A DNA stretch of 62,851 nt, filler included, from Basidiobolus meristosporus CBS 931.73 (lineage: Eukaryota; Fungi; Basidiobolomycota), in the NCBI GenBank assembly GCA_002104905.1. It is 4 parts of 4 records of this genome, joined end to end, with 100 filler letters (N's around TTAATTAATTAA, not from the genome) between each part and the next. Parts side by side here need not be neighbours in the genome. Positions count along the whole stretch, not along the records: positions 35,184 to 45,547 come from MCFE01001302.1; 3 more parts are not named here. One strand, given 5' to 3'. A model generated the notes under the pieces. It did no database searches, was not told where the DNA came from, and worked only from the letters and a program-made list of their open reading frames with translations. Below, in pieces: positions 1 to 62,851 of this stretch. Position numbers and translations under genes: made by a program. Every line of letters begins with the position of its first letter. Positions within the stretch are counted from its first letter, which is position 1.

Positions 1-956
1 TGTGAATATTATTATGTGACCTGGCAAACTATTTATCACTATTAACCCATTGCACAAGCTATTCCTATTCCTTGCCAAGATGCCAAGACAAGATAGTTGC
101 CACATAAGGCAAGTACCCCCAACAGTGCCTATGTCATGCGACCACGCTGGTTTCATCACCCTCCTATCCTACTACCATATGAGGAAACTACATGACACTG
201 AGGTTTCATATTACCACTATCTGATTGGCTAGTTGCTACTATGTCTTATGGAACAATCTGCCAAGAATTTGCGCTATTTTTAGTACATAATAACATGATT
301 GGCTGTCTACTACCTTCTGTAAACTTCCAGAAAGTATTTTCTAGCAAGAATTTGAGCAGTGAAAAAGTATATAAGGGAGGCTACTCCTTAAACATAAATC
401 ATTCCTCTTCCAATATTCCAACTTATTGATTAGTGAGATCACCGCTACCTATTACCACTACTTTCCAACTCAGACCTGATAATACTCCCAGGAAACCATG
501 CTGACAGCCAACTGAACTTGGTGGCAATACTTGTGAGGAATACTCAGTGTAGGTATATTTTATTATATTTGATTGCTTTCCCAAGTTTGTTCTTGTACAG
601 GCAAAGATACTTTTCAGTCTTTGTAACTATTGGTCAAAGCTGCATTCTTATCAGGTCCCTGTTGGTGGAGTTAACAGTTGTTTTGACTTTGGAAGCTCTA
701 GTACACTGTCATCTCAAAGGACATTGAAGCCATTATAAACTTTTGTTAAGACGCCAACTAAGTTGGGGATTGTAGTTCATTAGTTTTCCCTTGACAAGCT
801 TGAGGCTTTAACCCCCTTCACATTAGATTAGACAAAAGACCCAGTATTCCTAGCAAGCTTTTGCCAGAGGTTATTGCACCCAGTGAACACCCCACACACA
901 CTCACACTTGAGAAGTGTTGGTTGTATTTTGCCCTTTGGACTTGTACACCACCACA
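1..956 (+). mobile_element. Large LTR, family G (partial, starts before the window); probable solo LTR
   Basis: Clearly homologous to 25809-26879 from about position 105 onward; ends CCACCACA; TATA-like AAAAGTATATAAGG near 362. Confidence 0.75.
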
Positions 957-984
957 GCGGAAGTAATCCTAAGTAATGAGCAGT

Positions 985-2140
985 ATATTGACTCTGGAGC
1001 TTGACAGCATATTCCTGGTAAAAAGGAGCGGTTCAGCAACTTAGTGACTATTCTCAAAAGAAAGGTCAATCTGGAAGACAACTCTGCACTGGAGGCTAGT
1101 ACAAGTTCATCTTTACAGCTAAATATAAGTGATGTCTCAGGGGCAACAGCAGAAAACTGACTGATGTACTCAATGTGCCTGGAATGGCTACAAACCTGCT
1201 CTCAGTCAGTAAAGCAACTACTCAGTGGCTAAAGTCTGTTTTTACTAAGCTGAGATGCCTAGTAATGAGTGTATATAAACAAAAATTAATATTGGGAATC
1301 CAAGATCACAACATATACAAACTACAATGCAAGATCATTGTACCTGAGTATGCCAACATAGCTGAAACTGATAAACTAACTGGGTGGCATGGCATAAGAG
1401 GCTAGGACACATTGGGGAACGGAAAATGAGCCAATTGGTGAGAAATAAACGTGTTTTGTGCCCATATTGCCTAATTTCAGTTGAATCAAGTATCTGCAAG
1501 GGATGTTCATATTACAAACAAGTTAGGCAATATTTCAGGAGCTTGAGAGGTACTAACACCACCAAAATACTAGCCTTTGCACACTTATTTTTTCCACAAG
1601 TAAGGCTTTTCTGTGACACAACTCTGCATTGGAATTTACCACCAATGGGTCCATACAGCCAAATATGAGTGATATTTCAGTGGCAACAACTGTAAACTTG
1701 ACTGATGTACTCTATGTGCCTGGAATAGCTAAGAACCTACTCTCAAACAGTAGAGCAACTCAATGACCAAAGTTTGTCTTTAATTAGCTGAGCTGTTTAG
1801 TATTGAGTGAAAATGAACAAAAACTAGCTTTGGGAATCAGAGATTACAGTAAATACAAGTTACAATGCAAGAACATTGTACCTGAGTATGTCAATATTGC
1901 ACAAACTGTTGAATCTATCTGGGTGATGTGGTATATGAGGCTAGGACACTTTGGGGAACTGAAAATAAGTCAATTGGTGAAACATCAGATCTCCAGCACC
2001 TCAGGATCTTGAGGAGTGATGTTTTGATCACATCCCTTACAAAAATGCTCAAGGTTGGTACCAAATAGTAAAAAAGTGATCTTTCTTGGGTATTGTAAGA
2101 ATACTAAAGGGTATAGAGTGTATGATGGCAAAAAATCAGA
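985..2140 (+). pseudogene. Degenerate Ty1/copia pol remnant (protease to GAG-pre-integrase and integrase C-terminal pieces), with an internal duplication
   Basis: YIDSGA-like motif near 985; WHKRLGH and MRLGH motifs; 1143-1480 is repeated at 1683-1985; CIFLGY-like motif near 2080; many stops and frameshifts. Confidence 0.7.
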
Positions 2141-2879
2141 AGCTGGTTAACCACAATACTAATGAAGAAGCTACTAACCTAATTCAGCTAGATACAGAAG
2201 ATAAGTCTACCAGCTCCAGATTGGAGCAGAAAATCCCAGTTAGAAGAACTACCAGAATATGAAATTTGGTCAGAACAAAAACTATTTCAAGAATAATTCT
2301 TAACAACAAAACTCTTTCACAAGTAGTTAACTGTTTTAGGATTTAAACTTTTTGTGTTGATAAAAAATGCTTTTTATATATCAAAAATCAAATATCAAAC
2401 ATTGAAATTTAAGCAACAAACACTAAATATTAAATATCAAAATTATTTTTATTGACTTGCAAAAAATATTTTTACAACCCACTTTACACGTATCCAAGGG
2501 AGTTATTGTCTATAAAAATAGTCAGAAACTCTTCTAGCTCTCTTATTGATACATGTTGAATACATTTGTAAGAAAAAAAAACAAAATTATGCTTGCACTT
2601 TTTTAATTCATTTTTTACTTGTTGCATTTCACTATATATATTGAGCCAGTCTTGTTTGCAATTTTCTAATTTTTGGTCCAATTTTTGTATATTTGCTTGG
2701 CTTAAATATGTACAATATCTTGCTGAGTTTGATATTTTAAAATTTTTATGTTGTTTTCTATTTGTTTAATTTATTTTAAAACTTGTTGTTCATAATGATT
2801 TATATGATGGATTTTAATGAGAGCCTAAATGGTTCAGATTCTGCGTGGTATATTGCTCAAATATAAGCCTGTTGGCAAA

Positions 2880-3160
2880 AAATATATTAATATGCCAAGT
2901 GATATTATTTGAAATGGATCAATTGTACATTTTTAAATAAATGGGCCCATCAAAATAAAACATGACAATATACAGCTTTGAATTAGGATCAACTTATTTG
3001 CTCCTTAACAATATCACAATGCCAATGATCAAGTTGCAAGTTTGGAATTTCAACCTATACAAATCCTTTCAAATACAAGAGAAATTTTAAAGAATTAGTA
3101 GGATACTACTGAGTGTCCACAACTCAAAGTATAAATTGCATGCTCTGGGAATTAGTAAAC
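2880..3160 (+). pseudogene. Possible CMC/EnSpm transposase remnant
   Basis: 22-nt exact match (3124-3145) to the reverse complement of 48874-48895, next to the transposase fragment; GP...YSFE and PY.L.KNIT-like pieces. Confidence 0.35.
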
Positions 3161-3262
3161 TTGCTGGTAATACCATATCCCAGTCTCATCAAGAATATTA
3201 CCTTCTACTCTCTCATAAATAGGATGAGCTAGTGTATGTAAGACTGCCAGCAAGAGTTGGAA

Positions 3263-3593
3263 TGCTATAATCAGCTGCTTGAATGGTTAATCTGGATTGG
3301 TTTTAGTCATATCAATTAGCTTATATTTAGCCAATCTATAAATCAGTATTATCTATCAAATCAGTATTATCAGTCAGCAGATCCTTATCCAATAGAAATA
3401 AGTATATTAAGCAACATCCAATTGGGTGATGATGATGCAATCAAATGAGCCATCAGCCAAAACTTACAGTAGGAAATACATCTAGTCAGCAACTGATCTG
3501 CCAAAAAGTATATAAAGATCAGTGCAATTTTAGTGAATACTATTATAGCTAAGCTCCCTATTCCCTTGAGACTCTCATATCAATATTTGTAAC
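3263..3593 (+). mobile_element. Diverged solo LTR of gypsy family A, opposite orientation to the adjacent intact element
   Basis: Aligns along its length to the reverse complement of 3597-3964 (TGCTATAA...TTTGTAAC versus TGTTATGA...CTTGTAACA). Confidence 0.85.
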
Positions 3594-3596
3594 TGG

Positions 3597-3964
3597 TGTT
3601 ACAAGTCTTGGTATAAGAGTTGTAGAGGAATAGGGAGTTTAGCTAGTATTGTATTCACTAAAACTTGAACTGATTTTTATTGAGGTTCCAGCAGCTCCTT
3701 ATATACATTTTGCCAGATCAATTGCTGACTAATTGTATTTCCTAATGTAGGTTGTGGCTGATGACTCATTTGATTGCATCATCATCACCCAATAAGATCC
3801 TACTTAATATATCTATTTCTGTCTGATAAGGATCTGCTGATTCATTTGCTGACTAATGCTACTGATTTCATAGATAATACTGATGTACTGATAACCTAAA
3901 CATATACTAACTGATTTGACTAAAAACTGATCTAACTTAAACATTCAAGCGGCAGATCATAACA
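3597..3964 (-). repeat. 3' LTR of gypsy A
   Basis: Direct repeat of 8167-8534; preceded on the minus strand by the PPT AGGGGAGAA (3965-3973). Confidence 0.97.
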
Positions 3965-3974
3965 TTCTCCCCTA

Positions 3975-6900
3975 CTAAAGTTGAGAGGGTTCTCCTGAAT
4001 CTCTTTTCTTGTGATACCAATATCTTGATGGTTCAGTATTATCAGCAAGTCTTGCAAGCTTGAGTCTGTCCCTATGCACTAAGTCTTCCCGGATATTGCC
4101 TTGTTTGTCCACCAGTTGGTAAGTTGCAAATGGACATTCTCTGATGATCTTGAATGGTCCTGTCCATTGTGGCTCAAACTTCTTCCGAGTGTTGTTTCTT
4201 AGCAATACAAAGTTCCCAACTGTCAATGCTTCTGGTGCTATAGTCTTATCAAATCTCTGCTTCATATTTTCTGCACTTTGAGATACTTTGGTCTGTGCCT
4301 CTTGACGTCTTTGTTCCAGTTGCTGGTGTCTACTTGGCTGACTGAGTTCATCTTCTAAAGTGTCTGTAAGCTTTGGTTGTGTGAGATCTCCTGGAATCCT
4401 TGGTTCACATCCATAAACTAAGTAAAATGGTGATTGCTGGGTGGTGTTGTGTACTCTGACTCTGCATGCAAAGAGTGCTTGGTCTATATACTCATCCCAT
4501 CTACTGACAACTCCATTTGCATACTTGGTCAGCATTTTTCCAAATAATCCATTAAACCGCTCAGTGACTCCATTAGTTCTGGGGTGATATGCCGAGGTTT
4601 TCAAGTGTCTGATCTGCTGCATTTCCAGGTAAGCCTCTAATGTCTTTGCCATAAAGTTTGCACCTCTATTGGATAAGATCTCCACAGGGCATCCAAACTT
4701 CATCAGGATCTCATGGTAAATGAAACTTGCAACTTCTTGTTCACTGGCTATTGGTACAGCTTTAGCAACTGGCCATTTAGTGGCATGGTCAATTGCTACT
4801 AGGATCCAACGGTTGCATTTCCTGGTAGTTGGCAGTCTTCCAATAAAGTCAATTCCCCATCTCTCAAATGGTCTTACAGGCTCCAAAGGGAAGAGTTCGG
4901 CAATTCTTTGTGGCTGGCCTTGATTGATTTGGCAGTTTGGGCATGTTTTTACTAGCTTCTCAATGTCTTGTTTCATTCTGGGCCACCATGCTCTGGCTTT
5001 TACAAGGCTATAGGTTCCTTCAATCCCAAGATGTCCATATCCATTGTGTAGCTTATGTATTAAATCCAGGCGAGCAACATAAGGACAATAGGCAATAGGG
5101 CTTCCATCAACAATTCGGTAGAGTGTTTCATTCTGTACAACAAATTTGCTGGCCTCATCACGGATTATCTTCTTGATATCTTCATCCACCTCATTAGGAA
5201 TGGCTTGGTCCTCCAAGTACTTTGGTAATAGGCTAGGCCAATCTGATTCATGCACCAAGTTGAGTTGTGCAACTTGATCTAATCTTGATAAGGCATCAGC
5301 AACCGTGTTGTTTTTTCCAGGACAGTAGACAATCTCCAGGTCAAATTGCTGAATGTATTCACTCCATCTTGTCATTCTTCTAGAGAGTACCTTCTGAGTA
5401 AATATATACTTGAGGGAGGCATGATCAGTCTTCACAGTGCATTTGACTCCTTCAATATAGCATCTCCATGTCTTCAAACAGTGTATTATAGCAAGCATCT
5501 CCTTCTCATGAACTGGATAGTTTTGTTCTGCTGAGTTCAGTTTCTTGGATTCAAAGGCAACAGGGTAGTCCTTTCCCTTGTGTTCTTGGCTCAGCACTCC
5601 ACCAATTGCATAATCTGAAGCATCTGTGCACAGAGTGAACTCTTTTCTGAAGTCTGGTATTCTTAAGCTTGGCAGCTTAGCAAGTTCATTCTTTAGTGTC
5701 TGGAAGGCAGTCTCACAAGCTATGTCCCACTTGTAGGTATTGTCTTTCTTGAGGATATCAGTTAAAGGGGCTGCAATACTTGCAAATGACTTGACAAATC
5801 TCCGATAATAGGAAACCATTCCAAGGAAGGATCTGAGTTCTGATATGCTATGGGGCTGCTTCAAATTCTTGATTACTTCCACCTTCTTGGGGTCTAAGGT
5901 TACTCCTGTGCTAGTCACTATGTGTCCCAGATATTCTACGTGTTCCTTGAAGAATTCACACTTGGCTAGCTTGCCGTATAGCTTGTTCTCTCTTAGTTTC
6001 TTCAAGACCTTTTCAATGTGCACCATGTGATCCTTTTCTGTCTTGCTGTATATCAATATGTCATCCAGGTAGATTATCACAAACTTGTCTAAGTACTCCT
6101 GAAAGACAGTCTGCATCAGCGTCATGAATGTTGCAGGGGCATTAGTGAGGCCAAAACTCATGACTAAGTACTTGTAATGTCCATATCTGGTCCTGAATGC
6201 TGTCTTAGGGATATCTTCTGGTTTCACCCTAATCTGGTTGTATCCTGACATGAGGTCAATCTTGCTGAAAATAGTGGCTCCATTAAGTTGGTCCAAAAGC
6301 TCATCAATCCGAGGTATGGGGTACTTATTCTTGACGGTAACTGAGTTCAGGGCTCTGTAGTCAATGCACATCCTAAGTGTTCCATCCTTCTTTTTCACAA
6401 AAAGCACTGGTGCTCCCCAAGGTGACTTGCTGGGCCTGATGTATCCTTGCTCCAATAGCTGATCAATTTGTTTCTTCATTTCCTCCAATTCCAATGGACT
6501 CATTCTGTAAGGTGTCTTGCTCACTGGAGGGCTATCTCCTGTGTCAATGGCATGATCCACGTCTCTGACTGGTGGTAGGCTTACAAGCTCATCTGGAAAC
6601 ACGTCTGAATATTTCTTCAAGAGAGTCTGGACCTGCTGGGGTGCTTGGATAGAGGAATCCTCCTGTAATACTGCCATGAGGAACATCTGGGTACCTTTTC
6701 TAAGTGCTCTACAGAACTGGGTCTTGCTAAGTTCACTTGTCTCACACACACTGGAATTGACCAAGTTGAAATCCAGCCTGGCAGGTAATAGCTCATAGGT
6801 CTTGTTATCTTTTTGGATCTGAGTAGCATGGGTTCTCCAGTTGATTGATGGATTACGACAAAATAGCCAGGTTTTCCCAAGTACAAGGTCAAACTTGCAG

Positions 6901-8108
6901 TTCCCAAATATATAAGCCTGTAGGTCTTCTTCATAGTCATTGATCTTCATTCTTACTGGCTGGGTAATACGGTTGATTATGTGGGAGTTCCCATCAGCTG
7001 TGGAGACTGAAGTTGATTTGGTAGGTTCCGAGTTGATTCCAGCTTTCAAAGCAAATTGCTCTGACATGTACTCATGCGATGCTCCTGAGTCAATCATGAT
7101 CTTGGCAGGTACTCCATTGATTGCTCCATTCAGGTACAATAACTTCCCTGAGTTTGAAGTCATTTGGGACAAGTACTCTTCTGTCATATGGAAGGTGAGT
7201 TCCAAGTCTTCTTCAAGCTCATCTTCCTCATTATTGTGTTCATGGGACTCAATATGGTTGAAGGTTCTTGTTGGCTGGTGTCCATTTCTTCTCTGAGGGC
7301 AGTACTTTGCAATATGTCCCTGCTGGTGGCAATTGAAGCAAAGTCCTCTCTTCTTGCATTCTTCTGAGGAGGGATTCTTCTGCATAGCGTCTATTTCCAT
7401 TGGTACTGCTTCTGATTGTCTTCTTTCATAATGATTATAGCCTTTCTGACTAGTCACTGTAGGCTTCCCAACTCCAAACATAGCTGAGTCATAGTCAATG
7501 GCAATCTTGATGGCTTCTTCAATAGTCTGAGGTCTTCGGTAATTGACTTCCTTGCGAGTTCTTTCTTTCAACCCATCAATAAAGTATTCAACTTGATCCA
7601 AGGGGTCCATTCTTTCAATTTGTCCAAGTAGACACCTGTACTCATAGATGCATTCTTGCACCATTCCTTTCTGTCTGAGTGTCTTTAACTTCCTTCTTAG
7701 TAGTGTCTGCTGGTGTGGAGGTTCAAAAGCATCCTGAATTTCCGACACAAACTCATCCCAGGTAGAGATTGTAGAGCATCCCATCATAGTAGCTGACCTG
7801 ATCTTGTTGTGGTACCACTGTAAAGCTGCATCTGCCAGGTAAGAAGCTGCATAATGCAACTTGCTCTCTGGAGCAATTCCTTTAGCTTTAAAAGCTTCTT
7901 CAATCTGAAAGAGCCAAGTTCCCAGGTTTTCATTGACTCTGCCATGGTACCGGTTGACCTTCACACTAAAGTTGCTCTTGACAGGGCTTTGCTGGCTCTG
8001 AGCGATGGTAGTCATTCCTTGTTGCTGTTGGCTGAGGATCTGGAGTAGCTGTTGCTGTTGGGCCAGGATTTGCTGCATGGCATTCTTCCATTCTTGATTG
8101 TCCAACAT
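3975..8108 (-). CDS. gag-pol: Gag-Pol polyprotein, 1377 aa (capsid, CCHC knuckle, protease, RT, RNase H, integrase)
   Basis: [14 protein letters not shown]; MIDSGAS; YLDD; TDASDYAIG; HHCC then D,N(35)E. Domain order PR-RT-RH-IN is the gypsy order. Confidence 0.97.
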
Positions 8109-8154
8109 CTTGAGGGTGGTTTCTTCTTTCTTCAGGAGGGAGGTTTCTGGTTAT

Positions 8155-8165
8155 CGCTGCTACCA
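8155..8165 (-). promoter_or_regulatory. Primer-binding site TGGTAGCAGCG, initiator-Met type
   Basis: Lies 1 nt inside the 5' LTR and starts TGG; resembles the complement of eukaryotic tRNAiMet 3' ends. The cognate tRNA is not in this window. Confidence 0.75.
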
Positions 8166-8166
8166 A

Positions 8167-8534
8167 TGTTACAAGTCTTGGTATAAGAGTTGTAGAGGAA
8201 TAGGGAGTTTAGCTAGTATTGTATTCACTAAAACTTGAACTGATTTTTATTGAGGTTCCAGCAGCTCCTTATATACATTTTGCCAGATCAATTGCTGACT
8301 AATTGTATTTCCTAATGTAGGTTGTGGCTGATGACTCATTTGATTGCATCATCATCACCCAATAAGATCCTACTTAATATATCTATTTCTGTCTGATAAG
8401 GATCTGCTGATTCATTTGCTGACTAATGCTACTGATTTCATAGATAATACTGATGTACTGATAACCTAAACATATACTAACTGATTTGACTAAAAACTGA
8501 TCTAACTTAAACATTCAAGCGGCAGATCATAACA
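8167..8534 (-). repeat. 5' LTR of gypsy A
   Basis: Identical by eye to 3597-3964. Confidence 0.97.
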
Positions 8535-10055
8535 CTGGAAAACACTCAGCTCAAACATATAAATGCAGCAACCTTAATTTTGAGATTTAGAAGCTAAGCA
8601 ACCTTAATGTTTAGATAACTGTTTCCAATATTTCAAGGCTTGGCTGGATACAACAAGCATCAGTTGTATTATCACAGCTTTACCAATGTACTCTGTGTTG
8701 CTCTTGGTTATAAACTGATTTCTATACTCTTCAGTAAGAGAATTCACAAGAACAAGAACCAGGGGCACCTATAGGGGACATGATACCAACTGGGTAAAGG
8801 AATATATTTGCCAAGTATCAATAATATCTTGAGATATTCAAGAGGCATTCATGACAATAGTAGTGGCAACCAAGCAATTCCTAAAACAATGTACATGTTG
8901 CTAGCAACACAAGGTATCTGGCTACTTTGTAAGTATCAAATAGAAATGCTGAAAAGCTGGGCCAATAGAAGTGTGTCAGTTACAGCAGGTATGCACATAT
9001 GCAGAGACTAGTAAGCAGCAAGCTATAGCTTTTTTTGACTTGCACCATACTTGGAATACCCAAGTTGGTAGTGGCTTAGCAATTTAAGCAATGTAATTCT
9101 GCAGTGAGATATGTGTATGGGGCAGAAAGGTTGACAAAGGATTTATCATTTAGTAGACTAATGAAATAGCACTATATAGAATTAGTCATAGGCCTCCACA
9201 TGGCCAAGATAATTCAAACAGAGGCCTGTATCAAGGCCATCAATTGACAGTCAGGCACTTTTTCATAAAAGGCATTTGAGTAAATTGGTTGATTAGGTAC
9301 ACTCAAATAGGTTTATACCACATAAAGATAATCCAGATGCCATGCAAGTCCTACCAAGGGACCATTAAGACACTGTGAAGTATTGAACCTAATCTGACAG
9401 AAAGATCAGCGAATATCATTATTGGCCTACCACAAGATTATGGACAAAGTCACTACATCTAAGCTGATGGCATTATAATGGGCTCAAAGTGGAATCCTGA
9501 TAGCAAATCTGGGTTGAATCTACCTGCAAGACCAAATTACTTTTCATATTGTGCACTCTATTGTTGGGAAAAGCAGATATATGTCAGAGACTATGCAGTG
9601 CTTCTCTGCTGATATGGCAGGAATTGGCTCAATCTTGCTTCATAGCATTGAGCTGTTTTAGTTCCATTTTTTGCAGCAGAGATTATGTATTCTCCATCTG
9701 CAATATTGATTGAGTTAGCTACATTATGCAATCATCTTGTATCTGGACTGTTTTTGATATCATTGGGTCATTATATCACTGCTTTTAGCACACCATCTAA
9801 TTGCCTCTTTGATGCTATGCTAGCACTGTATATTAAAGATGAAAATGGGTGGTGGAGATATAGTGACATTCACTATCATCTCTTCTGCCACATGCACTAT
9901 GTTTGCTACATTCTCATATTCCCAGTCATTGTAGTCAGCTACACATATATTTGGAGTTGCCTGCTAAGATGGGAACCTGAGAAGTCCACATCATGTACCT
10001 CATCAAGTGCCGTATCAGCACAGCTTCTTCCAAAGCCATCCTGGTTGTTGAGCAG

Positions 10056-10752
10056 TGTTGTGCATCAACATTTAAAACTTGGCCAATTTTACTCCGTTTG
10101 AAAATCTAGTACCCTAACTGATTTTCCCTAACCCAAACATAACAAATCCCAGTTACAGTTTATTTTATCCCACCTCAGAATCTATTTTTAGCTATCACAC
10201 CTGATCTATTTTCAAATGGCCATTATGTTATCAACCTATCTGCCAAGCCTTCCCAGGTGATTAGTCATCTGAGATCTATCCAACCATGGTGCAGTTGCCA
10301 AGACATCAGTTGATTGATGATGTAATTTTCATTTATCTTATGCACCTATGAACACCCAAATTTATCTCAATCAATCCAGTCCCTTGGTGCTTACTAATTC
10401 AACTTGATCAGAAAAGTATAAATAAAGTTTACTGAACCTTTTGGTTTAGTGTGTGTCTCAACAAAATTAAGATTCTGTCTCAGCAAAAATAAGAATCCAA
10501 CAATTCCGTTCTAGTTTCTATCCAAGCCTAGTATATCTAGCACTTCAAAGAACACCAAGCCTAGCCTGCCTAGCAAACAAATATCATTGTCTTTATAGCC
10601 AACCCAGCTATATCCAAGACCAATATTAGATCAGAATCTTTCTGCTAATATTTCCGCCACTCTCTGACAATTCTAAGATTCTGCACTTAATTGTCCCTTT
10701 GGTTCAGTTAAACCATTCAAGAGTTTTATTACACTTTCTCTTGGATACAACA
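10056..10752 (+). repeat. Putative 5' LTR of gypsy B
   Basis: TGTTGTGCATC...GATACAACA termini; AAAAGTATAAATAAA at 10412; lies directly upstream of gag. No partner LTR to confirm the boundaries. Confidence 0.35.
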
Positions 10753-10762
10753 TTTTTTTTCG

Positions 10763-12735
10763 TTGAATTCCATTACATTCAGCCAATTAGAAGATGTCCT
10801 CAGCAGCAAGCAATCCAAACCTTTCCATGTTGGAAGAGGCCAGAAAAATCGGGAAGAACTTACTGAACAGCTTGAGAACATCATGCTTGAAAGAAATACC
10901 ATGATGCTTGAGCACTCAAAGCTTGCCAAAACAAGATCGGATAATCACCGTAGAGATGAACTCCTTGAAGTTATATCCGGTTACCAAGATGAAATTGGAA
11001 TAATTAAGGAAGCACTGGAGAATATTGCCATAGTAATTGACAGCATTGAAAATCCGCCAAGCCTTGCTCTGCATCAGCCACCAAGAATTCATGCCTTTGA
11101 GTCCTCCAGATCTACATCTCCTTCTAGACCTGCCCCGGTGGTTGTCCCAAGATCCTTGCCTGTTTATGCTGAAGGCACCAATGCCATCAAGAATCCAACT
11201 GAGTTTCTTTACAAGTTCAGTCACGTCTTAGCTGCACACCAGTTAGACCCTGACACCAACTGGGCTAGACTCCTGCCTCTCTGTCTCACAATGCAAGATG
11301 CTGACTGGGTTGAAGTGAACATTCCTTCCAATAGTACGTGGAAAATTGCCCAAAACCTCTTTTGCAGCCATTTTGAAGATCCTCTCAAGAAAGCACATCT
11401 GAACTGCAACTTATGGAAAACTAAAATGCAAAAAGGTGAATCTGTGCAACACTCTGTGATAGATTCCAAAGACAAATGAGATTAGCTGGAGTTAGTGATG
11501 ATAATCCATTGCTTACTGCTCATTTTCTTTCAAACATTTCACACCAGCTACAGAGCAATATTGCTATTGTCAAAGCATGTAACCCTGCACGTACCTATGA
11601 CCAGATCTCAGAGATATGTACACTGGCAATCACCTTGACTGCAGCTGTTAGCCAGACTTCAGGCAACTCAACCCAATATCCCACAACAGCCGGAAAAGAG
11701 ACCAGTCATATGACCAAGAAGCAATCAACCGCTACCAAGCACTGTGAGCTTCATGGAAAATGCTATCATTCTACCAGTGAATGCAAAGGCATCACCAAGC
11801 AGTCAAACAAGTCAGGAAACACCGCAGAAAAGCAGCAAAACACCAAAACTGATAATCCATATGCTGATGACAAGTGCTTTAAATGTGGAAATATGGGACA
11901 TAGATCACCTGCCTGTCCTGAGAAGAACTCCACACCATCAGCCAAAATTACCCAGATCCTTGATGATCATTCAGCCAATGATACAATGAGGTATGAAGAA
12001 GCATATGAAGAACTTATAGTTCAAGATTATCACAACCTCTTTGAGTTTCCGGCTAAAATTGCAACTGTTCAAGAAAAGAAGCAACCAATCACACAGCTCA
12101 AAGCCATAGAAGTGCCACTCACCCTCAATGGCCAATCATATGTAGCACTACTGGATACTGGATCATCCAACTCTATTGTATCCCCCAATGTAGTCAGAGA
12201 ACTCAGTTTGGAGATAGAAAAACGTCCAGGAAAAATCATTCTTGCAGCTAAGGATCTCTCAGCCCCAAGAATAGGCATTACCAACCCAATCAACATACAT
12301 TGTGGCTCAGTAACAATAATACATCAGATGGAAGTGATTGACATACCAGATGGACCTCAGGTAGTGATTGGTCTGGACACCTTCAGCAAACTTGGCTTTC
12401 ACATAGGCGGACTACCAGTTTCCTATCCAGGAATCACTAAATCTCAGCCACTCATAATGGATCAAATCCCAGAAATTATCTCATCCCAACCAGAAGAAGA
12501 AGAATTAACCCCAACTTTTCAAGAATATTCTCAATCAGTCAAATTGGATATTCAGCCGGCCATAGAGAGAAATCAGGCCATTCCAAGGAACAGCTTCTGC
12601 ACCATCCCAGAATCCATTGTTACACTAGAGACCCCACCTGGTGAGTCAACATGGAGGAGGCAATACCCAATTCCGCATTCATGTCAACACTTAGTTGATG
12701 AGATAGTCCAAAAATGGGCTGACAATGGAATTATC
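10763..12735 (+). pseudogene. gag-pol: Gypsy B gag-protease and first residues of RT; frameshifted near 11455 and truncated by element C
   Basis: CFKCGNMGHRSPAC knuckle; LLDTGSS protease; RRQYPIP...WADNGII start of the RT region, after which the sequence switches to the element C LTR. Confidence 0.88.
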
Positions 12736-12738
12736 TTT

Positions 12739-13048
12739 TGTGTTGTATTATGATTAGTTTGGGGCTTGTTCTACAATGTAGAGGCTAATCAACAATATAC
12801 AACAACTTCCAGTATGCTAATACTGAAATAGTTTATTGGGAGTTTGATATACCGATAGAAGATATAACTTTCACTAATTTCCTCAATCTTGGGCTCAAAA
12901 TATACTGTAGGCAGTGTTTATCACTTCTACAGCAGTGTTCTGACCTTCTGTCAACTAATGGGCTTATTTACTTTTATAGTAACTTTTCCTTATTTGGAAG
13001 TCACTTTCCTTTCTGAGAAAATATTTCCTAATATGGCAATTCTGAACT
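12739..13048 (-). repeat. 3' LTR of gypsy C (copy L1)
   Basis: Near-identical direct repeat of 18992-19303. Confidence 0.88.
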
Positions 13049-13056
13049 CCCCTTTA

Positions 13057-13310
13057 ACCTAAAGGGGTGTGTTGTAGAAGTCTCTAAAGGGGTCTTTAGA
13101 CCTAAAGGGGTGTCTAAAGGGGTGTCTTTAGAGTAAAGGGGCTTCTTGTAGTGGTCTCTAAAGTGGACTTTACACTAAAGGGGTGCCTAAAGGGGCTTCT
13201 TTAGAGTAAAGGGGTTTCTTAAAGGGGTCTCTAAAGGGGTCTTTAGACTAAAGGGGTGTCTAAAGGGGTGTCTTTAGAGTAAAGGGGTTTCTTAGAGGGG
13301 ACTTTTCCGA
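13057..13310 (+). repeat. Irregular tandem array of about 13 TAAAGGGG motifs interleaved with CTTTAG
   Basis: Directly visible, in the 3' UTR of element C. Confidence 0.9.
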
Positions 13311-13986
13311 CAGAAAAGTGGTAGTTTCTTGTAGAACTTAGATTGGATTCTTGTGAGCTTTGCAGTCTCTTTACTGATGTAGTACTGATCAAAGTCAGAA
13401 TACTCAACAGTGCAAGTGATGCAGGGGAAGTCTTATAACCTTTAAGCTTGTAATTGTAGTGTGGAGATTCTGGAAAGAGAGGCTCTCTCTTTATTTTTCA
13501 GCTGGGGAAGTCATATATATGAAAATTTTGAAGGATCAAAGTTTTTGGGCGATTGCGCAAGCAATACACGTGATACGAAGCTAAAATTTTGCAGTGGCGC
13601 AGATCGGACATAGGCGCAGCACCTGTGAAAATTTCACGTGATTTGATTGGTTGGTTCAAAAGTTACACGCGATCAAAGTCACAATAGTAATCCTAGCAAT
13701 AAGGCATAGTATATATAATAGTTGGACTCTTTTGGTCATAACTCCTTAAGTACTGCTTCAAATGAGCTGTAATTTGAAACATGTGTTGGCTACTACGTGT
13801 TCTGTATGACATAATATTCTTAGGTGGATTGCTTGTCAGCGTCTGGAGCATTTGTTCATCAAAGTTGGAAATTCTTGATCTTTCACTTGTGTGTTACGAT
13901 AGCAAAAAGCAAAATAAAGAAATGAGTGCAATATTGGTTTAGAGATATTGTAGTAATGGAATACTTTCCATTACCACAAGTCTCCC

Positions 13987-16900
13987 CTAACTTTGAGAAA
14001 TAATGCCCTCATTATTACTACTGATATGGAACTTCTTCAATCTGTTACCAGGTTGTGTCAGTGCAAGTGGTGTACCGTCAAGTTCTGCTAGTTTGTAAGA
14101 TCCATTTTTGTTTGCATGTATGATCTTGTAGGGACCTTGCCATTGCATATCCAGCTTGGATGCCTTGTTTCTTTGGCTTTTTGTGTTGTGACGTAGTATC
14201 AACTCACCTACTTCTAACAATGTTTTTCTTAGGCATTTTTGAGCATCAAAGTACTCCTTGCCAGCCATTCTGGATTTCTTCAGGTTTTCTATTGCATTCT
14301 GTTGCAGAGTGTGTGCTTGTTGAATCTGTTGTACTCTTGCTAGCAATAGCTCTGATGTTGTCATGGTTGGTTTCCATGGGAGGGTAAGCCAATTCTCAAA
14401 AGATATGTCTATTGGCAAAACAGCTTTATGTCCATATATTAAAAAAAAAGGTGTATACCCTGTACTTCTTTTAACCGTGACTCTATCAGACCAAATTGCT
14501 GCATGAAAGTTATTTGCCCATTTGTTGGGTTCTTCATAGCTAAGCTTTGCTAATGTGTTTGCAAAAGCAGAATGTCCACGTTCAACTGGTGAATTTGCTT
14601 GTGGGTGATATGGCGTAGTATGTATAAGCTTGGTTCCATGCTTTGTTGCTAGTGCTTGTATTTCATAAGATCCACATTCTCCATTGTCTGCAATAAGGGT
14701 GCCAACTGAACCATGTCTGAGATATACATCTTCTTTGAGAAATCTTGCTACTGCTTTTGCATTGGCTTGTTTCAGCATTCTAGCCTCTATCCAACCAGTA
14801 AAGTTATCACAACAGTCCACCACATACTTATACCCAGCTGTTGCCCTTGGTAAATGTATAATATCTACATGTGCAATTTGCCAAGCATAAGATGTGTATA
14901 TACTGTGAAGTGGTTCATGCATCTTTTGGTTGTCTCTTCTTTGACATGGAATACATGATTTCACATATTCTTTTGTGTCGGTGTACAGCGTTGGCCAAAA
15001 ATACCGTAAGGAGATTTTTGCATATGTTGATGTAATTCCCTTATGACCTCCTGATTCAGATTCATGCAATTCTTGAATGATCTTCTCTTGATCATGCTTG
15101 TTATGTATATACCGTCGAGGAACTCCATGTTTGCTTTTTCTGAAAAGTGTGCCGTCATGCAGTAAAAACTTCAGAGCCTTCCTTTTAAAATTTGTGCGTT
15201 GATTTGTGGGAATATCAGCAGGAACTTTGAGTGATGTAAGAAATTCCTTGATTTGTTGATAATTGCTTTGTATCATATGTCTGAATGAGAATCCAAGACT
15301 AGTGTTTTCAAGAAACTCATCAATCTCATCATCATCAGTTGAGTACGGTGAATTTGGTTGCTTTCTAGATAAGGCATCAGGTCCTTTGTGATTGGCTCCT
15401 GGTATGTGTTGCAGCGTAAAGTCAAAGATCTGGATGTATGATATCCACCGTGCTAGAATAGGATCAGGCAAAAGTTCCAACTTATTCAACATTCCTAATA
15501 ATGGCTTGGCATCAACCTCCAGTGTGAAGTGTACTCCTAATAAGTATGGCTTTAGCTTTTTGAGTACATAGAGTACTCCCAGTGCTTCTTTCTTGATAGA
15601 TGGATAGTTAAGCTCATTCCCTTTGAATAGTCTGCTAAGATATTTGTACGGTTGTCGATGATGATCTTTTGAAACTTGAATCATGATTCCACCAACCCCA
15701 ATTCCAGAGCTATCAACTGATACAATGATTGGTTGTGAATCAATAACACTGTAGTCTATAGCTGCTAAGACAGGTGGCTTTGATAATGACTCAAGCAATG
15801 TCGACATAGCATTTGCCTGTTCTTCATGCCATTCAAATTTCTGGTTTTTCTGTAATAACTGAGTCAGTGGCTTAGCAATTTGAGCATAGTTCTTGATCCA
15901 GATTCTGAATAGACCAGTAAGTCCTAATAATTGTCTGACTTGATGAATATTCCTTGGTGGCTTCCAATTCAGTGCCAATGAAAGTTTTGCAGGATCAGGC
16001 AATCTCCCTTTTTTAGTAACAAGTTCACCTAGAATGATTGCTTTGTCGTAGCCAAACTTGCATTTGGCTCCTGATACAGTCAGACCAGAAGCTTGAAGTT
16101 TCTTTATGACCCTCTCAACTGTGCTTATGTGATCATAAACATATCTTCTTACTTGAGGTAAGACATGCGATGTATCTTTTTCTCTGGACTTATTCTTAAC
16201 TGCAATGTCATCCAGAAATGGTCGGCATATTTCAGGGAAACTGTCATCCAAAACTCGGATCATTGCACGTTGATAATTTTGGACAGAGTTTGTCCATCCT
16301 TGAGGAATTCTTGTCATCCTTATGAGTCCTATTGGTGTATCCATAGCGGTGAAATCTCTTGAGGTAGGATCCAGAAGTATTTGGTCATATCCTGAATAAA
16401 GATCCAATGTTGTAATCAGAGGATATCCAGTAAATGACTCAATATACTCATGTTGTATGGGTGGTTGCATAGCATCTTTGATGGTGACCTTATTCAAATG
16501 CTGTACGTCTTGAATAAACCGTAGACTTCCATTTTTCTTCAACGGTGTAAACCAGGGATTGCAATAAGGTCCATAGCTATATTCAATGACTCCACTTTGA
16601 AATCTTGATTGTAGCATTTCAATTACTTTGTTCAGTAATCTTGAGGGAATAGGATATGATCTCAGTGCCCATGGTGTATGTTCAACGGTATGGATCTTAA
16701 CCGGTGGAAATAGCTCTGTGGATAAACATCCTCTTTGTGCATCATTAAATGCAAAGACATTGTCATAGCATTGTAGCATAGTCAAAAAGAGACTTCTCTC
16801 CTCAGTGGAAAGAGTAGTCCCAATAGCCAACTCCTTGAGCTTCTCTTCTGTGAGTCTGATTTTGTCATATTTGTGCAAAGGCTCCATTTGAGGATAGTCG

Positions 16901-18924
16901 TGGGCAGATGGTGAGATTCCAGTAGATACTGGCTTTGCTTTCAATGCAACTGGCTTATACTTGGTATTTGTCTTACTTGTTGTTGATGGAATGAAGTGTT
17001 GATCATAAAACAAAATATCCTTATGAACCTGTATGTTTTGTACTGGAATGGTGTCTGCATTTCTTGGATTATTCTCTTCTGCTGCACAAAAGGTTGCCCT
17101 TCTTTTTTGATCGTCAGATGTGATTGTCAGCCATAAGCTTCCATCAGGTCTATTATCAGCTTGTAGAAGAGATTTTCTCTCATATGGTCGTCCCAACAAT
17201 ACCTCAAAAGTGGGTCCATTGGCAACAATGAAAAAGGGAGAAGTAACCCTGATTCCTCCAATTTCAATTGGTACAGAGTGACAAAGTCCAAGCATCTTCT
17301 CTGTTGCACCTGTAGCAGTTCTCATATTCCAGTCAACTTCTGTCAATGGCAATTTGATTTTTTCAAAAGTCATAGCGGTGATAGCATTGATTTCTGATCC
17401 AGAATCAAAAACACATTCCACTTCAACATTGTTGATTGTAGCAGCATAGCTTCCTGTTGTTATAGAGTAAAAGGCTTTTTCTACTTCAAATCGTAGTTGT
17501 TCACTTGATAACGTTGTTGATGACTGTTCTTGATAATTCTTCAGGATATCTTTATTCATAGGCTTAACCATTTCTGGTAGTAGTTGACTGAGATTGTTGA
17601 TGGCGGTGAACATTTCTTGATTTGTAAGTTGTGGAAATGGAGATTTCCAGAATTTGTCGGTAACTTTCTGTGTAATTGCAGTAGTGTCATACTTAGATTG
17701 AGGTTGCAAGTGTTCTTTTTGGATTTTTGATGTTTCTGGCTGTACTGGTATTTCAACAATTGGCTGATTTCTTTTGTCGGTACACACTTTTTTAGGATTG
17801 TTCTCTGTAGAAACATACTTTCTCTTATCAACAAGGCAATTAAACTCTTCAACTTCCTCTTTTTCCATTAGATATTCTTGGACCTGCCCTGATGGATCTG
17901 ATATTGTAAGTACGTAACGTTCATTGCTTGGAATTTCTGCAGTCTTTTGGACTTGTATGAAATTTGATGTCTTGGTGCTTTTACTTGATTCTTCTTGAGC
18001 AAGTACATAGGACCTCATTCCACCATAACCTCTGTTGATAGGCAAGGGGTTTCCAGCAATATCACAGATCTTCCCATAGCAATCAATCATAACCTTATGA
18101 CTGTCAATATCAATATTCAATATTTGACAACCATAACGGCTATGCTCAGCAGATTCACAGTACACACAATATTTGGTTTGCTGTGGATAATTACTGGTTG
18201 TTTTGGGATTTTCTGGTCTTGCCTTGTTGATGCTTGATGATGGTACACTTTGAGAGTCCAACTTAAGCGTCAGTTTTCCTAATGCATCAATCAATTCATT
18301 AACCTGATCACTTTGTGGGTTATTTGTATGATGAAGAATTTGTTTAGCTGGAGTGGAAATCTTCATTTGAATATTAATGGAATCCATGACTTGTCTCCCT
18401 GATTGATAGTTTAACACCATTTGTTTAACATTGTCGTAGGAGCTTGTAGCCTGAACTTGGTGGCTAATGGCATTACGTATTTCAGGAGGCATATTCATCA
18501 GAAAATAGTTTCTTTGATAATATCTTGGAATTCCAATAGCTGCTTCAACATGCCTTGCTTTTGACTCAAACTTTTGAATGTACTTCTGCAAGGGTTGGGT
18601 CTTGTCGTAAGGCATTTCTAGCTCATTTAGTGTAACAAACTGTGCTTCCTTTTGATACTCAGCTAAAATAGCTTGTTGAGCAGTGTCCCAGTTATAGTTA
18701 GCGCCAACAGATATCTTAAATGGGTCCAAACTTTGTAAGAATCTTGATACTTCAACTTCACAGAGAAAGGGAAATAACTGGATTTTGTTCTTGTGTGATA
18801 GCTCAAATGCTGCAGCTATATTGTTAAACTCCTTTAGAAACTCAGTAACATTCTCTCCTGAGAATTTTACTGGAATGGCACCTTTAAAAGTGGCTATTAA
18901 CTCTGGGAGTGGTGTATTGGTCAT
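13987..18924 (-). CDS. gag-pol: Gag-Pol polyprotein, 1645 aa, no chromodomain
   Basis: CVYCESAEHSRYGC knuckle-like motif; VFDSGSE protease; RT with GWTNS and FLDD; VDSS RNase H; HHCC and VDIIH/IADNG/VERGH integrase. Confidence 0.95.
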   Translation of the reverse strand: MTNTPLPELIATFKGAIPVKFSGENVTEFLKEFNNIAAAFELSHKNKIQLFPFLCEVEVSRFLQSLDPFKISVGANYNWDTAQQAILAEYQKEAQFVTLNELEMPYDKTQPLQKYIQKFESKARHVEAAIGIPRYYQRNYFLMNMPPEIRNAISHQVQATSSYDNVKQMVLNYQSGRQVMDSINIQMKISTPAKQILHHTNNPQSDQVNELIDALGKLTLKLDSQSVPSSSINKARPENPKTTSNYPQQTKYCVYCESAEHSRYGCQILNIDIDSHKVMIDCYGKICDIAGNPLPINRGYGGMRSYVLAQEESSKSTKTSNFIQVQKTAEIPSNERYVLTISDPSGQVQEYLMEKEEVEEFNCLVDKRKYVSTENNPKKVCTDKRNQPIVEIPVQPETSKIQKEHLQPQSKYDTTAITQKVTDKFWKSPFPQLTNQEMFTAINNLSQLLPEMVKPMNKDILKNYQEQSSTTLSSEQLRFEVEKAFYSITTGSYAATINNVEVECVFDSGSEINAITAMTFEKIKLPLTEVDWNMRTATGATEKMLGLCHSVPIEIGGIRVTSPFFIVANGPTFEVLLGRPYERKSLLQADNRPDGSLWLTITSDDQKRRATFCAAEENNPRNADTIPVQNIQVHKDILFYDQHFIPSTTSKTNTKYKPVALKAKPVSTGISPSAHDYPQMEPLHKYDKIRLTEEKLKELAIGTTLSTEERSLFLTMLQCYDNVFAFNDAQRGCLSTELFPPVKIHTVEHTPWALRSYPIPSRLLNKVIEMLQSRFQSGVIEYSYGPYCNPWFTPLKKNGSLRFIQDVQHLNKVTIKDAMQPPIQHEYIESFTGYPLITTLDLYSGYDQILLDPTSRDFTAMDTPIGLIRMTRIPQGWTNSVQNYQRAMIRVLDDSFPEICRPFLDDIAVKNKSREKDTSHVLPQVRRYVYDHISTVERVIKKLQASGLTVSGAKCKFGYDKAIILGELVTKKGRLPDPAKLSLALNWKPPRNIHQVRQLLGLTGLFRIWIKNYAQIAKPLTQLLQKNQKFEWHEEQANAMSTLLESLSKPPVLAAIDYSVIDSQPIIVSVDSSGIGVGGIMIQVSKDHHRQPYKYLSRLFKGNELNYPSIKKEALGVLYVLKKLKPYLLGVHFTLEVDAKPLLGMLNKLELLPDPILARWISYIQIFDFTLQHIPGANHKGPDALSRKQPNSPYSTDDDEIDEFLENTSLGFSFRHMIQSNYQQIKEFLTSLKVPADIPTNQRTNFKRKALKFLLHDGTLFRKSKHGVPRRYIHNKHDQEKIIQELHESESGGHKGITSTYAKISLRYFWPTLYTDTKEYVKSCIPCQRRDNQKMHEPLHSIYTSYAWQIAHVDIIHLPRATAGYKYVVDCCDNFTGWIEARMLKQANAKAVARFLKEDVYLRHGSVGTLIADNGECGSYEIQALATKHGTKLIHTTPYHPQANSPVERGHSAFANTLAKLSYEEPNKWANNFHAAIWSDRVTVKRSTGYTPFFLIYGHKAVLPIDISFENWLTLPWKPTMTTSELLLARVQQIQQAHTLQQNAIENLKKSRMAGKEYFDAQKCLRKTLLEVGELILRHNTKSQRNKASKLDMQWQGPYKIIHANKNGSYKLAELDGTPLALTQPGNRLKKFHISSNNEGIISQS

Positions 18925-18967
18925 TCTTATAACGTTTCTTGATGCTTGTATAGTGAAAGGTTCAAAC

Positions 18968-18985
18968 TACCCAGGTCCTCCACCA
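18968..18985 (-). promoter_or_regulatory. Primer-binding site for tRNA-Ala(AGC)
   Basis: TGGTGGAGGACCTGGGTA is the exact complement of the last 15 nt plus CCA of the tRNA-Ala at 36557-36629. Confidence 0.93.
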
Positions 18986-18991
18986 AATTCT

Positions 18992-19708
18992 TGTTGTGTT
19001 GTATTATGATTAGTTTGGGCTTGTTCTACAATGTAGAGGCTAATCAACAATATACAACAACTTCCAGTATGCAAATACTGAAATAGTTTATTGGGAGTTT
19101 GATATACCGATAGAAGATATAACTTTCACTAATTTCCTCAATCTTGGGCTCAAAATATACTGTAGGCAGTGTTTATCACTTCTACAGCAGTGTTCTGACC
19201 TTCTGTCAATTAATGGGCTTATTTACTTTTATAGTAACTTTTCCTTATTTGGAAGTCACTTTCCTTTCTGAGAAACTATTTCCTAATATGGAAATTCTGA
19301 ACTCCCCTTTACTCTAAAGACACCCCTTTAGACACCCTTTAGGTCTAAAGACCCCTTTAGAGACTTCTACAACACACCCCTTTAGGTTAAAGGGAAGTTC
19401 AGAATTTCCATATTAGGAAATATTTTCTCAGAAAGGAAAGTGACTTCCAAATAAGGAAAAGTTACTATAAAAGTAAATAAGCCCATTAGTCAACAGAAGG
19501 TCAGAACACTGCTGTAGAAGTGATAAACACTGCCTACAGTATATTTTGAGCCCAAGATTGAGGAAATTAGTGAAAGTTATATCTTCTATCGGTATATCAA
19601 ACTCCCAATAAACTATTTCAGTATTAGCATACTGGAAGTTGTTGTATATTGTTGATTAGCCTCTACATTGTAGAACAAGCCCCAAACTAATCATAATACA
19701 ACACAACA
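18992..19708. repeat. 717-bp palindrome: 5' LTR (L2), 78-bp spacer from the 3' UTR, and an inverted LTR (L3)
   Basis: 19389-19708 is the reverse complement of 18992-19310; 19311-19388 is the reverse complement of about 13055-13133. Confidence 0.93.
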
Positions 19709-20509
19709 GTTCCACAACTTTGGTGGGAACCCAACTGCTTTATGCCACTGTCCATTCACTGGTTCCCACACATCTGGGTCTTTAGCCGGCACTGCAAGGT
19801 CTAGCTCCTCATCTGTCAGTCTTTGCAATAAATCCTTTCAATATTCCAGTGCATTTTCTTAAGCACTGCTCTTGAAGAAGTACTGCAACCTCTTGGTGTG
19901 CCTATCAATGTTCCAAAACTCCACTGAAGGCATTGTGATAGTCTTTTGAGCTCTTGACATTGTAGCCTTGTCTGTCAGTGGGATCTCCACTCTGTCAACA
20001 ACAGAGGCTGTGGAGGCTGTGGTAGACAAATTGCCTTTTTCAGCAAGCTCATCTACCTTGATGGAGTGTAGCTCAACTGGCTGCGCTTCAACTCTTGTGA
20101 AAACAGCGGTTTTCTTGTTGGTAATTCTTCTTGGCTGTGATGGGATTCAGTCTGTTCCTGGCTTGTGGTGTTAATTGGCAAGAACTGCAGTTTTTTTGCA
20201 TGCCTCCCTGTCTCAGGCTTGGGTAGACATTTTCCCTTTACCTTTTCCTTCATCACTGCCAGGTCTTTCACTGCTACTTTGTCTGAGTGCTTCTTGTAAA
20301 GAACTACATTTTCTCCTGGATAAATTCTGCTCTGACAAATCTGTTTTGGCCTGCTTGTCCCTTGCTGGCACTCTTCTGGCAGCCTGGCATTTCTTTTCTG
20401 CTTGTTTTGAGCTCTCAACCATAGTTGTGACAGGCTCCTGTAAGTGCGGCTGGCTATTATCACTGCCAGGTCCTTCACTGCTACTTTGACTGGGTGCCTC
20501 TTGAGTGGT
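19709..20509 (-). repeat. Family B decayed K/S/Q-rich ORF repeat, 3' part (cut by the gap)
   Basis: Homologous to 20610-21250 and 57240-57953. Confidence 0.75.
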
Positions 20510-20609
20510 NNNNNNNNNNNNNNNNNNNNNNNNNNNNNNNNNNNNNNNNNNNNTTAATTAATTAANNNNNNNNNNNNNNNNNNNNNNNNNNNNNNNNNNN
20601 NNNNNNNNN
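20510..20609. other. Artificial contig spacer 44N-TTAATTAATTAA-44N
   Basis: Fixed 100-bp format with stops in all six frames; the same spacer occurs three times. Confidence 0.97.
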
Positions 20610-22444
20610 TCAGCTAGCCCTACAAGGTCTAGCTCCTCATCTGCCAGTCTTTGCAATAAGTCCCTGCAATATTCAAGTGTGTTTTCTTGAGCACTGCTCT
20701 TGAAGAAGTGCTGCAACCTCTTGGTTTGCCTATTGATGTTCTAAATTTCCACTGAAGGCATTGTGATAGCCTTTTGAGTTCTTAATGTTGCTACTTTGTA
20801 GTCAGTGGAATATCCACTCTATCAACAATGGCAGATGTGGAGGCTGTGATAGACAAATTGCCTTTCACTGCAAACTCATCTACCTCACTGGAGTGTAGCT
20901 CAGCTGGCTGCACTTCCAAATCTTGCTAAAACAGCTGTTTTCTTGTTGGTAATTCTTCTTGGCTATGATGGGATTCAGTCTGTTCTGGGCTAATAGCATT
21001 ATTAGTGAGAACTGCAGCTTTTTTCTTAAGCTTCCTTACCTCTGGCTATGGTAGACTTTTTCCTCTTTACCTTTTCCTTTGTCACTGCCAGGTCATTTGC
21101 AACTACTCTGTTTGAGTGCTTCTTGTATTGAACTATGTTTTTTCCTTGATAAGTGCTGCTCTGATGCATCTGTTTTGGCCTGATTGTCCCTTGTTGGCAC
21201 CCTGCAGGCAACCTGATGCTTCTTTCCCACTTGTTTCAAGCTCTCAGCCCATGCTATGATGGGCTCCTGAGGTGGCTGCTTGTTTTATTACTGCCAGGTC
21301 CTTCACTGCTACTTTGACTGAGAGCTTCTTGAGTAGAACTACACTTTTTCCTTGGTAAATGTTGTGCTGGTGCATCTACATCTGCCTGCTTTTCCCTTAT
21401 TGGCCCTCTTCCAGCTATCTGATGCCTCTTTGACACTTGTTTGGAGCTTTTGGCCCTGCTTGTAACAGGCTCTTGAGGAAGCTGCTGGCTTTTAGCCATT
21501 GCACCCTTGTTCTTCTGCCTTTGATGGTTTCTACTATTCCTGAGATACTTTCTTAGTATACCAATGCTGGCCCAAAATCTGTTTGCTTGTTTGAATCCAG
21601 AATAATGCCCATGAAGCAAGTCAAGTGCATTCTGCTTGGCCCTGAGTTCCTGATGGTCCCATAGTATGCTGGCCTTAAAGTGTTGGCATACTAGACTTCT
21701 AACAGCTTTTGAATATTAGCCCGCTCTTCATCATTGCACTCAATGGCTTCATGGATCTTGAATATCTTTTGATTTTTAGGCTTTGGTAAACACTACATTT
21801 TCTCACTCCCATGCTGTGATAGGTTTTTCTGTGGCCATTATCTTTGGGCACTGTTGTTGTGCTTCAAAGACTGTATGGTGTTTCTCTGCTATTACATCAG
21901 GAAATGTCTCAATTCTTGGCTGTGACATTGAGCTACTGGAGTTTCTTCTTTGCAGCAAAGATACAGCTTTCTCTACCTGGGATCTTGATTAATCTACACC
22001 TTTTATCCTCACATCCTGTTTCTGGGCTATTTCTTGATATATCTGGGCTATTGCTTCTATCTTATCAGCCACTGCACCTATTTGCCTCATTAATGCTTTG
22101 GTATGAGCTGACAACATACTTGCTAATACAGGTGGTGGTGATGTTATGACAGCCACTTGCTGGCCTTCATCTGAAGGTACTGCTTTTGCTACATTCTCAT
22201 CTGCTTCAGCAATATGGGCAGCTTTTGGCTCTGCAGATATTCCCAATTTCCTGCTTGACAGAGAGCCTGAGGAGTCTGCAATATTCCATTCAGTGGGCCC
22301 ACTGTCCCCAGGGTCTTTTTTGGTTGTAGCCCTGCTTGTTGCACTGAATGTCAAAGCAAGCTGTTGTACAACCATTCTTCTGCTGCTGTCAGTGGTGGGG
22401 TTTGGTTGGGAACCAGACAACTTTGCTTTATTTTTTGGAGGCAT
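20610..22444 (-). pseudogene. Family B decayed ORF starting MPPKNKAK, with internally repeated modules; product unknown
   Basis: ORF 21989-22444 plus downstream fragments (21254-21619, 21026-21211) sharing RKKCSSxQEALxQSSSExPGS modules with the other copies. Confidence 0.55.
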
Positions 22445-22837
22445 GTATATATGGAAGTGATTCAGATCAAAGGGGATATGGTGTTACATATATGTGTGTA
22501 TGCAGAGCCACAACTTCATTTATATTGATTACTATGGCAGGTCATCATTAAATCTTACATTCATGTAGGTGCAATGTCTCAAATACACCACTGTCTTAAA
22601 TTCACATAAGCATTGACAAAACAGTGATATAATAGTGTTACATTGTTGAATGTCAAACTGTATGCCCCATGTACAGACTACTTTGATTCAACACCATAAG
22701 AGAAGAGAAAAAAGACCATGCAACTATTGTAGCAAGCCTCTCAGCCATGAAGCACAGAGACAGTGTAGGAAGTATTTCAAGGACCATGCCTAGTGTTTGG
22801 CTACACAAGTCACATTTGACCATTCAGCAGTCACTAC

Positions 22838-24200
22838 CCCCATGAAAAATTATTTAGTCCCACAGGTAGATCCAATCCAGATCAGCCATAAGGATCCCAT
22901 TTAGAGACTGTCATAATACCAGCAGCTTGCAATTAGTGACCCTCTTGACAATCTTATGACAGGATCATGATGGCATTTTGCTAATTTTACTGCAAACAAA
23001 GAGATAAAACATGACAGGATCTGAATGGTGCTGAGACAATGATTGCATGGCATTGTTGCAGTCTTATTGCGCTCTACAACTATTTTAAATGGATCCAACC
23101 AGCCAGGACATCCAACTGCCTTATATGGAAAAAATCTTGGTGGTATTTCAACGGCTTCACAGCAAGATAATAATGGCATTATAACAGCAGTATGGTGGCC
23201 TACAGCTAGTACTGTATAATGCTACTGTACCAATTTACACAATAGTATTTACTTTTTCTACCTCCCCTTGTGCAATTCATATATTCCACTGTAAAATCAC
23301 CCCTCTCTATTTGCTCACCCACTACTACCTTGGGTATTCCACATATAGTTCAAGTCAAAAAATTCTATGACCTCCTGCTTATTAACCTCTAGAAATGCAC
23401 ACCTGCTGCAATTGACATAATTCTATCACCTCAACTTTACAGCTTTTTAGTGTGATACTTGCAAAGTTGCCATACACCTTGTACTGCTGATAACATATAC
23501 ATCTTGCAAACATATGCTTGATTGTTGCCACTTCTACCATGAATACCTCCCAAGTATCTCCAATGAACTTCTTGGTATTTGACCAATATATTTCTTCTCC
23601 CTGCTGGATTCTAGTCCCCCTTATAGGTGCACTCTGGCTCTTGTTGTAAGAGTCTTGGAGATATTGGAAGTGATTTGGAGAACAAGTAGAATATGTGGTT
23701 TTCACTTAATGATTTATTGAATGTAAAAGTAGCATTTATACTTTTACCCAGTTTTGCCATTACAAACACGTAGAATAGGTTAAGGAAGGTCCCAAGAGCA
23801 TGTGTGCAACGTTTGGGGCTGTTTGGACAGCTTTGAGAATTTTCATGTTCTGGGTACCTAGTATTTTGGTGAAAATATTTTAAGTAAATCCCAACAAGGA
23901 ATTTTGGTCAGTATTCTCTAGGATTTGAAGGTGATGATCCAAGTGACTAAGTTAGGTGACTATTTAGGTGGAAATACAAATTTTTACAACAGCTCTTGTT
24001 TGTGTGAATTCCATACTGAATGGTGTAGAAGTTAGCTTGTGACCATGAGAAATCTGGCATACCTTGGTAGAGTTTCCTACTCAGGATTAGTTGCTTGTTG
24101 CACCCTACACAACTTTGTATTACTTAATGGATTACCTGCACATGGGGCCTTGATTAACCCACAGCTCTTAGGCAGTTGTTGGGCTTTTTTCTTATATTTG
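22838..24200. mobile_element. Terminal portion of a CMC/EnSpm-like DNA transposon (copy 1), carrying a solo copia LTR
   Basis: Starts CCCCATGAAAAAT; colinear with 47108-48780, which runs into a transposase fragment. Confidence 0.6.
23642..23991 (-). repeat. Solo copia LTR (family D)
   Basis: TGTTG...CAACA; 5-bp TSD GCTCT; the empty site is visible in the paralogue near 48597. Confidence 0.95.
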
Positions 24201-24237
24201 CAGGCTTCGCAGAGTTTCAAATCAGTTTGGGGAACAG

Positions 24238-24580
24238 TTTACTCCAGAAACTAGCTCACCTTTGATAATTTTGTGCACATAATCAAAATTGTTGTGTTCA
24301 AATCTCTTGTGCTAAAGCATTGGTGTTTCTTTACTCAAGTTACCTATATGGCTTTCAGATGTGATGGAATATAAGTCAACTTGTGTAGATTCTGATCTCT
24401 GATATCCAGAGCAATATGGGCGCCATCATTATCAGTGATCCAGCATCCAGAATTGTTATTGCTGAAACTTAGTCCTTCTGCTGTGGCTTGCTTATAGATA
24501 GTAGGTTTTTAGGTATTTCTGGAACACAGAGTCCTTTTTTGAAGGTGAGTGTGTGGCTTACTTCACTGCTTCTTAGGTTT
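24238..24580 (-). pseudogene. Copia D pol fragment (protease to pre-integrase linker)
   Basis: Matches 32430-32780. Confidence 0.75.
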
Positions 24581-24845
24581 ACTTAGATAGCTTAATGAGT
24601 AATATTGACTAAGTTTTCTCAAACTAAGGGGTGCAATTATTCATTCATTTTCTTTGCAAGATGTGTTGAAGGGATCAAAAGCTCCTAGTCATGGGACTTA
24701 GGTTCTGTAGCAGCCTGTTGACAGATTCAACACAATTATTTCTCACAGGCAGTGATCAGGCTTAGGATTGGGAGATTGAATTACTAGGAAAAGGTGTGGC
24801 TGATAAGTGTGTCAGAATATCTTTTTTACTGAATCAGCCAATTAC

Positions 24846-25193
24846 TGTTGTAAAAGCTCATAATTCCACCTGAATATTCACCTAACTTAGTCACTTAGAT
24901 CATCACCCTCAAATCCTAGAGAATACTGACCAAGATCCTTGTTTGGATTTACTTAGAATATTTTCACCAAAATACCAGGTACCCCAAACATGAAATTCTC
25001 AAAGTTGTCCAAGCAGCCCCAAAAGTTGCACACATGTTTTTGGGACCTTCCTAAGTCTATTCTACATGTTTGTAATGCCAAGACCAGGTAAAAGTATAAA
25101 TACTACTTTTACATTCAATAAATCATTAAGTGAAAACCACATATTCTACTTGTTCTCCCAATCACTTCCAATATCTCCAAGACTCTTACAACA
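24846..25193 (+). repeat. 5' LTR of copia element 1
   Basis: TGTTG...CAACA, 348 bp, followed by the PBS. Confidence 0.93.
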
Positions 25194-25224
25194 GGCTATG
25201 AGCCCCAAGCTGTCACTCTCTGCA

Positions 25225-28200
25225 ATGTCTACTACTGCTATTACTGGAATATTTCCCTCTGCTGAAAAGTTGGATGGATCTAACTACCAAGTGTGGAAGG
25301 TGAAGATGAAGATGCTGCTACAAGAAAGAGGCCTTTGGGATATTGTCATGGGAGAAGAGTGCCCTCCTAAAAATGTGGGAGAAGAAGCCTTGAAGAACCA
25401 GAAGAAAGAACAAAGTGCCTTTAACTGCATTTGCCTTAATGTTAAAGACAAATTGTTAATTCAATGCTCATGAGCAAAAATGGCAAAGAATGCCTGGAAG
25501 GCATTAGAAGACACCAACCAGTCATGCTCAGCTGCCAAGAAAATGTATCTGAGACAAAAACTATTTATTACAAAGATGCAGCCTGGAGAAGAAATGAAAA
25601 ATCTAATTAACAGAATTACCCTGCTGGTAGATGAGATGGAATCTGTGGGTGTACCAACTAATGATGAGGATGTGACAGTTACCATCCTGAATAGCCTGAC
25701 AGACCGGTTTCAGGGCCTTGTATCAGCCCTAGAGTCCAGAACTGAAGATTTGACCTTAAATTATGTATATGGAAGGCTCCTGGATGAAGAATTAAGAAAA
25801 TCAAGCGCTGTAGTGGGGTGACAGTGACACCCACTGACAGATGTGCTCATTCCCTCATTTTCTACTTCCCTATATCTCTACTACATTTATTTTAGTTTTA
25901 TCCCATTTGTTTTACCCAATCAGTACTATCCCATAAGCCAGTAGACTATCACACCTGCTTACCTTATTGCATAAGTTACCCCTCACTTTATGTAAGATTA
26001 CTAGCTATAAGTGCTTCTATATTAGGCAAGTACCTGCGCCAGTACCTGTGACACATGATCAACCCGTGTCACCATCCCTAGCATTTCCATACCATATATG
26101 GTATCCCCATGTTACACAGGTTTCAGAATACTGATTTCTGATTGGTTGGATGTGCTCTGCCTCTTAGAACCTTCCAGCACCTGCTTAGAACATTCTTAGG
26201 TCATTCTGATATCATTAAGATTTCTATTGATGTCTGGAACCTTCTGGAACACCATGATTAGTAATCACTTAGCCAGTGAGAAAAGTATATAAGGGAGGCT
26301 ATCCCTCTACAATAAATCATCATCCCTTTTATCAATATACTGACTTGTTGATTAGTGTGATTGCTGCTACCTGCTGCTACCTGAACTTCCAACCCCAGAC
26401 CACAGGACACTCCCAGGAAACTGTGCTGACAGCCAACTGACCTTGTAGGCACTACTTGTGAGGAATACTCAGAGTAGGTATCTTTTATTATATTTGATTC
26501 TTTTCCAAGTTTGTTCTTGTACAGGCAAAGATACTTTACTATGTTTGTAACTATTGACCACAGCTGCATTCTTATCAAGTCCCTGCTGGTGGAGTTTACA
26601 GTTGTTTTGACTTTGGAAGCTTTAGTACATTGTCATCTCAAAGGACGCTGAACCCAGCACATACTTTTGTTAAGACGCCAACTAAGTTGGGGATTGTAGC
26701 TCAATAGTTTTCCCTTGACAAGCTTGTGGCTTTATTCCCCTTCACATTAGATTAGAGACAGAACCCAAGTATTCCTAGCAAGCTTTTGCCAGAGGTTATT
26801 GCACCCAGTGAACACCCCACACACAAAACACTTGAGAAGTGTTGGACGTATCTCTCCCTTGGACCTATACACCACCACAGCGTCAATAAGAAGGAAGAAG
26901 GAAATGCTTTAATAAGCAATGATAGCCAACAAAGGAGGTACCCAAGACCATAAAAAGACAACAACAACCTGTTTTGCAACTACTGCAAAAGGAAAGGACA
27001 TACATCAGACCGGTGTCTCAAAAAGCAATATTATCAGCAAAAGAAGCCCAAAATGGAAATGCTGCAGCAACTGAAGAAAGACTATTCCTATCTGCACTAT
27101 ATATGACCGCAAACAAGGATTCTCAGATGTGGTATACTGACTCTGGAGCTTCTCAACACTTTACACACCAAAAAGAACTTTTTACCCAATATCAAGAAAT
27201 TCCAATTAAGAAGGTTTTCATGGTTGACAATAGAACACTTGATGCAGTGGGAGAAGAAACTATCCAAGTAAACCTTAGGAGTAGTGAAGGAAGCCATACA
27301 CTGACCTTTAAAGAGGTACTCTATGTACCTGAAATAGCCAAGAACCTACTCTCTGTAAGCAAGGCCCCAGCAGAAGGACTCAGTTTCAGTTTTTGACAAT
27401 TCTGGATGCAGGATCACTGATCAAATTGGTGCCCATATTACTTTGGGCATCAGAGATCAGAATCTATACAAGTTGACTTATATTCCATCATATCTGGAAG
27501 CCAATATAAGTAACTTAAATGAAGAAACACCAATGCTTTGGCACAGGAGATTTGTGCACATCAATTTTGATTATTTGCATAAAATGATCAAAGATCAGCT
27601 AATTTCTGGAGTGAAAATTGATCCCCCAGCCAATTTGGAGCACTGTGAAGCCTGCATATATGGAAAACAAGCCAGACAACGGTTCAAGAGCTTTGGGTTA
27701 ATCAAAACTAAGAAATAATTAGATCTAATTCACTCAGATCTGCGTGGACCTTTGCAAAATTTATCCTTAGGCGGGATGAACTATTTAATCACTTTTATTG
27801 ATGATTATACAAGATACACATGGGTCTACTTCATGAAGAGAAAGGAAGAAGCTCTGCCTAAGCTCAGGGAGTTTAAAGCCATGGTGGAGAGAGAAACTGG
27901 TGAAAAAATCAAGAAAATATGCCCTGACAATGGTGGAGAATATACCTCAAAACTCTTCATCCACTTCTGCAAAATTCATGGGATAAAGCAAGAGGGTACT
28001 GTACCATACTCCCCACAGCAAAATGAAGTAGCAGAATGTGCTAACAGATCAATAATTGATATGGCACAATCTATGACCCATAATCAAAAATTATGCTATG
28101 ATTTTTGGGCAGAATCAGTTGCCACTGCTGTATACCTTAGAAATAGGAGCTATAACAGAATACTTTGTGATTCTACTCCATTTGAAGGATGGTATGGACA

Positions 28201-29440
28201 CAGACCAAGTGCAGAACATTTAAGAATATTTGGGTGTACAGCATATGCCAAAAAACTGGCTGGAAATCAGTCAAAATTTGAGCCAAAAAGTGTAAAATGC
28301 ATATTTTTGGGCTACTGCAATGAGAGTAAGGCATACAGACTCTACAATACCAAAGCAAAGAAGCTGATCAAGTCCAGGGATGTGTTGCTTGATGAAAACT
28401 CAGAAATTTCACAAAAAATGACATCAAATGATGACAAAAATTTGATCTCAAGTCCACCAATTGTCAGGATTGAATCAGAGCAAAACAATGAATATTTTTT
28501 CACTCCAGAGGACTCTACAACTGTGGTTCAGCCAGAATCAGTGTCTGGAATATCCCAGAAGTGGTCTTTCCAGTATCAAATGCCTGGAGATCCAATTGGA
28601 CAAGAAATATCCCAAATTACTATATCAATGAGGGTACAAACTTAGCCTATGCCTATTCAGTCCATATTGATGAGCCCCAGACTGTAAAAGAGGCCCTGAA
28701 TAGCCCTCAGACAAGGTTTTGGAGATTTGCAATGACTGAGGAATATTGGGCCCTGATGCAAAATCAAACTTGGGACTTAGTCAAATTACCAATCAACCAA
28801 AAACCAATTGGATGCAGATGGGTCTTCAGAACAAAATACAAGGCTGATGGTACAATTGAAAGACACAAACCAAGACTTGTAGCCAAAGGATGCTCTCAAA
28901 CAAAAGGACTTGACTATACTGAGACCTTTGCACCGGTAGCAAAGTTTAATTTCATCAGATTAATATTGGCTATTGCAGCCAAATATAAGTTGTTTATTCA
29001 TCAAATGGATGTAAAAGCTGCATTTTTGAATGGAAAGCTTGATGAGAATGTGTATATAGACTAGCCTGATGGGTTTGCTGACTAAGATAACCCCCATTTA
29101 GTCTGCAAGCTTAAAAAGTCACTATATGGTCTCAAACAATGACCAAGAGCCTGAAATTGCAAGATAGATACTTATTAGGTATCTTTGAGTTTCAAAAGAA
29201 GTAATGCTGCCTATAGTATATACCATAAGCCATATAGAGCAAATCCAGTTCTATTAGCTCTATATGTGGATGATCTTATTATAGCCGCCAATAACCTAGA
29301 AACATTGGAAGAGACTAAATCCAGCCTATCTAAGGAGCTCAAGATGTCCAATCTAGGAGAACTTAGTTACTACTTAGGGATTAAGTTCTCCATAGACAGA
29401 AGTACCCAGACTAAAACCCTAAGCCAATCCAAGTATTTTC
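25225..29440 (+). pseudogene. gag-pol: Copia gag-pol, 5' part (gag, protease, integrase, RT)
   Basis: LDGSNYQVWK; WYTDSGAS; LWHRRF; IDDYTR/DNGGEY; RLVAKG; QMDVKAAF; LYVDD. Multiple stops and frameshifts. Confidence 0.92.
25809..26879 (+). mobile_element. Solo LTR, family G (1071 bp), inserted in copia gag
   Basis: TGTAGTGG...CCACCACA; flanks GCGC and GCGT; the uninterrupted target (TCAAGCGCTAAT) is seen in copia element 2. Confidence 0.88.
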
Positions 29441-32400
29441 TGATGTAAGAGTCTTGGAGATATTGGAAGTGACAGGGAGAACAAGTAGATTGTGTGGTTT
29501 TCACTTAATGATTTGTTGAATGTAAAGTAGTATTGACACTTTTACCTGGTCTTGGCATTACAAACACTCCGAATTGGTTAAGGAAGGTCCCAAGAACATG
29601 TGAGCAAAGTTTGGGGCTGTTTGGACAACTTTGAGAATTATCATATTCTGGGTACCTGGTATTTTGGTAAAAATATTCTAAGTAAATCCCGACAAGGGAT
29701 TTGGTCAGTATTCTCTAGGATTTGAGGGTAATAATCTAAGTGACTAAGTTAGGTGAATATTTAGGTGGAATTACAAATTCTTAGAACACTCCCACTCAGC
29801 TAAATGTTCATACTGGCCAGTCCTAACTTTGACCTAAGATATTCAAACTTGTCTCTAGCTAATGGTTTGGTAAGTATGTCTGCAATCATTTCATCTGTAG
29901 GACAGTAAACTAAGCTAACTAAGTTATTCTCTATAGCTTTACGTATGAAATGATGTCTAAAATCTATGTGCTTGGTTCTAGCATGAAAAGTTGGATTTCT
30001 ACCTAATCGTATACATCCTTGATTATCTTGAAATAAAGTAAAAGATGTTTTTTGACATAGGCCAAAATCTGTAAAAAGTTTTCTTAACCACATTGCTTCT
30101 TTTGTAGCTTCACAGGCTGCCATGTACTCTGCCTCTGAGGTAGAAAGTGCTACGGTTGGTTGCTTTCTTGAATTCCATGAAATTGCTCCTTTACAGTAAA
30201 GAAAGGTGTATCCTGTGGTGGATCTTCCGACGTCCAAGTTTCATCCCCAATCAGCATCAGAGTATCCCACAAGATCCTGTTCTGAATCCTTATAAGTGTA
30301 TCTTAAGCAAATATCAGCAGTTCCTTTTAGGTATCCAAAAATCCGCTTAACTGCTGCAATATGATCAGATCCGTAGTTCTGATTATGTTGGCTGACAACT
30401 ACCACGGAATATGATATATCTGGACGTGTTCCAAGCATGACATACATCAGACTACCAAACATAGATTGATAAAGAAAGTCAGGGCTTTCAGATTGCACCA
30501 AGCTCTCTTGATTTGGTTGAGTTTTGACCAAGTTAAGGTTTGTCTCCATTGGGGTAGCTGCTGGTTTACAGTCTTCCATTTGGTACTTCTTTAGTATATC
30601 TTGAATATACTTGGATTAGCTTAGGGTTATAGTCTGGGTACTTCTGTCTTTGGAGAACCTAATCCCTAAGTAGTAACTAAGTTCTCCTAGATTGGACATC
30701 TTGAACTCCTTAGATAGGCTGGATTTAGTCTCTTCCAATGTTTCTAGGTTATTGAAGGCTATAATAAGATCATTCACATATAGAGCTAATAGAACTGGAT
30801 TTGCTCTATATGGCTTATGGTATATACTATAGGCAGCATTACTTCTTTTGAAACTCAAAGATACCTAATAAGTATCTATCTTGCAATTTCAGGCTCTTGG
30901 TGATTGTTTGAGACCATAAAGTGACTGTTTAAGCTGGCAGACCAAATGGGGGTTATCTTTGTCAACAAACCCATCAGGCTGGTCCATATACACATTCTCA
31001 TCAAGTTTTCCATTCAAAAATGCAGCTTTTATATCCATTTAATGAATAAACAACTTATATTTGGCTGCAATAGCCAATATTAATCTGATGGAATTAAACT
31101 TTGCTACCAATGCAAAGGTCTCAGTATAGTCAAGTCCTTTTGTTTGAGAGTATCCTTTGGCTACAAGTCTTGGTTTGTGTCTTTCAACTGTACCATCAGC
31201 CTTGTATTTTGTTCTGAAGACCCATCTGCATCCAATTGGTTTTTGATTGATTGGTAATTTGACTAAGTCCCAAGTTTGATTTTGCATCAGGGCCCAATAT
31301 TCCTCAGTCATTGCAGATCTCCAAAACCTTATCTGATGGCTATTTAGGGCCTCTTTTACAGTCTGGGGCTCATCAATATGGACTGAATAGGCATAGGCTA
31401 AGTTTGTACCCTCATTGATATAGTAATTTGGGCTATTTCTTGTCCAATTGGATCTCCATGCATTTGATACTGGAATGATCACTTCTAGGATATTCCTGGA
31501 CACTGATTCTGGCTGAACCATGGTTGTAGAGTCTTCTGGAGTGAAAAAATTTCATTGTTTTGCTCTGATTCAATCCTGACAATTAGTGGACTTGAGATAA
31601 AATTTTTGTCATCATTTGATGTCATTTTTTGTGAAAATTCTGAGTTTTCATCAAGCAACACATCCCTGGACTTGATCAGCTTCTTTGCTTTGGTATTGTA
31701 GAGTCTGTATGCCTTACTCTCATTGCAGTAGCCCAAAAATATGCATTTTACACTTTTTGGCTCAAATTTTGACTGATTTCCGGCCAGTTTTTTGGCATAT
31801 GCTGTACACCCAAATATTCTTAAATGTTCTGCACTTGGTCTGTATCCATACCATGCTTCAAATGAAGTAGAATCACAAAGTATTCTGTTATAACTCCTAT
31901 TTTCAAGATATACAGCAGTGGCAACTGATTCCGCCCAAAAATCATAGCATAATTTTTGATCATGGATCATAGATCTTGCCATATCAATTATTGATCTGTT
32001 AGGATGTTCTTCTACTCCATTTTGCTGTGGAGAGTATGGTACAGTAGTCTTTTGCTTTATCCCATGAATTTTGCAGAATTTGATGAAGAGTTTTGAGGTA
32101 TATTCTCCACCATTGTCAGAGCATATTTTCTTGATTTTTTCACCAGTTTCTCTCTCCACCATGGCTTTAAACTCCCTGAGCCTAGACAGAGCTTCTTCCT
32201 TTCTCTCCATGAAGTAGACCCAAGTGTATCTTGTATAATCATCAATAAAAGTGATTAAATACTTCATCCTGCCTAAGGATAAATTTTGCAAAGGTCCACG
32301 CAGATCTGCGTGAATTAGATCTAATTATTTCTTAGTTTTGATTAACCCAAAGCTCTTGAACGGCTGTCTGGCTTGCTTCCCATATATGCAGGCTTCACAG

Positions 32401-34123
32401 TGCTCCAAATTGGCTGGGGGATCAATTTTCACTCCAGAAATTAGCTGATATTTGATCATTTTATGCAAATAATCAAAATTGATGTGCCCAAATCTCCTTT
32501 GCCAAAGCATTGGTGTTTCTTCATTTAAGTTACTTATATTGGCTTCCAGATATGATGGAATATAAGTCAACTTGTATAGATTCTGATCTCTGATGCCCAA
32601 AGCAATATGAGCACCATTTTGATCAGTGATCCTGCATCCAGAATTGTCAAAACTGAAACTGAGTCCTTTTTCTGTGGCCTTGCTTACAGAGAGTAGGTTC
32701 TTGGCTATTTCTGGTATATAGAGTACTTCTTTAAATGTCGGTGTGTGGCTTCCTTCACTGCTTCTAAGGTTTACTTGGATAGTTCCTTCTCCCACTGCAT
32801 CAAGTGTTCTATTGTCAACCATGAAAACCTTCTTAATTGGAATTTCTTGATATTGGGTAAAAAGTTCTTTTAGGTGTGTAAAGTGTTGGGAAGCTCCAGA
32901 GTGAGTATACCACATCTGAGAATCCTTGTTTGTGGTCATATTTAGTGCAGATATGAACAGTATATCTTCAGTTGTTGCCGCATTTCCATATTCAGGCTTC
33001 TTTTGCTGATAATCTCTCTTTTTGAGACACTGGTCTGATGTGTGTCCTTTCCTTTTGCAGTAGTTGCAAAATTGGTTGCTGTTGCCTTTGAAGGGTCTTG
33101 GGTACCTCCTTTGTTGGTCATCACTGCTTATTAAAGCATTTTCTTTGTACTTCTCATTAGCGCTTGATTTTCTTAATTCTTCATCCAGGGGCCTTCCATA
33201 TACGTAATTTAAGGTCAAGTCTTCAGTTCTGGACTCCAGGGCTGATACAATGCCCTGAAACTTGTCTGTCAGGCTATTCAGGATGGTAACTATCACATCC
33301 TCATCAGTAGTTGGTACACCCACAAATTCCATCTCATCTACCAGCAGGGTAATTCTGTTAATTAAATATTTCATTTCTTCTCCTGGCAGCATCTTTGTAG
33401 TAAAGAATTTTCATCTCAGAGACATTTCCTTAGCAGCTGAACATGACTGGTAGGTGTCATCTAATGCCTTCCAGGCATTCTTTGCCATTTTTGCTCTTGA
33501 GCATTGAATTAACAATTTGTCCTTAACATTAAGGCATATGCAGTTAAGAGCACTTTGTTCTTTCTTCTTGTACTTCAAGGCTTCCTCTCCCACATTTTTA
33601 GGAGGGTATTCTTTTCCCATGACAATATCCCAAAGGCCTCTTTCTTGTAGCAGCATCTTCATCTTCACCTTCCACACTTGATAGTGAGATCCATCCTACT
33701 TTTCAGCAGAGGGAAAAGTTCCAGTAATAGCAGTAGTAGACATTGCAGAGAGTGACAGCTTGGGGCTCATAACCTGTTGTAAGGATCTTAGAGATATTGG
33801 AAGTGATTGGGAGAACAAGTAGATTATGTGGTTTTAACTTAATGATTTATTGAATATCAAAGTAGTATTTATACTAATACCTGGTCTTGGCATTACAAAC
33901 ATGTAGAATAGGTTAAGGAAGGTCCCAAGAACATATGTGCAAAGTTTGGGGCTGTTTGGACAACTTTGAGAATTTTCATATTCTGGGTACCTGGTATTTT
34001 GGTGAAAATATTCTAAATAAATCCCAACAAGGAAATTGGTCAGTATTTTCTAGGATTTGAGGGTAATGATCTAAGTGACTAAGTTAGGTGAATACTTAGG
34101 TGGAATTACAAATTTTTACAACA
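29441..34123 (-). mobile_element. Copia D element 2, full-length, nested antisense in element 1
   Basis: LTRs 29441-29788 and 33775-34123; PBS GGTTATGAGCCC (33763-33774); PPT 29789-29797; degenerate TSD TTTTC/AATTC where the intact sequence reads TATTC. Confidence 0.93.
29800..33743 (-). pseudogene. gag-pol: Copia gag-pol of element 2
   Basis: ORF fragments 33411-33677, 32325-33392, 31485-32291, 31039-31521, 30616-30858, 30241-30579 and 29800-30237 cover gag to RNase H. Confidence 0.93.
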
Positions 34124-34929
34124 AATTCAAGATATATCAAAGAAGTACCAAATGGAAGACTGTAAACCAGCAGCTACCCCAATGGAGACAAACCTTTACT
34201 TGGTCAAAACTCAATCAAATCAAGAGAGCTTGGTGCAATCTGAAAGCCCTGACTTTCCTTATCAGTCTATGTTTGGTAGTCTGATGTATATCATGCCTGG
34301 AACATGTCCAGATATCTCATATTCAGTGGGAGTTGTCAGCCAACATAATCAGAACTACGGATCTGATCATATTGCAGCAGTTAAGCGGATTTTTGGATAC
34401 CTAAAAGGAACTGCTGATATTTGCTTAAGAGACACTTATAAGGATTCAGAACAGGATCTTGTGGGATACTCTGATGCTGATTGGGGATGAAACTTGGACA
34501 ACAGAAGATCCACCACAGGATAAACCTTTCTTTACTGTAAAGGAGCAATTTCATGGAATTCAAGAAAGCAACCAACCATAGCACTTTCTACCTCAGAGGC
34601 AGAGTACATGGCAGCCTGTGAAGCTACAAAAGAAGTAATGTGGTTAAGAAAGCTTTCTACAGATTTAGACCTATGTCAAAAAACACCTATTACTTTATTT
34701 CAAGATAATCAAGGATGTATACAATTAGGTAGAAATCCAACTTTTCATGCTAGAACCAAGCACATAGATATTAGACATCATTTCATATGTGAAGCTACAG
34801 AGAATAACTTGGTTAGCTTAGTTTACTGTCCTACAGATGAAATGATTGCAGACATATTTACCAAACCATTAGCTAGAGACAAGTTTGATTATCTTAGGTC
34901 AAAGTGAGGACTAGTCAGTATGAACATTT
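34124..34929 (+). pseudogene. pol: Copia element 1 pol, 3' part (end of RT, RNase H)
   Basis: YSDADWG; MAACEATKE; RTKHIDIRHHF; ADIFTKPL. Confidence 0.92.
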
Positions 34930-34942
34930 AGCTGAGTGGGAG

Positions 34943-35083
34943 TGTTCTAAAAATTTGTAATTCCACCTGAATATTCACCTAACTTAGTCACTTATATCAT
35001 TACCCTCAAATCCTAGAGAAAACTGACCAAATTCCTTGTTGGGATTTACTTAGAATATTTTCACCCAAATACCAGGTACCCAG
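34943..35083 (+). repeat. 3' LTR of copia element 1 (truncated by the gap)
   Basis: Follows the PPT; matches the start of LTR D. Confidence 0.9.
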
Positions 35084-35183
35084 NNNNNNNNNNNNNNNNN
35101 NNNNNNNNNNNNNNNNNNNNNNNNNNNTTAATTAATTAANNNNNNNNNNNNNNNNNNNNNNNNNNNNNNNNNNNNNNNNNNNN
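35084..35183. other. Artificial contig spacer
   Basis: 44N-TTAATTAATTAA-44N. Confidence 0.97.
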
Positions 35184-35389
35184 TCAATTTAACTTACCCG
35201 CCATTTAGATCAAAATCTATTGCTCGCCGTTGGTGGCTTAGTCAGGTAAGTGCAATTATAGGAGCTCTCCACGTACCTGCTGTCTCATTATAGACTTTTT
35301 TTGTAACGCAGTTGATTAACAAGCTAGTAACGGTGCTATTGTACAATTTATCTCCATATTATATTTTAAATCAGGATCAAATAACAAAA

Positions 35390-35474
35390 CCGAACATAGC
35401 TCAGTTGGTAGAGCGGAAGACTGTAGTGTTATATAGCAATCTTTAGGTCCCTGGTTCAAATCCGGGTGTTCGGA
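35390..35474 (+). tRNA. trnY: tRNA-Tyr(GTA) with a 12-nt intron (35427-35438)
   Basis: Cloverleaf CCGAACA/TGTTCGG; intron at 37/38; T-run terminator. Confidence 0.96.
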
Positions 35475-35764
35475 ATTTTTGGTTTGTGCAAACCCTATTC
35501 CTACGGGTATCACTTGTGGGTAGAGCCTTGCAGCAAAGGCTCGCCTTTTTCTTGTTGGATGTGGCTCTTTACATACGATATTTGCAATACTTTATGTTAT
35601 TGCTTTACCACCGTATCTGCAATGGTTTTAAGAAATATTGGCCCTTCCCATAGTGCATTGCCCTAAGTATACAATTTTTGCTTTGTTGCCCCTGAACGAT
35701 TGCTTCCTTTTTGATACTTGTTGGTGGGAATACCGGTTGCCAGGGAAAACAAAATATAAAAATG

Positions 35765-35838
35765 CGCTCCTGGGTGGGCTTGAACCACCAACCTCCTGAT
35801 TAACAGTCAGACGCGCTAGCCAATTGCGCCACAAGAGC
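35765..35838 (-). tRNA. trnN: tRNA-Asn(GTT)
   Basis: GCTCTTG/CAGGAGC acceptor; CT GTT AA loop; A and B boxes. Confidence 0.97.
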
Positions 35839-36149
35839 TTCAACTGACAAACGTTGGTTTCTCAAAATACTTGTATCAGTGTTCATCTTGGTTGATAGAA
35901 GCATTTGCATAAAACTAGCTTAGCAAGGATTCTCTGGATGGTGCACCTGCCTCCCAAAGTCAGCCATATCAGTATGTTCTATGCCGGGTGGATTCCCTAA
36001 CCCGACGGTTTCCATAATTCTTTGAAGCATCACGGAAATCATCTTTTAAGCGTTTGATAACCACTGTAGAATGGCAAACTCCGACCATATAGGAAACCAA
36101 CACTTGACAAAAACGACATATTCCATTAAAACTTTGTACACTCAATAAG

Positions 36150-36222
36150 GCCCGGCTAGCTCAATCGGTAGAGCGTGAGACTCTTAATCTCAAGGTTGTG
36201 GGTTCGACCCCCACGTTGGGTG
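36150..36222 (+). tRNA. trnK: tRNA-Lys(CTT)
   Basis: GCCCGGC/GTTGGGT acceptor; CT CTT AA loop. Confidence 0.96.
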
Positions 36223-36364
36223 ATGTATATTTTTTATTCTTTGTTTTTCACTTTCCTGGAATTGAGCAATAATTTTTGTGTTTTGAACGGTTGTCTGTAT
36301 ATGATATTTAAGCCGGATAGTGATATGGAAGAATGAAACAATGAATCCCAATAGAGTAATTATT

Positions 36365-36436
36365 GGACGTATAGCTCAGTGGTAGAGCAATTGACTGCAG
36401 ATCAATAGGTCGGTGGTTCAAATCCGCCTGCGTCCT
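36365..36436 (+). tRNA. trnC: tRNA-Cys(GCA)
   Basis: GGACGTA/TGCGTCC acceptor; CT GCA GA loop; U73. Confidence 0.97.
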
Positions 36437-36556
36437 CATCTTTTTTGCTAATTGAAGCGTTCATTAAAATACAATTTCGCCTAGCCACCAATTACATCTA
36501 CTCACATAAATATAGCATTCAAAAGATTGATGAAATTCATTTAGAATAATCCAAAA

Positions 36557-36629
36557 TGGAGGACCTGGGTATCGATCCCAGTGCCTCTCGCATGCTAAGC
36601 GAGCGCTCTACCATCTGAGCTAGACCCCC
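36557..36629 (-). tRNA. trnA: tRNA-Ala(AGC)
   Basis: G3-U70 pair; TT AGC AT loop. Confidence 0.97.
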
Positions 36630-37019
36630 ATATATATACACCTCGGTGGAAAACCACTTATCTTTTTTAATTCTTCAATAGATGTACTCGCATGGCAAAG
36701 AAAATACTGGCTAGCATTGAATTGAGGACCCTGTTAACAATGGTAATGTGTATGTCTCTTATTATCAACTTTGTGCGATCAAGGGGGCATTCATTGATGT
36801 ATGACTGATGGCTATTTTGGAGCATTTTTGTTATCCACACTACAGATGCTTTTGTTTCTTTCGGTTTGTTAATAGAAATCTCTCTGTGGCTACGCTATTA
36901 AGAGCTTCTGCCGTTTTCCCATATATAGCGCAATCTAGAAGTACACTAAATGTGAAAAGTAATCAAGCCTAACAGATCAGATTTCCGTATTTTCTAAGAC
37001 GGTTGTTTGCACTGGTACT

Positions 37020-37091
37020 GGCTCAATGGTTTAGTGGTATAATTCTCCCTTAGGGTGGGAGAGGTCCTGGGTTCAATTCCCAGTTGAGCCC
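37020..37091 (+). tRNA. trnP: tRNA-Pro(AGG)
   Basis: GGCTCAA/TTGAGCC acceptor; TT AGG GT loop. Confidence 0.97.
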
Positions 37092-37355
37092 TTCTTTTGT
37101 TTGTTTTCCTGTCAAAATGGATTGTTAGTAAGAATGGGGTACTCTGAGCTGCAGCAGCAATTAATGTTGTGGATTCCCCTTGGTAATTCTTGATTGACAA
37201 GTAATGTAAAAATGCAATTTTTCCATCACAACAGAGCCCTCTATTTAGTTACTTGGGGCAACTGACTACCTTTGGTTGTAATACGCACAAAGCCCGATTT
37301 AGTATCTACGCTAGGCATACTTGATCCAAATAATTTAGAGGGTCAGGAAAAGTAA

Positions 37356-37429
37356 TGTCTTCGCTCGGATTCGAACCGAGGACCGTCTGTGTGTTAGACA
37401 GACGTGATAACCAACTACACCACGAAGAC
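37356..37429 (-). tRNA. trnV: tRNA-Val(AAC)
   Basis: GTCTTCG/CGAAGAC acceptor; CT AAC AC loop. Confidence 0.97.
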
Positions 37430-37736
37430 ATATGTTTATTGGAAAGGATAGTAATGTACTTGATTGTGTTTATACATAAGGTCAATGTATAGCAAGTTTT
37501 GTGTACCGCGTGTCAAGTGCACTGGCCAAGGAATATGCCAAATTTAAGTACATCGCAACCACGGTTTCCAGCATAATTACAAATGTTTATTTTAGGTATG
37601 GAAAAAGTCTATTGGGGTCTGCTATGGGATTGGATAGTATATCTACCTGTTGTCCAAGAAATGAATAGCGTATGATAGTTACATTATGATTTTAGAAAAT
37701 CAAATGTCCAACGATCATACCATATATTATAAGTGT

Positions 37737-37808
37737 GGGGGGTTGGCGCAACGGTAGCGCGTTCGCCTCCAGAGCGAAAGGTTGCGTGTTCAAATCACGC
37801 ACTCCTCA
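37737..37808 (+). tRNA. trnW: tRNA-Trp(CCA)
   Basis: GGGGGGT/ACTCCTC acceptor; CT CCA GA loop. Confidence 0.96.
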
Positions 37809-38048
37809 CTTAATTTTTGCCACTTTTTAGCACATGTTGTAATGATGGTTAACTCAACCTCAGTCGCAGAGCAAGGTATTGTTTATTGATACATATCTCT
37901 TTGCTGTGTGTTCCTTTGTCCTATTTGATAACGTGTATGTCTACACTATCCATGTGCGGGTTTATTTTAAGCAAAGTTATTGATAACTAATTTATATTGC
38001 TAGCTCAGCTCTGATTACATACATGGCTATATCAGAGCTACAAGCTAA

Positions 38049-38122
38049 GCTCGCATAGCTCAGTTGGTTAGAGCGTGGTGCTAATAACGCCAAGGCCGCA
38101 GGTTTGACCCCTGCTGTGAGCA
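38049..38122 (+). tRNA. trnI: tRNA-Ile(AAT), T-loop variant TTTGA
   Basis: GCTCGCA/TGTGAGC acceptor; CT AAT AA loop. Confidence 0.93.
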
Positions 38123-38445
38123 TTCTCTTTTAGCCTTAGCGTAGTGTTACATCATGGCTATCCACTTTAGACTTGCGTTTATCTTTTCACGCTTTGCTGA
38201 TATTATCAAGCATTTCACATACCTACTGTACACTCCAATGCCTCTGTATCATCTCTATATTACACCGCTATCAGATGCTCCGGTATATTAGAATGGTACT
38301 GACTATCCTAGCATAAGAAATTAAGCCACTCAGAGCTTCAGGGGAATTGGGATCTCTATCCGGTGTGATGAAAATGATGTTTCTGTCTTTATGAGTAGTG
38401 CCCAAACCAAAGGGATTGCACCTGGTAGATGGCACTATCCTGGGT

Positions 38446-38517
38446 TCTCGGATAGTATAGTGGTAAGTATCCCTGCCTGTCACGCAGGAGACCCGGGTTC
38501 AATTCCCGGTCCGAGAG
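38446..38517 (+). tRNA. trnD: tRNA-Asp(GTC)
   Basis: TCTCGGA/TCCGAGA acceptor; CT GTC AC loop; G73. Confidence 0.97.
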
Positions 38518-38780
38518 TTTCTTTTGAGCTTTGAAGTAATATTTTGTATGAAAAACCTTGGTGCATGACAGAAACGAAAATCTAACCTCGATTGTGATGC
38601 TAAGTGGCCCCATAGATATTAGTCAAGATACTTTCATTTGTTAATAGAAAGCTCTGACTATATCATTAAGAGTATGTATCGAAATGCTTAGGGTGTGGTA
38701 TACGAACCCTTTGGATTTGCTAGACAATGATATACAAGGATATGTCAACTGTGAATATTTCATAGACTCAACTGTGCTCC

Positions 38781-38852
38781 TCCGCATTGGTCCAGTGGTC
38801 AGGATCTCTCGCTCTCACCGAGAAGGCCGGGGTTCGATTCCCCGATGCGGAA
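38781..38852 (+). tRNA. trnE: tRNA-Glu(CTC)
   Basis: TCCGCAT/ATGCGGA acceptor; CT CTC AC loop. Confidence 0.97.
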
Positions 38853-39225
38853 GTTCAATAATACCTTTTAATCCAAAGGTACAACTTCATGGCCCGTTTC
38901 GTTGAAGCAATGCAATCCAGCTGTTTATATATTTTTGCCGGAATGGTGAATTCCTCGTTAAGAACCTTCGAGTGGCGTGCAACCTGTATACTGAAGTGTT
39001 GTTAGCCGGGTGGTCTCTTTGTATCACACAATACCCTAATTGTGCATATTAGGAAAACAAATACCCGGTTGTATTTATACATAGTATAACACCTATACGA
39101 GATAAAAATGTATAGACACGGTTATCTATATGAATGAGCATAGTTAATGGCTAATACGAACTACTGATATACGGAAAGCTTCGCTCTCAAGCTAAGAGTT
39201 ACTTTGAGAATACAGTAGACAATAT

Positions 39226-39298
39226 GGGCGTATGGCCAAATGGATAAGGCGCCTGACTACGGATCAGGAGATTCCAGGTTCGATCCCTGGTATGCTCG
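39226..39298 (+). tRNA. trnR: tRNA-Arg(ACG)
   Basis: GGGCGTA/TATGCTC acceptor; CT ACG GA loop. Confidence 0.97.
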
Positions 39299-39977
39299 TA
39301 TTTTTGCTCTTTTAGAGTTGTATTTCCAAACCTCAAGAATATCGCACATTTGGTGAGATATCTTTACTTTAATTACTCTTACGGGTTCCTTCTTCCGCTT
39401 CAACATTAGGGAGCATACATAATACTACATTTATGGTGAAAACCAATAGTAAACTTTACTAGGCCCAGCTTGCCAGAAAAATGACGTACCCTTGATAAGC
39501 TTGGCTGGTCAAGGCTTTAGAGTTCCCATTTAGGTTATAAAGCAAAAGGTTCGATGTACGTAGGAGAGGTTAGGGCCAGCGAACAAATTAAACAAAATTA
39601 ATTTGGTTGTGTTCAATGATGCATACAGCATTTTTACAAAATTTCGTCATAACCGCCTAAGTTTACCATTACTAGACTAGTGCTAACATCTAAACTCCCT
39701 TCCCCCGAATGGAACTTGTTTCAGTGGTGTCAGTAGTCACCCGCCTAGCCAGCTGCGACCAAAGGGACTTGCATATTACTTCAATACTTTGATCTATTTC
39801 GGTTGGTATGCATATATATTCCAGTCATTAGATGATATATATTAATGGCACTGGTATGGACCACCCGGAGAAAGGTGGGCTTAAACCACCATAGCCTTGC
39901 AACCTCCCATGCTTGTTTGAAGTGGCAAAAGCATAACATAATTAAAGATAAATACTCATTGAGATACGTTACTCTCG

Positions 39978-40096
39978 AGCATCGGCCATACATACCAGAA
40001 AATACCGGATCCCGTCCGATCTCCGAAGTCAAACTGGTAATGGCCTAGTCAGTACTACGGTGGGGGACCACGTGGGAATACTAGGTGCTGATGTTT
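39978..40096 (+). rRNA. 5S: 5S rRNA
   Basis: GGCCATAC start; GGATCCCGTCCGATCTCCG; AGTACT...GGGGGACC...GGGAA; terminal helix AGCATCGGC/GCTGATGTT; T4 terminator. Confidence 0.97.
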
Positions 40097-40289
40097 TCTT
40101 CCGAATTGCTCCACTACACAATACTCTTTTGCTTCTGTTATGTGTGCGTGTGTCTGTTCTTCCTTTGCTACTGCTGTCTTTGGTATAAAAGAGTTTGCTT
40201 TCCAGATACAATGCTGCTCTCTATTCCCTAGTCATTATTGCTGAAGGGCAATTTTAGATAGTATATATAAGAAAGGGTTGTCGTATAAT

Positions 40290-40362
40290 GCCTCCTTGGC
40301 TCAGTTGGCAGAGCGTCTGCCTAGTAAGCAGAAGGTCGCTGGTTCGATTCCGGCAGAAGGCA
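40290..40362 (+). tRNA. trnT: tRNA-Thr(AGT)
   Basis: GCCTCCT/AGAAGGC acceptor (one C-A mismatch); CT AGT AA loop; TATATATAA about 28 nt upstream. Confidence 0.95.
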
Positions 40363-40555
40363 TGTTTTACATGTTGAACCTTTTATACTTTTATACTTGT
40401 ACAAGAAAATGTCTTTATTGTCTACTTCAAAGGGCTGTGCTAAGCATCCAAATGTTCAAAACATTAAGTGGCCGTTGCCCATGTCATTTACTAAATCTGG
40501 CTTTGGCTCTTATGTGACTCTTGAGTAAAAGCAAGCAAAATTACTCCAAAAGCAA

Positions 40556-40638
40556 TGAAGAGAGTGGGATTCGAACCCACGCCTCCGAAGAGATCACGGC
40601 CTTAACGTGACGCCTTAGACCAACTCGGCCATCTCTCC
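40556..40638 (-). tRNA. trnL: tRNA-Leu(AAG)
   Basis: GGAGAGA/TCTCTTC acceptor; TT AAG GC loop; long variable arm. Confidence 0.97.
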
Positions 40639-40877
40639 ATTCTTGTGGTTTGTTTACCATCGTTCTAAATGTCAATTTAACTTACCCGCCATTTAGATCA
40701 AAATCTATTGCTCGCCGTTGGTGGCTTAGTCAGGTAAGTGCAATTATAGGAGCTCTCCACGTACCTGCTGTCTCATTATAGACTTTTTTTGTAACGCAGT
40801 TGATTAACAAGCTAGTAACGGTGCTATTGTACAATTTATCTCCATATTATATTTTAAATCAGGATCAAATAACAAAA

Positions 40878-40962
40878 CCGAACATAGCTCAGTTGGTAGA
40901 GCGGAAGACTGTAGTGTTATATAGCAATCTTTAGGTCCCTGGTTCAAATCCGGGTGTTCGGA
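40878..40962 (+). tRNA. trnY: tRNA-Tyr(GTA) with intron, unit 2
   Basis: Same as the unit 1 copy; intron 40915-40926. Confidence 0.96.
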
Positions 40963-41252
40963 ATTTTTGGTTTGTGCAAACCCTATTCCTACGGGTATCA
41001 CTTGTGGGTAGAGCCTTGCAGCAAAGGCTCGCCTTTTTCTTGTTGGATGTGGCTCTTTACATACGATATTTGCAATACTTTATGTTATTGCTTTACCACC
41101 GTATCTGCAATGGTTTTAAGAAATATTGGCCCTTCCCATAGTGCATTGCCCTAAGTATACAATTTTTGCTTTGTTGCCCCTGAACGATTGCTTCCTTTTT
41201 GATACTTGTTGGTGGGAATACCGGTTGCCAGGGAAAACAAAATATAAAAATG

Positions 41253-41326
41253 CGCTCCTGGGTGGGCTTGAACCACCAACCTCCTGATTAACAGTCAGAC
41301 GCGCTAGCCAATTGCGCCACAAGAGC
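41253..41326 (-). tRNA. trnN: tRNA-Asn(GTT), unit 2
   Basis: Same as the unit 1 copy. Confidence 0.97.
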
Positions 41327-41637
41327 TTCAACTGACAAACGTTGGTTTCTCAAAATACTTGTATCAGTGTTCATCTTGGTTGATAGAAGCATTTGCATAA
41401 AACTAGCTTAGCAAGGATTCTCTGGATGGTGCACCTGCCTCCCAAAGTCAGCCATATCAGTATGTTCTATGCCGGGTGGATTCCCTAACCCGACGGTTTC
41501 CATAATTCTTTGAAGCATCACGGAAATCATCTTTTAAGCGTTTGATAACCACTGTAGAATGGCAAACTCCGACCATATAGGAAACCAACACTTGACAAAA
41601 ACGACATATTCCATTAAAACTTTGTACACTCAATAAG

Positions 41638-41710
41638 GCCCGGCTAGCTCAATCGGTAGAGCGTGAGACTCTTAATCTCAAGGTTGTGGGTTCGACCCCC
41701 ACGTTGGGTG
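41638..41710 (+). tRNA. trnK: tRNA-Lys(CTT), unit 2
   Basis: Same as the unit 1 copy. Confidence 0.96.
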
Positions 41711-41852
41711 ATGTATATTTTTTATTCTTTGTTTTTCACTTTCCTGGAATTGAGCAATAATTTTTGTGTTTTGAACGGTTGTCTGTATATGATATTTAAG
41801 CCGGATAGTGATATGGAAGAATGAAACAATGAATCCCAATAGAGTAATTATT

Positions 41853-41924
41853 GGACGTATAGCTCAGTGGTAGAGCAATTGACTGCAGATCAATAGGTCG
41901 GTGGTTCAAATCCGCCTGCGTCCT
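41853..41924 (+). tRNA. trnC: tRNA-Cys(GCA), unit 2
   Basis: Same as the unit 1 copy. Confidence 0.97.
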
Positions 41925-42044
41925 CATCTTTTTTGCTAATTGAAGCGTTCATTAAAATACAATTTCGCCTAGCCACCAATTACATCTACTCACATAAATA
42001 TAGCATTCAAAAGATTGATGAAATTCATTTAGAATAATCCAAAA

Positions 42045-42117
42045 TGGAGGACCTGGGTATCGATCCCAGTGCCTCTCGCATGCTAAGCGAGCGCTCTACC
42101 ATCTGAGCTAGACCCCC
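42045..42117 (-). tRNA. trnA: tRNA-Ala(AGC), unit 2
   Basis: Same as the unit 1 copy. Confidence 0.97.
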
Positions 42118-42507
42118 ATATATATACACCTCGGTGGAAAACCACTTATCTTTTTTAATTCTTCAATAGATGTACTCGCATGGCAAAGAAAATACTGGCT
42201 AGCATTGAATTGAGGACCCTGTTAACAATGGTAATGTGTATGTCTCTTATTATCAACTTTGTGCGATCAAGGGGGCATTCATTGATGTATGACTGATGGC
42301 TATTTTGGAGCATTTTTGTTATCCACACTACAGATGCTTTTGTTTCTTTCGGTTTGTTAATAGAAATCTCTCTGTGGCTACGCTATTAAGAGCTTCTGCC
42401 GTTTTCCCATATATAGCGCAATCTAGAAGTACACTAAATGTGAAAAGTAATCAAGCCTAACAGATCAGATTTCCGTATTTTCTAAGACGGTTGTTTGCAC
42501 TGGTACT

Positions 42508-42579
42508 GGCTCAATGGTTTAGTGGTATAATTCTCCCTTAGGGTGGGAGAGGTCCTGGGTTCAATTCCCAGTTGAGCCC
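42508..42579 (+). tRNA. trnP: tRNA-Pro(AGG), unit 2
   Basis: Same as the unit 1 copy. Confidence 0.97.
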
Positions 42580-42843
42580 TTCTTTTGTTTGTTTTCCTGT
42601 CAAAATGGATTGTTAGTAAGAATGGGGTACTCTGAGCTGCAGCAGCAATTAATGTTGTGGATTCCCCTTGGTAATTCTTGATTGACAAGTAATGTAAAAA
42701 TGCAATTTTTCCATCACAACAGAGCCCTCTATTTAGTTACTTGGGGCAACTGACTACCTTTGGTTGTAATACGCACAAAGCCCGATTTAGTATCTACGCT
42801 AGGCATACTTGATCCAAATAATTTAGAGGGTCAGGAAAAGTAA

Positions 42844-42917
42844 TGTCTTCGCTCGGATTCGAACCGAGGACCGTCTGTGTGTTAGACAGACGTGATAACC
42901 AACTACACCACGAAGAC
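42844..42917 (-). tRNA. trnV: tRNA-Val(AAC), unit 2
   Basis: Same as the unit 1 copy. Confidence 0.97.
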
Positions 42918-43224
42918 ATATGTTTATTGGAAAGGATAGTAATGTACTTGATTGTGTTTATACATAAGGTCAATGTATAGCAAGTTTTGTGTACCGCGTG
43001 TCAAGTGCACTGGCCAAGGAATATGCCAAATTTAAGTACATCGCAACCACGGTTTCCAGCATAATTACAAATGTTTATTTTAGGTATGGAAAAAGTCTAT
43101 TGGGGTCTGCTATGGGATTGGATAGTATATCTACCTGTTGTCCAAGAAATGAATAGCGTATGATAGTTACATTATGATTTTAGAAAATCAAATGTCCAAC
43201 GATCATACCATATATTATAAGTGT

Positions 43225-43296
43225 GGGGGGTTGGCGCAACGGTAGCGCGTTCGCCTCCAGAGCGAAAGGTTGCGTGTTCAAATCACGCACTCCTCA
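43225..43296 (+). tRNA. trnW: tRNA-Trp(CCA), unit 2
   Basis: Same as the unit 1 copy. Confidence 0.96.
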
Positions 43297-43536
43297 CTTA
43301 ATTTTTGCCACTTTTTAGCACATGTTGTAATGATGGTTAACTCAACCTCAGTCGCAGAGCAAGGTATTGTTTATTGATACATATCTCTTTGCTGTGTGTT
43401 CCTTTGTCCTATTTGATAACGTGTATGTCTACACTATCCATGTGCGGGTTTATTTTAAGCAAAGTTATTGATAACTAATTTATATTGCTAGCTCAGCTCT
43501 GATTACATACATGGCTATATCAGAGCTACAAGCTAA

Positions 43537-43610
43537 GCTCGCATAGCTCAGTTGGTTAGAGCGTGGTGCTAATAACGCCAAGGCCGCAGGTTTGACCCCT
43601 GCTGTGAGCA
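43537..43610 (+). tRNA. trnI: tRNA-Ile(AAT), unit 2
   Basis: Same as the unit 1 copy, including the TTTGA T-loop. Confidence 0.93.
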
Positions 43611-43933
43611 TTCTCTTTTAGCCTTAGCGTAGTGTTACATCATGGCTATCCACTTTAGACTTGCGTTTATCTTTTCACGCTTTGCTGATATTATCAAGCA
43701 TTTCACATACCTACTGTACACTCCAATGCCTCTGTATCATCTCTATATTACACCGCTATCAGATGCTCCGGTATATTAGAATGGTACTGACTATCCTAGC
43801 ATAAGAAATTAAGCCACTCAGAGCTTCAGGGGAATTGGGATCTCTATCCGGTGTGATGAAAATGATGTTTCTGTCTTTATGAGTAGTGCCCAAATCAAAG
43901 GGATTGCACCTGGTAGATGGCACTATCCTGGGT

Positions 43934-44005
43934 TCTCGGATAGTATAGTGGTAAGTATCCCTGCCTGTCACGCAGGAGACCCGGGTTCAATTCCCGGTCC
44001 GAGAG
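43934..44005 (+). tRNA. trnD: tRNA-Asp(GTC), unit 2
   Basis: Same as the unit 1 copy. Confidence 0.97.
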
Positions 44006-44268
44006 TTTCTTTTGAGCTTTGAAGTAATATTTTGTATGAAAAACCTTGGTGCATGACAGAAACGAAAATCTAACCTCGATTGTGATGCTAAGTGGCCCCA
44101 TAGATATTAGTCAAGATACTTTCATTTGTTAATAGAAAGCTCTGACTATATCATTAAGAGTATGTATCGAAATGCTTAGGGTGTGGTATACGAACCCTTT
44201 GGATTTGCTAGACAATGATATACAAGGATATGTCAACTGTGAATATTTCATAGACTCAACTGTGCTCC

Positions 44269-44340
44269 TCCGCATTGGTCCAGTGGTCAGGATCTCTCGC
44301 TCTCACCGAGAAGGCCGGGGTTCGATTCCCCGATGCGGAA
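44269..44340 (+). tRNA. trnE: tRNA-Glu(CTC), unit 2
   Basis: Same as the unit 1 copy. Confidence 0.97.
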
Positions 44341-44713
44341 GTTCAATAATACCTTTTAATCCAAAGGTACAACTTCATGGCCCGTTTCGTTGAAGCAATG
44401 CAATCCAGCTGTTTATATATTTTTGCCGGAATGGTGAATTCCTCGTTAAGAACCTTCGAGTGGCGTGCAACCTGTATACTGAAGTGTTGTTAGCCGGGTG
44501 GTCTCTTTGTATCACACAATACCCTAATTGTGCATATTAGGAAAACAAATACCCGGTTGTATTTATACATAGTATAACACCTATACGAGATAAAAATGTA
44601 TAGACACGGTTATCTATATGAATGAGCATAGTTAATGGCTAATACGAACTACTGATATACGGAAAGCTTCGCTCTCAAGCTAAGAGTTACTTTGAGAATA
44701 CAGTAGACAATAT

Positions 44714-44786
44714 GGGCGTATGGCCAAATGGATAAGGCGCCTGACTACGGATCAGGAGATTCCAGGTTCGATCCCTGGTATGCTCG
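44714..44786 (+). tRNA. trnR: tRNA-Arg(ACG), unit 2
   Basis: Same as the unit 1 copy. Confidence 0.97.
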
Positions 44787-45465
44787 TATTTTTGCTCTTT
44801 TAGAGTTGTATTTCCAAACCTCAAGAATATCGCACATTTGGTGAGATATCTTTACTTTAATTACTCTTACGGGTTCCTTCTTCCGCTTCAACATTAGGGA
44901 GCATACATAATACTACATTTATGGTGAAAACCAATAGTAAACTTTACTAGGCCCAGCTTGCCAGAAAAATGACGTACCCTTGATAAGCTTGGCTGGTCAA
45001 GGCTTTAGAGTTCCCATTTAGGTTATAAAGCAAAAGGTTCGATGTACGTAGGAGAGGTTAGGGCCAGCGAACAAATTAAACAAAATTAATTTGGTTGTGT
45101 TCAATGATGCATACAGCATTTTTACAAAATTTCGTCATAACCGCCTAAGTTTACCATTACTAGACTAGTGCTAACATCTAAACTCCCTTCCCCCGAATGG
45201 AACTTGTTTCAGTGGTGTCAGTAGTCACCCGCCTAGCCAGCTGCGACCAAAGGGACTTGCATATTACTTCAATACTTTGATCTATTTCGGTTGGTATGCA
45301 TATATATTCCAGTCATTAGATGATATATATTAATGGCACTGGTATGGACCACCCGGAGAAAGGTGGGCTTAAACCACCATAGCCTTGCAACCTCCCATGC
45401 TTGTTTGAAGTGGCAAAAGCATAACATAATTAAAGATAAATACTCATTGAGATACGTTACTCTCG

Positions 45466-45547
45466 AGCATCGGCCATACATACCAGAAAATACCGGATCC
45501 CGTCCGATCTCCGAAGTCAAACTGGTAATGGCCTAGTCAGTACTACG
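45466..45547 (+). rRNA. 5S: 5S rRNA, unit 2 (cut by the contig end)
   Basis: Identical to the first 82 nt of 39978-40096. Confidence 0.95.
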
Positions 45548-45647
45548 NNNNNNNNNNNNNNNNNNNNNNNNNNNNNNNNNNNNNNNNNNNNTTAATTAAT
45601 TAANNNNNNNNNNNNNNNNNNNNNNNNNNNNNNNNNNNNNNNNNNNN
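45548..45647. other. Artificial contig spacer
   Basis: 44N-TTAATTAATTAA-44N. Confidence 0.97.
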
Positions 45648-46099
45648 GAGTTCAAAGTCTTGATAACTTCTCAGGCCTTACTGAAGTTAAGTATTTACTA
45701 ATATAATGCCAGCTAAATTGCAAGTAAGCGTATTTTAATCTGCATGTACGCTTAATACAATCTTGACAGACATGAGTTTATGGGAAAAAGCCTCCCTTGC
45801 CAAAGGCCAGCCAAATGCTTGCATAAGACCATCAGAAATCCAATTTCCCTTAAATTCACACCTTGTAGTATCAAGCATTGTAGCATTTTTTTGAATAATC
45901 AGCTGTCTGTGTAGTGTATAAACTGTTATAAGTATTTAGCTTACATCTGTACCACTCATAAGACATGGGACTCTACTTAGCTTACCGCCAAGCCATGAGC
46001 TAATCACTTGAAATCTAGTTTGTCGGATATTTGCTAATCAACGGAGTTAGCATTCTAAAACTTATCCAAAAACCTCCAAGCATTACACACAGCTTCCTA

Positions 46100-47107
46100 T
46101 GCTGTAAGAGTCTTGGAGATATTGGAAGTGATTGGGAGAACAAGCAGATTATGTGGTTTTCACTTAATGATTTATTGAATGTAAAAGTAGTATTTATACT
46201 TTTACATTATCTTGGCATAACAAACATGTAGAATAGGTTTAGGAAGGTCCTAGGAACATGTGTGAGAAGTTTAGGCTGCTTGAGCAACTTTGAGAATTTT
46301 CATGTTCTGGGTACCTGATATTCTGGTGAAAATATTCCAAGTAAATTCCACCAAAATATTTGGCCAGTTATTCTCTAAGATATGTAGGTAATGATTTAAG
46401 TGACTAAGTTAGGTGAGTATTTGGGTGGAATCGCAAATTTTTACAACACTCCCACTCAACTAAATGGTCATACTGACTAGTCCTAATTTTGACCTAAAAT
46501 ACACAAATTTGTCTCTAGCTAATGGCTTGGTCAATATGTCTGCAATCATTTTATCTGTAGAACAATAAGCTGAGTTGCCTAAGTTACTCTCTATAGCTTC
46601 ACATACAAAATAATGTCTAATATTTATGTGCTTAGTTCCAGCCTAAAAAGTTGGATCTTCATTTAATTGTACACAACCTTGATTACCTCAAAATAAAGTA
46701 ATAGGCATTTTTGACATAAGCCTAAATCTTCAAAAGCCTCCTTAGCCACATTGCTTTTTTGAAGCTCCACAGGCTGCCATATACTCTGCCTCTGTGATAG
46801 AAAGTGCTACAGTTGGTTGCTTTCTTAAATTCCATGAAATTGCTCCTTTACAGTAGAGAAAGGTATCTCCTGTGGAGGATCTTGTGTCTTCTAGATTTTG
46901 TCCCTAATTAGCATCAGAGTATCCCACAAGATCTTGTTCTGAATCCTTATAGGTGTACCTTAAGCAGATATCAGCAGTTCCTTTTAGGTATCTCACAATC
47001 TGCTTAACTGCTGCAATATGCTCAGATCCATTGTCTGATTGTGCTGGCTGACAACACCCACTGAATATGAGATATTTGGAAGTGTTCCAAGCATGATATA
47101 CATCAGA
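46100..47107 (-). mobile_element. Copia D 3' end: 3' LTR (46100-46448), PPT, and RNase H/RT remnant; cut by a CMC-like insertion
   Basis: LTR followed by CTCCCACTC; homologous to 29789-30450. Confidence 0.88.
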
Positions 47108-47187
47108 CCCTATGAAAAATAATTTGGTCCTATGGGTGGATCCAATCTGGATCTGCTGTCAAGATCCTGTCAGGAGACCATCATAAT

Positions 47188-47519
47188 TGTTGTAAGAGTC
47201 TTGGAGATATTGGAAGTGATTTGGAGAACAAGTAGATTATGTGGTTTTCACTCAATGATTTATTGAATGTAAAAGTAGTATTTATACTTTTGCCTGGTCT
47301 TGGCATTACAAACAATCAGAATAGGTTAAGGAAGGTCCGAAGAGCATGTGTGCAAAGTTTGGGGCTGTTTGGACAACTTTGAGAATTTTCATGTTCTGGG
47401 TAAATATTCTAAGTAAATCCCAACAAGGAATTTGGTCAGTATTCTCTAGGATTTGAGGGTAATGATCTAAGTGACTAAGTTAGGTGAATATTTAGGTGGA
47501 ATTACAAATTTTTACAACA
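47188..47519 (-). repeat. Solo copia LTR D
   Basis: TGTTG...CAACA; TSD ATAAT. Confidence 0.95.
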
Positions 47520-47861
47520 ATAATAACAGTGGCTGGGAATTAATAACCCTCTACATAATCTTTTGATGGGATCACAATGGCATTTGGCTTATTTTACCTC
47601 TAAATAAAGTTAAACACATAACTTAGTTGGAGCGGTATTTTACCAAGGGTGGCACGGCATTGTTGCGGTCTTAATGTGCTCTACCACTGTTAGAGTGGAT
47701 CTAACCAGCCAGTACATCCAATTGCCTTATATGGCAAAAAACTTGACAGTGTTTTGACTGCCTTATTGCAAGCCACTGATGGCATTATTACAGCAGCATG
47801 GCAGCCAACAGCTAGTTCTGTATAATGCTACCATACCAATTTACCAAATGGTATTTCCTTT

Positions 47862-48210
47862 TGTTGTAAAATTTGTATTTCCACCTAGATATTCACCTAA
47901 CTTAGTCACTTAGATCATCATCTTCAAATCCTAGAGAATACTGACCAAAATTCCTTGTTGGGATTTACTTAGAATATTTTCACCAAAATACCAGGTACCC
48001 AGAACATGAAAATTCTCAAAGTTGTCCAAACAGCTCCAAACTTTGCACACATGTACTTGGGACCTTCCTTAACCTATTCTATGTGTTTGTTATGCCAAGA
48101 CCAGGTAAAAGTATAAATACTACTTTTGTATTCAATAAATCATTAAGTGAAAACCACACAATCTACTTGTTCTCCAAATCACTTCCAATATCTCCAAGAC
48201 TCTTACAGCA
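47862..48210 (+). repeat. Solo copia LTR D
   Basis: TGTTG...CAGCA; TSD CCTTT; empty site near 23250. Confidence 0.95.
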
Positions 48211-48879
48211 CCTTTTTCTATTTCCCCTTGCACAACTCATATATTCCACTGTAGAATTGTCCCTCATTACTTGCTTACCCATTACTACCTTGGGTATTCA
48301 ACATATTGTTCAAATCAGAAGAAACTATGGCCTCCTGCTTACCAAACTCTACAAACATGCACACCTGCCACAATTGACATACTTCTATTGCCTCAACTTT
48401 ATGGCTTCTAGTGTGATACTTGCATAGCTGCCATATACCTTGTATTGCTGGCAGCATATACATATGCAAACATATGCTTATTGGGTGCCACATTTGCTAT
48501 GAAGACTTCCTGAATATTTGCAAAGAACTTTTTGGTATTTAGCCCATATATTCCATCTTCCTGCTAGATCCTAGCCCCCCTTATAGGTGCACTCTGGCTC
48601 TTGTTTGGGTGAATTCCTTATTAAATGGTGAAGAAATTGGCTTGTGACCAACAAGAAATCCAATATACCTTGGTAGAGTTTTCCTAACAAATATTAGTTG
48701 CTTGTTGTGCCCAACCCAATTTTGCATTACTTAACTGACTACTCATGCATTGGGGCAGCTTAACTACTTAAGCCATAGGCATTGGTGTCTCCATGTGCAC
48801 ATCTGTCCTCAGTGTTTTCAAACTCTGCCAGGCTGTCCTCCATGTGCCAACTCATCACATCCATGATGGACTTGAAGGT

Positions 48880-49350
48880 AATATTCTTGATGAGATTGCA
48901 ATATGGTAGTACCTAAAACTTGACTTGTCTACCTATCTCCTGACACATTTGCTCCATAGGAAACTCCCAAATGGTGAAGCAAGGCCCAATATTGTCAACA
49001 CACCAAGCAAGATGGAGTAGAGAATGGATACAGTAGCAGCAGAAATCTATGCATTCAGCTTTATGTTTGTAGTATAGCTGCTCAAATCCCATCACAAATT
49101 CCTTGCGCAAAAGCTGTAGATGTGTCCAGTTGGCATTGGTGATCTGCCTCTGGATAAATATTCCTACAATATCCACATATGACTCCCAATGCTTGTTAAA
49201 AAGCAAATGCATTGCTCCCAGTGGAAAGCTTTTGCTCCCACAGATACCCTCTATCTTGAGTAGCTCCAGTTTCCAATTTACTCCATATTCCAGCTAATGG
49301 CTTATAGCTTGCCAATTTTGCTGCAATTGCATGCTGACTTCTGCACATTT
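48880..49350 (-). pseudogene. CMC/EnSpm transposase fragment
   Basis: H..LH and GP...W.FPME motifs in the ORF-track translation. Confidence 0.6.
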
Positions 49351-49373
49351 TCTCTGCAGGAAGATGATGTTCT

Positions 49374-52300
49374 TGTTGTAAAAAGTTGAAATTCCACCTA
49401 AATATTCACTTAACTTGGTCACTGAGACCATCACCTTCAAGTCCTAGAGAATACTGACCAAATTCCTGGTTGGGATTTACCCAGAATATATAGCCAAGAA
49501 CCTATTATCTGTAAGCAAGGCCACAGCAGAAGGACTCAGTTTCAGCTTTGACAATTATGGATGCAGTATCACTGATCAAAATGGAGTTCATATTGCTTGG
49601 GGTATCAGAGATCAGAATCTGTATAAGTTAACTTATATTCCATTATATCTGGAAGCCATTAAAAGTAAATTAAATGAAGAAACACCAATGCTTTGGCACA
49701 GGAGATTTGGACACATGAATATTGATTATATGAGCAAAATGATCAAAGATCAGCTTATTTCTGGAGTAAGAATTGATCCCCAGCAGATTTGGAGCACTGT
49801 GAAGCCTGCATATATGGGAAACAAGCCAGACAACTGTTCAAGAGCTCTGGGTTAATCAAAACTAAGAAAAATTAGACCTTAATCACTTGGGTCTGTGCAA
49901 ACCTATGCAAAATTTATCTCTAGGTGGGACAAAGTATTTGATCACTTTTATTGATGATTATACAAGATACATGTGGGTTTACTTCATGGAGAGAAAGGAA
50001 GAAGCTCTATCTAAGTTCAAAGAGCTACAAGCCATGGTGGAGAGAAAAACTGGTGAGAAATCAAGAAAATACACTCTGACAATGGTAGAGAATACACCTC
50101 AAAATTTGTCATCCACTTCTGCAAGATTCATGGGACAGAGCAAGAGACTACTGTACCATATGCTCCACAGCAAAATCAAGTAGCAGAACATGCAAAAAGA
50201 TCAATAATTGGTATGGCAAGTTCTATGATTCATGATCAAAAATTATCCTATGATTTCTGGGCAGAATCAGTTGCCACAGCTGTATACCTTGAAGATATGG
50301 AGTTATAGCAGAATACTTTGTAATTCTACTCCATGTGAAGCATGGTATGCATACAGACCAAGTGCAGAACAACCAAGAATAACTTGGTGTAGAGCATGTG
50401 CCAAGAAACTGCCTGGAAATTAGTCAAAATTTGAGCCAAGAAGTGTGAGATGCATATTTTTTAGGGTAATGCCATAAGAGTAAAGCATACAGACTATACA
50501 ATACCAAAGCAAAGAGGCCAATCAAGTGCAGGGATGTGTTGTTTGAAGTAAAATCAAAATTTTTACAAAAAATGACACCAGATGATGACAAAAATCTGAT
50601 CTCAAGTCCACCAATTTTCAGGATTAAATCTGATCAAAACAATGAAACATTTTCACTCCAGAGGACTCTGCAACCATGATTCAGCCTGAAGCAGTGCCCA
50701 GGAATATCCCAGAAGTGATCAGTGCAGTACCAAATGCCCAGAGATCCAACTGGACAAGAATAGCTTAAATTACTAAATCAATGCAGGTAGAAACTTTGCC
50801 TATGCCTATTCTGTCCATATTGCTTAGCCCAGATGGTATAAGAGGCCCTAAATAGCCCTCAGACAAAGTTTTGGAGATCTGCAATAACTAAGAAATGTCA
50901 GGCCCTGATGGAAAATCAAACTTGGGACTTGGTGAAATTACCAATCAACCAAAAATCAATTGGATGCCAATGGGTCTTTGGGACTAATACAAGGCTGATG
51001 GTACAACTGAAAGATACAAAGCAAGACTTGTGGCAAAGAATATTCTCAAACAAAAGGACTTGACTATACTGAGACCTTTGCACCAGTTGCTAAGTTTGAT
51101 TCCATCAGATAAATATTGGCTATAGCAGGCATATATATGACTGTCATGTTGTAAAAGCTTATAGTTCCACCTAAATATTCACCTAACTTAGTCACTACTA
51201 TCATAACCTTCAAATCCTTGAGAATACTGACCGAATTTCTTGTCAGGATTTACTTAGAATATTTTCACCAAAATACCAGGTACCTAGAACATGAAAATTC
51301 TCAAAGTTGTCCAAAAAGCCCCAAACTTTGCACACATGTTCTTGGGACCTTCCTTAACCTATTATATGTGTTTTTGTAATGCCAAGACCATGTAAAAGTA
51401 TAAGTACTACTTATACATTCAATAAATCATTGAGTGACAACTACATAATCAACTTGTCCTCCCAATCACTTCCAATATCTCCAGGACTCTTACAAGATTC
51501 CATACATCAAATAGACATAAAAGCTGCACTTCTCAATGGAGCATTTGATGAGAATGTGTATAAGGACCAGCCTGATGCATTTGGTGACCAAGATAACCCT
51601 CATTTGGTCTGTAAGCTTAAGATATCTCTATATGGTCTCCTACAATCACCAAGAGCCTGGATCTGTAAGTTAAAATTTTGTTTGGAATCTTTGAGTTTCC
51701 AAAGTAGTAATGCTTACTATAGTATATACTATAAGCCAGATAGAACAATCCTGTCCTATTAGCTTGTTGTGTAAAATAGTTGCTATTTAAAGCCACCAAT
51801 AACCTTGGAACATTGGAAGAGACAAAATCCTGCCTCTTTAAGGAGTTCAAGATTTTTGAGCTAGGAGAACTCAGTTACTACTGAGGGATAAACTTCTACA
51901 TAAACAGAAGTATCCAGACTATCACCCTAAGCCAATCTAAGCATATTCAAGGTATACAACAGAAGTATCAAATGGAACACTGTAAATCAGCTGCTACCGC
52001 AATAGAGACAAACTTTAACCTGCTCAAAACTTTGCTAAAATGAGAGAGCTTGGTGCCATCTAAAAGCCCAGACTTTCCTTTTCAATCTATGATTGCCAGT
52101 TTGGATGAATATCATGTTTAGAACATTGCCAGGTATCTCATATCCAGTGGGAGTTGTTAGCCAGCAAAATCAGTAACTATGGATTTGATCATATTGCAGC
52201 AGTTAAGCAGATTTTTGGACATCTAAAAGAAACTGCCATAACTACTTGAGGTAAGCCTACATGAGCTCTGAGCTAAATCTTGTAGGAAACTCTGATGCCA

Positions 52301-52515
52301 ATTGGGGACAAAATCTAGAAGACAGAAGATCCACCTCTGAATAGACCTTTCTTTACAGTTAAAGAGCAATTTCATAGAATTCAAGAAAACAACCAACTGT
52401 TGCACTTTCTAACATAGAGGCAGAGTACATGGCAGCCTGTGACGCTACAAAGGAAGCAATGTGGTTGAGGAAGCTTTTTAAAGATTAAGGCTTTTGTCAA
52501 AAACACCTATTACTT
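49374..52515 (+). mobile_element. Heavily degenerate copia D: partial LTR fused to pol (pre-integrase to RNase H), with an internal solo LTR
   Basis: LTR start 49374 to about 49489 joined to the IAKNLLSV region; colinear with 27335-29440 and 34124-34690. Confidence 0.85.
51147..51497 (+). repeat. Solo copia LTR D inside RT
   Basis: Full LTR; TSD not clean. Confidence 0.88.
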
Positions 52516-52831
52516 TACCTAACTTGATCACTTAGATATTTGCCTACTGATCTTCAAGAACACTGACAGCACTTCTTAATGGGATTTACTTGGGACTTTT
52601 TCATCAAAATATTGGGTACCCAGAGCATGAAGCTTAAATAGGTTGTCCAGGCAGCTCCAAACCTTGCACACATGTACTTGTGACCTTCCTATGCCTATTC
52701 TGCAAGTTTGTTATGTTAAGACCATGTAAAAGTGTGAATACCACTTTTACATCAAATAAATGATTAAATGAAAGCCACATACTCTACTTGTCTTGCCAAT
52801 CACTTCTGACATCTCCAGCACTCTTACAACA
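52516..52831 (+). repeat. Older, diverged copia LTR D (5'-truncated)
   Basis: Ends CTCTTACAACA; aligns to the LTR consensus. Confidence 0.75.
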
Positions 52832-52834
52832 GTG

Positions 52835-53421
52835 ATTTTTTATATGTAAAAGTAGGGCTTTTACTTTTACATGATCATGGCATACAAAACTTGTAGAATT
52901 GGTTTAAGAAGGTCCTAAGAACATTTGTAACAGGTTTGCCAATGTCTGGACAACTTTGAGAATATTCAAGTTTTGGGAGCCTGATATGTTGGCAAAATGT
53001 TCCAAGTAAATCCCAACAAGATATTTGGCCAGTATTCTTGAAGATTAGTAAGCAGATAGACATGTTTCATTGCATAGTGCCACAATGAGCTGTAGAGTGC
53101 CAAATGATGTCATAGTGTGCCAGAAAGGCCAAGTGAGCCTATACTTGGGCACAGAGTGTGAAACATAGCTCTTCATCTTCATGCAAAGCAGCCCCTGTGT
53201 TTCACCCACCATACAGGAGAAAATCCATTTTTTGACCTTTTTTCGGATCATGTTGCACAGGATGTGTAAGAGCAAGGCCAAATTTAAGTCTGCTATGCCT
53301 CTCTGGCACACAATGGCACTATTTAGCACTCATAGCTCAATGTGGCACTATATAATGGAACAGGTCTAATAGCTAAGTGATCAAGCTGGGTGAGCATTTA
53401 GGTGGAATCACAGATTTTATA
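52835..53421 (-). repeat. Old copia LTR D split by a MITE
   Basis: The LTR alignment stops near 53050 and resumes at 53369. Confidence 0.65.
53057..53368. mobile_element. MITE of about 312 bp with long imperfect TIRs (TAGAC...GTCTA)
   Basis: About 60-70 bp of each end are reverse complements, with repeated GTGCCA motifs; a related end lies at 54925. Confidence 0.75.
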
Positions 53422-53844
53422 ATACTTCTACTTAAATAGATATTAGTACCAACTAGTCCCAATTTTGTCCTAAGATCTTCAAACTTGTCTCTTGCTAATG
53501 GTCTGACAATGGGTGGACCTCCTTGCTTGTCATACTAGAATGATCACATCTGTAATGTAGATGGGCACTGATTCAGGCTAGACTATGGTTGTAGGGTAGT
53601 CTGGAGTCAAAAATTCTCATTTTTTTGCTCTGATTCAATCCTGACAATTGATGATCTTGATATTGGATCTTTGCAATCATCCACTATCATTTTTGTCCAC
53701 ATAATGAATTTTCATCAAGCAGCACATCCTTGCACTTGATCAGCATCTTTGCTTTGGTAATGTAGCATCTGTATGCTGTACCCTTAATGCAGTAGTCCAA
53801 AAGTATGCATTTTACAACTTTTGACTCAAGATTTACCTGATTTC
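53422..53844 (-). pseudogene. Internally deleted copia D fragments (3' end joined to the integrase C-terminal region)
   Basis: Matches 29800-29880, then 31480-31790. Confidence 0.7.
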
Positions 53845-54578
53845 TGATGTAAGAGTCTTTGAGATATTGGAAGTGATTGGGAGGACAAGAGATTATGTGG
53901 TTTTCACTTGAGGATTTATTGAATGTAAAAGTAGTACATATACTTTTACATGGTCTTGGCATAAAAAACATTTTAGTGTAGGTTGAGGAAAGTCCCAAGA
54001 GCCTGTGTGCAAACTTTAGGGCTGTTTGGACAACATTGAGAGTCTTCATGTTCTGGGTACCTGGTATTTTGGTGAAAATGTTCCAATTAAATCCTGACAA
54101 GGAATTTGATCAGTATTCTCTAGGATTTGAAGGTAATGTTCTAAGTGCTAAGTTAGGTGAATATTTAGGTGGAATTACAAATTTTTACAACACTCCCACT
54201 CAGCTAAATGTTCATACTGACTAGTCCAAATTTTGACCTAAGATATTCAAACTTGTTTCTAGCTAATGGTTTGGTAAGTATGTCTGCAATCATTTCATCT
54301 GAAGAACAGTAAGCTAAGCTAACTAAGTTATTCTCTATAGCTTCACATATGAAATGATGTCAAATATCTATGTGCTTAGTTCTAGCATGAAAAGTTGGAT
54401 TTCTACCTAGTTACACACATCCTTGATTATCTTGAAATAAAGTAATAGGTGTTTTTTGACATAGGCCTAAATCTGTAAAAAGCTTTCTTGACCACATTGC
54501 TTCTTTTGTAGCTTCACAGGCTGCCATATACTTTGCCTCTGTGGTAGAAATTGCTACAGTTGGTTGCTTTCTTGAATT
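53845..54578 (-). mobile_element. Copia D 3' end: LTR 53845-54192, PPT, RNase H; cut by a CMC-like insertion
   Basis: Colinear with 29441-30175. Confidence 0.88.
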
Positions 54579-54581
54579 ATA

Positions 54582-54915
54582 TCTTATGAATAATAACTTG
54601 GTCCCGCATGTGGAACCAACCCAGATCAGCCATCAGGATCCATTTAGAGACTGTAATAATACCAGCAGCTTGGAATTAGTGACCCTGATGGCAATCTTAT
54701 GACAGGATTGTGACGGTGTTGTGCTAATTTTACAACCAAATTAAGGGATTAACACTTGACAATATTTTATTGGTGCTGTGACAATATTTGCATGGTATTG
54801 TTGCAGTCTTTTAGCACTCTATAAATATTTTAAGTGGATCCAGTTGGCCAGGACATCCAATTGCTTTATATGGCAAGAAACCTGATGGTATTTTGATGGC
54901 CTTGCAGCAAGACTC
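54582..54915. mobile_element. CMC/EnSpm-like terminus (copy 3)
   Basis: Homologous to 22838-23165 and to the start of copy 2. Confidence 0.65.
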
Positions 54916-55669
54916 TGATCACATTAGACTTGTTCCATTGTACCGTGCCAGGGCACGCGGCGCAATCTGCGGTTGTAAAGAACAATTGGGCACAATATTA
55001 TAGCTACCAGAAGGCAGGATTGTTCTTGGACAATTTTGCACTCTGCAGGACAATCTTGCACACTATGGCACAATCTGACACAATGAGGTTGGCATGGATG
55101 ATTGTGCCAACTTGTAATGTTTGCATCACGTGCGCAATTGGATGCCACTATCATGGCAGGTAAAATCCAGTATTTTGATATGTTTCTTTAATGTAAATGG
55201 AAATAAATGTGTATCACACTATAAACTACACTGATACTTACCATTTTGGTTACTCGCACTCCAATTGGACGGTATCTCAGTGGTTAATTGGTCCAAAAGT
55301 ATCCAGAAGCTGGCAGCCCCCAATTGGCTCATTGACTACTAAAAATGCTATCTGATTTGCCATGAAATATCCCATTTTGCCCATTGAGCAAGTAAATCCT
55401 TGATCTTAGTGATTGGACAAGGTGTCATAGCTAGCACACAAGCAATTGTGTAGGTGCAAAACAGATCTAATAGCTGCACCAGTATTAGAGATGACATATA
55501 TATATGCAGGGTGTTTATTTATAGGGGTTCTGTCTCAAATGTGAGACAACCTTGATATTACTTATATCAAAAATTTGATGATCACTGATTTGCAATGGCT
55601 TGATTTGGATCGCAAAAAAAAATGCATTGTTGGGAACATTACAAATGTGAGCAATTCAAAGCAATCACA

Positions 55670-56539
55670 TCATCTTCTCCTGGGTTTTTTTTGCACAGGG
55701 ATTACTACTGAAGCATTTGGTAGTGACTCACTTTGCACACCTATACTACTTCCTGGCTGACTATCATCTTGGCTACTTGTGTATTTGTAGTCATTATTTT
55801 GCCTCCTAGTTGATGAGTGCAATGCTGCAGCTTAGCCATGCTGAATTGCTCCAACTGAACCAACTGAACCGGCCTGTAGTGCCACACACTGACGCGTTCT
55901 TTTACTTGCCAAGGGCTCCGGTGGCTGAGGCACTTCATGTTGGTCATCATCAGTCAGTTCACCAGAAGTAACTTGCTGATGGTCAGGCAAAATGGCATGT
56001 GCAGGCACGCCTTGACGCGTTGAGATGGCCCTTGGCTGAGTTCAATGTGATTCTGCATGTTGACGCAACTTGGTCCACTCCAATGGACTTGTGTCTAGAT
56101 GAGCAGTTTGGCAAGTTCTTGTAGTTTTGCTCTGAAGCGCATGCATTGACCCAACGCGCATTGACTCAATGTGGGGCATTCTGGTAAAGAGTGTTGGCGT
56201 GGTCTGGACTGACATGCATTGGCACGCTGTGGTTGCAAGAGATGGTAGGGAATCCAGCAAGGCGTGCTGGCGCAATCTGGATGATGTTGCTTGTGGTCTG
56301 TATTCTTCCTCCTGAAGCTCACCATCTGATTTCTCAAGGTATTCACTTACCCTCTGTGTGATACTTTGGAGATGTTGACTGGATGAGTCCTGTGTATATT
56401 GCTCTTGGAAGCCACTTAGCTGTACTAATATATCATGTAGTACATTAGTCATTTGAGGCAAAAACTCATTCAAAATCTCTTTGGTTCCCAAAGTTGAGGC
56501 ACAATCGGACGTGTCCAGCCCGTACTGTGCAAATTGCAC
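55670..56539 (-). pseudogene. Decayed ORF of about 290 codons, function unknown, ending KKPRRR
   Basis: The track ORF 56042-56539 reads on in frame through stops at 56042-56044 and 55832-55834 as low-complexity S/Q/D-rich sequence. Confidence 0.4.
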
Positions 56540-57239
56540 GCCAAATCATTCCCGCACGCCTTCTTTGTCAAATCCCCTCACTCTCAGCTCATTCTTGATT
56601 TCAATACTTGTCTTGTTATATATCTTCTTACATACATTGGCTGGCATCTTGATGTAGAACTCATGCTACAGCTTTCTACTCAAATTCTTCCATCTTTGTC
56701 AACTCTCTGAGGTATCTAGTTCTGCTAGATTAATCAGTAGTGCCCAAATATCTGTCCCTATAAAAAATTATTGAGATGATCCCATCAAAAGGCCGTCACA
56801 AAGTTAATGTCCCGTGACTGAGAGGTACTGATCTTGTCAGGACTCCATCCAGAGACTGTTGAAAAATAATTGCACCCCAGATTTCACAAAAAACTTTGTC
56901 AAAATTTTTCATCACAACAATGTATAAGTGGCTTTTGATTGGTTCACTGCCAATTTGCTCACTTTCTGATCCTGGGCACTCTATCACCTCCTATGTTTGT
57001 GTGAATTGATTGGCTATTGACTCTTTTTCTCACTCCTTACTTCCTGACTCTACCGTTTCTCTTACTTTTCATGCATACAAATTGATTTATTTCCATTGAA
57101 ACTTCAGTTGTACCTCAATTGCCAATTTTATTGACCTATACAAGTCTCTACACCCTACACTAACATTAAGCCCAACCCCACACTCAACAAGTAACACCAT
57201 TAAAATCCACTACTCAATAAGCATTTCTGCTGTAACACT

Positions 57240-57953
57240 CTGGTTCCAAAACTTTGGGGGGAGCCCAACAGCTTTATTCCACTGTTCATTCACTGGTTCC
57301 CACACATCCTGGTCTTCAGCCAGCACTTCAAGGTCTAGCTCCTCATCTGCCAGTCTTTGCAATAACTCCTTGCAATATTCCAGTACCTTTTCTTAAGCAC
57401 TGCTCTTGAAGAAGTGCTGCAACCTCTTAGTGTGCCTATTAATGTTCCAAAACTCCACTGAAGCAATTTTGGTAGTTGTTTAAGCTCTTGACATTGTAGC
57501 CTTGTCTGTCAGTGGGATCTCTACTCTGTCAACAATGGAGGCTGTAGAGGCTGTGGATGCTGTGGTAGACAAGTTGCCTTGTTAGCAAACTCATCTACCT
57601 TGCTGGAGTGTAGCTCAACTGGCTGCGCTTCCATCTTTTGTGAAAACAGCTGTTTTCTTGTTGGTAATTCTTCTTGGCTATGATGGGATTCAGTCTGTTC
57701 CTGGCTTGCGGTGTTAATTGGCAAGAACTGCAGTTTCTTTTGCATGCCTCCCTGTCTCAGGCTTGGGTATACATTTTTCCCTTTACCATTTCCTTTATCA
57801 CTGCCAGGTCTCTCACCGCTACTTTGTCAGAGTGCTTCTTGTAAAGAACTATGTTTTCTCCTGGATAAATTCTGCTCTGACTCATCTGTTTTGGCCTGCT
57901 TGTCCCTTGCTGGCACTCTTCTGGCAACCTGATGTTTCTTTTCAGCTTGTTTT
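57240..57953 (-). repeat. Family B copy, 3' part
   Basis: Colinear with 19709-20410. Confidence 0.8.
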
Positions 57954-58059
57954 GATAGATAGGTTTCTGAGCCTTTGTTCAGCCAAAGTATTCAGAACTG
58001 AAGATTTACCTTAAATCACATACGTGAAAGGCTCCTGAATGAAGAATCAAGCAAAAAAA

Positions 58060-58495
58060 GCTCCATTAAGAAGGAAAGGAAAACACCTCAGTAGGCAATG
58101 ACAACCAGCAAAGGAGGTACCCTCAACCCTTGAAGGGCAACAGTAAGCTATTATGCAACTATTGTTAAGGGGTAGGACACACATCCATCCAGTGACTAAA
58201 AAGAGATATTATCAGAAAAAGCAGCACAAATATTGAGATGCTGCAACAACTGAAGGTAAGCTATTCATACCAGCACTAAATATGGCCACTATTAAGGATT
58301 CACAGATGTGGTATACTAATTCTGGAGTATCTTAACACTTGACATACCACAAGGAACTTTATACCCAATATTTAGTAGTTCCAGTTGAGAAGGTTTCAGG
58401 GGTGATAATAGATCTCCTGAGGCAATTAGAGAATGAAATGTGTAAGTGAACCTTAGAAGCAGTGAAGGAAGCCACATACTCACCTTCAAACAAGT
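58060..58495 (+). pseudogene. Copia D gag-knuckle/protease fragment
   Basis: Matches 26890-27320. Confidence 0.75.
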
Positions 58496-59254
58496 ACACT
58501 TTTAAAGTTAATAAAAATTATAGCTAAATATATTTTTAGAAAATCAAATTTAAACATCAAATATCAGATATTAAACATCATATTCAAATATCAAAAAAAA
58601 AAAATTAAAAATCAAACTTAACATCTACTTAATTTAAATTTTATTTCCCTAAAAAAATAATTTTAATTTCTTCTAATTTATTTGGTTTAAGATGTTATAT
58701 GTATTCTACATCTAACTTGGGTTTTAAAGAATATTTTTTGTCATCTAGAAAACATTTTGGCTAAATGAATTATAAAATGTGAAATACAAATATAATTTGT
58801 ACATTAAAAGAAAAACGGACTTTTGTCAAAATTTTATCATTTAACAAAATATCATAGGATTTGTCTAACTAAGCATTGGATAAGTGTTTAAAAAGTCTAA
58901 AGAATTTATTGGGATTTCTTGTATAATGTCCTAAAAGTTTTCATGCTTATTTTCACAGAGTATTTTTGCCATTACATATAGTGGAGGTAACAAAACCCAA
59001 TTCCAAATCTCATAACTTTTAGAACTGATATCCCAAGTAACAGAATTTAATAATGCCATATTATATGTATTAGAATTGCTAAGGTTTGAAAATATAAGTA
59101 TGAAAATAATTAATATAATATTAATATAACTCCATACCTTTTCAAATGTTGATAGTTTAGGGTAATTATGATTTATTACAGGAAAAAACAATTTAAATAA
59201 AAACATCAGCATCTTTTGTTTTTATCATACCAACTTGGATCTATCAAAATTCTA

Positions 59255-59597
59255 AATGTTTGCAGTGTGGGAATATACTTCAAAACTACTTATCCACTCT
59301 GGCAAAACTCATGGGATTTAGCAAGAGGCTTCTGTACTGTACTCCCTGCAACAACATGGAGCAGCAGAATGTGCCAACAGCTTAATAACTGATACGGCAA
59401 GATATATGATACATGATCCAAAATTATCCTATGATAGTTTGGTGGAATCTCTTGTGATGGCTGTACACCTTGAAAATGAGGGTTTTAACCAAGCTCTTGT
59501 TGATTTTATCCCATCTGCAGCTTGGTATGGATACAGTGAAAGTACAGTACTTTGGAGAATATTTGGGGTGTACAGCATTTGCAAAGTAACTGCCTAG
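59255..59597 (+). pseudogene. Copia integrase fragment, interrupted by the chromovirus LTR
   Basis: Matches 27935-28255. Confidence 0.7.
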
Positions 59598-62500
59598 TGT
59601 TATGAATAGACACAAGGCAGGAGAGTAGGGCTAGGCAAGGCAGGACCAGGAAAGGACTTAGGTGTGGATCAACAAGGCAAGGCGGATTTCCAAGGCAAGG
59701 CTGTTTATTCAAGACCTGTGTTTATCAGACTGAGGAATACTTAAGGGGGAATAGGACTATATATACTTTTTGGCTATACTGATGCCAAGAGATATTAGCT
59801 AATACTAATAGGGTTGTGGGGTGAGGCACAGCAATGGTGCTGGGGATAATGACATAGATGACACGGCACTGAGACAGGATGGGGAAATGGATTGGGTCAC
59901 CTGATCATGTGACTAAGTCATGTGACCTGGTATTTCCATATATGGTACTAGACTATGAAAAATACGATGGAAAGCTTCCATGGAATGTTCCATTGTGTAA
60001 CAATGGTTTGGAATGGTCAGGAACTTTCTGGAAGGTGGTAGAAGGTTCCAGTAGGAATCTCTTACAAATTGAGCTAGGAAGCTGAAACTTGGCGTGGGTG
60101 TTCATGGTTGTCATGTGATCATGACACTATTCTCCTCTTCCAGGCAAAGCTCTGTTTCCCTTTGGGGCAGGTTTTGCAGGATATTGTTGGTGGAACTGGG
60201 TAACCAGTTCTTGACAATTAGTGAGATGGGTAGCTGGTTCCCATGTTTGGTCACTTGGGCCATAACCAATCCAGTCTACTAAGTAGTACAGCTTTGACTG
60301 GATATACTTGGAGTCTAGAATCTGTTTAACTTCAAATTCTTGATGTTGGTCAACCTGGATGGCTTGGGGCTTTGCTTCTTGCCGGTTTGGCAATGTGTTC
60401 CTACAATACGGCTCCAGGAGGGACACATGGAAAGTATTGTGGATTTTCATACTTGCTGGTAACTGTAGCTGATATACTATAGGGCTAAGCTTCTTCTTGA
60501 TCTTGAAGGGACCAAGTTTCTTGAAATCCAACTTGTCACAAGGGCGGTTGGTGCAGATGTTTCTTCTGAGCAACCATACAGAATCTCCTTCATTAAGATC
60601 AGGGCTGGGATGCTGTTTTAGATTGGCAAATTTCTTGTAGCTTTCCTGAGCTAATGATAGCTCTTCCTTGAGGGTGTTCTGGATGTCCTGGATTGCTTGG
60701 GCATGTTCAGCTGCATGTGGGCTCATTGGGTTTGTTGGAATCTGGATATCAAACTGAGGGTGGAATCCATAGTTTGCATAGAATGGTGTAAAACCGGTTG
60801 CACTATGGCTTGAGTTGTTGTAGGCAAACTCAGCAACAGGGAGTAGATCAACCCAATTGTCTTGCTGGTAATTGATATAGCACCGGAGGTATTGCTCTAG
60901 AATCTGGTTGATTCTTTCAGTCTGGCCATCGGACTGTGGATGGAAGGCAGTAGAGAGCTTGACTTGAACACCAAGGTATTGCGTGAAGTGTTTCCAAAAC
61001 TTGGACACAAACTGTGGGCCTCTATCTGACACAATATCACTGGGGATACCATGAAGGCGGAAAATATTCTTCAGGACTAAAGCAGCTGTTTCTTTTGCAT
61101 CAGTGTTCTTACAGCAAGGGATAAAGTGAGCCATCTTGGTCAGCTGGTCAGCCACTACAAGTATAGCATTGAAGCCACATGACTCAGGGAGGTCAGTAAT
61201 GAAGTCCATAGATATAGATCTCCATTGGTGTTCTGGGATAGGCAGGGGCTGAAGAAGTCCATAAGGCTGGTGTCTGGCTGGTTTTGTACGGTTGCAAATA
61301 TCACAAGTCAGAATGTATTCTTTGATAAGAGTTATCATTCTAGGCCACCAGAAATCTCTTTTGATAGCATTCAAGGTTTTGGCAGTACCAAAGTGGCCTG
61401 CAACCATTGAATCATGCCGAGACTTAATGATGTCTAGTTGGGTGGCAAGATCTGGGACATAAAGCTGCTGCTTGTGGTAGATGAGGTTGTTTACCAAATG
61501 CAGGTTCTGGATGTTTGGGAACTTGGGAGGGGGCCCAACTGGGGATTTGAGATATTTCTTGACGGTGCTGGAAGTCATATCAGAGGCTTGGGATTCTGAT
61601 ATCCTTACTACGAATGAAGGGATGACAAGACTTGAGGACTGGGTGGCAAGAATCTCAAAATATTTCTTGCTCAGCAATGGGTGTTCCATTTGCCGACAGG
61701 CATCATCTCCCTCTTCCAGGGCATATTCCTTTTTTCTGGACAGGGCATCAGGCTTTCCTTGCTTTGCACCAGGTCTATAGGTGATAGTAAAGTCAAAGCT
61801 GGACAGGAAGAGTGACCATCTGGCTTGTCTCCGGTTTAGTACTTTAGAAGTTGCAAAGTACTCAAGGTTCTTATGGTCACAGAAGACTTTGATTTTGTGT
61901 TTAGCACCATCCAGGTAGTGTCTCCATTGCTCAAAGGCTACAATGATGGCAAGCAACTCCTTATCATAGATATCATAGTTAATCTCTGCAGGGGAAAACT
62001 TCCGAGAGTAGAATGCAATGGGGTGCAACACATTGTCCTCATCATACTGGGAGAGTATGGCACCAAGGGCAAAATCAGAAGCATCAGTCTCCACTATGAA
62101 TTGCTTCTCAAGGTCAGGGTGGGCAAGCAGGGGGGCCTTCAGGAAAGATTTCTTAAGTTGGTTGAATGAGGTGGATTGCTCCTCATTCCAGGCAAAAGGT
62201 GTGTTCTTCTGGGTTAGCTTTGTCAGAGGGGTGACTATCTTGGAGTAGTTGGCTATGAACCTGCGATAGAAGTTGGCAAATCCCAGGAAGGATTGTACTT
62301 CCTTGACTGAGCTTGGAGTTTTCCAGGACTGGACTGAGTCAACTTTCTTTGGGTCCATTCTTGTTCCCTCAGGGCTGATGAGGTAACCAAGAAATTCCAC
62401 TTCTCTCTGGTCAAATTCACACTTCTCTAACTTGGCATAGAGACCGGCAGAGTCTAGTTTTCTCAATACTTTCTTGACATGTTCATCATGTTCATCTTGG

Positions 62501-62851
62501 CTCTTGGAGTATATGAGAATATCATCAAGGTAGATTACCACAAACTGGTCAAGGTATTCACGGAATATATCATTCATGAGGTGTTGAAACACAGCAGGGG
62601 CATTGGTGAGGCCAAATGGCATTACTTTGTACTCAAAGTGAACCATATCTTGTGCAAAAGGCAGTTTTCCATTCATCACCAGGCTTGATTCTGACAAGAT
62701 TGTAAGCTCCTCTCAAGTCTATCTTGGTGAAGACTTTGGGCAGCAGATAGCTGATCCAACAGTGTGTTGATCAGGGGCAGGGGGTAGCGGTTCTTGACTG
62801 TGATCTTATTCAAAGCACGGTAGTCCACACACATTCTGAGGGTGCCATCCT
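59598..62851 (-). mobile_element. Chromovirus (Ty3/gypsy) 3' part: pol, PPT, and 529-bp 3' LTR (59598-60126)
   Basis: LTR TGTCATGA...TCATAACA; PPT GGAAGAGGAGAATAG overlapping the stop codon; element continues beyond the window. Confidence 0.92.
60127..62697 (-). CDS. pol: Pol: RT, RNase H, integrase and chromodomain (about 60190-60339); the true frame continues upstream across two +1 frameshifts
   Basis: YLDD; ETDASDFA; SMDFIT/VSDRG/TERIN; [11 protein letters not shown]...YYLVDWIGY...TWEP. Confidence 0.93.

Follow-up and report, generated by a model that had tools for sequence, protein, structure and literature searches.

The segment at positions 35184-45547 of the window, by which we mean the whole 62,851-nucleotide stretch of DNA that was analysed, raises the question of whether tRNA and 5S rRNA genes repeated head-to-tail belong to a genuine multi-copy chromosomal array, and of what such an array could do for the cell that carries it. 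The first-pass annotation had described an array with a period of 5488 bp, and our repeat analysis bears this out. A direct-repeat search of 35184-45547 returned a spacing of exactly 5488, and comparison of the segment with itself shifted by 5488 gave a single mismatch over 4876 positions and no indels (4875/4876 identical), which together define 1.89 copies of a 5488-bp unit arranged head-to-tail. The two copies are nearly identical, in their spacers as well as their genes. A tandem junction had been placed at 40671/40672; the continuity claimed there holds, since the Leu-to-Tyr spacer (40639-40877) runs on unbroken from unit to unit, but the position itself merely reflects the phase of the contig start. 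The contig begins and ends within unit sequence and has no unique flank. Within the unit, a repeat-family search found no internal duplication, its families being mostly shared tRNA box sequences and the remainder short spacer matches, few in number and attributable to chance, and in the spacers TRF gave no short tandem repeats beyond three trivial two-copy rows.

Each unit reads Tyr (with an intron), Asn, Lys, Cys, Ala, Pro, Val, Trp, Ile, Asp, Glu, Arg, 5S, Thr and Leu, with Asn, Ala, Val and Leu on the minus strand and the other ten tRNA genes and 5S on the plus strand (Table 1). ARAGORN and Rfam together give this composition of 14 tRNA genes plus 5S, in the order and on the strands first noted: ARAGORN called 26 tRNA genes in the segment, and Rfam recovered the same 26 at 53-72 bits against a threshold of 29, together with a full 5S gene at 39978-40096 (108.6 bits, threshold 38). 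The set is non-redundant, with 14 genes for 14 amino acids, an outcome with a probability of ~0.002 under equal random draws, and it includes 7/8 of the A34 (inosine) tRNAs. The amino acids for which the unit holds no tRNA gene are Phe, Gly, Gln, Met, Ser and His.

Table 1. Positions of the repeat copies, genes, spacers and the variant site, counted from the first letter of the window.
Feature	Position	Strand	Evidence or remark
Repeat unit copy 1, complete, 5488 bp	35184..40671	.	Phase set by contig start
tRNA-Tyr(GTA), 12-nt intron after position 37	35390..35474	+	ARAGORN; Rfam 59.9 bits
tRNA-Asn(GTT)	35765..35838	-	ARAGORN; Rfam 65.7 bits
tRNA-Lys(CTT)	36150..36222	+	ARAGORN; Rfam 64 bits
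tRNA-Cys(GCA)	36365..36436	+	ARAGORN; Rfam 71.9 bits
tRNA-Ala(AGC)	36558..36629	-	ARAGORN; Rfam 53.4 bits
tRNA-Pro(AGG)	37020..37091	+	ARAGORN; Rfam 57.4 bits
tRNA-Val(AAC)	37356..37429	-	ARAGORN; Rfam 64.7 bits
tRNA-Trp(CCA)	37737..37808	+	ARAGORN; Rfam 65.1 bits
tRNA-Ile(AAT); T-loop TTTGACC, T replaces the usual C56	38049..38122	+	ARAGORN; Rfam 63.2 bits
Sole inter-copy difference, C at 38407 versus T at 43895; spacer upstream of Asp	38407..38407	.	
tRNA-Asp(GTC)	38446..38517	+	ARAGORN; Rfam 64.1 bits
tRNA-Glu(CTC)	38781..38852	+	ARAGORN; Rfam 62.8 bits
tRNA-Arg(ACG)	39226..39298	+	ARAGORN; Rfam 60.8 bits
Arg-to-5S spacer, the longest, 679 nt	39299..39977	.	No RNA family, ORF or structured window
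5S rRNA, full length, model 1-120; TTTT run overlaps 3' end	39978..40096	+	Rfam 108.6 bits
tRNA-Thr(AGT); one C-A mismatch in acceptor stem	40290..40362	+	ARAGORN; Rfam 65.1 bits
tRNA-Leu(AAG)	40556..40638	-	ARAGORN; Rfam 56.1 bits
Leu-to-Tyr spacer, connects successive units, spans 40671/40672	40639..40877	.	
Repeat unit copy 2, first 4876 bp, ends inside 5S at the segment's end	40672..45547	.	
Copy 2, twelve tRNA genes Tyr to Arg, order and strands as in copy 1	40878..44787	.	
Copy 2 5S rRNA, ends at model position 83, the segment's end	45466..45547	+	Rfam 60.6 bits

Features of the individual genes are those of separately transcribed units. Each tRNA gene has internal A and B boxes; in genes of standard length these lie at +8 (A) and +51-53 (B), and in Tyr and Leu, which are longer, the B box lies at +62 to +64. 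The acceptor stem is paired at 7/7 positions in 13/14 tRNA genes, the exception being Thr. A T4-T6 run follows every gene (15/15), starting 1-13 nt downstream or, for 5S, overlapping the 3' end; such a run occurs at a random position in the unit with a probability of only 0.11, so its presence at all 15 lies far beyond chance, and the run is T4 only in 8/15 terminators. The proposal that each gene has a T-run of its own is thereby confirmed; we read the 15 genes per unit, from their sequence, as independent Pol III genes. Fold, boxes and terminator are all intact apart from T56 in Ile and the acceptor mismatch in Thr. These two genes thus carry small blemishes, a T instead of C56 and a C-A pair respectively. 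That these are nuclear genes of a eukaryote is clear from the Tyr intron at 37/38, the absence of an encoded CCA from every gene, and the occurrence of a near-identical 5S beside a eukaryotic LSU gene in an environmental relative. A/T runs at -45 to -11 are weakly enriched (P ~0.03), and we do not claim TATA-like upstream elements.

The spacers between these genes are unique sequence without a further gene. No protein gene was found in the unit, where no ORF exceeds 83 aa, and ten ORF products, searched for as exact matches in a protein collection, were not found there. Permissive Rfam searching gave no other RNA family above threshold outside the 15 genes; its sub-threshold matches lie nearly all on the genes themselves, and the sole match elsewhere, snoZ107_R87, scored 21.4 bits against a threshold of 50. 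Folding z-scores for 120-nt windows on both strands identified no structured spacer window beyond expectation (best spacer-only z = -2.36). Rfam found only tRNA and 5S in the segment, with 18S, 5.8S and 28S rRNA genes absent from the unit, and a 35S rDNA repeat with linked 5S was rejected on that basis. Spacer CpG observed/expected is 0.60, with TpG/CpA in excess, and dinucleotide analysis showed no RIP signature.

In its present form the array is seen only in the source sample. Each of four runs from the sample that is probably the source, with only ~1 Mb of Logan contigs apiece, contains all 19 of the 19 words sampled from the joining Leu-to-Tyr spacer (40640-40877), and 81-85% of the unit's words occur in four runs of that sample. 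Runs under the same species label (organism B) contain 0/19 of the joining-spacer words and 0.11 of the unit's words. Across organisms B-F the shared fraction is 0.09-0.11, and by our arithmetic words lying wholly inside genes make up ~0.13 of the unit's words; organisms B-F therefore share most gene words exactly, and the contig fits the same clade. When metagenomes were scanned with a 22-nt 5S motif as probe, 18 loci were recovered, 11 of which have 5S on a contig carrying 18S or 28S rRNA; none of the 18 has a tRNA gene and none a spacer match. In one environmental relative (L014) the 5S is 118/119 identical to ours and stands beside an LSU rRNA gene. Since this relative has its 5S linked to rDNA, the unit probably comes from a lineage other than the fission yeasts, and the source organism is probably not a fission yeast. 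Related runs amount to ~60 Mb of contigs.

We consider it probable that the segment is part of a chromosomal head-to-tail array of separately transcribed Pol III genes, eukaryotic, nuclear and probably fungal, and this judgement takes in the role we propose for it. TFIIIC and TFIIIB, with TFIIIA for 5S, would load Pol III on each gene separately, and the array would supply the main decoders in fixed 1:1 proportion along with 5S RNA. Unequal exchange and gene conversion would keep the array uniform, as in rDNA, and it may have a second role, known from fission yeasts, in pericentromeric or boundary chromatin. The unflanked contig ends and the recovery of every sampled joint word in four runs make it probable that the contig captures only part of the array, which would then run to more than two copies. 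The proposed rDNA-like co-amplification needs a high copy number, and the segment itself holds 1.89 copies; we infer that a high-copy sequence fits the recovery of 81-85% of the unit from such small runs. Further points against the reading are the absence of the joining-spacer words from the runs of organism B, the blemishes in Ile and Thr and the T4-only terminators. A narrower form of this reading, which we hold tentatively and on balance doubt, is that the array is large, chromosomal and strain-specific and belongs to fungi other than the fission yeasts, in a lineage whose tRNA cassette acquired its 5S from the rDNA spacer by transfer or copying.

The first-pass annotation proposed that one copy number would scale most of the small-RNA translation supply, a role that the array may or may not have. 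Amplification is no proof of output, as shown by the tandem Ser/Tyr (SYY) tRNA cluster of Arabidopsis, which is reported to be silenced in most tissues (PMC12308677). A real multi-copy array could be mainly structural or silent, a pericentromeric or heterochromatic repeat that takes part in centromere-associated or boundary chromatin, much as fission-yeast repeats do, without being the main source of these RNAs. The Arabidopsis precedent favours this, as do the reduced spacer CpG and the accompanying TpG/CpA excess, which would be expected if the repeat were methylated; however, all 15 genes are intact, with promoter boxes and terminators, where silent copies should decay unless homogenised, and the choice of main decoders, free of redundancy, has the look of selection. 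We think a purely structural array unlikely. More improbable still is that two or three units arose by local duplication and stayed at low copy, without amplification. This would account for the presence of only 1.89 copies, and a very recent event could by itself produce the near-identity of the two, but the contig ends inside the unit without unique flank, a long-read assembler would have extended two copies into their flanks, and the recovery of all sampled joint words from four runs of ~1 Mb of contigs suggests high depth.

The length of 1.89 units and the missing flanks would also be expected of an extrachromosomal 5.5-kb circle, or of circles excised from an array, assembled from long reads as nearly two turns, given that small circles often assemble at about twice the unit length. 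Such an element would, however, lack any replication or partition gene or any ORF above 83 aa, the C/T substitution between the copies indicates at least two unit variants, and the known tRNA/5S repeats are chromosomal, which makes a circle highly improbable. The same very low likelihood attaches to an autonomous or excised 5.5-kb circular amplicon of Pol III genes only, in effect a tRNA/5S plasmid. It would also explain why the spacers are seen in only one sample of the species and, if true, would allow a cell to alter the dosage of 14 tRNAs and 5S quickly; a large strain-specific chromosomal array is the more likely of the two. That the segment is an assembly artefact, or a contig of an organism contaminating the sample, has a negligible probability in our view. 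The confinement of the spacer words to source-sample runs and their absence from runs of the same species label would suit such an origin, yet the joint is present in independently built per-run Logan contigs from at least four runs, missed adapters yield inverted rather than direct repeats, and the exact sharing of most gene words with organisms B-F places the contig in the same clade.

Should the chromosomal array be both large and active, a second fungal lineage would have arrived independently at a uniform repeat that unites 5S with main tRNAs chosen without redundancy, and the dosage of 14 tRNAs and 5S would be locked at 1:1 and changeable as a block. Such a repeat would be informative about the matching of tRNA supply to codon use and ribosome production, and about why Pol III genes so often form centromeric or boundary chromatin. 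Since such arrays collapse in assemblies, this genome probably holds more tRNA genes than have been counted in it.

Tandem arrays of tRNA genes are known from several eukaryotes, and in Xenopus laevis a 3.18-kb repeat carries 8 tRNA genes. In Entamoeba nearly all tRNA genes lie in tandem arrays, some units of which also encode 5S RNA, with at most 5 tRNA genes per unit and microsatellite-like short tandem repeats between them (PMC2652664). Unlike the units of this amoebozoan, the present one holds 14 tRNA genes and unique spacers free of short tandem repeats; an Entamoeba-type array was rejected on its gene number and the trivial TRF result. Further arrays occur in Phytophthora infestans (PMC9584435), in the Arabidopsis SYY cluster (PMC2886086; PMC12308677) and at human 1q23.3, as a 7.3-kb tRNA repeat (PMC4041453). 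These and the Xenopus repeat resemble ours in that independent Pol III tRNA genes are amplified head-to-tail, with growth thought to proceed via unequal crossing-over; their units, however, contain one to eight tRNA genes, the texts consulted mention no 5S in them, and none covers 14 amino acids. The 35S rDNA repeat with 5S in its intergenic spacer, the arrangement found in the close environmental relative L014, is likewise a uniform tandem repeat that co-amplifies 5S with translation RNAs, whereas here 5S is tied to tRNAs and 18S, 5.8S and 28S are missing.

The closest parallels are in fission yeasts. In the centromeres of S. pombe, S. octosporus, S. cryophilus and S. osmophilus, up to 12 different tRNA genes and interspersed 5S genes form dense clusters, similar to our unit in their mixture; their spacers are unconserved, and they are built of inverted or dispersed repeats, where in ours one unit recurs regularly head-to-tail. 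The first-pass annotation knew of no described fungal example, a statement contradicted by the published tandem tRNA/5S arrays of S. japonicus, whose units, 5.6-6.4 kb long, number 34 and 46 in the T2T assembly EI 1.0, each with 9 tRNA genes, three 5S genes and 9 more tRNA genes (18 tRNA in total), in centromeric locations and prone to collapse in ordinary assemblies (bioRxiv 10.1101/2023.09.04.556195; PMC7619369). In the fungal literature that we searched, this was the only natural tandem tRNA/5S array found, and there was no description of the present unit. The structure reported here is real and of a kind already known from S. japonicus, with which it shares a head-to-tail unit of several kilobases that combines many different tRNA genes with 5S and includes no protein gene, and probably also its fungal affiliation. 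With 14 tRNA genes, one 5S and no amino acid repeated, and with a gene order and content that differ from every order published for that species, it is the same kind of array as that of S. japonicus and not the same element.

The piece of the window that carries the cassette (10,364 bases, no N, 40.8% G+C) is built of a direct repeat spaced at exactly 5488 bases. The first-pass annotation had read it as a tandem tRNA and 5S rRNA cassette, and ARAGORN, Rfam and self-alignment confirm the period, the gene order and the strands in full: Tyr(GTA)+, Asn(GTT)-, Lys(CTT)+, Cys(GCA)+, Ala(AGC)-, Pro(AGG)+, Val(AAC)-, Trp(CCA)+, Ile(AAT)+, Asp(GTC)+, Glu(CTC)+, Arg(ACG)+, 5S+, Thr(AGT)+ and Leu(AAG)-. 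The feature is real and was correctly described. Genes take up 1160 of the 5488 bases of the unit, with spacers of 121-679 nt. Aligned with itself at a shift of 5488, the piece shows a single mismatch over 4876 positions and no indels; because this difference, in the spacer upstream of Asp, is a substitution rather than a homopolymer indel, the unit exists in at least two variants.

Coordinates of the array and of the compared environmental contig (window positions unless marked L014)
Feature	Position	Detail
Piece with array	35184-45547	MCFE01001302.1
Unit, copy 1	35184-40671
Unit, copy 2	from 40672
tRNA-Ile(AAT)	38049-38122	T-loop TTTGACC
Difference between copies	38407 / 43895	C / T
5S rRNA, full length	39978-40096	108.6 bits
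tRNA-Thr(AGT)	40290-40362	C-A mismatch, fifth acceptor-stem pair
Leu-to-Tyr joining spacer	40640-40877
5S rRNA, truncated	45466-45547	ends at model position 83
L014 5S rRNA	L014:974-1100
L014 LSU rRNA	L014:1998-2608	eukaryotic
L014 subrepeat copies	L014:1-60; L014:229-270	~36 nt

Integrity of the individual genes is supported by several features. The 26 tRNA genes found in the piece by ARAGORN were the same 26 recovered by the Rfam search, at 53-72 bits (threshold 29), and the full-length 5S gene scored far above its Rfam threshold of 38, the second being cut off by the end of the piece. All tRNA genes of the unit have an A box at position 8, with the B box at 51-53 in genes of standard length and, in Tyr and Leu, which are longer, at 62-64, and the acceptor stem is perfectly paired in 13 of the 14. 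A 12-nt intron after position 37 of tRNA-Tyr, together with the lack of an encoded CCA in every tRNA gene of the unit, indicates a eukaryotic nuclear character. A run of 4-6 T begins 1-13 nt past the end of each of the 15 genes (that of the 5S gene overlaps its 3' end); at a random position in the unit the chance of such a run is 0.11. Since every gene has its own run, neighbouring genes are separate Pol III units rather than a polycistron, which bears out the earlier proposal of independent transcription units. Upstream A/T-rich stretches are weakly enriched (P about 0.03), and we do not claim TATA dependence. C56 is near-invariant in the tRNA T-loop and forms part of the B box; tRNA-Ile has T at this site in both copies, which may be a lineage trait or mark a weakened gene. 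The mismatched tRNA-Thr is the sole Thr copy in the piece. Judged from sequence, the 15 Pol III genes of the unit are intact, each with its own terminator, and look functional and independent.

The 14 tRNA genes serve 14 different amino acids, an outcome with P about 0.002 under equal random draws from 20. Eukaryotes convert A34 to inosine in eight tRNAs, and the unit contains seven of them (Ala, Pro, Val, Ile, Arg, Thr, Leu), Ser being the one missing; four two-codon boxes are served by their G34 tRNAs, and Lys, Glu and Trp by C34 forms. The unit is composed of one main decoder for each amino acid covered, with no tRNA for Gly, Ser, Phe, His, Gln or Met, and this non-redundancy could reflect selection for a balanced cassette.

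Open reading frames in the unit reach at most 83 aa, the longer ones mostly overlapping RNA genes, and ten of their products had no exact match in a collection of 15 billion proteins. A permissive Rfam search over the unit returned only sub-threshold noise, with all matches but one on tRNA genes; the exception, located largely within the spacer that precedes Pro, is snoZ107_R87 at 21.4 bits (threshold 50). Among 274 windows of a folding scan no spacer window was stabler than expected (best z -2.36), comparison of the spacers within the unit gave nothing beyond a few short chance-level matches, and no microsatellite-like repeats were found in them. The spacers have 37% G+C and a CpG observed/expected ratio of 0.60, against 0.85 in genes; this depletion and a TpG/CpA excess of 1.17 would be in keeping with a repeat that is cytosine-methylated. 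No RIP signature was found in the unit, the RIP indices being negative.

Unique flank is absent at both ends of the contig and each end falls inside unit sequence, which gives it the look of a collapsed repeat contig; a plain duplication, limited to the two copies seen, has a low probability, and an extrachromosomal circle bearing the unit is similarly improbable. In the sample that is probably the source, four runs each contain all 19 sampled words (short sequence words of the unit) from the joining spacer, and four runs contain 81-85% of all unit words. These runs are probably the data behind the contig and hence not independent of it. The presence of unit and joint in them excludes an error by the submitter's assembler alone, and we regard an artefact or contaminant as unlikely. 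Logan contigs amount to about 1-2 million letters per run; should the runs consist of error-prone long reads, assembly there would succeed only for high-copy DNA. We infer an array that continues past the contig, its uniformity presumably kept by unequal exchange and gene conversion.

Runs of five other organisms contain 0.09-0.11 of the unit words; compared with the roughly 0.13 of words lying wholly within genes (by our own arithmetic), this indicates that the five share most gene sequences exactly, and not the spacers. Three of these runs, flagged with the same species label (organism B, 2013), contain 0.11, as in other related organisms, and 0 of 19 joining-spacer words, so that the array in its present form is seen in the source sample only. 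Either fast spacer evolution, a strain-specific array or a coarse species label would account for this. The two successive units are near-identical in sequence, including the spacers that relatives lack.

Scanning metagenomes for a 22-nt 5S motif yielded 18 loci, none with tRNA genes; 5S shares a contig with 18S or 28S rRNA in 11 of them and lies between both in the contigs reaching 18S and 28S (L007, L009, L017). In L014, an environmental contig, the 5S gene is identical to that of the window at 118 of 119 positions, similarity ending a few bases outside the gene. This 5S is located past the 3' end of the LSU rRNA gene, at a distance of about 900 nt, and is encoded on the other strand. A close relative thus has the same 5S next to its LSU gene, which fits an rDNA spacer; in the window it lies within the tRNA cassette. 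Beside the LSU gene L014 also has a two-copy subrepeat, the first copy running into telomere-like CCCTAA units. Thirteen of the 18 loci have identical or near-identical 120-nt 5S genes, which match that of the window at 89 of 120 positions; several are on contigs with similar names, and six have 18S or 28S on the contig. They are probably one abundant environmental eukaryote.

Such an array would supply the main tRNAs it encodes and 5S as one block, at a fixed 1:1 dosage, and the suggestion that one copy number scales small-RNA supply is plausible. An additional or even main structural or heterochromatic role may apply, by analogy with fission yeast centromeres. The array is also a sign that tRNA genes are undercounted in the present assembly.

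Tandem tRNA arrays are known in Entamoeba, with nearly all tRNA genes in short units, some including 5S (PMC2652664), in Phytophthora infestans, with thousands of tRNA genes at one to three per unit (PMC9584435), in Arabidopsis, with a Ser/Tyr array of 27 units (PMC2886086) reported to be silenced in most tissues (PMC12308677), and at human 1q23.3, as a 7.3-kb repeat (PMC4041453). The first-pass annotation knew of no fungal example; this is contradicted by the telomere-to-telomere assembly of Schizosaccharomyces japonicus, which has a 5.6-kb unit present 34 times at the chromosome 2 centromere, a 6.4-kb unit repeated 46 times in a centromere-like region, a unit order of nine tRNA, three 5S and nine tRNA genes, and tRNA-only arrays, with 3885 tRNA genes in total (bioRxiv 10.1101/2023.09.04.556195; PMC7619369). 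In other fission yeasts, tRNA and 5S genes are mixed in centromeric clusters with at most 12 tRNA genes. S. japonicus was the only natural tandem tRNA/5S array in the fungal literature searched. In contrast to it, the present unit has a single 5S, a non-redundant tRNA set and a gene order unlike every order in that paper. The 5S adjoining rDNA in its relative, together with contigs totalling roughly 60 Mb in related runs, speaks against a fission yeast, and the array is a probable second, independent fungal case.

Follow-up and report, generated by a model that had tools for sequence, protein, structure and literature searches.

A tandem unit of 14 different tRNA genes and a 5S rRNA gene in the fungus Basidiobolus meristosporus

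We find that one piece of the Basidiobolus meristosporus CBS 931.73 genome (MCFE01001302.1; positions 35184–45547 of the window, the whole 62,851-nucleotide stretch of DNA, filler included) consists of 1.9 head-to-tail copies of a 5488-bp tandem unit, in which 14 tRNA genes for 14 different amino acids stand together with one 5S rRNA gene. This near-identical RNA polymerase III (Pol III) unit probably multiplies a set of decoders in fixed proportion and so acts as a module that sets dosage for translation capacity. Arrays of this kind are already known, from tRNA/5S arrays such as those of Entamoeba; what we describe is a well-documented instance of it, and we claim no new principle.

The period is set by the Tyr gene, which recurs at 35390 and 40878, and this recurrence together with the comparison of copies delimits a full unit at 35390–40877. 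Compared at a 5488-bp offset, spacers included, the copies show one mismatch in 4876 bp, their sole difference being a C at 38407 versus a T at 43895. The partial second unit (40878–45547) runs from Tyr to Arg and on through the first 82 nt of the 5S gene, a match at 45466–45547 whose 3′ end is cut off by the end of the piece; twelve tRNA genes, and the 5S gene in part, thus recur in register 5488 bp downstream. At the other end, 35184–35389 is identical to the sequence 5488 bp downstream and represents the tail of a preceding unit (the Leu–Tyr spacer), so that the piece begins as well as ends within the array. Since only 1.9 units are visible, it is from these two contig ends within the repeat that we argue for an array of more than two copies. 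Such near-identity between units is the mark of concerted evolution seen in Entamoeba-type tRNA arrays, and is probably maintained through unequal crossing-over or gene conversion. Along the unit the genes run Y N K C A P V W I D E R 5S T L, with the strands mixed, which excludes a polycistron.

ARAGORN and Rfam place 14 nuclear-type tRNA genes, with their anticodons, between 35390 and 40639, at Rfam scores of 53–72 bits. The unit opens with tRNA-Tyr(GTA) (35390–35474, plus strand; 59.9 bits), whose 12-nt intron (35427–35438) sits at the canonical 37/38 site, whose spliced cloverleaf we checked and which is followed directly 3′ by a T5 run. ARAGORN in intron mode called this gene Asp, a call that we rejected because C1–G72, the spliced CTGTAGA loop and A73, together with a gene body resembling eukaryotic tRNA-Tyr, indicate Tyr. 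The genes that follow, called by ARAGORN with an Rfam match and a cloverleaf in each case, are tRNA-Asn(GTT) (35765–35838, minus; 65.7 bits), tRNA-Lys(CTT) (36150–36222, plus; 64 bits), tRNA-Cys(GCA) (36365–36436, plus; 71.9 bits), tRNA-Ala(AGC) (36557–36629, minus; 53.4 bits, the minimum of the set), tRNA-Pro(AGG) (37020–37091, plus; 57.4 bits), tRNA-Val(AAC) (37356–37429, minus; 64.7 bits), tRNA-Trp(CCA) (37737–37808, plus; 65.1 bits), tRNA-Ile(AAT) (38049–38122, plus; 63.2 bits), tRNA-Asp(GTC) (38446–38517, plus; 64.1 bits), tRNA-Glu(CTC) (38781–38852, plus; 62.8 bits) and, beyond the 5S gene, tRNA-Thr(AGT) (40290–40362, plus; 65.1 bits) and tRNA-Leu(AAG) with its long variable arm (40556–40638, minus; 56.1 bits). 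tRNA-Arg(ACG) (39226–39298, plus), called by ARAGORN and matched by Rfam at 60.8 bits, precedes the 5S gene and has its own T5 terminator directly 3′.

The cloverleaves are intact except for four single blemishes. Lys carries a G1oU72 wobble pair, Thr a C5xA68 mismatch and Ala, in which G3oU70 is present, a U6xU67 mismatch; in Ile the T loop reads TTTGACC, so that the B box has U56 where C56 is near-invariant; in yeast this position is critical for TFIIIC binding. CpG-to-TpG changes account for two of the four (Ile C56U and Lys C72U).

The 5S rRNA gene (39978–40096, plus) is full length, matching model positions 1–120 of 120 of Rfam RF00001 at 108.6 bits (gathering score 38), and its 3′ end reads into a T4 run; with this complete structure match and terminator it is predicted to be a Pol III type 1 gene. 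Its presence makes the unit a general Pol III module, more than a tRNA unit. The sequence-only reading had listed the 14 tRNA genes of 35390–40638, all of which were borne out, but it omitted the 5S gene, and the unit really extends over 35390–40877. To our knowledge the array 5S gene is unlike animal 5S. Over 119 nt it has a single difference from the 5S gene that metagenome contig L001 carries in an rDNA spacer, about 900 bp away from the large-subunit (LSU) rRNA 3′ end. That LSU rRNA appears fungus-like, since a comparison by eye puts its 3′ end at about 85% similarity to the Candida albicans 25S 3′ probe given in PMC5775620, and this points to a fungal affinity of the array.

In all 15 genes a T4–T6 run lies within 20 nt downstream of the 3′ end. 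An A box is present at position 8 in 14 of 14 tRNA genes and the B-box consensus in 13 of 14, the exception being Ile (GGTTTGACC); with internal A and B boxes and an oligo-T terminator, these are predicted to be nuclear tRNA genes with type 2 Pol III promoters. The spacers between genes are more even in length than chance would give (coefficient of variation (CV) 0.45 versus 0.91 for random partition, P = 7e-4), and none is shorter than 120 bp. The longest, between Arg and 5S (39299–39977), is without a recognisable gene: Rfam matched no family there at E up to 10, and it yielded no tRNA relic and no Pfam domain in the ORFs tested. In the unit as a whole we found no other Rfam family, no ORF longer than 83 aa and no Pfam domain among the ten longest ORFs, and a search for coding sequence in the piece (35184–45547) and in contig L001 found none. 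No homology was found between spacers of the unit, the repeat families in the piece are short and weak only, and Tandem Repeats Finder returned no rows for the piece, which accordingly shows no intergenic microsatellite-like repeats of the sort present in Entamoeba arrays. Observed/expected CpG in the spacers is 0.60, with TpG and CpA raised, a depletion that would be expected if the repeat were methylated and perhaps silent.

The content of the unit is non-random. As the sequence-only reading had it, no amino acid is repeated among the 14 genes; Ala, Pro, Val, Ile, Arg, Thr and Leu have A34, leaving Ser-AGA as the one missing inosine-34 substrate of eight; and Tyr, Asn, Cys and Asp have G34 while Lys, Glu and Trp have C34, which makes four G34, three C34 and no U34 genes. 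The substrate families of ADAT2/ADAT3 are Ala, Pro, Thr, Val, Ser, Arg(ACG), Leu(AAG) and Ile (PMC4581194), and the seven represented here by A34 genes are candidate substrates. Under simple random-draw nulls, applied post hoc, the probability that 14 genes all specify distinct amino acids does not exceed 0.0021, even if 20 classes are taken as equally likely, that of drawing no U34 gene among 14 from 46 anticodon species is 0.002, and that of at least 7 of 8 A34 genes is 4e-4. The choice of anticodon is weaker evidence than non-redundancy, because 5 of the 14 families allow a single anticodon and because A34 tRNAs predominate within their families across eukaryotes, where the codons they read are preferred (PMC7289440, PMC4581194). 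If A34 genes make up 50–80% of each family, seven A34 genes out of seven together with C34 for Lys and Glu would arise with a probability of 0.002–0.1. Whether Lys and Glu have C34 rather than U34 varies by species. The description of this content as curated therefore holds in so far as the set is non-redundant, has seven A34 genes and is unlikely under the random-draw nulls, but it is weakened by the four blemished genes, the general dominance of A34, the variation between species in C34 for Lys and Glu, and the five families that offer no choice.

Among vertebrate repeats, the 3.18-kb unit of Xenopus laevis has eight tRNA genes, fewer than the 14 here, the human 1q23.3 unit likewise has fewer than 14, and we know of no 5S gene in either. 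Both resemble the array here as multi-kilobase tandem units with several different tRNA genes and variable copy number, and the human unit differs from it in being 7.3 kb long, GC-rich and bound by CTCF (PMC4041453). Tandem tRNA arrays, in some cases with 5S, have precedents in Entamoeba (PMC2652664), in Hydractinia and Nematostella (PMC11067881) and in many eukaryotes (PMC2888827). The Entamoeba arrays (Clark et al. 2006; Tawari et al. 2008, PMC2652664) are like ours in being head-to-tail repeats of tRNA-only units, some with 5S added, in the near-uniformity of copies within an array and in the splitting of the tRNA set among different arrays. They belong to an amoebozoan, whereas the unit here is fungal; their largest unit is 2364 bp with six tRNAs and 5S, against 5488 bp with 14 tRNAs and 5S; their spacers are full of short tandem repeats, of which Tandem Repeats Finder detects none here; and an amino acid can be repeated within a unit and U34 genes (TGT and TAC) occur in the arrays, neither of which we see (PMC2652664). 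Hydractinia and Nematostella have non-coding RNA arrays of evenly spaced, near-identical Pol III genes (tRNA, 5S), set apart by spacers that measure from hundreds up to thousands of bases (PMC11067881), and the large tRNA clusters of Nematostella, zebrafish and Xenopus are, as here, heterogeneous, with amino acids mixed (PMC2888827). These systems are animal, and we found no description of a single unit of 14 tRNAs and 5S in the two papers. Among fungi, Yarrowia lipolytica also has 5S genes linked to tRNA genes outside the rDNA, but there 5S is reported to be transcribed with a tRNA as one dicistronic Pol III gene (PMC2566860). We rejected a dicistronic gene of that type, as Arg-ACG ends in a T5 run of its own and nearly 700 bp of spacer separate it from the 5S gene. 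In Schizosaccharomyces octosporus and S. cryophilus, the tRNA clusters at centromeres and the 5S-associated repeats keep their gene order while their spacers are not conserved, and they are separate from each other in inverted or complex layouts, in contrast to the one simple tandem unit here (PMC6538654).

In the mechanism that we favour, each 5488-bp unit, repeated head to tail, would provide 14 tRNA genes, each transcribed on its own, and one 5S gene. The array would thereby multiply one decoder for each of 14 amino acids, together with 5S rRNA, in fixed one-to-one proportion, the decoder apparently being the A34 (inosine) or C34 species wherever alternatives exist, and it is this property that would make it a dosage module for translation capacity. 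Non-redundancy would most likely come from selection that favoured balanced dosage in a cluster taken from the commonest tRNA species of the genome. Genes for Ser, Gly, Phe, His, Gln and Met, and for all U34 tRNAs, would have to lie elsewhere. A stronger version, in which the fungus sets the supply of its main decoders through the copy number of this one non-redundant cassette (14 A34, G34 or C34 tRNAs and 5S, one to one) and holds Ser, Gly, Phe, His, Gln and Met in a complementary array, we regard as quite unlikely.

The content might instead be unselected, a pre-existing cluster of common tRNA genes and 5S having spread by unequal crossing-over; common genes are the likeliest to be caught in this way, and amplification itself would make them high-copy and hence “major”. 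The dominance of A34 genes in their families regardless of any array (PMC7289440) is in keeping with such neutral amplification, as are the five families without an alternative anticodon, the probability of 0.02–0.1 for the anticodon pattern at an A34 share of 70–80%, and the blemished genes carried along in both unit copies; Entamoeba arrays, moreover, have no link to codon usage (PMC2652664), and tRNA clusters across eukaryotes originate independently and turn over fast (PMC2888827). What it explains poorly is 14 genes with no amino acid repeated (P ≤ 0.002 under the most favourable null), and Entamoeba units that do repeat amino acids ([ASS], [TQQ], [VMEDR5E]) indicate that non-redundancy is not automatic (PMC2652664). 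We consider unselected amplification possible, if somewhat unlikely.

The four blemished genes and the CpG depletion of the spacers leave room for a repeat that is largely silent for tRNA and acts as an architectural or heterochromatic block of TFIIIC/Pol III binding sites, flanking a centromere, for example, or forming a boundary. Regular gene spacing, the spacer CpG ratio of 0.60, the CpG-to-TpG origin of two blemishes (Ile C56U, Lys C72U) and the fungal host, given the conserved tRNA clusters and 5S repeats of fission-yeast centromeres (PMC6538654), are all consistent with this role. Yet the gene order here matches none of the fission-yeast clusters DVAIR, RKLEF and NME, whose place is beside the CENP-A core, the B-box consensus is kept in 13 of 14 tRNA genes and the 5S gene is full length, and we judge the architectural account very unlikely; fission-yeast centromeric tRNA genes are themselves judged functional, so that a dosage role would be compatible with it (PMC6538654). 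The 1.9-copy concatemer might also be an assembly artefact, written from a single 5.5-kb locus or a small extrachromosomal circle, as a contig that holds nothing besides the repeat, ends inside the unit on both sides and shows just 1.9 nearly identical copies could suggest. The real difference between 38407 (C) and 43895 (T) argues for two distinct copies, and a collapsed long array likewise gives contigs that start and end inside the repeat, making an artefact or circle extremely unlikely.

Several eukaryotes are known to have tandem tRNA arrays, whose function is still called obscure. The unit described here is unusually large and clean, with 15 Pol III genes, amino acids all different, no U34 and 5S included. 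If the fungus can be cultured, the copy number of the array, its methylation and its expression would be measurable, and the copy number might also be open to manipulation; such work would separate a role in tRNA supply and codon bias from that of a silent structural repeat. Were the supply of main decoders indeed set by the copy number of one cassette, the tRNA pool and codon bias would co-evolve with array size, and the array would offer a natural system in which copy-number variation at a single locus retunes translation.

The piece from MCFE01001302.1 (35184-45547) consists of tandem copies of a 5488-bp unit and contains no N; repeat sequence lies at both of its ends, and 1.89 units are visible. 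When the copies are compared at an offset of 5488 bp, a single mismatch separates them over 4876 bp (C at 38407, T at 43895), and on account of this one-base difference we regard it as highly improbable that the repetition is an artefact of concatenation or reflects a small circular element. ARAGORN places 14 tRNA genes in the complete unit (35390-40877) and 12 of the 14 again in the partial second unit, and Rfam confirms every tRNA gene at 53–72 bits, well above its gathering score of 29. The unit also contains a full-length 5S rRNA gene on the plus strand (39978-40096; 108.6 bits in Rfam) between Arg-ACG and Thr-AGT, with a truncated second copy at 45466-45547; this gene does not appear in the sequence-only reading, which listed only tRNAs. 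With minus-strand genes marked, the order is Tyr-GTA, Asn-GTT(-), Lys-CTT, Cys-GCA, Ala-AGC(-), Pro-AGG, Val-AAC(-), Trp-CCA, Ile-AAT, Asp-GTC, Glu-CTC, Arg-ACG, 5S, Thr-AGT, Leu-AAG(-). The 15 Pol III genes of the unit are independent of one another, and the tandem array that they form is homogenised.

All 15 genes are followed, at most 20 nt downstream, by a T4–T6 run serving as Pol III terminator; an A box at position 8 is present in all 14 tRNAs and a B box in 13, while a shared upstream TATA element is absent from most genes of the unit. Only four of the 15 genes lie on the minus strand, a bias that is not significant (P=0.12), and these four imply separate transcription units rather than a polycistron. 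The spacers, of 120–678 bp (mean start-to-start distance, 366 bp), are more even than expected of a random partition (coefficient of variation 0.45 versus 0.91, P = 7 × 10⁻⁴; probability of no spacer below 120 bp, 5 × 10⁻⁴). We found neither tandem repeats in the unit's spacers nor homology between one spacer and another, the latter indicating that the unit did not grow by self-duplication. No other Rfam family was detected in the unit, the long Arg–5S spacer included, at E values up to 10; an A- and B-box relic scan, together with ARAGORN allowing introns, revealed no decayed tRNA (Ser-AGA, for example) in that spacer or elsewhere; and the search for coding or transposon remnants yielded no open reading frame longer than 83 aa, the ten longest having no Pfam match. 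A 17-nt resemblance at 35724-35740, considered as a second 5S gene or relic, proved to be a chance 10-nt match. The seven A34 families point to nuclear DNA, as do the nuclear-type 5S gene, the separate Pol III terminator of each gene and the absence of any spacer shorter than 120 bp; an organelle or giant-virus tRNA cluster was rejected on the same features. Nor does the array match the dicistronic tRNA-5S gene of Yarrowia (PMC2566860), since a separate T5 run terminates Arg-ACG and the 5S gene lies nearly 700 bp beyond.

The tRNA-Tyr(GTA) gene (35390-35474) is interrupted at the canonical 37/38 site by a 12-nt intron, which ARAGORN in intron mode sets one base early (position 36), miscalling the gene as 'Asp (gtc)'; run without the intron option, the program returns an undetermined type with a 4-base anticodon. 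A cloverleaf check gives a C1-G72 pair, the spliced loop CTGTAGA and A73, and these features, with a gene body that we take to resemble eukaryotic tRNA-Tyr, indicate Tyr. An automatic annotation of the array could thus list a second Asp gene in error.

The anticodons stated in the sequence-only reading are all confirmed, and its account of their composition holds: 14 different amino acids with no recurrence; seven of the eight ADAT substrate families (listed in PMC4581194) present as A34, with Ser-AGA absent; G34 in Tyr, Asn, Cys and Asp; C34 in Lys, Glu and Trp; and no U34. Under standard wobble rules, 32 of the 61 sense codons would be within reach of the 14 tRNAs. Of the four GUN tRNAs, the unit has three (Tyr-GTA, 35390-35474; Asn-GTT, 35765-35838; Asp-GTC, 38446-38517), His being absent. 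In organisms that use queuosine, GUN tRNAs receive it at position 34, so that the seven A34 and three GUN tRNAs together would make 10 of the 14 substrates of base-changing modification (I or Q) at that position.

That reading had further called the content 'curated', with one major isoacceptor per amino acid, a description that we can uphold in part: non-redundancy and the A34 set are improbable under simple nulls, but four genes are blemished and anticodon choice is the weaker signal. The composition tests, which are post hoc, give P ≤ 0.0021 for 14 genes all serving different amino acids (an upper bound, with 20 equal classes), P = 0.002 for no U34 among 14 drawn from the 46 usual eukaryotic anticodon species, P = 4 × 10⁻⁴ for at least seven of eight A34 species, and 1/16200 for the exact anticodon set given the 14 amino acids and uniform choice. 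The anticodon evidence is nevertheless weaker than it appears, because five families (Tyr, Asn, Cys, Asp and Trp) have a single possible anticodon and because A34 genes are the dominant species within their families in eukaryotes generally (PMC7289440); at an A34 share of 50–80% per family, the probability of drawing A34 in seven of seven cases and C34 in two of two is 0.002–0.1. Non-redundancy, which is not automatic for such arrays given that Entamoeba units repeat amino acids (for example [ASS], [TQQ] and [VMEDR5E]; PMC2652664), is a more robust signal than anticodon choice.

The cloverleaf check shows one blemish in each of four genes. Of these, tRNA-Ile(AAT) has the T loop TTTGACC, and hence U56, in both copies (38049-38122 and 43537-43610). 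C56, which is nearly invariant, belongs to the B box and forms a pair with G19, and yeast SUP4 mutants indicate that it matters for TFIIIC binding. A U6xU67 mismatch is found in tRNA-Ala(AGC) (36557-36629), where the G3oU70 identity pair is present, a C5xA68 mismatch in tRNA-Thr(AGT) (40290-40362), and G1oU72 in tRNA-Lys(CTT) (36150-36222); the Ala and Lys blemishes occur in both copies, and the Thr gene is visible in one copy only. Those of Ile and Lys are CpG-to-TpG changes, and across 35390-40877 the spacers (G+C 37%) have a CpG observed/expected ratio of 0.60, with TpG at 1.21 and CpA at 1.12. Spacer CpG loss and CpG-to-TpG blemishes form the pattern that would be expected from cytosine methylation of the repeat, and the array may accordingly be partly silenced.

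Scanning a metagenome collection with the 3' half of the 5S gene yielded an exact match in one contig, L001 (Ga0075365_10056532, 2608 bp), whereas scans of genome contig and viral contig collections and a full-text literature search for 5S fragments gave no match. Ten ATG-start ORFs of the array, compared as proteins, likewise had no exact counterpart in the collection. The whole 5S gene of this contig (its positions 981-1099) differs from ours at 1 of 119 nt; its upstream flank aligns only partially, with indels, and no tRNA genes were found in the contig. Instead, the gene sits in an rDNA spacer. A eukaryotic LSU rRNA gene on the opposite strand (1998-2608) has its 3' end about 900 bp away, an arrangement that resembles the rDNA unit of S. 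cerevisiae. The last ~110 nt of the LSU gene are by eye ~85% identical to a Candida albicans 25S 3' probe, and the 5S gene of our array is clearly unlike the Candida 5S of the same study (PMC5775620). Together, these comparisons suggest as source a fungus outside the budding yeasts. A near-identical 5S gene thus occurs in two genomic contexts, in close relatives or possibly in one genome.

Tandem tRNA arrays, some with 5S genes, have been described in Entamoeba (PMC2652664), in Hydractinia and Nematostella (PMC11067881), at human 1q23.3 (PMC4041453) and in a survey of 74 eukaryotes (PMC2888827). Whereas Entamoeba units reach at most six tRNAs plus 5S in 2.4 kb, the present unit, probably fungal, holds 14 plus 5S in 5.5 kb and, unlike the Entamoeba type, lacks short tandem repeats between its genes and repeats no amino acid. 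We found no description of such a unit in a fungus in the open-access literature.

We propose that the units are homogenised by unequal crossing-over or gene conversion and that this process would amplify the 15 genes together at a fixed 1:1 ratio, making the array a dosage module that combines 5S rRNA with a principal decoder for every one of 14 amino acids. That no amino acid recurs suggests balanced content under selection, and the choice of A34 and C34 fits what is seen across eukaryotes, where inosine tRNA genes are the most numerous and their products read preferred codons (PMC7289440, PMC4581194); a match to the preferred codons of this genome is a prediction of the sequence-only reading. 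Ser, Gly, Phe, His, Gln and Met, together with every U34 species, must be encoded elsewhere in the genome, and the sequence-only reading predicts a complementary array for these six families. An unlikely but credible alternative is that a cluster of common genes was amplified neutrally. Fission-yeast centromeres, which carry conserved tRNA clusters (14 amino acids) as well as homogenised 5S repeats with a probable boundary role (PMC6538654), offer a precedent for an architectural or heterochromatic repeat, with which CpG depletion and the blemished genes are also consistent; gene order, however, differs from that of the fission-yeast clusters, and we consider this explanation improbable. The original observation is thus confirmed and extended by a 5S gene, and its interpretation as curated content is supported in part. 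For the proposed dosage module, the interest lies in a clean, non-redundant design that makes dosage versus architecture a tractable question.
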